From Eledone cirrhosa (lineage: Eukaryota): DNA of 64,000 nucleotides. Below the pieces are notes generated by a model. It was not told the DNA's origin, did not search any database, and saw only the letters and a program-made list of their open reading frames with translations. The stretch is taken from assembly GCA_964016885.1 (NCBI GenBank), contig OZ024741.1:69998001-70062000 (forward strand), written 5' to 3'. The translations under genes were made by a program, and so were the position numbers. Below, piece by piece: positions 1 to 64,000 of this stretch (its first letter is position 1; every line of letters begins with the position of its first letter).

Positions 1-300
1 AACATTTTCTATAAAGTTTAGAATTCTTTGGGATTTGTATAGTTTTCTTTGTTACGAGAGAACCATTCCGTTGGCGAGCCACCAGATGTCTTTTGGATTG
101 AAAGAGCTGATCCGTGGCTGGTTGCGGTTGGGACGCATGTCGGGGCCTGGTAAATCCTAGTTGGGTCGCCTGGACAGGGATATATGATGTTTAAAGACCC
201 GAAACACCAATCACCCCAGGTGAGATCAATGATGATGCGTCGCAGCTCAACTATGAGAATGTATCTTGCACCTATCAAAGATAAATTATTACTAACTTAC

Positions 301-578
301 CTTTCGTCCAGCTTGGTTATTGTGAAGATTCATCAAACTTCGACCGTTTATTTTTCTTCGTCTTTCTTTGGCATCAACGAAAGTCTGAGAGAAAGCTGAT
401 CCAAACGCTATATTATCAGAACATCCCGACCAAATAAACGTGCTTTCTACGGTGGCGTTTTTATGTACGATCCGATCACAGCCACATTGTTCCATTTTTC
501 CGCTACTGCAGGCTCTGGTAACAGTATGAGCAACTGCAGCCGATGATATAGCGTAAACAAACGCAGACTCACGAGTTG
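301..578 (-). CDS. Wnt4: Wnt4 internal coding exon (exon 3 equivalent, 278 bp)
   Basis: Acceptor tttcag|, phase-1 join to the upstream exon gives [36 protein letters not shown]...[25 protein letters not shown]...[13 protein letters not shown]; donor |gtaagt. WSGCSDNI and CGCDR are typical of Wnt4. Confidence 0.95.
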
Positions 579-1418
579 CTGAAAGAAGTTAGATAAATAA
601 CTGGATAAAGAAATACATAAACATAAATAAATTAATAGATAGCAAAATAAGAAGTGTGTCAAGTGAGCAAAATATTTAATGTTTTGTTAATAACATCAAA
701 CTGAATATAAATGGAATTGAGCTCCGTCGGTTCCGACGATGAGTATTCTTGTCGCTAGGTCAAAGAAATAGCCCGCTCAGGAAATTAACGTGCAGGTGAA
801 TGAACAATCCACAGATATGTGTATGTATGGTCCTGTAACTCCTGATTGTGTCTCAGGGGTGCCGTATTGACATACGGCGTTTCTAGGGCATTTTAAAACC
901 TGGCGGAGCCCATACCTCTCTAGGTCTGAATATAGCAGATTTCTTCCAGAGAAGGATACAGAATGAGTGAAAGAATGGAAGTAAGAAAGAGATAAAGAAG
1001 AAGAATCGACCCCGATATTAGACTGGTATTTTTTTTTATCAACCTCGAATGAATGAAACGTAAAGTTTTCCTCGCTGGGATTTGAAATCAGAGAGCAGAG
1101 AGCCGAAACAAATACTGCAAAGTATTTTATCCGACCTTCTAACGGCTCTGCCAATTCACCCTCTACAGATATGTGTACCCTTAACATCATTTCCAGTGAG
1201 ATTCATCACTATAAAATTACTGGCCTATTTGAATTACAGTTAAAGTCCATCGTATAGGCTTTCCAACAGTTTTCATCTATCAACTTTCACGCTTGTCCAT
1301 AACGGTAGGTAGTAACATCGAACCCGAGACCTTATGATTGCCGACTTCTTAATAAAGCGTCCACGCAAAGTCGTTTCCTCTTTGAATATTCTGTAACTGA
1401 GTTTAAAATGGAATTATG

Positions 1419-1701
1419 CAGGGTGTCCCCCCAAAAATGTATACACACTTTGGTTACCTGTACAGGCATTATTTATTAGAATGTACAGACTTTCCCAAAA
1501 ATTAAATGTTCTACAGACATGTTTACATAATTTAAATAATTGTTTCTACTTTTGGCACAAGGCCAGCAATTATCCAGTACATTACTGGTTCTTTATTTTA
1601 TTTTATCGACCCCGTAAGGATGAAAGGCATATAAAACAGAATTTATTTAAATGCATTTTTTTTTCCTGTTGAAGTGTGTATACATTTTTGGGGACACCCT
1701 G
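1419..1701. mobile_element. Tc1/mariner-type MITE containing a SINE fragment
   Basis: TIR cagggtgtcccc..aaaaatgtatacacactt / aagtgtgtatacatttttggggacaccctg. Confidence 0.75.
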
Positions 1702-2013
1702 TTTATTCATTGATCTATCATAGTTGAGTTATTAATATTTTGCTCTATTGCTAATAAATCCTAAGTTAATTTACATAAGGCTCATTATTTCATAGTAGGA
1801 TTAAAATCTGAAATTTAATATTTCGTTTATTTAATCTAGCTTATTACGATTCGGACAAATAGAATTCCAGATGCCTTCAGGCTGATTGAGTTAATAAACA
1901 GTTTGGGAAGTAAATTAGATGGTGGAAAATTAGCCAGTTCGAGTTTGTCATTCGATTTCACGGTTTCCTTCCGGAGCTTGCACTTCATTTAATATACTAA
2001 TGAATTGTGAGAA

Positions 2014-2070
<57 letters not shown>

Positions 2071-2129
2071 TATATATATATACATAGTTACATAGATACT
2101 ACATATATATACACACACACACGCATACA

Positions 2130-2228
<99 letters not shown>

Positions 2229-2750
2229 GTATATGTATGTGTAGCAATTACATTGTGGACGCCACTCAAAGAATAAAGAAAAAGAAAACACAAAAACTGT
2301 TAAATTCACTTTACATTTATCATTTGTTTCTTGGTGTCAACATTTTCGTCACACAGTTTGCTGTATGTAAACTGTGTCAGTGACCACTTTGCAAAGAGTG
2401 CGATGAACATTTTAACACCAAGAAATAAATGACTCGAGTGTCGACTGAAATTTTCATAAGCTGACTAGGAAGGATTGATGTTAGAGTTGTAACGTATTGC
2501 ATGCATTATTTTCAACTCTTCTTATTAATAACTACATTTTTTCTTTCCATTGACTATGTTGAAAAATAAACCTCATTTGGTCATTCTATGAGAGTATCTT
2601 GGTCAGTCTATGAAATTTTCAGCCAACTCTCGTAGATGTAAAATGGATTGAACAGATTTGTTTTTGTGCTTTTTAATCTTTGAAATGGCTCTTCCACGGT
2701 ATAAATATTTTACTTTCAACACATGGTCCCATATCAAGTCACTTGCTACA

Positions 2751-2980
2751 TATGTATGTTTTTCTGGTTTTATAATTTTACAAATTTTTGCCAATAGAGA
2801 GAGAGTCGGTTTCTAACATAGATACAAGACTCGCATTGGAATTTACACATCAACTAGGTAGATATGTCTGCATATCTGCATGCATGCATGTGTGTGCAGG
2901 TATGGATGTTATTGTATGTATGTATGTATGTATGTATGTATGTATGTATGTATGTATGTATGTATGTATGTATGTATGTA
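2751..2980 (-). mobile_element. Solo 3' UTR fragment of the R4-like element
   Basis: Reverse complement matches 15335-15500, adjacent to (TGTA)n. Confidence 0.75.
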
Positions 2981-3384
2981 TGTTTGATTTTTAAGTATAT
3001 TTTTGACCTCCCACCTTCCCGGTAGCAAGGTTGTAAAAAAAGGAAATTGTCGTAAACTCGTAAGAGTGTTTTACAAATGTTTAAGGTTTTAGTTATCGCG
3101 GCCATTTGTAGTTTATGAATAAAGAAGCGACGTTTTTTTTTTACAGAAATCCAAGTTCAGTTATTCTTTGGTCCAGCCGAGTTGGTATGTAAACTGTAGC
3201 TCCAATAAGGGTGGGTATGAAGCTGAACATATATCTTGGATTTACAAACTTCTCATCAATGGCCCGTAGATATCCTCTTTTTCTTGCATTTTTCTTACCA
3301 CATCGATATCAGAGTGGTATACGTGGTTGAATCAGTGTTATCTGATTCCCCGATATGTCAACACGCAGCAAGATGCAGGTAATC

Positions 3385-4025
3385 ATGGAGTAACATCAGG
3401 CCATCAAATTTTCTTCAACTTAAGAAAACCAAACAAAAAGCCTACGAAATGTTAGACGAGGCCTATGGAGGTGAATTGTTGAATAAAGCAAGTTTCTACA
3501 GATGGTTTAAACGATTTTCTGAAGGAAATAAACAGGTTGAGGATGAATCTGGAACACCGAACAGCACACGAATGGAGGAAAACATTGAGAAAGTGCGAAG
3601 GTTAGTGATGTAAGACAATCGACCTACTGTGAGGATAACATTTGAAGCAGTTGAAATTAGTATTGGCATAGTGGAGAAAATTGAGACCTTTGATCCGGAG
3701 CTCCACAAAGTCTGTGCTAAGTTCGTACCAAAGATCCAGTCCGACGACCAGATGCAGTTCCGTATGGAATGTTGCACTGACATTCTTAATATGATAGATG
3801 CTGATTCTAGTTTCCTAAATAAAGTAGTGACTTGCGATGGGAGTTGGGTATTCACCTATGACCCTGAGAGAAAACGTCAGGGAGCCCAGTAGAAGCACGA
3901 AGGCAAAGATGTGCAGGTTGCAAGGGAAGGTCATGGACATTCCGAGACGCTGATTCACATTGAATGGGCTCCTGAGGACCAAACCGTCAATAAGTATTAT
4001 TACCTTGAAGACCTGAAAAAGCTCA
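3385..4025 (+). pseudogene. Degenerate mariner transposase
   Basis: AYEMLDEAYG..FYRWFKRFSEG, KVCAKFVPK, FLNKVVTCDGSWVFTYDPERKRQ (cf. WVPH and TGDETW..YDPE); in-frame stops. Confidence 0.85.
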
Positions 4026-4664
4026 GTTTACACTTCTATCTCTCCTAAAATTCTTAGGTCTCAGGCTCAGCATAAGACAAAAATGGGAAATTGTACTCAT
4101 AAAACTAACTACAATCATAATATATACCTTGTCCACTACATGGTCGACACCTGGCTAGAAACAGCAGTTAAATGTCCATCAAATCTCGTCTAAGAAATGA
4201 CCACATTGCAAAATATTACATGAAATATAATTTAAAAAGAGGAGATGGTCTCAAATGAAAACATTTTGTCATAGATCTCATCGCTCAGTGTTTAACTCGG
4301 GTTTAAGGAGAATCCACATCTACAGCCATGGTAACACCTTAATACACGTGATAGAGAGTTTACGAATTGCAGAGTAATGTTAACAATCTGACGAACCGGG
4401 TGTGCCACAGTTGTTTTCGTATATATAATACATACATATATATTATAATTATATGTATATATACATATTATATGCATATTATATATATATATACAGTATA
4501 TATATGAAAAATTTCAGGACCCCGCCGGGTGAGCTCCGGCCATTTCAACAGCTAGACCCCATCAGGGTCCTGAATCTTTTCATATTACCCACTCTACTAT
4601 TCCAAGTATCGAGTACTCTGGTGAGTAACGGTCTAATTGGTTTTTACCGCCTCCATTCTGATAT

Positions 4665-4772
<108 letters not shown>

Positions 4773-4879
4773 TTATATTATATATATTATCTTACTGTCT
4801 TTCACTGTTTAGGGTTTAAAATATATATAACTATAACAAAATTTACTATATACATAACCATAAATAGTATCCTTAATAC

Positions 4880-4918
<39 letters not shown>

Positions 4919-4931
4919 ATATTTATATATA

Positions 4932-5162
<231 letters not shown>

Positions 5163-5947
5163 CATATATATAGGGAGAGAGAGGGAGAGAGAGTGAGTGA
5201 GAGAGGGAGAGAGAGAGAGAGAGAGAGGCAGAAATAGAAATAGAGAGAGTGATAAATAGATAGCTCTCATATATTCCTCAAACTAATGCCAAAATGAAAT
5301 TTAAATGAAACTACAAGTGATATAACTAAATGTGAACCTTATAAAACAAGTTTCAAAACAATTAACGCCCACATAGACAGACAACGCCCTAGTAGGGAGT
5401 CAACAACTACCACAAGTAAATTCTTCTATTAAAACATCTTACATTTTAACAATGGAATCTAGAAATTTCAATAAAAGATTTAGAAAATTAATCCAAATAA
5501 CCTCAAACATTCTGGCACAAAAACAAGACATCCTCGGGCAATACACATGTACACATACACACAAACATACATTTACATCTAGTGAAATATGCATATACAC
5601 ACAAATATATGCATATATGTATACACATAGGTATTATATGTACAGTATCTATCTATCTATACATACATACATACATACATATATATATATATACACACAT
5701 ACACACATACACATATGTATATATATAAATACACATACATATATGTATATATATACATGTATTATAAATCATGTCCTTAGAATTATTAGATAAAATATAT
5801 ACTATTTCCTCTTCTAATTAGCATAATTAACCATATAAAAAATCAATTAGACCAAGCTATAAGAAGAAAGGCTCTTATGAAGAAATCTCCGACAAATAAT
5901 CGAAAGTTATCTATATATATATCTATATATACATGTATATATATATA

Positions 5948-6000
<53 letters not shown>

Positions 6001-6055
6001 TCTTTTACCTGTTCCACCCATCCGGCTGAGGCCATGCTGGGGCAACGCCCTTGGG

Positions 6056-6124
<69 letters not shown>

Positions 6125-6287
6125 TATACGTATATAGAACTGCAGTTCAAATTTATTTTTCTCCTTTTTATTTTCCTCTTTTTGGCTAAGCTACCACGTG
6201 TTTCTATCTCTTCCTTTTCAGTTGAAACAATTGGTTTGTAGCATTTTTTGTCTTTAATTGTACAATTTGCCGAATATGTGTGTGTGT

Positions 6288-6342
<55 letters not shown>

Positions 6343-6378
6343 GGTGTGACACACGAGTTGTGATATATTAGTAAAAAT

Positions 6379-6668
6379 AAAAAGAAAATGCTGACAAATT
6401 GTTCCCAGTGAAAAATAGTTTAATTAGGAATAAGTAAAAATTAGTAATAAGTATTGGTTAGTATTCAGTTTTAGTTTTAAGTTTTTACCGGTTGCGCATT
6501 TCTAATGCTTTTCAAAAATAATTTAGAGATAGAGCGCTCGTGATGTTTGCTCTAATCTAATTAGAGCAAACATCACGAGCGCTCTGTCTCAAAATTATTT
6601 TTGAAAAGCATTAGAAATGCTAATTAAACTATTTTTCACTGGAAAAAATTTGTCAGCATTTTCTTTTC
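6379..6668. repeat. Fold-back palindrome between (TA)n tracts
   Basis: Inner arms 6496-6556 and 6559-6620; outer arms 6379-6427 and 6620-6667. Confidence 0.8.
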
Positions 6669-6706
<38 letters not shown>

Positions 6707-6712
<6 letters not shown>

Positions 6713-7353
6713 AAACATCCCGAATTAAGATGTACAGTGTTTAGCAACCATCGTTGCTCTTTTGTTCAACACTGACAAAGGAACGATGTATTAGTTTCAA
6801 GCTTATTTGTTATCGTCAGTACCGTATACCTTCCTGCCAGATGATTGAACGTCTGAAAGTATATACTTTCCTTATGCATATTAACCGCTGAGCAGCCTAA
6901 TTTGCATATAGAGTGAGTTAATCGGCCGGGCGCACCGAAAACGATAAATGGAAAAAATGAAACGACATGCAAATTAGGCTGCTCAGCCGTTAATATGCAT
7001 AAGGAAAGTATATACTTTCAGACATTCAATCATCTGACAGGAAGGTATACGGTGCTGTCGATAGCTAATAAGCTTGAAACTAGTACATCGTTCCTTTGTC
7101 AGTGTTGAACAAAAGGGCAACGATGGTTGCTAGACACTACGGCTTAATTCGGGATGTTTGTTTACAAACAAACCTAGCATTATAATAAATGCTCGGTAAA
7201 TCCATACGTACATATATATATATGTGTGCATGTATGTATATATATACATACTACTGTACGTCTGTATACATATATGTATGTACGTATACATACTTATATT
7301 TAAGTAACAGCCGTACTAAGAGTGAGAAATGAAATTTCGTTTCATTTTTTTCC

Positions 7354-7359
<6 letters not shown>
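6707..7359. mobile_element. Fold-back hammerhead-bearing element in (TA)n
   Basis: Arms 6707-6907 and 6967-7163 are inverted. Degenerate HHR at 7051-7089 (+; CTGTCGA..GAAACTAGTA) and 6785-6823 (-; CTGACGA). The right end (7337-7359) recurs inverted at 6944-6965. Confidence 0.75.
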
Positions 7360-7433
<74 letters not shown>

Positions 7434-7460
7434 GTACATATTCATATATTTGTGTACATG

Positions 7461-7494
<34 letters not shown>

Positions 7495-7605
7495 GTAGAA
7501 CCTGATAAGAACTGCAATCTTTTCAGCCAGGTGGTGCTATTAAGTTAGACAATACTGGCCGAAACCTATCAAAGTTATCAAAGGTACATATATACATACA
7601 TACAT

Positions 7606-7722
<117 letters not shown>

Positions 7723-7769
7723 CATATATACATACATATATATATATACATACATATATACATACATAT

Positions 7770-7829
<60 letters not shown>

Positions 7830-7832
7830 ATT

Positions 7833-8022
<190 letters not shown>

Positions 8023-8081
8023 CATATATATATATACATATATATATATATACATATATATATATACATATATATATATAC

Positions 8082-8756
<675 letters not shown>

Positions 8757-8771
8757 ATACATATATATATA

Positions 8772-8825
<54 letters not shown>

Positions 8826-8834
8826 CATACATAT

Positions 8835-8941
<107 letters not shown>

Positions 8942-8942
8942 C

Positions 8943-9051
<109 letters not shown>

Positions 9052-9053
9052 TA

Positions 9054-9113
<60 letters not shown>

Positions 9114-9114
9114 C

Positions 9115-9147
<33 letters not shown>

Positions 9148-9155
9148 CATATATA

Positions 9156-9241
<86 letters not shown>

Positions 9242-9254
9242 CATACATATATAT

Positions 9255-9982
9255 ATAAAAACAAATAACGAAACGAAATTAAATTTCGTTTCGTTTGTAA
9301 CTCACTTTTGTATGACTGACGCTTAAACAATTAAGTTAAAAATGTACATCTACATATGCATACTGAAATACTAGTATGCATATGAATACACACACGTATA
9401 CATATGTAGATGTAACAAGTCTTTCACTGGTTACTTTACTGTGAGTAACCCAGCTATTCTGTATGTAAACACTAGTTTATGCATACTAGTATTTCAGTAT
9501 GCATATGTAGATGTACATTTTTAACTTAATTGTTTAAGCGTCAGTCATACAAAAGTGAGTTACAAACGAAACGAAATTTAATTTCGTTTCGTTATTTGTT
9601 TTTATCGTCTCCGCTGAACCGGTGCGTACTCACACTCTATGCAAATTAGTCTGCCCACTACTTATTTTCATAGAAAAAGCATATAACGATATGTGCTTTT
9701 ACGATTCTCCAGAAAGGCCGGTAGATAGGTAAATATTGCTGATGAGTTGTAACAACAACGAAACTAGTTCAATATTCCTTGTCTGGCTTTCTGGAAAAAA
9801 GAGGAAAGGTGTTTCCTCGAAAACCAGTATGACTCTAAAAACCGGTTTGTCTGTGTGTTTACATACAGAATAGCTGGGTTACTCACAGTAAAGTAACCAG
9901 TGAAAGATATGTATACGTGTGTGTATTCATATGCATACTAGTCTTTCAGTATGCATATGTAGATGTACATTTTTAACTTAAT
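9255..9982. mobile_element. Fold-back retrozyme/pLTR-like element, unit about 450 bp
   Basis: Left arm 9255-9472 is the reverse complement of sequence in the right arm. The right arm repeats atgcatactagt...ttaactta at 9479 and 9931. Contains an HHR. (TA)n flanks. Confidence 0.8.
9732..9776 (+). ncRNA. Type I minimal hammerhead ribozyme
   Basis: aatattg-CTGATGA-gttgt(aaca)acaac-GAAA-cta-GTT^-caatatt, with a distal stem ccagaaag.../...ctttctgg. Confidence 0.88.
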
Positions 9983-9983
9983 C

Positions 9984-10018
<35 letters not shown>

Positions 10019-10024
10019 ATATAT

Positions 10025-10208
10025 ATGAAAAGATTCAGGACCCTGACGGCTGAGCTCCGGCTGGTTCGACAGCTAGATTCGTTCTAGCTGTCGAAACGGC
10101 CGGAGCTCAGCCGTTTGGGTCCTGAATCTTTTCATATTGCCCACTCTACTACCCCAAGTATCGAGTACCCTCGTGTCCACCTGGTATTTTACCACACCTT
10201 ATCTGATA
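10025..10208. mobile_element. Fold-back repeat family (relatives at 4504-4663, 16395-16690, 26071-26122)
   Basis: Hairpin 10025-10135; shared motifs gtcgaaacggc..gagctc..gtcctgaatcttttcatatt.cccactctacta; (TA)n flanks. Confidence 0.75.
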
Positions 10209-10256
10209 TATATATATAAATAATCCACGTGATTATTTAAAACCGTAGATATTTAC

Positions 10257-10492
10257 CTTTGTTCAAAATATTTCCCGGTGTGTCTAATGACTCGATGGTA
10301 CTGCAATTCCAACGTCTGCTTTTAAACTGCTCCTGACATTCCTGGATAGCCAAAATGGCACCTTGTTTTACACTTTCCATCATTATTAAATTCTTTTTGC
10401 ATATTTTTTTCTGTCGTTTCACCAGCCCAACCAGTGTATCACAAGCCTCTTCTGTGTTGATGCTCACCAGGGAAGACATTTTGGCCAACGCC
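10257..10492 (-). CDS. Wnt4: Wnt4 internal coding exon (exon 2 equivalent, 236 bp)
   Basis: Translates ALAKMSSLVSINTEEACDTLVGLVKRQKKICKKNLIMMESVKQGAILAIQECQEQFKSRRWNCST..., closely matching Wnt4 (LAKLSS..EETC..RQ..CKRN..AIEECQ.QF..RRWNCST). Pyrimidine-rich AG acceptor at 10494-10493; donor AAAG|gtaaat at 10256. Confidence 0.93.
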
Positions 10493-11129
10493 CTTAAAAA
10501 AAGAAAACACAAAAACAAAGACTAAATTAATCTATTGTTAAACGTTGCTTAAGGAACTAGTTTTTTTATATATCAAGATTACCAGGTATAATAACAATCA
10601 TACACACTGATAAATAAATATTTTGCATAAGAGAAATCCTACAGTGTATGTTGATTACTGACACGTGAAAGTGATTAAAGATAAGAATGATATTATAATA
10701 ATATTTCTATGTTTGGCACAAGGCCAGCAATTACCCTAGTACATTACTGGTGCTTTATTTTATCGACCCCGTAAAGACAAAAGGTGAAGCTAAACTCGGC
10801 GGAATTTGAACTCAGAACGTACAGGGTCATAACTATATGCATCAAAGCATGGTGTGTGACGCTCTACCGATACTGCCAATCCACAGACTTTTTGAATTAT
10901 ATTATGATTTACTTTTAGCATATAAAAACAAATTTTCAGAATATATGTACACATGATATAAAAGATGAAATGTATGAGTAACTTTGGAGAATTAATTATT
11001 ATTGTAGCAATATGACTGAAATAGGAAATGCAGTGTGTGTATATCTGTATATTTGCCCAAAATGCTATACAGTGGAATCGAACCCCGGACCTCATGATTG
11101 TGAAGTAAACTTCTTAACCACTTCAGTTG

Positions 11130-12065
11130 ATGCCAGATGGCAAAAAGCGACACTGCTTGTGAAATTTGGTCCCCTCTGACTTGGCACTGCTGGCCTATTT
11201 CTCCTCAGTCTCCTCTAACCGCACTCCCCTCAATGGGGTCCTCCGTAAGACGATAGAATATAACGTGTCAGGAATTACAGTCAGCTCTGGCATCGCTGTT
11301 CCCCAGTATACAGCAGTCCAACGTAACTGGGACGACATCAAATGCAAGTTTACCTTCGGACAAATTGAGTCCTACTTGGACCAGCACCGTCTCACAGATA
11401 CTGCCATCGATTCGCCTAGCAAACAAACAGCGGTGCCTGGCTCAATTCAATGCCATCTTCATCAACCGGTACTCCTCTTGATGATGAATGCACTCGCATC
11501 AGTGTGGTCTAGCGCCAAGGCCTCCAAGCCACACTAATGCCACTGTGGATCTGTTTTTGACGAGTTCGCTATCATGCCACCTTTATACAGGTTGGCTTCC
11601 ATTACACACTGCTGTGAACAACATTATCAGAAGGAGCCTTGACATTATCAGAAAGAGCCTGTCACAACTGGAGCCATCTGGCCTCGACCGTAGGGATGTC
11701 AAGCGCCCTGACAGTATAACCCTCTTTCTATTTCATACTGCTCGCCGTCGAGACCTCAGGTATCCTCGGTATCCGCATTGCTGATTTCTTTCATAAAATA
11801 GGAAAGACAGCAGCCCGCCTGAGGAAGGAGCACCGTAAGGTGGAGTGGTAGTTGTAATGGGTGTCACTGGCCTTTCTTTGCGGCAATACATTTGTCATTT
11901 TATCCACGGGGCGCAGCTGAAGCATCGTTCAGACTGGGGAGTAGAGCCTTTCGCCCTCTAATCTTCTTCCTTTCTTTCGTTGCTTAATTCTATTTTTTGC
12001 TTTCCTTTTTGCCACATATTATGTACGTTTTTTTTTTTTGTTACTACTGGGTATTGCAATAAATT
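11130..12065 (+). mobile_element. Degenerate RLE-type non-LTR retrotransposon 3' fragment (CRE-like)
   Basis: HTAVNNIIRRSL...LEPSGLDRRDVKRPDSITL (EP.GL.R.DGKRPDG motif); ends near AATAAA. Confidence 0.6.
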
Positions 12066-12992
12066 CTTTAAATGACCACTTTTCTAAACTCTTATCATTT
12101 TTGCTATTTCTGTCGCTAATGAGTAACATTAGAACAGAAAGTGAAAACATTTTTTCCAAAGTTTTTACGATAAAGGATATTTTGGGGGTAGAAATTCATT
12201 ACTCGTGCCTAAGTATATAAGTTAAAAAATATAAAATAAAAGCATAAATGTATACAAGTTAAAACGTTTGTTGCAATCGTTCTTAATCTTTTAATGCTCA
12301 TGCCACTCTTATGAAGAACAAAAATTGGCGCGATAATGCTTAATAAATTAAATTTATTTTTTATTTATTTAAAAACATAAATAAAAAAGCATTAGAAACT
12401 TGAAACTTTATGATTTCATTTTCTGATTCTGTGCCAAACTCTGTTAACAGACTTATGGAAAACTGGAAGTAAAAATGATTCCGCTATAATGTGTGGTTTC
12501 CTTCCAATAGTTTTTGATACACGGTAAAAAAATGTTATTGGAGCTTCCTTCTCTCTTTGTTGTCTTTTGCTTTTAAACTCATGTTTATCTTGAATTCTGG
12601 CTTGTAACGTTGAAAAAAGGATGCCTAGAAATAGAATATTTTTATTTTATTTGAAATTTCTTCAGCGTGAACAGAATGGGCCTTCGTCAGTTTTGGCCAA
12701 GAGTGTTCTAGTTTTACGAATCTACGGAACTGCCTGCTCAAGAAATTAATGTGCATACGGTTGGCCGAGTATTTCACGTTCATATATATGAGTCCCGAGT
12801 TCAAGCGAGAGTTACCACAGTTTGTAAGGTAGTCAATACATTAGTAGAGAGTAAACATCAAGTTTAATATAGTCTATGGGACTAGAATTGTTTCAATCAA
12901 AAGAAATAATCAGGAAAGCCCTTTCCAGATGATTTCTTTTGAAGAAAATACTTCTAGTCTTAAATTAGACTATATGCATGTACATACATACA

Positions 12993-13026
<34 letters not shown>

Positions 13027-13069
13027 CATACATATATACATACATACATACATACATACATACATACAT

Positions 13070-15494
13070 CGGAGGTATCTTACTGACCTCTACCAACAAG
13101 TTCTTAAGGGAGATACACTTATACCAGAATGGTTGACATTAGCACAAACGTTACTGGTCCCCAAGAACAAAGACACCCACTTGGCAAAAAACTACCGACC
13201 CATTGCATGCCAGAACCTGATGTATAAGATGTATACAACCTGCCTGAACCTATTCCTCCAAGATCACTGTGAAAATAATAACATCATCACAGATGAACAA
13301 GCAGCTGGAAAGAAAAGGGTTTGGGGATGTCGGAGGTGCGACAACTTAGGAGGAATATGACTACAGTCTGGCTGGACTACAAAAAAGCTTTTGATTCTGT
13401 TCCCCACTCTTGGATGATAGAGGCCCTCCAACTTGCTAAAGTCCCAGACATTATTGTCAGAGCCATAGAGAGGCTGTCTTCTTCTTGGACTACTATCCTA
13501 AGGTTAAAGACAGAGAGGGAGGACTCTATTTTCACTGATAAAATAAAATATTGCAGGGGTATATTTCAGGGGGACAGTCTCTCTGTGATATTGTTCATCT
13601 TGTCATTAAACCCCTTGTCCTTTCTGCTCAAGAAATGTGAGGGATACATCATTGGCTCACAGGAGGACAGAAATACGAACCTAACCCATAACTTCTTTGT
13701 GGACGGTCTGAAACTCTATGCCAAGAACATGGATGGAATGAAGAAAAATCTTGACCTGGTTACAACGTTCTCAAAGGATATAGGAATGGAGTTTGGCCAA
13801 GATAAATGCTCATACATGACTGTAAAGCGGGGAAAAACAACAACCCAATCTAGCAACATTGTCATCAATGGTCTAACTGTTTCACCAATATCTGATGAGG
13901 ACTGCGACAGATACCTGGGGATAGATGAGAACATATCCTATAATGGTATCTGTAATAAAGAACGCGTAACCAGGGAATACTACACCTGATTAAGAACGAT
14001 CTGGTCATCGGAACTCTCTGCGAAAACAAAATAGTGGCTCACAATGTGTTTGCTGTGCCTGTCCTAACACCAACGTTTGGAATACTCAATTGGACGATAG
14101 ACGAAATCCGAGCAGTTGATGTTGGAACTCGAAAAATACTGAACAACACCGGAAACTTCCACATCAACAGTGACATAGACCGCCTTTACTTGAAACGTAA
14201 GCAGGGAGGTAGAGGCCTAACATCAGTCCAGACAACATTTGAATGTCGCATCATATCTCTCCGACAACATCTACGAACCTCGAAGCGTAGGAACCCGTTT
14301 CTCGAGCAAGTCTATCTGCATGAAACAGATAAGATCATCAGAGTTGGGAAGGAACTCCTTGAGAGATATTCCCTGTGTGATAATCAAAAACTCACACCCA
14401 GGGATGCCGCTCAGCAGTATCGCAGTGAATCCATGGATGAAAAACTGCATGCCTATCAGCAAAAAATCATGCATGGATATGTTGTCAGGAAGCTCCAGAG
14501 TGAGAGTAATATAAATAAGGAAAGTAGTTTATCTTGGACCAACAACCGCTATATTGGCTCCCACTTTGAAGGATACGCTTTTGCAATCCAAGAACAGTAG
14601 ATTAGCACGAAATACCTGATTCACAAAAGAGATAGGGATGCAGGCACAACACCTAGATGTGATAACAAGTGCAGACTCTGCAGAACTAACATCGAGGATA
14701 TCACCCATGTCATCAGCAGCTGCCCAAAGATGTCATCGCGGTACTATCTACCTATGAGGCATGATGTAGTGGCCAAAACACTGTACAATGCAGTTCGTAA
14801 AAAAGATAGCCCCGATAATAAACACATTAAAAGCTACAACAATGTGGAAGACATCCATGTACATAATATGAAAGAGTACTAGTGGAATGTTCCAGTAAAA
14901 ACCCCAATAAATGCAGGCATAACAGATCAGATATTATGATATGGGACAGGGAGAAGAAAACATGCACAGTAGTGGAAATTAGCTGCCCAGCAGATGCCAA
15001 TATAATATCAAAGATTAGTGAAAAGGAGAATATTTATGCAGAACTGATGAGAAATCTGCAGATACTCCACCCTGATTACACCTTCAGATTTATGCCTGTG
15101 ATTATTGGAGCACTGGGATATGTTAGTAACTGCCTCAATACAAATCTTGAGAAGCTAGGCTTCACAGGAACAGAAAGAACACAACTAGTTAGGAAATTAC
15201 AAGTACAATCCATTAATGGAACAGTAAAAATATGTAAAACATTCCAAAAATTTTGCATCTAATAACTGCATATACACATGTACAGATACAAAGCATATAC
15301 ACATGCACACATACAACTCAAAACATACACATCCACACATACAATAACATCCATATCTACACATGCATGCATGCAGACATACATACATATCTACCTAGTT
15401 GATGTGTAAATTCCAATGAGAGAGTCTTGTGTCTGTTAGAAACCGACTCTCTCTCTATTGGTAAAACTTTGTGAAATTATAAAACCAGAAGAAC
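13070..15494 (+). mobile_element. 5'-truncated R4/Dong-like non-LTR retrotransposon (RT, CCHC zinc knuckle, restriction-like endonuclease), inactivated
   Basis: NYRPIAC, WLDYKKAFDSVPH, GIFQGDSLS, FFVDGLKLYA (YxDD mutated), YLGI, CRLC..H..SSC, RHD, SDIMIWD..VVEISCP..KENIY; stops and frameshifts; (TACA)n on both sides. Confidence 0.88.
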
Positions 15495-15575
15495 ATACAT
15501 ACATACATACATACATACATACATACATACATACATACATACATACATACATACATACATACATACATACATACA

Positions 15576-15606
<31 letters not shown>

Positions 15607-16333
15607 GTGTGTGTGTGTGTGTGAGTGTGTTAAGTATTTCCGAAGAAAAAGCAAAGGAAAAAAGTGTGCTCTATGTATAATACAGATCTATTTAATTAGA
15701 AAGTGAACAGCACAATATATAACTACTCCATTACGGACTTGAACTTTCCCTTCAGCAACATCTTTAAGGACAATCATTTTTCTCTCACGAGTCTTACAAG
15801 TCTACTGTAGAATATATATACACATACATGTCTACCTACTGTATTGTAAATGTACTTGAAGACGAAACACTGTGTAAGAATAACACACACACACACACAC
15901 ATATATATATATGGTTACAATGTGGTCTACCCTTCGTGGTAGGTCCGTACCGTAGATAGCGAGTAATCCAGTGAAATCCATAGAAAGGTTCCGTATTCCG
16001 CTGAGTTAATTTCGCTGAGTTAATTTCAGAAGAAGATGGTCAGAACGAACCTATATATGAAGTCTGATAGTATCCAGTTATATAACTGCTATAGATCAGT
16101 CAATATGTCAATATGATCAACCCTCCGAAACGATCGTAAAACAATGATATGAATAGGTAAAATAGCTTGACTCAATGCGGCCCGACTATCGGTCACTGTA
16201 TTTGATTTGTAAAGCTGTCTAAACGTAATGTTATAACTCTGGGGTAATATTCTCCGTTGAGTGCTTAACTGAACACCGAATCTGCATTCGTTAGCTTGGC
16301 TGCTGCCAAAAGCTTCGTCGATGCTGTACTAAA

Positions 16334-16396
<63 letters not shown>

Positions 16397-16594
16397 TTTA
16401 TCCCGGGTTCATTCTGGGGTAACCACAGTAAGTAAGGTACTCAATACTTACGGTAGTAGAGTGGGTAATAGGAGAAAGTATGACCCCGACGGCAGAGCTC
16501 AAGCCGTTTCGACGGCTATTTCTGAACTAAAAGACTTTTAGTCCAGAAATAGCCGTCGAAACGGCTTGAGCTCTGCCGTCGGTGTCATACTTTC

Positions 16595-16630
<36 letters not shown>

Positions 16631-16720
16631 GTTATTCCGGGTTGAATCGGAGGTAACCACAGTAAGTAAGGTACTCAATATGAGTACCTGTTCTAGTCCT
16701 GTAGAATCTCATCTATATTA

Positions 16721-16755
<35 letters not shown>

Positions 16756-17726
16756 GCGTGTGTGTGTGTAGTTGTGTTTCAAGTGGATGTTAAGAAAACT
16801 AGATTTAATTGAAAAGGTTAAAAATAGGTATTTGATATAAAATGGGGGCGGCAGCAAGTTAGCAATATATCAATCATCAACGTAATAAAAAGACATTTAA
16901 TATTCAAAATACTGGCGGCGGCGGCGGCGGCGGTGATGGTGGTCGTAGTAGTGATTGCGTTGTTTGTAGCGGTGTTGGTGATGGTAGCAGTAGTGTTGGT
17001 GTTGATAGTGGTGTCGGTGGTAGTTGTAGTAGTAATAGAAATAGTGGTGGCGATGGTGATGTTGATGTTAAGTTGTTGTTGTTGTTATCGTGGTAGTAGT
17101 AGTAGCTGTAGCAGCAGCAGCAGCAGTAGTAGTAATCGGAGGAGGAGGAGGAGGAGGGAGAGGAGGAGAAAGATGAGGAGGACAACTGAGATTTTCCGTG
17201 ACTTTTGGTAGACTTCCTCTACGAGTGACCCATGGATGTCTTTCCATATTAAGGGATTTTCTTTTGTTTTAATTTTACGTTTTGTTTTTGTTATCGTAAT
17301 TTTTTAACTTGAAAATCCGACACTGTGTCATCCTTAATGTTTTCTACATGTGAACCCTTTGTGACTAATATGGCCCTTATTACTGAACAGGCAAATCGGT
17401 GAATTGACAGTATCGTTAGAGCGTCGGACGACATGCTTTGCGGCATAGAGTTATAATTGTTTCTACTTTAGGCACAAGTCCAGCAAATACACAGTACATT
17501 ACTGGTACTTTATTTTATCGACCCCGTAAGGATGACAGGCAAAGTTAACCTCAGCGAGTTATAATGCTTTACGTTCTGCATCCCACCAGAGTAAACGTTG
17601 CCTTTCATCCTTTCATGGCCGATAAAATAAAGTACCAGTCAAATACTGGAGTCGACATAATCGAATTTTCCCCTCCACCCCAAATTAATGGCCTTGTGCC
17701 AAATGTAGAAATAATTATTACTTGAT

Positions 17727-18525
17727 AGGCAGTTTTTATCTGCCTGGTGGTCATGGCGAAAGTGATCCTGTGGCTGGTCACGTTTGAAAGTATTGAAGAC
17801 AAGTACTTTTTATTCGGCGAAACCCTGATTAAATTTTTCAGGTTTCATTTGAAGAGGAAAATGAGGGTGAAAGGGGAAGTGTTGCTTTCCAACCAGTTTG
17901 TTGCAAGGTGGGTGAAAGAGGCGAGCATGGCCCGAGTGAATGGGTCAGCTCTGAGTCAGCCTGTGATTGGAGGCGGGCAACTCGGATAGAGCACTTGCCC
18001 TAGGTATTAGGGAACCCGTAGTTTTATGTGGTGTTTTTCATGAGTAGCCCTCGAACGTCTCCTTCCTATTAAGAAATTCCCATTATTAAAATGTTATTGT
18101 TACCTTTCTTTTTACTATTGTTAATCCTGTTTATACACACTCTATATTTTTGTCCTGTGTAGTCCTATAGTTTTCTTAATGTAAACCCTTTGTGGGGAAT
18201 AAAGAAATCATTATTACATGTGTGAATGTTGCGAAAATGACCCGTGTGAGTGGGCCTATTCTGAGCATGCACCTATAGGCTGGCTGATTTGAAGAAAAGA
18301 GGGGTGCCCTCCTCGGGTGCTCTCGAGTGTTTCAGGATTGGCGGGATTCCTGAGTCACCCCTGGGTGGTTCTCCCCCTATTGGGGAATGTAATTTGTTAT
18401 AATTTTATTGTTATTTTGTTATTGTTATTTATATTGTTTACACATTGATAGATGTAAAACCTCCACTGGCCCTGTCCTTGTATTGTCCCCTACATGTTGG
18501 CCCTTGTGGCCAATAAATGAAACAC
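17727..18525 (+). mobile_element. Two tandem LINE 3'-end fragments (possibly L1/Tx1-like)
   Basis: Related segments (atggcccgagtgaatggg / atgacccgtgtgagtggg), each ending in AATAAA; short coding-like relic. Confidence 0.4.
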
Positions 18526-18532
18526 TTATTTG

Positions 18533-18551
18533 TAGCAGTAGCAGCAGCAGC

Positions 18552-18609
<58 letters not shown>

Positions 18610-18637
18610 CTAGTAGCAGCAGCAGCAACAGTAGCAA

Positions 18638-18700
<63 letters not shown>

Positions 18701-18709
18701 CAGCAGCAA

Positions 18710-18762
<53 letters not shown>
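18533..18762. repeat. (GTA/GCA)n microsatellite
   Basis: Direct inspection. Confidence 0.95.
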
Positions 18763-19141
18763 ATCAAATCAGAGAAAATAAAACGATAAGAAAATACGAA
18801 AGGATATTGAGACAAGGTCATAACCCAACTTGGCTGTTGTTATTGTATCTGCAGAGTGTTCTCTCTAACACACCGCCTTCCTGTCATCGGGGTAACATTA
18901 AACGATATTTGTGCCACTACCTACCCTACCCGCCTCTCCTTGTAGTCACCCACCCCTCCTTACAACTGTGTATAGGAACCTCTACTATATACTCCAATTC
19001 ATGTACATTTAGTACATTCATGTAGGTTTGGCACACTCGTGTAGATATATAGGTATGTGTGCATGTATAGGTATGTATGTATGTGTTCAAAATAGTGGGC
19101 GCACAGGACAGAACTATATATATATATATATATACTCACCC

Positions 19142-19192
<51 letters not shown>

Positions 19193-19251
19193 TATATATA
19201 TTTACATGCATACATACATATACATATATATATATATTTATATACATATAC

Positions 19252-19313
<62 letters not shown>

Positions 19314-19338
19314 GTAAATATATATATATACACACATG

Positions 19339-19370
<32 letters not shown>

Positions 19371-19399
19371 TGTATAAACATATATATATATACACACAC

Positions 19400-19490
<91 letters not shown>

Positions 19491-20014
19491 TGTGTTTGTT
19501 GGTGTGATATGCATACACACATAAAAACGGTGAGATAAATTAGATGTTGAATATTCCTTTAATCGGTCCGACACCGGGCGGCACAATTGAGAGAGAAAGA
19601 GAGGGGGGGCGAATCTACAACAACAACATCAACAACAACCTTAACAACTACATCAACAAGCAAGAAATCAACGTAAGAAGGAAATAATTATAAGAAGGTG
19701 ACAGAAGAAAGAGAGGGTTCGTAATTTTCACTGAAGTTCAATTAATAATGATTGGTTCTTTCTTTTGTTCATCTCACGTGGGAGTGTGGTTTATTTTGTC
19801 ATTGGATAATGTTACAGATTGTCAACAGCTTGGGAAAGACGGCGAGCTGGGTGGTTGGTTTGGTATATAACCAGCCGCCATTGCATGCGCACAAAATACT
19901 GGAATAACAACGACAACAAAACTTTGAATTATACATGCGCGTCTCGTTCATACTATCTTACACATGTACATACACACAAACATACTTTCATATATATATA
20001 TACACACATATATT

Positions 20015-20045
<31 letters not shown>

Positions 20046-23000
20046 ACACACACACACACACACACAATATATGCAAAAGGTAAACAGAAATAACAAAGCA
20101 AATAATACTGTATAATGAATATATATATATACTACATACATATGAACACACACACACACACATACATACGCATACACACATATATATATACACGTACATA
20201 CATACATACATGAATTCAGCCATGTGTGAGTGTGTGCGCGTTTACATATATATATCAAGAGTGTATAGTGTCGTGTTCACTCAGGCGTTTCAAAGGTGAA
20301 CCGGAAACATAATCGAAGATACCGCCGCCACCACCACCATCATCATCATCAGCAGCAGCAGCATAAAAAATAGTAACGCCGATAACAACACCTGTAACGA
20401 CGACGACAACAACACCAACTACAACAACACCTGTAACGACGACGACAACAACACCAGATACAACAACACCTGTAACGACGATGACAACGACAACACCAAC
20501 TACAACAACACCTGTAACGACGACGACAACAACACCAGTAACCACAATGACAACAACGATAAGCTTTTCTTTTGATAGTAAAGAATTTCATATCGATTCT
20601 AATGCAGAGTTTGTCTCTTCACAATGTTTTATGGATTATCTGAAAGAAAGGATTTCGTCTTGATAATTAGAAGCGAATTGGATCTTAACACCATCTCGAG
20701 TATCCGTCACCTATCACATCGAACCAGTGTTCATTAACATTTTGCATATATAAGGAAATAAATAAAATGTCTATCATAAAACATCTTTTTCCCATCTTTC
20801 TTTTCCCGTTCAATGGGTTTATACACCTCATTATTCGATTATTATGTAAGGGTGGTGGATTGGCAGTATCGGTAGAGTTGGACACCATGCTTTGCAGCAT
20901 ACAGTTACCGTCCTTTACGATTTGAGTTAAAATCCCGCCGAGGTTAACTTTGCCTTTCCACCTTACGGGGTCGGTAAATAAAGCATTAGTAACATATTAC
21001 TGGCCTACACAAGAAATCGTTATTAGATTATTATATTTAGTCAAATGTTACGATGAAGCCTTCTATTTCAATTTTCAAACTTCGCTCGCCGCTTTCGAAA
21101 CATACTTCGTAAAACATTCCATTTTTGTTCCAATCTTTGTGCAGCAGCTCTGACTTCAGATTTTAACGACATTAAGAAAAAGGTTTTTTAAACTTAATCC
21201 AGCAGTCAACCCATTGATACCCATTATAGTATTAACTGTTTGGTAAATAGCCCTGTATATCGCTACATTTTAGAACATTGTACAAATAGTTTAACCCTTT
21301 AGCATTTAAACCGGCCGTCTCCGGCCAGAATTCTCTCACTTCTTTCTGTTCAAACAGACTGTAACTGACTGCCTATACTTATGTTAAAATAAATAACATC
21401 AAAATCTCATAGATTCAATATTATGTGAGATAATTATGTAGGATAAAGCCTTTACTACAAACATACTGTAGTATATATAGATTCATGTAAATGCTAGATA
21501 GTTAAATCAGTGGTTTTCAAACTTTTCTTTTACTATATGAACTTCAAATATTACCGATTGACTTCAGTGTTTAAACTGCAGTGTTTAAACTTGATATTTC
21601 CCCATATGAACCAAAAATATGACTAAGTGATTCACAAAGAACCCTTAAAGATGATAATAAACGAAACTTAAGGCCAAGTGACTCATAAAGAACCTTTAAA
21701 CTTGGTATTTCACAATATGAATGAAAAATATTACTAAGGACAGAACAAAGGAGAGATACAAAATAATAAATTAATCACTGAGGAGGTCACAGAATGTGTG
21801 ACCAAAAGCTTTGACAATAAACAAATAAACAATCATCCGGTTATTAAACTAACCAACTGGAAGTTTATAATAAATTGAAGTGAAAATCACAGGTGAGTGT
21901 GTTTTTATTGGCAGCATGACCCTCCCAAAGTATAACAATATGACTAAATAACTCATAAAGAAAACTTAAATTTTGTATTTCACTATAAATATGAAAAAGA
22001 TGACTTAGTAACTTGTAAAGAACCTTTAAAGTGGGTGAGTTGGAATAAGCGGAGAGGAGGGGCGGGGTGGTTATTTCTCTACTTTGTCTCCGTTGATTTT
22101 TTAGAAACCAGAATTAGTCGTTTAGTTTACATATTGAGACCTCAAACCGTCCTATTTATTTTATCACGTATGGGATTTCTAGTAATGGACTTTGTTTCTC
22201 ATGTATATCGTTTTTTAATGAATAAAGAAAATTAATTGTCTCAGGAATGCTACCAGTTAAAATGTAATTCCACCGGAGATAGATTAGCAAAATTTAATAA
22301 GCGGGGTGCGGGGTTGGAATAAGAGCGGGGTGTTGGAAAAAAATCTGAAAAATGAATAAGTGGGAGGAGTGGGGACAATTATTCGAGACCCGAGGGTGCG
22401 TTTTGTTACGTTTTCCTTTATAGACGAAAACTATACCATTTCATAAAAGATTAATATTAAACCAGAAGTTTAAAATACCGCGAAGAACGCCAGAAAAAGT
22501 TACTGAAAGCTCTGTAGGGATCTCCCCACACCCATTTTTTTTTTGCAAAACCCCAAAATATTTTAGTGAACCTTTTATTAGAAACCATTCCTTTAACTAA
22601 ACATGCGAAGGTTAGGTTTATAAGGAAATCAGAAATGAAAAGTGTTAATGTCCATATCGGCTACGTTGGTCATCATCATCCCCATAATCTTCTTTCTTAT
22701 CATCATCAACAAGTCCCACCAACACCACCACCACCACCACTATCATCACCACCACCACCACCACCATTAATTTCGGCGGGATTTGAAGTCAGAAGGTAGA
22801 GGGTCAGGACGTATGCCGTAAATGATATCACCTGACACTTTAATAATTCTGTCAATCCATCGCCATAGGCTAGTACTAACTTTACTGATCCTGAAAGGAT
22901 AAAATGCAAATTTGACCTCAGTGGCATTTGAACTCAGAACGCAGAGAATTGGAACAAATGCCACAATACCTTCTATCCGACGTTGTAATGGCTCTACCAA

Positions 23001-23084
23001 TTCGTCACATGGCTATGACAGATTTAATTCTGTCATTATCGTATTTTTTAATCACATACTATGCAAATGTGGTTAGAATGTCTC

Positions 23085-23330
23085 AGGAAATAATCGGTGG
23101 ACAGATTTTATGGGCAAAGCCTACTGGCCTCAGACCCAGAGGTAGACCCCGAGCAAGATGGTTGGATAACATCCATGAGGTTGGCTTGTCTCGCTTGGGG
23201 ATTCAGCCGGATCAGTTGGAGATGGTTGCTTCAGACAAGACCTGCTGGAAGGAGTGTTTGAGGACTCCCCCCCCCCCCCCCCCCCCACGAGCGTCTCAGG
23301 AATTTGAAGAAGAAGAAGAAGAAGAAGATT
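23085..23330 (+). mobile_element. RTE-like LINE 3' end with (GAA)n tail (relative at 31220-31510; another RTE fragment on - at 39105-39350)
   Basis: VVRM..ILWAKPTGLRPRGRPRARWLDNI; the 39.2 kb fragment gives RWAGHVAR..RPLGRP. Confidence 0.65.
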
Positions 23331-23433
23331 ACCAAGTTAATAAAATTATCAATTGTTTCATTATTAAGACGGTATTTGTAACATCATTTAACAAAAGGTT
23401 CTTATATCAAATTATGTCGAAAGATTGAAACTA

Positions 23434-23610
23434 CCGTATTTCTCGGCGCCGAAGACGCTTCGTCCTCGAGGACGCACCCTAATTTTGACAACCAAAAATT
23501 AAAAAAAAAGAATAATAATAATAAACAACTTTCGGCCTCCAGGACGCATAGTAGATTTTTTAGACTCATTTTGGGAAAAAAAGTAGCATCTTCGACGCCG
23601 GGAAATACGG
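23434..23610. mobile_element. pogo/Tigger-like MITE (second copy inverted at 61876-62047)
   Basis: TA|ccgtatttctcggcg...cgccgggaaatacgg|TA. Confidence 0.8.
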
Positions 23611-24383
23611 TATATCAGCCCGTTGATGTGGGCAAACCATTTAAAACAAATTCATTTGATTTGCGAATAACATAAAATATCTGCAACAAAACACAAATCA
23701 GACACGTAGAACCATGTTCTATTTTCAAAGAACACGCGTTTATTTATAACGAAATTTTAGCAACCAGCCAGTGAATCTACTGCTACTTATAAGACAATTA
23801 AATTAGATATCTCTATAGTATCTTAAGTATAGTACTTATGTGTAAAATCTAAAATACGCTATTTAATTCGGTGTCTAATGTCTTTGACTTCAAATATCGC
23901 TGAGGTTGGAATTTATTTCCATCATTTCAGTGTCTATAAAAACACATTTCTAGTAATATAATGCTTTTAGAATTCATCGACTGCATCAGACATTCACCTC
24001 CGTGCTTTTGGCGAAAGTACATACGTTTTCCTCCTTTTGCTGAAAGGACTCGTGACTGTAACTATACTCCTCTCCGTCCTTTTGACGACAGGACTTGTGC
24101 TTATAACCCACACGGGTCTACATCCTTTTGCCGAAAGTAACCGCAATCGTCCCCCTTCTTTTGACCAACACCAATCTCCACCGTTTTGCGAAAGTGGCAT
24201 ATACTTGAAACAAAACAAATCAGCTTATCTAATCCTCAGTTGATACATATCCTGTGCTGAACAGAAAGAATTACGATCCCGATGAGTTGAGCTCAAAAAC
24301 AGGTTGAATACTGGTTCATTTCATTCAATTTGATTTTGCCACAAGGAAAGGAATGAATACCATTGTATCCCAGTTCTCATCGC

Positions 24384-24498
<115 letters not shown>

Positions 24499-25222
24499 GG
24501 TGGGCTTCCGCACAGTTTCCATCTAACAAATTTCACTCACTGAGCTTGGGTCACTCCGAAGCTATAATAGAAGATATTTGCCGAAGATGATACAGAAGGG
24601 GACTGAACCCATGGTTGCGAAGTAAACTCCTTTCCCATACAGTCATTAGTCACTAGATTCACTAGAAATTATATCTGTTTGAAATGTTTTTGCTCTTGAC
24701 ATATTTCGTATAGTACGAATTCTACATTAAACCCTGGCATTGCAAAGTAGCAGAAACTGAAATATTTTTAAGGCAAGAAAAGCAATAAATAAATGAAAAA
24801 ATAATAATAAATAAATATATAAACATGTGAATAAAATAAAATATATTAAGATAATGTAAATAAAACGGCGTTGTTATGCAATTATCAACTTGGTGGGTTT
24901 TAAATTCTCAATGTTAATTTTATGTGGAAATAGTTAAGTATTTGAGTAAATATACTTGCAATGCAATCGGGTAATTTTATGATCTAAACGAAGGTTTAAA
25001 TACTTTCAGAGGAAGCATTAAATTTATGCAATCGAATGACCTGTTACAAATGACAACCAAATCTCCTTAAAATCTCCTTGAAATCTCACACATATCTCTT
25101 ATATATATATGCTTTTAATGAATTCCCTTTTCTATCAACCAATGACCTACACCCATCCCACTCCCCACCCTCTCCTACCACTTGTAGAGGCCTATAAATA
25201 CCATTTTTATTTTTTGATACCC

Positions 25223-25273
25223 AGATTCCTGATGATTTCTAAAGAATGAAACAGTTCTAGTCCTGTAGAATCT
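25223..25273 (+). ncRNA. Hammerhead ribozyme (degenerate relative at about 43832-43877; 3' fragment at about 16689-16716)
   Basis: agattc-CTGATGA-tttct(aa)agaat-GAAA-cag(ttctagtc)ct-GTA^-gaatct, followed within a few bases by (TA)n. Confidence 0.75.
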
Positions 25274-25275
25274 CA

Positions 25276-25325
<50 letters not shown>

Positions 25326-25328
25326 TAC

Positions 25329-25449
<121 letters not shown>

Positions 25450-25452
25450 TAC

Positions 25453-25512
<60 letters not shown>

Positions 25513-25566
25513 CGTTTCTGAATTTGTTTAGCAAGATTCTTTATCTGAAAACGTGCGTTGAAACCG

Positions 25567-25957
25567 ATATTGTTATACTTTAGGAGGGTCATGTTGCCAA
25601 TAAGAAACACACGCACCAGTTGTTTCACTCCAATTTATTATAAATTAAATTATAAATTTATAAATTTCCGTTGGTTGGTTGGTTCCACAATCGGACGGTT
25701 GTTCATATATTGTCAAAGTTCTTTCGTCACACATTCTGTGACCTCTACAGTGACTGGGGATTCTTTTCTTTGTTTTGTGTCTCTCCTTTGTTCTGTCCTA
25801 CGCCAAAACAAGATGGCGTAGGACAGAACAAAGGAGAGGTTGTGGAACCAACCAACCAACCGGAAATTTATAAATTTATAATTTAATTTATAATAAATTG
25901 GAGTGAAAGCAACTGGTGCGTGTGTTTCTTATTGGCAACATGACCCTCCCAAAGTAT

Positions 25958-25963
<6 letters not shown>
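25567..25963. mobile_element. Fold-back element with a degenerate HHR (relative at 21737-21940)
   Basis: Inverted arms with centre about 25809. Minus strand 25712-25754 reads gtca-CTGTAGA-ggtcaca..tgtgac-GAAA-gaactt-tgac; the 21.8 kb copy has CTGAGGA. Confidence 0.65.
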
Positions 25964-26044
<81 letters not shown>

Positions 26045-26643
26045 TTTAATACTGGTGGTTTAGTTCGGATGTAGCTGTCGAAATGGCAGGAGCTCAGCCA
26101 TCGGGGTCCTGAATCTTTTCATGTATAAATATATATATAGTTCAAGGAGACAACGAACAAAGGTACAAAAAGTCTTATTAGTTTCACGCTTTATATTGGA
26201 AAGAAGAAAGAAAGTTCGACGTGTCGGACTTAAGCCCGTCTTTGGGAGTACAAAATAGAGACAGGATCACAATGGAGGAACAGAAAAAGGGTCCAGTAAA
26301 GACAAAAAAAAAACACCTACCATTAAAATGAAACCTTGCGTGTGTTTAATATCTTTATATAAAAGGGCCTATATACGTCGATATTTTGGACGAAGTTCTT
26401 TAGAAGTTGAGAAAACCCAGGAAAAGATTGATAACGGTAGGTTTTGCGATTTCTTGTGGAACAGGCTGTAAGAGGTTTACACATTTTTTAATAAAATATA
26501 AAATATTATTTTGAAGAACAGCACTATTTAAATCTTCATAAGATGCAAGCCCATGATAATAACAGAAACAAATTTAAATATAAAATCCATGAAGTGAGAA
26601 AACAGCAATCATATCTCTGTAATATTTTGCGTAGGCTCAATGA

Positions 26644-26952
26644 TTCAAATATATTAAAGTATAACAAGTGATGTTTATACCTTTGTCAAGAGTATAAGGT
26701 AAACGAAACATAATTAGTTTCAAATATATTAAAGTATAACAAGTGATGTTTATACCTTTGTCAAGAGTATAAGGGAAACGAAACATAATTAGTTTCAAAT
26801 ATATTAAAGTATAACATGTGATGTTTATACCTTTGACAAGAGTATAAGAGAAACTAAACATAATTGGTTTCAAATATATTAAAGTATAACATGTGATGTT
26901 TATACCTTTGTCAAGAGTATAAGGGAAACGAAACATAATTAGTTTCAAATAT
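26644..26952. repeat. 75-bp minisatellite, about 4.1 copies
   Basis: ttcaaatata recurs at 26644, 26719, 26794, 26869 and 26944. Confidence 0.9.
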
Positions 26953-27593
26953 AAACTGAAACATGATTGCACTTTAAGCTCTCGTAATGTATGGCCCATG
27001 GCGCACCCCACCACAAACTCACCCATAACAACATGAAAACAGAAAAAAAGAACAAGGCAACATATGATACCCCTTAATAAAGTAACAGTTCAGTACGAGA
27101 GTCGATTTTTCTCTTTCTCACTTTCATTTTTTCTCTTTGACACTCTCTCTTATTCTTTCTCTCGAAGTGCACTCATAGAGAGGAATGGACGCCGCCATGT
27201 TTAATATGCCCAAGAAATGTCACGGGACCCTACTTATGACTCCATCAAGAGTTCAAAATACAAGAATAGACGCCATTTTAGGCATAACATCTACTAATTC
27301 ACCCTACAAGCTTTCTCGAAGTTAGGTCTCGTCGGTGGAAAATATTGTTATGCCGAAATGTGAGGAAGACATTGCAAATGAAAGCTATCAACTATCTCAG
27401 ATCTAATTAGAATATATGACACCCACACAGAACAAAAAGCCTAGAATAAAATAGCACTATACAAAACAATACACAAAGAAACACACACACACACATATAT
27501 GTGTGTGTGTGTGTGTGTGTGCATGCGCGCGTTTGTGTGTAATACATACATATATATATACACACACACATATATATATGTACATAATATGTG

Positions 27594-27638
<45 letters not shown>

Positions 27639-29419
27639 CGAAGACATCACATACGGTGGTAGATAAGAAGGTTCAAGGAAAGGCAAGCAATTTCCATAAA
27701 GTAAAATACTCTGACTTTACAAAATAAAACAAAACAAACAACAACAAAAAACGACTTTATCTCTTGAAAAGAAGATAGTGTCGTACTATCCGTTTTGAAA
27801 GAAAGGAAATAAAATTAAAGAGATGTTGCAAAAGAAACAGACAGATTAAGGATGAGTAAAAAAAATCTCAGAAAGCAAACGAGTAAAGTACCTCATTAAT
27901 CTTTGCTAAACATTACTTGTAAAATAGGCGAGACAAGACGCCAGAAGAAAAACTTAACAGGAGAAAGCTCCTGCGGTGGTTAAGGGTCAAACCACTTGGT
28001 TTTGATATTTATTTGTATTACAACGACCTCATGTTCCCTCAAATCCTAAACATATTTGCATTAGCAGCTGCACCACCAGCGATGATTCAGAAGCTGCTTG
28101 TCTGCATGAAAGTATCAGTTCTTCATAAATACGAGGTTCGGCTGGAAAATTCATAAGATGACTATGAACTTTTCAGGAGTGATGCTAGAGCTGTGAAATT
28201 TTGTAAGCATTAATTCCAACTCTTCTTATTAATAACTGCATTGTTTCTTTCCAGGTACTATGTTGAGAAATAAACCTCATTTGGTCATTCCACGAGAGTA
28301 TCTTGGTCAGCTTATGAAGGAGTGAATGTATAATCTAAAGAAAGCCATGTACAATGCAACACACATTCAGGGACACATATATACAAAGGTCGGCTGAAAG
28401 GTCCATAGGCTGATTATAAAGGAGTGATGCTAAAGCTGCGAAATCTTACATGCATTAATTCCAACTCTTCTTATCAATAACAGCATTGTTTCTTTCCAGG
28501 AACTATGCTGAAAAATATACCTCATTTGGTCATTCCATGAGTGTATCTTGGTCAGCTTATGAAGGAGTGATGCTAGAGCTGTGAAATCTTGTATACATTA
28601 ATTCCAACTCTTCTTATTAATTGTTTCTTTCCAGGAACTATGTTGAAAAATAAAGCTTATTTATTCATTCCATGAGAGTATCTTGGTCAACTTATGAAGT
28701 TTTCAGCCGACCTTCGTATGATAACATTAAATAACTGCTTGGAAGCGTAAGAGTTTGAGTCCTCTTTTTACTTCTGAGTTAGGGAAGGAAGACCAGTACT
28801 CAAGATTCTTTATTATTTTATTTTCAGAACCTCCAAGAATAGTGGGAAGAATGGGGGAAGGAACTTATCCTAAAATCGGAAACCAGGTCCGAATGTTGGC
28901 AATAAAATGAACTCCACTAAAAGCAACTAAGACAAGGTAGTGGTGTTAAACAATCTGTTTCAAGCATTTGGTCCAGATCTCCGGTTTGAGGATAATCTTC
29001 CATTTTTATTCCTCTAGGATCCATAGGCCTTGAACAATAGAGGATAATGGGCTCTTCTTGACCAAGACATTAAAAATATGTGATTTATAGGATGTCCAAT
29101 TCTCGCTATACTATATATTTCTTTAGATTGATTGTTTACATTGTAAAATGTGTAGAATCTTACTGAGAAATCACAGAATCCTTTGTAGTTAAGTAAAATA
29201 TTGTGTGATGCTGTGAAGAGTTTTAATACTCGACTTACATACCGCCCAACATAATTAATCCGCAATTAAACTTAATGCAAATCAAAACTGAGGGCCCTGA
29301 TCATGTATTGAATTTTGGAATGGCTTCATCAAGATGTGGGTTTAAAGTTAAGAATGAAAGATACCGTTGTACTCATTAACAGTAATCATATAGTTTCAAA
29401 CTGTGGGATAACTTACGTA

Positions 29420-29786
29420 CTCTCGGGTCCCAAATAATGGGGGATGGGTTGGAATAAGCGGGATGGGTAGGGGTTGTGGACATTTGCTTCAATTCTTATA
29501 AGCGAGGAGGGTGGAATACACGAGGGTTGGGGGAATTGCTAATTGCATATTGTACGTTCGTAAATATGGGATTTCTTGTAATGTTCTTTTTTGTCATATA
29601 TAAAGTTTTTTTTAAATATAAAATAAAATTATTAGATTCTCCAGCTGCTGATCGATATGAATCACTTACAATAAAATTTCGCCGGTGATAGATTAGCAAA
29701 ATTTAATAAGCGGGAGTGAGATGGGGGTGGTAAAAATCTGAAAAATTAATAGGCAGGGGGAGGGGCGATTATTCAAGACCTGAGAG
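29420..29786. mobile_element. MITE with TA TSD (relatives at about 22030-22397 and 52803-53165)
   Basis: TIR ctctcgggtcccaaataat / attattcaagacctgagag. Confidence 0.7.
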
Positions 29787-30374
29787 TACATGTTTATTTG
29801 GTACATGGATCAGGTATCTGCGGTTCTTGAGCCAATCTAGAATGGATGCTAGGTCCTCTGAATTATTTTAATTAACTAACTTATCTATTTTAACGTTGGA
29901 CATTGAAGTATTGGGTCGTCAAGTATGAAATTTGTGGAAAAAAACGTATGACCATATGCCTCACTACAAATTTCATACTTGACGACCCAATAATTACAAA
30001 TGAGATTCAGAACCAATTGAACACAATAAGTCAACAAAATGTTAGCTAACTTCATGTCTTTCTTACAAGTATTTTATACTTATAAATCATGTGACTTCGG
30101 TATGGTAGAATCATTAGAGCGTTGAACAAAATTCTTTGAAGCATTTAGCTACGGCCCATTACGTGCTAAGTTCAAATCCCACCTTTTATCATGCCGAGGT
30201 CGATAAAATGAAGTACCAGTCAATACTGAGATCGGTATAATCACCCTCTTTCTCTCCTCAAATTCTGGTCCTATGCCGAAATCAGGAACAATTATTTGGG
30301 ATCGATTTAATCGACTTTCCCTTCCCCTTCAAATTGCTGGCCTTGTTCCTAAATCAGAAACCATTATTATTGTT

Positions 30375-30563
30375 GATTGGCAGTATTGGTAGAGAATCGG
30401 ACGCCATGCTTTGACGCATAGAGTTACGGCCCTTGCTATTCTGAGTTCAAATCCCGCCGAGGTTAATTTTGCCTTTCATCCTTACGGGGTCGATAAAATA
30501 AAGTACCAGTAATACACTGGGTAATTGCTGGCCTTGTGCCTAACGTAGAAGCAATTATTATTA
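30375..30563 (+). mobile_element. SINE copy
   Basis: Near-identical to 53487-53676. Confidence 0.85.
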
Positions 30564-33230
30564 ACTTTTTTTTAGCTAATAATGGCTCCTAAGATTGAAA
30601 AGATCCCAACTCCTGATCTGAAGCTGTACGGCCTGAATCAGTGACGGATGGTTAAGTGTTTTGTTCTCGAAGGCACGAACCACCGACACACCAGCCGATA
30701 GTTCAACATACATTCGATTGGGCCAGCTGCTACTCCTCTAGAAATGAGATAGTTTCATCTGAATAAATCTCAGCCAGTTGTAGAATAAAGAATATAAACA
30801 AATCCAACTCTGCATTTGATCTGGCGTTACCGTAAAAGATAAACAAATCAGTATTTGTACACTGATTGATGTGACATGTCTGTAGGATAAAAAACATATT
30901 AGGAAAGGAAGTAGGAAGTCTTTCATGTTACAACGACCAGGAAATGAAGATAACGGAATTTTTGTAGCTGGAAAACATGACTTAAATGTTATATTGGACG
31001 TCTTTTGTGTGGTAAAATCTAATGTAAACTGTAAGTGAGTTCATATGTCGGCGGTTATCATAATAATAATTGTTTATTTGGGTATAAAGACCAGTCCATT
31101 ATATCGACCCCCAGTAATTGACTGGTACATTATATTATCGACCTCGAAAGGATGATGACTTAAATGTTATATTGGAAGTCTTTTGTGTGGTAAAACACAA
31201 TGTAAACTATAAACTATGGACATGTGGTTAGAGTGTTTCAGGAAAGAATCGCTGGACAGATTTTACGAGCAAAACTAACCGACAGGAGACCCAGGGGTTG
31301 ACCCCGAGCAAGATGGTTGGATAACATGAAAGAGAATGAGCTTGGCCGGTCTTGCTTGGGGATCCAGTTGGAACAGTTGGAGACGGTTGTACCTGACAGG
31401 ACCTGCTGGAAGGAGTGTTTGAGGACTCTGCTCTCACGACTCTTTCAGGAATATGTGAAAAAAGAAAGAGGAGGAGGGGAGAAGAAGAAGAAGAAGAAGA
31501 AGAAGAAGAATATGTGAATGAGTTCATATACTAGTAGTAATAATTGTTTCTACTTTTGGCACAAGGCCAGCAATTATCCCAGTGTATTACTGGTGCTTTA
31601 TTTTATCGACCCCATAAGGATGAAAGGCAAAGTTAACCTCGACGGGATTTGAACACTTTGCTGCAAAGCAAGGCGTCAGACCCTCTACCGATACTGCCAA
31701 TCCAAATAATGGTTTCTACTAGAGGCACAAAACCAACAATTTTGGGGAGAAGGCAAAGTCGATTAAATCAACCCAAGAGCGTTACTGATGCTTATTTTAT
31801 CGACCCCTTAAGACTAAGCTAACATCGGCGTGATTTGAATGCACGTTGTTCAATGCTCTAACAATTCTACCACACATCGCCTTAATTATAATAATTATTT
31901 CTTAGGGTAAGGTTGGTGGATTGTTAGAGACGTTAGAGCCTCGGACAGTGTTTAACAGTATTTGTTCAAATACCACCGAGGTCAACCTTGCCTTTCATCC
32001 TTCCAAAGTCTATAAAATAATGTACCAGTTAAGTACTGGCTGGATTTTAGATGGAACAAGAGGAAAACTCATCGTCGAAGCTGACAGAGGGCCATTCTAT
32101 TCTATTTCCTATTTTTAATAACTAGAATTTTTTTTCAACACGATGACGCGTAAGTGTATATGTGTGTGCCTGTGTGTTTGTATGAGCATTTCCATACATT
32201 TATATGTATGAGTATATAAATATAAACGCGTAAACACAGACACACTTACAAATATATACACTCAAGCATACATTCACACAAATAAGTATACATTCACACA
32301 AACACACACACACACACATACATTTACACAAAACACACACAAACACATACACTCACACTGCGTAGCAAATGGAACGCCATACGCTGTTTTGCTATAGTTT
32401 CTTCACTACTCCCTTCCTTCCTTTTTACACACATATACATTCACACAAACACTCACACATTGTGTGACGGACGGAAGTCGCTCAAATTTATATATAGATG
32501 ATTTTTAATTTAGGCACAAGGCAAGCCTATATCAACCGCTGTATTTTATTTGTACTTTAGTATATCGACTCCAGAAACATGAAAGGCAAAGTTGACCTGG
32601 GCGAGATTTAACCTCAGAAGTTGAAGTAACCTAACTAAATGCTACCAGGCATTTTGTCCGACGCTGCAACGATTGAGTTAATCCACCGCAAGATTAAAAT
32701 AAAAATAAAATAGCTACAAGTGAGAACCGAAATAGGTTCCTAAATTTCAACTTCTCGAAATGTTTCCGCTGTATCATGATGTTCCACCATTCTGTTGTAT
32801 TATTATGTAGTTAACTGGATCGGTGCAAAGGGGTTGGGAGAACGGAAGAAATGCATTGAAACAGAACACTGGCTTCGAGTTTGACGGTTGTGATGGTAGC
32901 CAAATGTTCTTCAAGTGTTCTTCCATCGTGACTAAACTACTTCATGGCTCACGTACTCAACACCGGTGTTGCTTTAATGTATACATGAATGTGTGGCCGT
33001 TTGGTGTTTGAAACGGATCAGGGGAAGAACAACGTTAACGCTTGGTGGTGTCAAAGAAAGTAGCAGAAACAGCCTTGGTTTTAATTATCTGCCAACATTT
33101 TTACTGTTCATCTTTTGGTTTAGCATCAACGAGTGCCAAGACACACACTGACATACACAGACACGTGCAGACATACACACATAAACACAGACACATGCAG
33201 ACATACACACATAAACACAGACACATGCAG

Positions 33231-33288
<58 letters not shown>

Positions 33289-33389
33289 ATGCAGACATAC
33301 ACACATAAACACAGACACATGCAGACATACACACACACACACAGACACATGCAGACACACACACACACACGTTTTACTATTCTCAAAAA

Positions 33390-35310
33390 TTATCACCACC
33401 ATCACCATAACTACCACCTTCACCACCACCACAATCACTATCACCATCATCATGATTAATGATTAACACTACTAATATCACCGTTACCATCACAATTATC
33501 ACCACCATCACCATCACCATCACCAATACAGCACTATTACCATCACTATCACCACCGTCACGACCAATACTATTAACATCACCGTTGTCATCATAATCAT
33601 CACCATCAACTGTATTATATACCACCATCACTACTACTACCACCACCACCATCACTACTACCACCACCACCACCATCACTACTACCATCACCACCGCCAT
33701 CTCCACCACCATCACCACCACCATCTCCACCACCATCACTACTACCATCACCACCACCATCACTACTACCATCACCACCACCATCTCCACCACCATCACC
33801 ACCACCATCTCCACCACCATCACTACTACCATCACCACCACCATCTCCACCACCATCACCACCACCATCTCCACCACCATCACTACTACCACCACCACCA
33901 CCATCACTACTACCATCACCACCGCCATCTCCACCACCATCACCACCACCATCTCCACCACCATCACTACTACCATCACCACCACCATCACTACTACCAT
34001 CACCACCACCATCACTACCACCATCACCACCACCATCTCCACCACCATCACCACCACCATCACTACTACCATCACCACCACCATCACTACTACCATCACC
34101 ACCACCATCACTACTACCATCACCACCACCATCACTACTACCATCACGACCACCATCACTACCACCATCACCACCACCATCACTACCACCATCACCACCA
34201 CCATCTCCACCACCATCACCACCACCATCACCACCACCATCTCCACCACCATCACTACTACCATCACCACCACCATCACTACTACCATCACCACCACCAT
34301 CACTACCACCATCACCACCGCCATCTCCACCACCATCACTACCACCATCTCCACCACCATCACTACTACCATCACCACCACCATCACTACTACCATCACC
34401 ACCACCATCACTACTACCATCACCACCACCATCACTACCACCATCACCACCACCATCTCCACCACCATCACTACTACCATCACCACCACCATCACTACTA
34501 CCATCACCACCACCATCACTACCACCATCACCACCACCATCTCCACCACCATCACTACTACCATCACCACCACCATCACTACTACTACCACCACCACCAT
34601 CTCCACCACCATCACTACTACCATCACTACCACCATCACCACCACCATCACCATCTCCACCACCATCACTACCACCATCACCACCACCATCTCCACCACC
34701 ATCACCACCACCATCACTACTACCACCACCACCACCATCTCCACCACCATCACTACTACCATTTCCACCACCATCTCCACCACCATCACTACTACCATCA
34801 CTATCACCATCTCCACCACCATCACTACCACCATCACCACCACCATCTCCACCACCATCACCACCACCATCTCCACCACCATCACCACAACCATCTCCAA
34901 CACCATCACTACTACTACCACCACAACCATCTCCAACACCATCACTACTACTACCACCACAACCATCTCCAACACCATCACTACTACTACCACCACAAAC
35001 ATCTCCACCACCATCACTACTACCACCACCACAACCATCTCCACCACCATCACTACTACCATCTCCACCACCATCACTACTACCATCTCCACCACCATCA
35101 CTACTACCATCACAACAACCATCTCCACCACCATCACCACTACCATCTCCACCACCATCACTACTACCATCTCCACCACCATCACTACTACCATCACAAC
35201 AACCATCTCCACCACCACCACCACTACCATCTCCACCACCATCACTACTACCATCTCCACCACCATCACTACTACCATCACAACAACCATCTCCACCACC
35301 ATCATTACCT
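33390..35310. repeat. Long degenerate (CAC/CAT/TAC)n trinucleotide array with a 12-bp higher-order period
   Basis: Units such as caccaccatctc and caccatcactac. Confidence 0.92.
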
Positions 35311-35561
35311 GCACTATTCCCATCACGAATTCACCGTAGTACACTCCAACGTCCGCAGTTTAACCGAGAGAAGCGCCATGTCGGATATGTCACGTTCTCA
35401 GTTAAACAATATTTCACCTTAAGATACTCACATACAAGATATAGACACAGCAGCCATACAAACAAAAAGATACTAACATACATAGTATTTCATGAAAAGG
35501 TCCGTTTGCAATATTTAAATGTTTATTATGAAGTATACGCATGTTTAAATAAATATAAACA

Positions 35562-35741
35562 TTTGTTTCTATTATTGGCACAAGGCCAGCAATTACCCAG
35601 TACATTACTGGTACTTTATTTTATCGACCCCGTAAGGATGAAAGGCAAAGTTAACCTCGACGGGATTTGAACTCAGATCATAAAGGGACGTAACTATGCT
35701 GGAAAGCATGGTGTCCGACCCTCTACCGATACTGCCAATCC
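35562..35741 (-). mobile_element. SINE copy (further minus copies at about 10700-10882, 31540-31703, 36398-36570)
   Basis: Reverse complement of the same SINE consensus. Confidence 0.8.
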
Positions 35742-36107
35742 ATACAAATATTAACTTTTAAATAGTACCATATACATATATATAGTAGCATACATAGGCA
35801 CACACAATATGCGTGGGCGTACACATACGTACACACATAGACGCGCACACGTACACCCATACGCACGCGTACACATATGTACACACATAAACGCTCACTA
35901 TACACACACACATGCACGGGCGTACATACACATACATGCGTGCACACACACACGTGCACACCCACACACACGCGCGCGGGCGCACACATACGTACTCTCG
36001 TACATGCGCACAGACACACACACACGTGAGGGCATGCGCATACATATATAATGTATAAGCTATAGAAAGCCATGTACAATGCAACACACATTCAGGGACA
36101 CCTATAT

Positions 36108-36306
36108 ACAAGGGTCGGCTGAAAAGTCTATAGGCTGACTATAAAGGAATGATGCTAAAGCTGAGAAATCTTGCGTGCATTAATTTCAACTCTTCTTATT
36201 AATAACTGCATTGTTTCTTTCCAGTCACTATGTTGAAAAATAAACCTCATTTGGTCATTGCATGAGAGTATCTTGGTCAGCATATAAACTTTTTAGCTGA
36301 CCCTCG
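36108..36306. mobile_element. Mariner-type MITE (relatives at about 2433-2633 and a compound copy at 28131-28716)
   Basis: TA|caagggtcggctgaaaag...ctttttagctgaccctcg|TA. Confidence 0.78.
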
Positions 36307-36333
36307 TATATCTATACCCCCCCCCTCTCTCTC

Positions 36334-36381
<48 letters not shown>

Positions 36382-36732
36382 AACAAAAAGGAAACAAATA
36401 ATTGTTTCTACTTTTGGCACAAGGCCAGCAATTAACCAGTACATTACTGGTACTTTATTTTATCGACCCCGTAAGGATGAAAGGCAAAGTTAACCTCGGC
36501 GGGATTTGAACACAGACCGTAAAGGGACGTAACTATGCTGGAAAGCATGGCGTCCGACTCTCTACTGATATGTGAGCAAGAAGCCAACAGTATTTCATAA
36601 TATATAAGTGACTATAACGTCAAAATGGAAAATAATTAACGTAAGATTTGGAAATATATGGGGTTAAAAACAAAAACAATAACGAAGCGTGCAGTACAAA
36701 CAGTGTTGGTGTTAGGTTCACATATATATACA

Positions 36733-36906
36733 CAGGTAAAATTCCGTTATAACGAATACCATTTTAACAAATATTTCAGTATAACGAAATCTTTTTCAAT
36801 CTCCGACCACACGCTCGATGTGTTAGATCGACCTCGTTATAAAGAATTTTTCGTTACAACAAATTTTTGTATATCCCATGAATTTCGTTATAACGGAATT
36901 TCACTG
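36733..36906. mobile_element. Tigger-like MITE
   Basis: TIR caggtaaaattccgttataacgaa / ttcgttataacggaatttcactg. Confidence 0.72.
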
Positions 36907-36929
36907 TATATCCACTATATATATATATA

Positions 36930-37227
36930 TCTAAAGCAAAGAATGTCTGTCTGTCTGTCTGTCTGTCTGAATCCCTAAAACTCGAGAACCACCCAACCGA
37001 TTGTTTTCAAACTTTACACATGGTACTTATGGTCCTGCGAGTGTTTTGACAAAAAATATTTCAAATTTTCCATGCCATAGGGACCGCATTACGCGATTTA
37101 GCGATCAGTCTCTATAATTCTTATTCTTTCTTTTTAGATAGATACATAGATATAACGTTGCGCCCTTATAATATCTGTCTTTATATCTGGTGTCCACGCT
37201 GTGTGTGTGTGTATGTGTGTGCGCGTG

Positions 37228-37259
<32 letters not shown>

Positions 37260-37373
37260 GTGTGTAACGTTTTTCGAAATATTTACTTCTGCATTCACAG
37301 ATTGATTTTTTTTAGTTTCAGAAGATCCCGTTAAGGGTGAGAGCAGCGATTCTTTGCTTAAACTTTAATGTTA

Positions 37374-37425
<52 letters not shown>

Positions 37426-37581
37426 ATTATATATTCGTGTACAGATATTTTTGCATACACAATAACATAACAAAATATAAACAAACGCATTTATTTCACG
37501 AGGCTCGATAAGGATAAATATATATCAAATATATAAAAAACCCTAGAGCAAATCCCGAGCACCGCCGGGCCATTCTGTTAG
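36930..37581 (+). mobile_element. Non-autonomous Helitron-like element
   Basis: A|TC start, (TGTC)n near the 5' end, 3' hairpin cccgagcaccgccggg, then gTTAG|T (CTAG variant). Confidence 0.6.
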
Positions 37582-37646
37582 TATATATATAAAATAAAAT
37601 AAGTAAGTCAAACATGTAAATATTGGCTTCGTTTATCATAAATTCT

Positions 37647-37699
37647 CTGCTATATATATTTCGGTGACAGCTATTATTGGCTGTGACCTCTTCAGGCAG
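37647..37699 (-). ncRNA. Type I hammerhead ribozyme (mirror + copy at 37856-37901 has a 7-bp stem II deletion)
   Basis: Reverse complement reads ctgc-CTGAAGA-ggtcacagc(caataata)gctgtcacc-GAAA-tatat-ATA^-gcag. Confidence 0.82.
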
Positions 37700-38043
37700 T
37701 CCGAATTAATGTGGAGAAGACAGGTACACATGTTGTTGAAGTGTGTTCCACTCTCTCAATCGATATGTCCAGCTCCTGGGTGTGTTGTTAGTCCTCCGAG
37801 GAACTGGAAACATATGGTTCCAGTTCCTCGGAGGATTTTTCCACATTAATTCGAACTGCCTGAAGAGCCAATAATAGCTGTCACCGAAATATATATAGCA
37901 GAGAATTTATAATAAACGAAGCCAAATGTTTGACTTACTTATTTTACATTACTCCGGAGTAAACAAATCAACATGCGTACTTCGTCGAGTGCCCCAATCT
38001 GCACACTGAGGTGTCGGTAAACAACCAACATATACTCAATACT

Positions 38044-38093
<50 letters not shown>

Positions 38094-39069
38094 TATATAT
38101 GTATGATAAGAACAAAGTGATCTTATTATATACACTCTGCTCTGCATCGAGTGCTGACTTTGGTACTCACACCAATTTTCTTCGGACTTATGAACCTTCT
38201 GTGCATATATATATATATATATATAAAAGTGCTAAGGTGAAACAATTGTTCTCGGTATGGTGAACTAACTGTTGTGTAACCACTTCTACCTAACTCGTCC
38301 CATGGACTGAGTGCTCTACCATTACGGATATTACCTTCCAGTGTATGTGTGTGTGTGTGTGTGTGTGTGTACGTAACTGTGTAACATTACGCGCGTCATT
38401 CCACCGGCTGTTCTTTCCAATTATTGAGCAGCCCAGAAGTAATAACACTATGCAACCCTTATGCACTAAATTACGTTCTCCATGTAGTGGTTTAGGAGGA
38501 AATGGAAGCTTTTATTCGTTTGTTCTCCAAATCCGTCTTCAACTTTTCTAATATTTGTTATATTGTAATGATACGCGCCCCCTCCCTTGATTAGTTTACT
38601 GCCTGCCCTGATGCACGTACTGTGTTTATTTTGCGGGAATTAGCCCTTTCTCGTCAACTCTCCTTTTTCCTTTCTTTGTAAGTGTCTCTTTCACACCTTT
38701 GCATTAAACGATAGCTAGTTAGATAGACGTTGTTATTTTTATTATCTGAAGATAAAGAAACACACAGACACACACTTATATATATATTATATATATAATT
38801 ATATATATTTTATATATATATATTATATATATAATTATATATATTTTATATATATATATTATATATATTATATATATATATATATGTATAAATATATCCA
38901 GGAAAAACTTGAACTGTTAAGGTATTTTTTCTGGTTATGTCAATATTTATAAAACAAACTTTGTATTTTATCTGATGAGAGCATACCAAAGTTTTGGTAC
39001 CCTTGAAATATATATAATAGAATAAATATGGTTTTATAAATATAGTTTCTATTTATTTAATATCATTGA

Positions 39070-39108
<39 letters not shown>

Positions 39109-39371
39109 CTTGACCGACCAGTCTGTCGGGCGTCGTTTCAGCGCCGCTGGTCACAGCACGCCGTCCATTCCTTTCTGGATCGTGCTTTCCTCATCCATGT
39201 ATTCCCAATCGTATTCTTAAAATCGTAACTCCACCCTCGTGGTGGCCTTCCAAGTGGTCGTTTTCGCTCGCGCGGGTACCACTCGGCAACTGCGCGGGTC
39301 CACCGATTATCGGTGAACCGGGCAACGTGTCCAGCCCATCTGAACTTGGTAATATGTATATATATATATAT

Positions 39372-41144
39372 TAGGGTGGCCCTTATTTTTCAACTTTCTA
39401 AAAGTTTAGCTCCCAACGGCCTATCTTGTTCCAATTAACGCTACACCAATGCATGCAAAAATTTAGCTCAGGGGGACAACAGCAAGGCGACCCTCATCGA
39501 CCGTGAAAATTTGAAGTTTTCGCCCGGAAAGTCATTTTTTCTGATAAAAATATTTTATCTTTTATATAATTTTCTTTTAAATTAAAATCTTGTTCAGACT
39601 TATTCTTGGTATTAGAAGGATAAGCGACAATAAATATAATGGGGGAGGCAAGTGGCAAAACTGGGGACAGAGCGCAGGTATAGGGCAAACACCTATTTTT
39701 CGCTGTGGGAGCAGCAAAATTTTAACTTTCGGAAAATTACCTATTGCTAAGGGTCACCCTAATATACATATATCCGTATGTGGTTGACAGCTGAGAGAAA
39801 TGAGTACTCGGTATTAATTATATATATATATACACATATACATATGATATGTATACATATATACTCTCCTTACTAGCCTTGCTTTCATATTTCTCCTTGC
39901 TCCCCTTTTCTCATTGTATTTGTATGTAAACAAGTACATAGATACAAGGAGAAAAGGAGAGTAAGAAGAGCAAGGAGAGCAAGGATAAAAGGACAGCAAG
40001 GAGAGCAATGAGGAAAGGAGAGCAAGGAGTGCAAGGAGAAAAGGGGAGCAAGGAGAAAGGGAGAGCAAGGAAAGGATAAGGCAAATATTGCTCAAGTTAT
40101 GCTGGAAGCAGACAAAGATGAAGAAGAGGAAGAAGAAAAAAAATCAACTGAAGAGGTACATTCTGCACCAAAATGACTTTTCTTCTTTTACAAACATCGA
40201 GTTTTCGTCTTTTGTAACTCCTGATACAAAAACTTTCTTCACGAGATTTTCTATCAACACCGATTTCCTGGACAAAGACCCTTCAACATGGAAGGATGAT
40301 CCTGATTACAAAAGTGGACTTGAAAAACTTGAGAAGACAGTTGTTGTGAATGATGTTGCAGAAAGAGGTGTCAAACTCATTCAGGATTACAATAACATTA
40401 TCACAAAAGATGAAATTGAGAAACAATTTGTTTTACAGATCGTTACCGAAAATCGTAAAACATACATAAGTGCCACTAAATCCTTTCTTATGCAAAAATA
40501 ATGTTTCTACTATTGGCACAAGGCAAGCAATTACCCAGTACATTACTGGTACTTTATTTTATCGACCCCGTAAGGATGAAAGGCAAATTTAACCTCGGCG
40601 GGATTTGAAATCAGAATGGCAAGGGCCGTAACTCTATGCGTCAAAGCAAGGCGTCCGACCCTCTACCGATACTGCCAATTCACCGCCCTAATGCAAAAAA
40701 TAATGTTCAATATTCAGTGTTCACATTATGTTTTTGATTCTATAGAAATCATTGTTGTAAATAAAAATGCGTTTCTCTTATAGAAAACCTAATATTTCTT
40801 AAATTTTTGATGTTATTTCAGGAACTTTTCAAATTAACTATTGGTAAATTTAATTCATAACGTTTTTAAACAGTTGCTGGAGTTGCCTGGATGTGTCCAC
40901 ATAAATTTCTCTAAGAAGAAAAAAGAAAATGGTCGAGATAAGGAACAGTATATCGCTTTTGAACAGAATTAAATGTTGCGTATACTATGTTCCAAATTCA
41001 AGGCGTTTGAGGGTCGCCTAACAGTTGTCCGATTGAGCTGAAATTTTACACACACCGTGTTTTTGGTGATTGGAACAGGATTAGAGGGTGGTAGCCGCAA
41101 AATTGGAACTTTCGGAAAATTACCTATTGCTAAGGGCCACCCTA
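39372..41144 (+). mobile_element. hAT-like (probably hATm) DNA transposon relic with an extra internal right end at 39761
   Basis: TIR tagggtggccctta/taagggccacccta; flanks atatatat/atgtatat; transposase C-terminus at about 40180-40501 (DPSTW..VVNDVAERGVKLIQDY..ITKDE). Confidence 0.65.
40504..40690 (-). mobile_element. SINE inserted at the end of the hAT-like ORF
   Basis: Flanked by the duplication atgcaaaaa(a)taatgtt. Confidence 0.85.
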
Positions 41145-41147
41145 ATG

Positions 41148-41216
<69 letters not shown>

Positions 41217-41305
41217 GAGGTTATATTTAATTTGTTGGGATTCAACAAGCTTAAACAATTTTATAACTGATATAAAGCACTCAACCGATTAGTGGAATAA
41301 ATACA

Positions 41306-43604
41306 CAATATATTAATAAATGGAAACTATATTTATAAAACCATAATTATTTTATTATATATATTTCAAGGGCGACCAAGGTAAATTATGGTGCGCTTTC
41401 ATCAGATAAAATACAGATTTGTTTTATAAATAAATATTGACATACCCGGAAAAAAGACAACCTCAACGGTTGAAATTCGCTGGATAGTGGAGATACTTGA
41501 GGATGATACAAATTAGTGAGTGAGTATGCAAATGAGTGTCGGAAAAATTGAAAAAAACAACGATATGCTATTGCTTATTGAAAATAATAATAATTGTGAA
41601 ATCAATAGGAAAAGAAAACTAATTATACAATTTTTTAATAATCTTAATCTTAAAGTAGAAGTAGAGAATAATTATATAATAGTTAACTTTTTAGATGTAA
41701 CTTTAAACCTTAATACTGGTCTTTATTATCCTTTTCATAAAATCAATGAGAATTTAAACTATGTTAACTTTAATTCCAATCACCCGAAATATTCTTCATA
41801 CTAAAATCTAAGAAATAATTTATTTAGTTCGTGTAAACATCGGTTAAACTCAACTTTTAGATATATATAAAATGTAATATATGTTCATTCTTCGTTACAT
41901 AACGTTCCATCCAAACACCTATAATCTCTTCCCTCAGATTATATAGATTCTAACCTTCCTAAATATATAAAGTACACTTATTATTTTTAATTTTAATTTA
42001 CGGCTGAAAACCAATACTTATATTATCGCACTCTCCAGAAATTCTTTTATGAAAATATTTTGAAAAATTCTAAAAATTTCCTTCGAAACACCTCCTGGAA
42101 ATATTTGTATAACTTATGATTAAATTTCTGAAAGGTTCTTTTGAATGATATGAATTTCCATTACCCCTACATATTCTAAACATGCTTAATACTTATGTAT
42201 TTTCTTATATATCCATCTATTTTAAATACTTATGTATTTTCTTATATATCCAACTATTCTTAATACTTATGTATTTTCTTATATATCCAATTATTTTTAA
42301 TACTTATGTATTTTCATATATATCCAATCATTTTTATATATATATGTGCAATAATTATGTCTTATATTTTAATCATATCTTAATTATATTTTAAGATGAA
42401 TTTTTATAACTTCTTATAACTTTTGTAGTGATTTTTATCTATCCTTGAATCATTTGGGTTATAAAAAATCCCTTTTTAACTTCCTTTAAACCTCCTTATT
42501 GTTTTTATTATCTCAATCTTTATAGTCTTAATTTATAGTCGAAACTGTAAACTGTTTTAATATATACTCCTAATTAAATAATTTTTCCTTTCTAAACTCT
42601 CGTAAATCTTCATAAATATTTGGTGTTTAAGATTTGACTTACAACTATTAATAAACTCTGGCTAAATATAATTTTGCCAAACTTACTTTAATCAATTAAA
42701 CTATACTTGTTTTTTTTCCAATGCAAAATATTATACATTCAAATATTTTATAACCTATAACATAAAATACCCATCTAAACCTATATAGTATTAATACATC
42801 TTAATAAATTTTAAATACTTCTTTTTGTAATATATCTTATTGTAATTATTTAAATTTTAATTAAATTCTAATTAAATTCTAATTAAATTTTAATTAAATT
42901 TCTGGTTAAATTTTTAACTAAATTATAACAATATTCTTTTGTAAAGTTTTCGTATCAATAATTTAACTTAATTTTTTTAACTTTACCTTTATAAGTAATA
43001 TAAACACAACATAACGAATAATATGTTTACATTGTGACTACTCATCACTTCGCCCATCTTTCTCTTTCCTCTCCCTCTCACTATTTTTCCTCCTTTTTTT
43101 CCCAATATTTTTTCAACATTCTTTTTTCAACAATACTTTTTTATTTCTCTCTCCATCTCAATTATTTGTTCTTTCCTTCACTCTCTCTCAATATTATATC
43201 TTTTCTCTTTTTCTTCTATCTCTCTCTTTCTCTTTCTATTCTCTTTATCTCTCTCCCTCTCAATTTTTTGTCTCTCTCCTTTTTACATCTATCTTGTCTC
43301 TCTCCCTTTTACATCTATTTTCTTCCAGCAGTTTAATTTAAATAAATCGTTGTTTTTTTCAATTTTTCCGACACTCATTTGCATACTCACTCACTAATTT
43401 GTATCATCCTCAAGTATCTCCACTATCCAGCGAATTTCAACCGTTGGGGTTGTCTTTTTTCCGGGTATGTCAATATTTATTTATAAAACAAATTTGTATT
43501 TTATCTGATGAAAGCGCACCATAATTTACCTTGGCCGCCCTTGAAATATATATAATAAAATAATTATGGTTTTATAAATATAGTTTCCATTTATTAATAT
43601 ATTG
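41306..43604 (+). mobile_element. Truncated Penelope-like element with inverted pLTRs
   Basis: Inverted arms of about 259 bp (41306-41564 and 43346-43604), each with an HHR. RT C-terminal relic at 41570-41800 (VNFLDVTLNL..YPFHK..YVNFNSNHP). Confidence 0.8.
43497..43562 (+). ncRNA. Hammerhead ribozyme in a Penelope pLTR (mirror copy on - at about 41348-41413; relative at 38964-39024)
   Basis: tattttat-CTGATGA-aagcg...cgccctt-GAAA-tatat-ATA^-ataaaata. Confidence 0.72.
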
Positions 43605-43878
43605 TATATATACTGGGACCGAGAAGACAGCAAATCAAAGAAGTGGTCGATACATAGTAGGATGCAGAGTGGGAATATTAGTGGAAGTAGATGATCTACT
43701 GCTAGCTCGTAGGTAACTAGCCGAAACTACCGAGCTCACAGTAGAACCTCTATTTCCACTACGAACTGTTTCATTCGGGAGAAATCATCAAGAAGCCATT
43801 GTTATATTAAACATTTATACTCTGCTATATCTTCCTGATGATTTTTTTCCGAATGAAACAGTTCTAGTACTGTGGAAC

Positions 43879-43944
<66 letters not shown>

Positions 43945-43968
43945 TGTTCCGCATAACCATGACCAGTA

Positions 43969-44006
43969 CGAGCTGAAGATCCGCTAAGATGAAACAATTG
44001 TTCTCG
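43969..44006 (+). ncRNA. Hammerhead-like motif (3' half also at about 38231-38290)
   Basis: cgag-CTGAAGA-tccgctaagat-GAAA-caatt-GTT^-ctcg; stem II is weak; stem III is the palindrome AACAATTGTT. Confidence 0.6.
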
Positions 44007-44035
44007 GTATGGTGAACTAACTGTTGTGTTACCAC

Positions 44036-44126
<91 letters not shown>

Positions 44127-44279
44127 TGTAATAAACAACATAAGGCAATTATTCCATTTACCAGTGGTTTCTTAAAAGCAAAAGATTTTGCTTTCAATCA
44201 TCAGAATGAAAAAATCCTGGTCTATTTATTGATATTGGATTCTAATAGAATCCAATATCAATAAATAGACCAGGATTTT

Positions 44280-44336
44280 TTCATTCTGATGATTGAAAGC
44301 AAAGTTTTTGCTTTTAAGAAACCACTGGTAAATGGA
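44280..44336 (+). ncRNA. Type I hammerhead ribozyme (mirror copy on - at about 44153-44210)
   Basis: tcatt-CTGATGA-ttgaaagcaaa(gtt)tttgcttttaa-GAAA-ccactg-GTA^-aatgg. Confidence 0.88.
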
Positions 44337-44433
44337 ATAATTGCCTTATGTTGTTTATTACATAACTATTAAGCTCTGTTACCTACATAGAGCACTCTTT
44401 TTTCCTGGACTTTTCCGGCGGAATTACTTCATT

Positions 44434-44467
<34 letters not shown>

Positions 44468-45133
44468 CACATATGGTGGCTACCAACTCGTTTTCGAGTA
44501 CGGCCACTACTTTATATCCATGTAGGAGAACCCCTACCGATGCGCTGAACGAGTGTGACTTTTTAGTCCAGCCACCGACTTGAAAACTCTGGTACAAACA
44601 CTACACTTGTGACAATTATTGACACACAGTGCTGGGCCCATGGTACCATGTAACGACAAGTGCAGAGATATCTCCAGATATAAAGCAATGCCTGTGCCGT
44701 GAAGCTTTTATAGTGAGCAAAGGCACTGCATAAAGCCAGTCCCACTCTCTTCACCAAGATGATATTTACCAAAAAGAATAACAAGTCAACATCATTGGAT
44801 ACCATCAGGGTTGCAGGTGTTATATCAGAGTTTTCCTTCTCCTAGAATTCTGCCTTGACAAAGGCTAAGGGGTCATCTCTCCCGGTGATTTTGGATGGCC
44901 ATTGACTCTTAAGAGCTCCTTTGCCCTTTGACCTTTGACAGATTTTGTTTTTAGTCCTGCAGGGTGTCCAAAGTCACCCTCCTCACCAAGAAACCTTGGT
45001 GGGGTTGCCAGTTTTGTCGCCAACGACCCGACCATGAGACAGGTTGTACTGGGATACATGTTACCAGTAGCACCAACTGGTGACCTATACACATATATAT
45101 ATATACATACATATATATATGTGTGTGTGTGTG

Positions 45134-45190
<57 letters not shown>

Positions 45191-45202
<12 letters not shown>

Positions 45203-48200
45203 TATAGACATAGAATATTCGAAAATATTCTGTATGTTTATAATAAACATTTTGAAGACCTAATCGCTATAGAATAGAATACGTCACGTATTACAATTAG
45301 ATTCTCGATAAAAGCAAGGGAAGTAATCTACGCGTTTCATTCTTGTTAGAATTCATCAGGACTACATATCCAGTGCTTTTATCGAGAATGACACAGCTAG
45401 AGACTTATAGAATACTTAGCTGTGTACAGGAACTGGTTTGAAAGAGCGGTTGCCGGTCCGGCAGAAATTAGAAATTGGAATAAATGCTCTGAAATAGCGA
45501 TATATATATGAATATAGACATAGAATATTCGAAAATATTCTGTATGTTTATAATAAACATTTTGAAGACCTAATCGCTATAGAATAGAATACGTCACGTA
45601 TTACAATTAGATTCTCGATAAAAGCAAGGGAAGTAATCTACGCGTTTCATTCTTGTTAGAATTCATCAGGACTACATATCCAGTGCTTTTATCGAGAATG
45701 ACACAGCTAGAGACTTATAGAATACTTAGCTGTGTACAGGAACTGGTTTGAAAGAGCGGTTGCCGGTCCGGCAGAAATTAGAAATTGGAATAAATGCTCT
45801 GAAATAGCGATATATATATGAATATAGACATAGAATATTCGAAAATATTCTGTATGTTTATAATAAACATTTTGAAGACCTAATCGCTATAGAATAGAAT
45901 ACGTCACGTATTACAATTAGATTCTCGATAAAAGCAAGGGAAGTAATCTACGCGTTTCATTCTTGTTAGAATTCATCAGGACTACATATCCAGTGCTTTT
46001 ATCGAGAATGACACAGCTAGAGACTTATAGAATACTTAGCTGTGTACAGGAACTGGTTTGAAAGAGCGGTTGCCGGTCCGGCAGAAATTAGAAATTGGAA
46101 TAAATGCTCTGAAATAGCGATATATATATGAATATAGACATAGAATATTCGAAAATATTCTGTATGTTTATAATAAACATTTTGAAGACCTAATCGCTAT
46201 AGAATAGAATACGTCACGTATTACAATTAGATTCTCGATAAAAGCAAGGGAAGTAATCTACGCGTTTCATTCTTGTTAGAATTCATCAGGACTACATATC
46301 CAGTGCTTTTATCGAGAATGACACAGCTAGAGACTTATAGAATACTTAGCTGTGTACAGGAACTGGTTTGAAAGAGCGGTTGCCGGTCCGGCAGAAATTA
46401 GAAATTGGAATAAATGCTCTGAAATAGCGATATATATATGAATATAGACATAGAATATTCGAAAATATTCTGTATGTTTATAATAAACATTTTGAAGACC
46501 TAATCGCTATAGAATAGAATACGTCACGTATTACAATTAGATTCTCGATAAAAGCAAGGGAAGTAATCTACGCGTTTCATTCTTGTTAGAATTCATCAGG
46601 ACTACATATCCAGTGCTTTTATCGAGAATGACACAGCTAGAGACTTATAGAATACTTAGCTGTGTACAGGAACTGGTTTGAAAGAGCGGTTGCCGGTCCG
46701 GCAGAAATTAGAAATTGGAATAAATGCTCTGAAATAGCGATATATATATGAATATAGACATAGAATATTCGAAAATATTCTGTATGTTTATAATAAACAT
46801 TTTGAAGACCTAATCGCTATAGAATAGAATACGTCACGTATTACAATTAGATTCTCGATAAAAGCAAGGGAAGTAATCTACGCGTTTCATTCTTGTTAGA
46901 ATTCATCAGGACTACATATCCAGTGCTTTTATCGAGAATGACACAGCTAGAGACTTATAGAATACTTAGCTGTGTACAGGAACTGGTTTGAAAGAGCGGT
47001 TGCCGGTCCGGCAGAAATTAGAAATTGGAATAAATGCTCTGAAATAGCGATATATATATGAATATAGACATAGAATATTCGAAAATATTCTGTATGTTTA
47101 TAATAAACATTTTGAAGACCTAATCGCTATAGAATAGAATACGTCACGTATTACAATTAGATTCTCGATAAAAGCAAGGGAAGTAATCTACGCGTTTCAT
47201 TCTTGTTAGAATTCATCAGGACTACATATCCAGTGCTTTTATCGAGAATGACACAGCTAGAGACTTATAGAATACTTAGCTGTGTACAGGAACTGGTTTG
47301 AAAGAGCGGTTGCCGGTCCGGCAGAAATTAGAAATTGGAATAAATGCTCTGAAATAGCGATATATATATGAATATAGACATAGAATATTCGAAAATATTC
47401 TGTATGTTTATAATAAACATTTTGAAGACCTAATCGCTATAGAATAGAATACGTCACGTATTACAATTAGATTCTCGATAAAAGCAAGGGAAGTAATCTA
47501 CGCGTTTCATTCTTGTTAGAATTCATCAGGACTACATATCCAGTGCTTTTATCGAGAATGACACAGCTAGAGACTTATAGAATACTTAGCTGTGTACAGG
47601 AACTGGTTTGAAAGAGCGGTTGCCGGTCCGGCAGAAATTAGAAATTGGAATAAATGCTCTGAAATAGCGATATATATATGAATATAGACATAGAATATTC
47701 GAAAATATTCTGTATGTTTATAATAAACATTTTGAAGACCTCATCGCTATAGAATAGAATACGTCACGTATTACAATTAGATTCTCGATAAAAGCAAGGG
47801 AAGTAATCTACGCGTTTCATTCTTGTTAGAATTCATCAGGACTACATATCCAGTGCTTTTATCTATAGCGATTAGGTCTTCAAAATGTTTATTATAAACA
47901 TACAGAATATTTTCGAATATTCTATGTCTATATTCATATATATATCGCTATTTCAGAGCATTTATTCCAATTTCTAATTTCTGCCGGACCGGCAACCGCT
48001 CTTTCAAACCAGTTCCTGTACACAGCTAAGTATTCTATAAGTCTCTAGCTGTGTCATTCTCGATAAAAGCACTGGATATGTAGTCCTGATGAATTCTAAC
48101 AAGAATGAAACGCGTAGATTACTTCCCTTGCTTTTATCGAGAATCTAATTGTAATACGTGACGTATTCTATTCTATAGCGATTAGGTCTTCAAAATGTTT

Positions 48201-51200
48201 ATTATAAACATACAGAATATTTTCGAATATTCTATGTCTATATTCATATATATATCGCTATTTCAGAGCATTTATTCCAATTTCTAATTTCTGCCGGACC
48301 GGCAACCGCTCTTTCAAACCAGTTCCTGTACACAGCTAAGTATTCTATAAGTCTCTAGCTGTGTCATTCTCGATAAAAGCACTGGATATGTAGTCCTGAT
48401 GAATTCTAACAAGAATGAAACGCGTAGATTACTTCCCTTGCTTTTATCGAGAATCTAATTGTAATACGTGACGTATTCTATTCTATAGCGATTAGGTCTT
48501 CAAAATGTTTATTATAAACATACAGAATATTTTCGAATATTCTATGTCTATATTCATATATATATCGCTATTTCAGAGCATTTATTCCAATTTCTAATTT
48601 CTGCCGGACCGGCAACCGCTCTTTCAAACCAGTTCCTGTACACAGCTAAGTATTCTATAAGTCTCTAGCTGTGTCATTCTCGATAAAAGCACTGGATATG
48701 TAGTCCTGATGAATTCTAACAAGAATGAAACGCGTAGATTACTTCCCTTGCTTTTATCGAGAATCTAATTGTAATACGTGACGTATTCTATTCTATAGCG
48801 ATTAGGTCTTCAAAATGTTTATTATAAACATACAGAATATTTTCGAATATTCTATGTCTATATTCATATATATATCGCTATTTCAGAGCATTTATTCCAA
48901 TTTCTAATTTCTGCCGGACCGGCAACCGCTCTTTCAAACCAGTTCCTGTACACAGCTAAGTATTCTATAAGTCTCTAGCTGTGTCATTCTCGATAAAAGC
49001 ACTGGATATGTAGTCCTGATGAATTCTAACAAGAATGAAACGCGTAGATTACTTCCCTTGCTTTTATCGAGAATCTAATTGTAATACGTGACGTATTCTA
49101 TTCTATAGCGATTAGGTCTTCAAAATGTTTATTATAAACATACAGAATATTTTCGAATATTCTATGTCTATATTCATATATATATCGCTATTTCAGAGCA
49201 TTTATTCCAATTTCTAATTTCTGCCGGACCGGCAACCGCTCTTTCAAACCAGTTCCTGTACACAGCTAAGTATTCTATAAGTCTCTAGCTGTGTCATTCT
49301 CGATAAAAGCACTGGATATGTAGTCCTGATGAATTCTAACAAGAATGAAACGCGTAGATTACTTCCCTTGCTTTTATCGAGAATCTAATTGTAATACGTG
49401 ACGTATTCTATTCTATAGCGATTAGGTCTTCAAAATGTTTATTATAAACATACAGAATATTTTCGAATATTCTATGTCTATATTCATATATATATCGCTA
49501 TTTCAGAGCATTTATTCCAATTTCTAATTTCTGCCGGACCGGCAACCGCTCTTTCAAACCAGTTCCTGTACACAGCTAAGTATTCTATAAGTCTCTAGCT
49601 GTGTCATTCTCGATAAAAGCACTGGATATGTAGTCCTGATGAATTCTAACAAGAATGAAACGCGTAGATTACTTCCCTTGCTTTTATCGAGAATCTAATT
49701 GTAATACGTGACGTATTCTATTCTATAGCGATTAGGTCTTCAAAATGTTTATTATAAACATACAGAATATTTTCGAATATTCTATGTCTATATTCATATA
49801 TATATCGCTATTTCAGAGCATTTATTCCAATTTCTAATTTCTGCCGGACCGGCAACCGCTCTTTCAAACCAGTTCCTGTACACAGCTAAGTATTCTATAA
49901 GTCTCTAGCTGTGTCATTCTCGATAAAAGCACTGGATATGTAGTCCTGATGAATTCTAACAAGAATGAAACGCGTAGATTACTTCCCTTGCTTTTATCGA
50001 GAATCTAATTGTAATACGTGACGTATTCTATTCTATAGCGATTAGGTCTTCAAAATGTTTATTATAAACATACAGAATATTTTCGAATATTCTATGTCTA
50101 TATTCATATATATATCGCTATTTCAGAGCATTTATTCCAATTTCTAATTTCTGCCGGACCGGCAACCGCTCTTTCAAACCAGTTCCTGTACACAGCTAAG
50201 TATTCTATAAGTCTCTAGCTGTGTCATTCTCGATAAAAGCACTGGATATGTAGTCCTGATGAATTCTAACAAGAATGAAACGCGTAGATTACTTCCCTTG
50301 CTTTTATCGAGAATCTAATTGTAATACGTGACGTATTCTATTCTATAGCGATTAGGTCTTCAAAATGTTTATTATAAACATACAGAATATTTTCGAATAT
50401 TCTATGTCTATATTCATATATATATCGCTATTTCAGAGCATTTATTCCAATTTCTAATTTCTGCCGGACCGGCAACCGCTCTTTCAAACCAGTTCCTGTA
50501 CACAGCTAAGTATTCTATAAGTCTCTAGCTGTGTCATTCTCGATAAAAGCACTGGATATGTAGTCCTGATGAATTCTAACAAGAATGAAACGCGTAGATT
50601 ACTTCCCTTGCTTTTATCGAGAATCTAATTGTAATACGTGACGTATTCTATTCTATAGCGATTAGGTCTTCAAAATGTTTATTATAAACATACAGAATAT
50701 TTTCGAATATTCTATGTCTATATTCATATATATATCGCTATTTCAGAGCATTTATTCCAATTTCTAATTTCTGCCGGACCGGCAACCGCTCTTTCAAACC
50801 AGTTCCTGTACACAGCTAAGTATTCTATAAGTCTCTAGCTGTGTCATTCTCGATAAAAGCACTGGATATGTAGTCCTGATGAATTCTAACAAGAATGAAA
50901 CGCGTAGATTACTTCCCTTGCTTTTATCGAGAATCTAATTGTAATACGTGACGTATTCTATTCTATAGCGATTAGGTCTTCAAAATGTTTATTATAAACA
51001 TACAGAATATTTTCGAATATTCTATGTCTATATTCATATATATATCGCTATTTCAGAGCATTTATTCCAATTTCTAATTTCTGCCGGACCGGCAACCGCT
51101 CTTTCAAACCAGTTCCTGTACACAGCTAAGTATTCTATAAGTCTCTAGCTGTGTCATTCTCGATAAAAGCACTGGATATGTAGTCCTGATGAATTCTAAC

Positions 51201-51380
51201 AAGAATGAAACGCGTAGATTACTTCCCTTGCTTTTATCGAGAATCTAATTGTAATACGTGACGTATTCTATTCTATAGCGATTAGGTCTTCAAAATGTTT
51301 ATTATAAACATACAGAATATTTTCGAATATTCTATGTCTATATTCATATATATATCGCTATTTCAGAGCATTTATTCCAA
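45191..51380. mobile_element. Palindromic tandem array of a 310-bp hammerhead-bearing unit (non-LTR retrozyme-like), about 8.6 + 11.3 copies head-to-head
   Basis: Exact 310-bp period (aatatagaca at 45201, 45511 ... 47681). Orientation flips at about 47862, then attaggtctt recurs at 47871, 48181 ... 51281. One visible SNP (47722). (TA)n on both flanks. Confidence 0.92.
48056..48144 (+). ncRNA. Type I hammerhead ribozyme, representative copy (11 on + in the right arm, 9 on - in the left arm)
   Basis: gtagtc-CTGATGA-attct(aaca)agaat-GAAA-cgc-GTA^-gattac. Stem I is extended by a perfect 16-bp helix attctcgataaaagca/tgcttttatcgagaat. Predicted cleavage between 48116 and 48117. Confidence 0.92.
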
Positions 51381-51739
51381 TATATATATATATATATTTG
51401 TATACATATACATATACAGGTGTGTGTGTTACATTGGATAGATACTATTGGAGCCATATTGCTCAGTTTTAAGTGATCCCAAATATAACATCCTTCACAA
51501 AATTAAAAAAGAATTCAGTAGTAGGGCCCTAATCGGCTTTCCACTAGTTTTCTAATGGAGTGCCGACACGAACTGGCATCCTCTGTAGTTAATCTCTGGA
51601 GGATATCGCTGGACGTATCTCAGTCTGTTATCCCAGTTTTCAGAAAATGAATATCTTACTTGTAGAGAATTACCATCGTATTTTACTTACTACTCATATC
51701 ATTAAAGTATTTGAAAGGGTGGTGAGATCAAGAATAAAT

Positions 51740-52450
51740 AAATTCCTAAATCTCTTTTGACCACTTTGATGATATTTTAGATATTTTAGGAAAATACTTC
51801 ATCGCATATGTCAAGAACCTTGACGTCAGCAAGGTTTTCGGTAGAGACAACCACGGCATTCTATTGAAAGAAAAAATGTCAAAAAGTGTAGTCTGGAGAT
51901 AGCTGCTACAGTGGATTCAGAGTTTCTTGATAAACAGAACATATGTGATCGACGGAGTCTACTCGCCGAAAATTATTAGTGATGTCCTCAAGGGTATCGA
52001 GTTGGGTCAACGTATCTTCATTATTTATCGCTGGATTGGCAGTATCGGTAGAGGGTCGGACGCCATGCTTTGTAGCATAGAGTTACGGCCGTTTATGATC
52101 TGAGTTCAAATCCTGTCGAGGTTAACTTTGCCTTTCATCCTTACGGGGTCGATAAAATAAAGTACCAGTCACGCACTGGGATCGATTTAATCGACTTTAA
52201 TGATCCCCCAAAATTGCTGGCCTTGCGCCTATATAAGAAACCATTATTTATATAAATGAAATCACAAATATCATAAAACACAGTAAAAAACAAACAAACA
52301 AAAAAATTGCCGCAGAATCTAAACTTCAGAATGCCTTCGAAAGTATAGATTACCGCACAAAACTTCAGTTTGATCTAAGCGTTGTGATTCACCGGGCGTA
52401 AAATAAAACAAAATATGCTAAAATTTCTGTAAAATTTGAGTTCATCTACT
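51740..52450 (+). mobile_element. Old CR1/Jockey-like RT relic interrupted by a SINE
   Basis: Degenerate LD.SK.F..NHGILL, LLQWIQSFL.NRT, G.ELG..IFIIYINEI. Confidence 0.55.
52031..52241 (+). mobile_element. SINE copy with TSD cattatttat
   Basis: Duplication at 52019-52028 and 52242-52251. Confidence 0.85.
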
Positions 52451-53486
52451 TTGCAAAAGAAGTGGACTTCGCCATATTCTTTCCCCTTTGGCAAACATTG
52501 TATGGTATCAAATAATTGTTTCTACTTTAGGCACAAGGCCAGCAAATACCCAGTGCATTACTGGTACTTTATTTTATCGACCCCGTAAGGATGAAAGGCA
52601 AAGTCAAATGCAAGAGATATAGGTGCAACTGGTGATAAGTAATAAAGTGAAAATGGCCGATAGGATGTGTTCTTGGATCATTAGAGCAGTCTATCCTCAA
52701 GATTGATATGCCATCTTCTTTCTATTCTCTATCTCTACTTGGTTACTGTTCCCAAACACATTATTATGAGAACGGAAGCAGCCAGAGGTTAATTACAAAA
52801 TACTCCAGCGTCCCAAATAATAGGAGGTTGGTGTGGAATAAAGGTGGGCAGGTGGAACATGTGTGTGTGTGTAGTCGGTATTTTTTCTAGGTTGTCTCCG
52901 TTGATTTTTATAAACCAAAATTAGTCATTTAGTTTACATATTGAGACCCTAACACATCCTATTTATTTTATAACATATGGTATTTCTAGTAATCTACTTT
53001 TTTGTCATGTATAATGTTTTTTTAACGTATAAAGAAAATTAATTGTCGCAGGAATGTTACCACTTTAAACAAAATATCGCCGGGGATAGATTAGCAAAAT
53101 TTAATAAGCAGAGCAAGTGGAGGTGAAAAATTAGTAGGGGTGGGGGCATTATTCGAGACCTGAACGTAGATAAATATATGAAATAAAATAAAAATAATGA
53201 ATTGATAAATAAATGGCATAGAACTCCCACGCTGTTATCATTCTTGTACAGCACCACAGCGTACCTGTTTCTCGACTTTGTTGTGAACAACAATTAGTAT
53301 TTCACTTAAACACGGTAATAATAACCCTTGCTTCCCTCTATCTCCCCACCACACAGAAAACCCACACTGAAACCCCTAACACCCCTCCCTTTCCGTCATT
53401 CCCTGCACACAATGATGTCTTGTTTATACCACCCAATTATCGTGCCCCATTCACGCCTCGGTTGTAACACCTACATATTATTATAA

Positions 53487-53676
53487 CTGGATTGGCAGTA
53501 TCGGTAGAGGGTCGGACGCCATGCTTTGATGCATAGAGTTACGGCCCTTGCCATTCTGAGTTCAAATCCCGCCAAAGTTAACTTTGCCTTTCATCCTTAC
53601 GGGGTCGATAAAATAAAGTACCAGTAATACACTGGGATAATTGCTGGCCTTGTGCCAAAAGTAGAAACAATTATTA
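53487..53676 (+). mobile_element. tRNA-derived SINE, representative full copy
   Basis: A box tggcagtatcgg, B box gagttcaaatcc, central gcctttcatccttacggggtcgataaaataaagtaccag (resembles the Deu/Nin domain), (att)n tail. More than 15 copies or fragments in the window. Confidence 0.85.
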
Positions 53677-54004
53677 TACCTTACATTTACATCAGGAATA
53701 TTTTTTCTTCTTGTCCATTAGATTTGGAATCTACTACATCAATATCTATCATTTGATATTTTGCGTTAATATCACACCAATCTATCATACTGATATCAGA
53801 CACAGTCACATAATCTTCCACGCGTAAGTTCCCACTATTGCACTCACATACACTTACACACGTTCACACACAACCTCTCTTACTTTCACACATATGTTCG
53901 CATTTAACCGCTGTTCCACACATACACATACACACATATACTCAAATTTGCATTTCAGCCTTTCGATGTCGCTAAAAAAGTATCAGACCAGCACTGGCGT
54001 CGAT

Positions 54005-54080
<76 letters not shown>

Positions 54081-56244
54081 CTTCTCCCTCTCCCTCCTTC
54101 TCTGTAAGAAATCGGCTGTGTTCAGCCCTGGAAAGGATGAGCTCCACCATGTTTAAAGTGCCAATGGCGCCTCTACGGCCCCATAATAAACTATGGGTTC
54201 GTACATACATTTTTACAATTAAAAAACAAAAAAACAAAAACAAATAAGAGAATGAAAATGGGAAGAAATGGATTGACTGGAGAATATATTTCAGCCTGCC
54301 CGACGCAAACAAGTGATACCCACTGCTTTCTATATGGCGGGGTTCTTCCGTAGGCATGATAGCATCATCCCGATTTGACGGAGGAAAATGGTAGACTGGG
54401 TGCCGACGACACCTGGGACTGAAATGGCGTTTGGTATAAAAAGGAATCGGTCAGTCAAAGCCTAATATATAGCCATCCTCCTTTCTTCTGCATTGCGGGT
54501 GGCAGCAACCGGGTATATTACCATCCCAAATTGATTTATATAAGCAGTGAAAAATCAGCCGTCATTGAAATTATGCATAGTTCCAGATGGTAGGGTAAGA
54601 GAATACAACACAAGACCGTGGAAAAACATCAAAGTGGCGGGAATAGTTTTGGGTCGGGCCTGGTAAATTGCTATTAAAGGGACATCTAATAAAATATAGA
54701 TAAAATTTAAATGCAATAACCGCTCAAACAATGAATGGAAAGACTACAATGGTTGGGTTGTTAAACGAGAGAAACATTATGAGAGGAGTGTTCGTGTAAT
54801 AAAATAAATTCAATCTCAATGGTCTGTAAAATTTCAATTTGTTTTTTTTTTATCTTTTATCTGTTGGAACGTGGAACGTGTAAGCAAATCAATGAACCGC
54901 GACTGAACCTAGATAACCAGTGGTTCCGAAAGAAATCGCTAAGTTCATGTTACTATAAAAACAATTACTAGTAATGGTTTCTTAATTAGACTAGGAGCCA
55001 CTTTTATAGTTGTTATGCTATAGAGAGCCAATGAATGTGATGTTTCACACTTGTGGCATATTTTCGAGAAGAAATCGCATCGAAATTCGTGAAGTGAATC
55101 TCTAACACACGTTGCACCAAGGTGGTGTAGCTTGTGACTTCTTTAAAGGGAAAGAAATGAGATTGTGTGATGTTTATGCCTTTATTAGGAACACACAGAG
55201 AATCTGAAGACGAGTGGAAAGTAAATCGAGTTCTGCTTCAAAACAAATCTTTATCATCGACATCGCCGTCGCCGCCGAAGTCAACGTCATCGTTTTTATT
55301 ATTATTATCACGGGTGGTGGATGGGCAGTATCGGTAGAGTGTCGGACAATATGTTTAATGGCATAGAGTTAAATCACTTTACGTTCTGAATTCAAATCTC
55401 GCCCTTGCCATCTTTATGGGGTTGATAAAATAAAGTATCAGTAACACACTGGGGTCGATTCAATCAACTTTCCCCTCCCCAAAATTGTTGGCATTGTGCT
55501 TAGTGACCTCTTGACTCTGTTTCCTCATAAACTTCTTAATAATTGTATTGGGGTGGAGTAGATCCGTTACCTCACAATGAGATTTTCCGATTCAAAATGA
55601 GTGATAGCGAGATGAAGAAGTAGGACAAACTTGATAAAAAAAGGCGTAGATTACGATTGTGTTGATGAAATAAACAAAATTCAATCTTTTAAAAATACTT
55701 TTATTATTGCATTCATTTATTGAATTTGCATTCGGCAAAAAGTAAACTGGGAAATTATTTCATCATGGCTTCTAATTCTATGTTGATGCATTCCTAATGC
55801 TGCAATACTGGGCACAAATTCTTCCCTTAACCGCGATAGAGGGACATAGATGTTTCCTTACTGGAAGTCAGAGAAGCTAAAGAAAAAGGAGCTGATTACC
55901 AGATTATCGGATCAATAGTTTTTCTATTGTTGATACTATCTACTGGTCGCAACTTTTGATCATAAATAATCAGAATAATGTCATAGATTTTATACTGGAA
56001 TGTAATGTCACTTCTAATATTGAAAATTGCGAATATATATATAGTGTTTCTGAAGAAGACGGTTGATCTAACAGGTATTTAGAGATTAGAAATAGCTAGT
56101 AGCCTAACCACTACCATGCTAATCGATACATCGATCTTCCACAATCAATCAACCCTCTCAAACGATAGTAAACAATGAACAAATTAACTACCTACGTCTG
56201 ACTTCTGTCTTTTTGTTCATTGTGTGTGTGTGTGTGTGTGTATG

Positions 56245-56276
<32 letters not shown>

Positions 56277-56277
<1 letters not shown>

Positions 56278-57270
56278 TCATTAAGAACAACAACAGAAGA
56301 ATGGACTGGAAACTTTATGATATTTATTCCGCGGAAATACTATACATATTTCAATGGCCTAGCATCATCATTCGAATATAATGCCAGACTCAGGCGATTT
56401 CATCAGGTATTAATTGCAGGATTAGTTATATAAGAGAACGTGATTTTGACCAACTCAAATAGAAAATAGAGGACCTATTTTGATTCGGGGAAGGCCCGGA
56501 CCTGCCGTTACAACAACACGGATTCGGCGGGCCTTTCTCGAATCAATATCGGTCCTCTATTTTCTATTTGTTTTCGCCAAAATCACGTTCTCTTATATAA
56601 CTAATCCTGCAATTAATACCTGATGAAGCTAGGACATTGAAATACATATAGCGTTTTCGTGGAATAAATATTTTAAGAGAGTATTGAAGTTTGCTTGAAG
56701 CATTGTGGAACAATAAGTAAATATCTTTAAGTCGTTTGGAAGCCTCGACAATGCAAATGGGTAAATCTCCGGGTAACAAGGTCCGGTGGTGGAGAGAGAG
56801 ATGTAAGTGGGTGTACGTTGAGATGCGTGGTGTGTATAAGATGTGTGAGATGTGTAGAATGAAGGGAAGAGTATAAAGGATAAAAATAAAAATAACAACA
56901 CAAGAGCGAGTTACTTTGGGAGAGATTTAATAGGCCGACAGACAACCTTTTCCCCCACCCCGGAAAAAAACCCCAGTTGATGGATGTGAATCCGAAATAT
57001 ATATGGACTATTAAATCTCTCCCAAGGTAACTCTCTCTTGTGTTGTTATTTTTATTTTTATCCTTTATACTCTTCCCTTCATTCTACACATCTCACACAT
57101 CTTATACACACCACGCATCTCAACGTACACCCACTTACATCTCTCTCTCCACCACCGGACCTTGTTACCCGGAGATTTACCCATTTGCATTGTCGAGGCT
57201 TCCAAACGACTTAAAGATATTTAAATATTTTAAAGTTTCCAGTCCAGCCTTCTGTTGTTCTTAATGAATA
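56277..57270. mobile_element. Nested fold-back elements
   Basis: The outer palindrome (centre about 56510, HHR-like CTGATGA..GAAA motif) is interrupted by an inner palindrome at 56677-57221, flanked by a 12-bp duplication taaatattttaa (56665-56676 and 57222-57233). Confidence 0.75.
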
Positions 57271-57385
57271 TTTCACTCCGTCTCTGCACCAACCACTGGA
57301 TACCACATCTACGATGGGTAATCTGCATCGTTTACTAACCGGAATCACCAGTTTCACCCATTGGTAAACAACGTAACATAAATGG

Positions 57386-57464
<79 letters not shown>

Positions 57465-57496
57465 ATATATATATTTTATATATATTTTATATATAT

Positions 57497-60400
57497 TTAA
57501 TAATGCCCTAGCTAACTCAGGTTACTCTGGTAAAATACGTTATAATGAGAACAACATTAGAAAGTCTCCGTTTACCCATAATAATAATAATAACATAATA
57601 TCCCATAATATGGCCATGAATGGGAGTAGAAAGCATAAGAATCGTAGAAATCCCATAGGTGTATCCGAACCAATCCATAGGTTAAGCTACCGTAATCGTA
57701 ATAGTGAGTCTAATGGTACACTTTTCGGGATTAGTTCTAGGGAACAAGTTAGGCACTCTGATCGCTCACCCAGTGGTAATGTTTTTACTAATTCTAATAG
57801 TGTTGTTTCAACTGATCCTGGTATTAACCCTAATCCTATTGATATGATTCCAGATAACAGTAGATATACTAAAGGTAGAAACAGAAGGAGACTCAATAGG
57901 GTTTTGGCTGCTTCTAATAATGTTGTTTCAACTAGTCCTCGCAGTAACCTGATCCTATTAGTGGGATACTGGATAACGGTAGAGTTGGTAAGGATAGAAA
58001 TAGGAGGAGACTCAATACTTATTTTAACCCGCCTTATGATCATGAAGTATTAACTAACATCCCTAGGTCTTTCTTTTCTATCTTAGAGAAAAATTTCCCT
58101 CCTAATAAATACCATGGTATTTTTAATAAAAATGTAATTAAACTATCATTCTCTACCACCCCTAATATTAGTTCTCATTTAGCTAGCACTAACAATAGGA
58201 AAATTAGGGACAGCTACTCCTCTTTGCGTACTACTAGTTTTGATAGATCCATTAATGCCTTACCACCTGAGCAGACCTTATCTTATAATAACCCTTTTGG
58301 TGTCACACTTTTAAACTGTTGTTTTACTCTGGACGATAATGTTTAGATTTTTTTTTTTCCCCTATTTATGCATCACTCATTCAGCCGGTCAATAGCACCC
58401 GGAAGTGTAACTGTAGAGTAAGTATTAACTGCCCTTTAAATGGTCACTGCCTCTCTAGGAACATTGTTTATGCTTGTGAAGTTAAGACTAATTCTTCTAA
58501 TAGCACATATATAGGCTCCACATCTAATACTTTTAAAACTAGGTTAATTCTCATATCTCTAATTTTAAGCATGTTAAGTTTAAGAACTCTACTTCTTTAG
58601 CACACCATATCTGGGATCTTAAAGGGGCTGGTATGCCATATAGCCTTAATTGGTGTATAGTAGCACGCTCTAATAACCTATCAACACACACTAAGTTCTG
58701 TAATCTCTGTATCCTAGAGACCCACTCTATAATTTACTCTAGGGAAGTTTTGCTTAATAGAAAGTCTGAGATATTTTCTTCCTGCCCCCATGCCATTTCT
58801 AATTCTTTCTTCTATTATAGACCTAAAAGTTCTGGTAGTTTAAATCGTATCCATTAGCTGCTATATTTCCTTATCTTTTTTGTTTAGGTTCATTTTGATT
58901 ACCATCATCATTATTATTATTAGTTTTTTACAGCTTTTCGATTTTAGTTTCCATAGTCTTTTGGCTACCATACCATATCTATCTTCTTAAGCATTATTAT
59001 AGTTTCACTACTAACACCTTATGAGTTTATATCTTATTAAATACTTTGTTTGGAGTCTCATTCAACTAATGAACCTCCTCCTCTACACACTTAATATCCG
59101 CCCCTTCTATTATACTATATATAAATCTCACCTTTATGCTCCTTTTTATGATATTATATAATATATTGATTTTAATTTTATGCTCCTTCCTATCCTCCAT
59201 AACCTCTCTTCTTTCTGTTCCCATTGGTCTACCATAGTTCTATTTAGAGTTCTTTTATTTGATAACGTTATTCGACTGAACGGAGCATATTTTACTCTAT
59301 TCTTGATAATTTTATTGAGATATCTTAAACTTATACGATTTTGATGACTTAAACACTAGCCAATTTTGAAGTGACTAGATATGTATTTTAAATACTTTTA
59401 ATATTAATTAATTTAAAAAGGTTTTCTAGTCAACTCTCCGGTTTACATTTCTATCTTTTTTCTTTTACTTAACCGCTTGTGACACCTAAGTAAATATACT
59501 TGTTTTTGTTTTTCGATCTTCGGTTTATTTTATTTATTTTTTTACTACCACACGCTGTCTGTCTGATCATGTAATTTCATTAATATATGTCTGTGTATGT
59601 CAACCACGTAAATATGTATATTAAGCATTTCCTTACACTCTGTTTGCTATTTGATATTAACGTTGTTATATCATATCATTTTTATGTAATCGTATTATAC
59701 ATTTTAATATATGTCTGTTATTTGAGGTACTGTTCTGTTATATTTTGTAATATTTTGTGATATTTTGGTAATATTTATGCCAATGTAAAATGATTTGACC
59801 TCCGTGTATTTGTTACAATGGTATAGATATTTTTTCAACACAATTTAGTTCTATATGATTTTTTTCTTACCCTGTGTAAAACTTTATACTATTTGTTAAC
59901 CTTGAATTATATGTATGATGTAATTTTGTATATCTTTTGATGCCAATATATTATAATATTGTTATTATAATGTTATTATAATGTTTTTATATTGTTTATG
60001 CACACTGACAGGGAATTATATATTATATTTTATTTTTATTTTTATCTTTATTCTTATTTTTATCTTTATTATATTATACTGTAAACAATATATATATATA
60101 TATTTAAATACTTAATAAGTGTTAGTTTGTGTATATATATACATATATTAAGCTTTTGATTATCACCATCTATTATATTATATATTCTATATCGTACTGT
60201 AATTCTCGCATTATATTACCATTTGTGTTTCAAGTTTTTGCATTATACAATATTTGCAATGTGGGTTCAATATGTTAATCACTTCCTTGCTATTTGGTCT
60301 ATATCTATGTTTGTAACTGCTCACTCTTAATCTTAGCCGACTTTTCCTTGATATCTTTCCTAAGCTTTAATAGATGTATACTCCATATTCTTCTGAGTTT

Positions 60401-60840
60401 TAGGCTTGTATTGGGCGATAGTGCTTCTTGTAGCTTTACTTGCCCTGATGAGTCCTTAATAGGACGAAACATTGTTGGCTAATAAAGACTTTTGATGTAT
60501 TGAAGGCTTCTTTGGTTTATTTTTTATAATTCTTCGGCTCTGTTTAATTACATTGAACTATATCTTATACTATCAATTTGTCTCTGGATGTTTACTGAGG
60601 AGAGCGGGACATGATATTCCTACACTTATTTAACTCGAAACATATTTGGATCTTAAAGTCTAAACTTATCTACGGAACAGGTTTGATTTTGAAATTTAAA
60701 TGTGTATAAACATCACGGCCTTTTGGCAATACAGTTCGTCTCCGTTGATTTATTATTTTAAATCGATATGGACAAACTGTAGTATAATAATTAGTATACT
60801 TCAATCTGGCTAAATTTTTCTTTTGCAATATATATACAGA
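57497..60840 (+). mobile_element. 5'-truncated Penelope-like retroelement (linker, GIY-YIG endonuclease relic, pLTR with HHR)
   Basis: Frameshifted FNNALANSGY, YFNPPY, IFNKNVIKLSFS, CNCR..CPLNGHCL..NIVY..YIGST..FKTR, STSLAHHIWDLK, CNLCILE..LLNRKSE..SCPH. Bounded by (TA)n. Confidence 0.85.
60442..60479 (+). ncRNA. Minimal hammerhead ribozyme in a Penelope pLTR
   Basis: gcc-CTGATGA-gtcct(taat)aggac-GAAA-catt-GTT^-ggc followed by AATAAA, downstream of a GIY-YIG relic. Confidence 0.8.
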
Positions 60841-60872
60841 TGTGTTGGTATCTGTGTTTCATCACTTACATA

Positions 60873-60929
<57 letters not shown>

Positions 60930-60951
60930 AGAATTAAAATACTAGAGTGTG

Positions 60952-61043
<92 letters not shown>

Positions 61044-61194
61044 TGTGTGTGTGTGACTTTTAAAAAAATTCACAATTTTCTATTTTTATAAATATGTTGT
61101 AATTATTTCAATATAATCGTAATCTACGCCATCGAAAATGTATCTCTGCTAAGTTTCAATAAAAATTAATAAATTCTTAACGAAACAAAATGGT

Positions 61195-61225
<31 letters not shown>

Positions 61226-61599
61226 TCTACTGTAGTTGCATGTATGTATGACCCCATGACCCCTCAGGGAGCCGTAAGGCTATGTGTGTTGATCATTTAA
61301 AGCTTGTTATAGCCCATCCCCTCGACCGGTCTGAACACAGCCAATTTCTTCCAGATAACTATTTCAATCATATCTCATTTTGTTTGACGCGTTTAGCTTG
61401 TTCGCTTTTTTGGCTATGGTGGCTATGGCTTCTTAACCATCGTCTCAGCGTGTATGACCATTTTAACTTTTGTTTATAGCTCTGTTATCCTCTTCATATG
61501 CATGGAGCGCTTGTCTGCACAATATGGAAGTTGCGTTTCGCTAATTTCTACCCGCCGAAATGCGATTCTCGGTAAATTTATATATATATATATATATAG

Positions 61600-61688
<89 letters not shown>

Positions 61689-62934
61689 GAGAGAATCGAC
61701 TCCAGTACTTGACTGGTACTTTTTTTTATCGACTTCGAAAGAATGAAAGGTAAACTGACTTCGTTAGGATTTGACATCTGAATGTAGAGAGCTGGAAGCA
61801 ATACCGCAAGGCATTCTACTTGACTGACCATAGAGGAGGATATAAAAAAAACGGCAAGTCAATGTGAGGGCGTTACCGTATTTCTCGGCATCAAAGACGC
61901 TACTTTTTTTTTTCCTAAAATAAGTCTCAAAAATCTACCACGAGTCCTGGATGCCGAAGGTTGTTTATTACTTTTTTTTTTATTTTTGGTTGTCAAAATT
62001 AGGGTACGTCCTCGAGAACGAAGCGTCTTCGGCGCCGGGAAATACGGTAAATAAATTGTCAATCTTTCATCCCTCCTCTCCTGATTCTGATTTCCAACCA
62101 CAGCCTCCCTTCTAATTTCAAATAAAGTTTTGTTTTTTAGGTAATGTAGGGAGAGAGACCCATCGATTTAATCAACCCCCAGTATTTCACTGGAACTTTA
62201 TTTTATCAACTCCAGTAAGATGCGGGATTTGAACTCAGAACTTGAACCAGAACGAATACCGTAAGGTATTTTATTAGACGCTCTTACGATTCCTATAGTT
62301 ATCCACGTTCATCTTGTATTTCAAAATAATGAAAGATAAGATTACAAATTATGCTTATCTTGGAATTTTACACTTAGTAGTAAACGCGGTCGGCTTAGCA
62401 TCTAAAAAATGTTACAAATCTAGTGTAATAAAACAGCAATGTAAAATACATTATAAATATATATACATAAACAAGTAATAAATACACGAATAAAAATGAT
62501 TAAAATTATTAAAAGGATATATATTCTTCTTTAATTACAGGAAGAAGAAAATATAAAACAGCTACATCAACAACTATTTACGGGAATTGAACATTGATTT
62601 GTATTGGAGTGGAGTATAGTCGTCGCCTCACAGTGAGATGTTTCAGATTCAGAACGACGAAGGGCGAGGGAGGGATAGAAAACAAATAAAACAAAAAATA
62701 GAAATAGAAAAATAACAAACAAAAAAACAAAACAACACAACCTCAAAGTGAAAAGTACGATCATACCGCCTCCAATGAAAAAGCTTAAAAAGATATAAAA
62801 ACTAAAATGGAAAAAGCAGACGACCGCATTTCTAAACAGTCATTTCTGGTACAAAACACTAAAACCGTTTGCTTCCTGGGTCGACAACACACACAAACAC
62901 ACACCGTATATTTATGTATGTATATGTATGTATG

Positions 62935-63066
<132 letters not shown>

Positions 63067-63324
63067 CCACTTTAACCGACCGTTTTTGATCGGTTCGTCT
63101 TGCTATTTACACCCACTCGCAAAAACAAAAAAAAGTTGATACGCTTTTCATCCTATATATTCATTTTTTTTTTCTCGAATAACATTTTAAACAGAAAACT
63201 TCCATCTGTTATTGTTATTAATAAGCTAAACCATACTGGTATATTTGTTGCAAGTACTCAACACATAAACCACAAACGGACCTGCTTCTACGAACAGGAA
63301 CACACACAGACTCTCTCTCACTCT

Positions 63325-64000
<676 letters not shown>

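Follow-up and report, generated by a model that had tools for sequence, protein, structure and literature searches.

How can a short repeat come to lie in a genome as two long tandem blocks of opposite orientation, with both outer ends running into simple (TA)n sequence? This question is raised by an array of Eledone cirrhosa found in the window, namely the whole stretch of 64,000 nucleotides analysed here (GCA_964016885.1, contig OZ024741.1, positions 69,998,001 to 70,062,000). In this array, a 310-bp unit of 34% GC is repeated in tandem in two opposite-strand blocks that overlap by the dinucleotide TC, in agreement with TRF (Table 1; unit positions are numbered from 48172). A sequence-only reading of the window had described one giant head-to-head palindrome and explained it by twin-primed reverse transcription on a circular RNA. 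Its observation of the array is confirmed, and its interpretation is partly supported by the other copies in the genome.

Organization of the array

Compared with the reverse-complemented unit, the left arm shows a single mismatch (at 47742), and it terminates within the unit's own ATATATATAT tract, running into the (TA)n of the flank, as had been claimed. The right arm ends at unit position 110 with ...CCAAT, followed by (AT)n. Of the 20 hammerhead cores, nine are on the minus and 11 on the plus strand, and the ribozyme-sense 3' ends therefore face outward into (TA)n. The proposed orientation switch between different registers of the unit was also found at 47862-47863, and the arm lengths agree with the claimed laps of about 9 and 11, exact unit counts per arm being open to misassembly. 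Of the giant palindrome, the two opposite arms hold good; it is imperfect, as the arms are unequal, the centre is unmirrored over about 108 nt and the ends differ. Beyond the (TA)n, the left and right flanks are not mirror images. The point at which the left arm stops falls within the 16-bp inverted repeat of the unit.

Table 1. Coordinates of the array and its parts in the window
Feature	Position	Strand	Details
Left (TA)n-rich target flank	45093..45189		
Left arm, antisense	45190..47863	-	2,674 bp, 8.63 units; 3' end is site A
Site A end (10-nt AU tract of the unit)	45190..45199	-	unit positions 75-84
Unmirrored palindrome centre	47754..47861		about 108 nt
Head-to-head junction	47862..47863		TC microhomology; unit position 201 (left) meets position 1 (right)
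Right arm, sense	47862..51381	+	3,520 bp, 11.35 exact units; 3' end is site B
Predicted hairpin around the ribozyme	48056..48144	+	16-bp inverted repeat, -32.4 kcal/mol, z -6.8
Minimal type I hammerhead (1 example of 20)	48071..48136	+	CUGAUGA at 48086, GAAAC
One-sided tail, unit 85-110	51356..51381	+	at the B end; missing from the A end
Right (TA)n target flank	51382..51397		

The hammerhead has a stem II and a palindromic stem III (ACGCGU) with a predicted cut after 48116, and the predicted hairpin that encloses it recurs in each full unit. Rfam gave a match to Hammerhead_HH9 (E=0.0022, 23 bits) under the gathering score of 52, and zero matches at gathering level in the 64-kb window. The invariant core was free of locus-fixed variants in 92 loci, 40 of which were not selected by the ribozyme. 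Within 45190-51381 there was no stop-to-stop frame of at least 120 aa. No ORF combining reverse transcriptase (RT) and GIY-YIG was present, so that the array itself is not an autonomous Penelope-like element (PLE), and no LTR-like layout was seen. With a hammerhead in each unit, a unit length in the range of 150-450 bp, GC below 50% and no ORF, the array can be classed by its sequence as a putative non-autonomous non-LTR retrozyme. The non-LTR retrozymes described by Cervera and de la Pena 2020 (PMC7229834) and by Li et al. (bioRxiv 10.64898/2026.07.22.740005), as far as the available parts of these sources go, are likewise non-coding tandem units of 150-450 bp and low GC with a type I hammerhead in each. 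It has been proposed there that circRNAs serve as templates for tandem cDNA and that PLEs mobilise the units, and the PLE mobilisation of animal retrozymes has, in the sources available in part, so far been based on shared ribozymes, co-occurrence and similarity to pLTRs. The words 'inverted' and 'orientation' have no occurrence in the main text of PMC7229834 in its available form, and the bioRxiv text, available through its Discussion, describes neither head-to-head arrays nor fixed start sites nor junction features. The 310-bp family differs from described non-LTR retrozymes in that the majority of its insertions are two-armed.

In public sequencing runs, none of the contigs listed for 47754-48060 (runs X1, X2, X18 and X4, possibly from other individuals) bridged the junction, and the joints among them were ordinary tandem continuation. 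Run X4 is coded as another organism; one of its contigs, 340 nt in length, was an exact cyclic copy of unit 48172-48481, and a second run from the same sample contained zero words of the unit. Cross-contamination by a very high-copy repeat accounts for this copy with the same likelihood as real sharing. The public runs listed with the 310-bp unit included no RNA run and have no bearing on expression.

One A end and one B end per insertion

Genome-wide counts were based on exact sequence patterns of the unit, its ends and its junction. A 32-nt ribozyme pattern had 3,923 exact matches. On the forward strand, 798 ends of one class (A) and 770 of another (B) were counted, each site once, which gives about 1,500-1,600 insertions. 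The 310-bp retrozyme family thus comprises about 1,500 insertions, and it is young and nearly unmutated. The outward polarity predicted for other copies was recovered with a junction-spanning pattern (gap 0-310), in which 146 head-to-head joins were outward and 1 was inward.

The outer ends fall in two windows of the unit, A at about 72-84 and B at 110-117, with a single outlier at 99. The classes were defined after inspection of the first locus set, and each of the 78 resolved two-armed loci carried one A end and one B end (78/78). This was true of the 44/44 resolved loci picked by ribozyme or junction regardless of their ends as well as of the 34/34 picked by one end. The two-armed loci numbered 85; in the other 7 an end fell in N or beyond the sequence that had been retrieved. 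This pairing in two-armed insertions is the main rule of the family, and it was absent from the sequence-only reading. In a census of contig C1 (1-54.2 Mb), 24 of 29 end-defined loci were two-armed, 4 were one-armed (A) and 1 was cut by an N gap; extra loci selected by their B end were two-armed in 15/15. A locus with a B arm of about 11 nt (L085) was counted solely in the census.

The sole inward junction belongs to a complex locus, L107, in which four parts follow one another (B-minus, plus, minus and plus-A). It contains an extra switch at the AU tract, and its outer ends are still B and A. This locus was excluded from the statistics on variants, on junctions and ends and on target flanks.

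The A ends lie within the tract complementary to (TA)n. Measured from where the AU tract stops, the B ends are 26-33 nt further on, and their distance from the earliest A ends is as much as about 45 nt; they have only 1-2 bases in common with (TA)n. The motif (TA)4 was present within 30 nt of both ends in 75/78 loci. The suggestion of A/T-rich priming points is therefore upheld for the target, and it has to be narrowed for the unit from any A/T-rich place to two fixed windows. A target duplication could be read clearly at one off-target locus alone (L037, 11-12 bp), the remaining loci sitting in microsatellites, and this duplication fits staggered nicks. Arm length ranged from 0.2 to 27 units. 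The A arm was longer than the B arm in 37/78 loci and the B arm was longer in the remainder, the two lengths being weakly correlated (rho 0.25).

An older sister retrozyme family (318-320 bp unit; L166:837-1250 and L168-L192) shows about 5% divergence among copies. It is 75% identical to the 310-bp unit over unit 4-157, and the region around A and B is the best-conserved part between the two families. Orientation was outward in 20/20 two-armed loci of the sister family, and ends homologous to A and B were paired in 16/17 resolved loci, the exception being L173 with two A ends. Among its 25 loci, 5 appeared one-armed and 3 had an unresolved end; the arms were shorter, the longest measuring about 3.4 units.

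Junctions between the arms

Distinct junctions were found in 83/85 two-armed loci, the two repeats involving the 16-nt inverted repeat in one case and, in the other, a pair of loci with different haplotypes. The 5' ends of junctions were uniform around the unit (chi-square p=0.39, 44 loci not chosen by junction), and the random junction register that had been expected is in agreement with both results. The arm-to-arm register offsets were evenly spread as well, with 5/85 within 6 nt vs 3.6 expected. Formation of junctions at the unit's 16-bp inverted repeat, which was considered as a candidate, fits just 2/85.

Random joins give microhomology of at least 2 nt in 18.5% of cases, and the lone TC overlap of the window is therefore within chance. 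Across loci, 42/68 insert-free junctions reached this length (p=4e-15); microhomology, proposed as a signature from the window junction, holds as an excess that shows across loci only. Inserts were present at 17 junctions, and in 8 that were examined the longest unit-derived piece measured 7-41 nt. Inserts of this kind resemble the products of polymerase-theta end joining. In one locus, a foreign, GC-richer sequence of 272 nt lies at the head-to-head junction (L102:1499-1770), unmatched among the other loci compared.

The arms read through the predicted ribozyme cut site unchanged, and junction ends fell at it in 1/170 vs 3.8 expected. No clustering of junctions at the cut site or at the AU tract was observed in the 85 two-armed loci.

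One template sequence in both arms

Unit positions 73-84 were omitted from variant counts. Substitutions defined 34 haplotypes in 92 loci, and two random loci have an identical haplotype 12% of the time. All locus-level variants covered by both arms were fixed in both (118/118), and 13 variants private to one locus were nonetheless fixed throughout it. Single-unit differences amounted to 91 in 288,794 bases (0.03%). Two left arms, those of L046 and L112, contain units of two haplotypes, which suggests a template switch between RNA molecules, so that more than one template can contribute.

The locus-fixed variants lean towards A>G in RNA sense, with 10 sites vs 3 for T>C (p=0.02, no multiple-test correction), a modest and one-sided excess. 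They are also found repeatedly on different backgrounds, and the single-unit differences (6 vs 17) show no such pattern. The A>G sites were paired in 6/10 vs 63% of other A's, hence no excess in stems. The lean weakly hints at A-to-I editing of the RNA template, and recombination between templates could be an alternative source of the recurrence.

Probable priming of both strands on one RNA

From these data, it is probable that the RT/endonuclease of a PLE primes both nicked (TA)n strands at two fixed sites of one circular RNA monomer, and that the cDNAs are joined by microhomology. We infer that the template would be circular rather than an uncleaved multimer, with the two primers sitting on one molecule. 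The transcript of an array would self-cleave and the monomer would be circularised. A probably dimeric PLE protein would bind the region that holds sites A and B, a step proposed on the grounds that this region is the best conserved with the sister family. Staggered nicks in (TA)n would yield two 3' ends, of which one would pair with the AU tract (A) and the other would start 26-33 nt downstream with 1-2 matching bases (B). Each end would be extended around the circle with strand displacement over 0.2 to 27 laps, up to an arbitrary stop. To our knowledge, PLE RTs are without RNase H. Finally, microhomology-mediated end joining would link the two antisense cDNA ends, and each would serve as template for the second strand of the other. 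The outward polarity of 146:1 implies that the ribozyme-sense strand is the one copied from both primers, which is what a single-stranded RNA template would give.

The near-equal counts of A (798) and B (770) ends, the A+B rule, the census, the (TA)4 flanks, the L037 duplication, the junctions, the unchanged read-through of the cut site, the shared variants, the paired ends of the sister family and the both-strand extension from two start sites in vitro were all counted in favour of priming at two sites. Against it on a circle were counted that no autonomous PLE with the unit was found in 25 examined loci of one family, as well as the in vitro data in the available part of PMC11167929, the mixed arms of L046 and L112, the A/A ends of L173 and the rho of 0.25. 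As to the twin priming of the sequence-only reading, the polarity, the register, the microhomology and the one monomer sequence of both arms (118/118) sustain it, and its LINE-1 form has to be given up since A and B are paired in 78/78.

The main rival reading, in which A and B are primed in the same way but the template is a long donor-array transcript that stayed linear and uncleaved, is unlikely. Polarity, A+B rule and junctions are accounted for equally well by such a template, and the units of donor arrays hardly differ (91 single-unit differences in 288,794 bases). Moreover, ribozyme cleavage was unnecessary in vitro according to the available part of PMC11167929, with unprocessed RNA as the main substrate and start sites that were the same for both strands; this favours a linear multimer and leaves the strict A+B pairing unpredicted. 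However, copies of a linear multimer could only shorten across generations, yet arms reach 27 units. The 13 private variants fixed through whole loci require a monomer bottleneck, and no inherited donor junctions were seen (83/85 distinct).

A short head-to-head insertion of PLE type, with arms lengthened later by unequal crossover or slippage, is very improbable. DNA-level lengthening has been proposed as a route to retrozyme arrays (bioRxiv 10.64898/2026.07.22.740005, in its available part), and homogeneous units would also be expected from it. On the contrary, the arrays are long though almost mutation-free (0.03%), and the older sister family is the shorter-armed one. More than one unit per arm is needed before expansion can begin, and an arm-specific variant fixed through a whole arm was found in none of the 92 loci.

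Still less credible is a single primer whose cDNA folds back, self-primes at palindromes and copies itself into the inverted arm. The window's left arm does stop in the 16-bp inverted repeat, 2/85 junctions use this repeat exactly, and at L107, the lone locus with an inward join, orientation switches in a complex manner at the AU tract. Nevertheless, small register offsets would be predicted and an even spread was observed (5/85 within 6 nt, 3.6 expected). The copied arm should also never be longer than its template, yet the A arm is the longer one in 37/78 loci and the B arm in the rest, so neither arm is a fold-back copy of the other.

A long-read fold-back chimera or an assembly artefact can practically be set aside: palindromes are a known artefact of long reads, yet in a fold-back read one end and its flank would reappear in mirror image, whereas ends (A vs B), flanks and registers differ here, and the polarity of 146:1, the one target duplication and the same design in diverged older families also speak against it.

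Relation to Penelope-like elements and LINE-1

In LINE-1 twin priming, the poly(A) is primed first and a variable internal site second. The 310-bp family resembles it in that both target ends would prime on RNA, in the outward 3' ends and in the junction microhomology. It differs in having no poly(A), internal and fixed sites A and B and a template repeated many times, and two arms are the rule here (24/29 loci) and not a minority outcome. Two fixed windows with one of each per insertion (78/78) therefore match the signature of two start sites and a tail known from PLEs and not that of LINE-1.

PLE insertions comprise an inverted 5'-truncated copy, often a tail at one end only, and (TA)n targets, and the mechanism by which PLEs form tandem and inverted structures is called undefined in the available part of PMC8557442. 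Antisense self-priming has been hypothesised for PLEs (PMC3846280, available in part). In the accessible portion of PMC11167929, a purified PLE protein, predicted to be dimeric, nicks and extends both strands, and two internal start sites bound the tail. On the basis of these three partly available sources, the 310-bp family and PLEs have in common the head-to-head 5'-truncated copy, a one-sided tail of about 30 nt (30-40 bp in PLEs), (TA)n targets and two internal start sites downstream of the hammerhead. Target duplications measure about 8-10 bp in PLEs, and the single readable case here measures 11-12 bp (L037). Unlike PLEs, the 310-bp array has no ORF, both arms consist of many exact laps of one small monomer and site A is complementary to the target, whereas the start sites in the accessible portion of PMC11167929 are without homology to the cut DNA. 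The terms 'circular', 'head-to-head' and 'microhomolog' have no occurrence in that portion, in which the two start sites are not tied to inversion. In the open-access literature, no description of head-to-head retrozyme arrays or of PLE twin priming was found, and an earlier description is possible. The head-to-head architecture is thus known for PLEs, and its combination with retrozymes and with priming at both sites is apparently unreported in that literature.

With about 1,500 insertions that have hardly mutated, the 310-nt unit offers a base-level record of the integration reaction: each strand starts at one of two fixed sites, both arms go back to one template sequence, and the joining points are arbitrary. 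For the 310-bp family, this record argues against the published self-priming hypothesis, and it links the two start sites seen in vitro to inversion in the genome. It also supplies a small defined RNA and a target with which PLE and retrozyme integration is directly testable, and suggests that kilobase palindromes and satellite-like arrays could form in one step. More tentatively, as an idea that we take seriously without leaning towards it, PLEs may normally integrate by way of a dimeric protein that obligatorily primes both strands at two sites of a single RNA circle. If so, this route would explain tandem copies by laps, the inverted pLTR by the second cDNA and the one-sided tail by the gap between start sites, as well as second-strand synthesis. 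In addition, hammerheads would gain a role in template making, and RNA edits would enter every unit of a genomic array.

Related and neighbouring families

A 484-aa PLE-like frame (L124) led to a large family with open 808-aa frames (L154, L162), which we take to be PLEs by their RT and GIY-YIG-like motifs. The PLE-like frame of this family had no match in Pfam. The copies in L154 and L162 have inverted and direct terminal repeats and adjoin (TA)n, and they showed no sequence link to the 310-bp unit. None of the 25 loci of one PLE family contained a PLE sharing the 310-bp unit, and the unit-like matches within them were nested sister retrozymes.

A second, unrelated head-to-head element lies beside (TA)n in the window (44123-44440), its ends being unequal, one short and the other extended by a tail of about 58 nt. 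A 25-mer of this element had 3,370 exact matches genome-wide. Short and tailed ends were paired in 19/20 fetched loci of its family, 19 loci having been selected for forming opposite-strand pairs and many of the listed matches of the family being unpaired; L127 was ambiguous, and L130 and L131 had a common flank.

At about 57380-58900, a broken remnant is presumably PLE-like, as judged by an NPPY-type motif and GIY-YIG-like fragments, and a hammerhead-like motif occurs at 60445. Other hammerhead-like motifs of the window (25229, 43835, 43973 and 56620), several of them just upstream of (TA)n, probably represent other PLE-related families. The window also contains broken RT fragments of a non-LTR retrotransposon in several frames (12848-15262), a presumed SINE-like sequence of octopod type (about 52050-52230) and a long minisatellite of (ACC/ATC) type with extreme GC skew (33477-35308).
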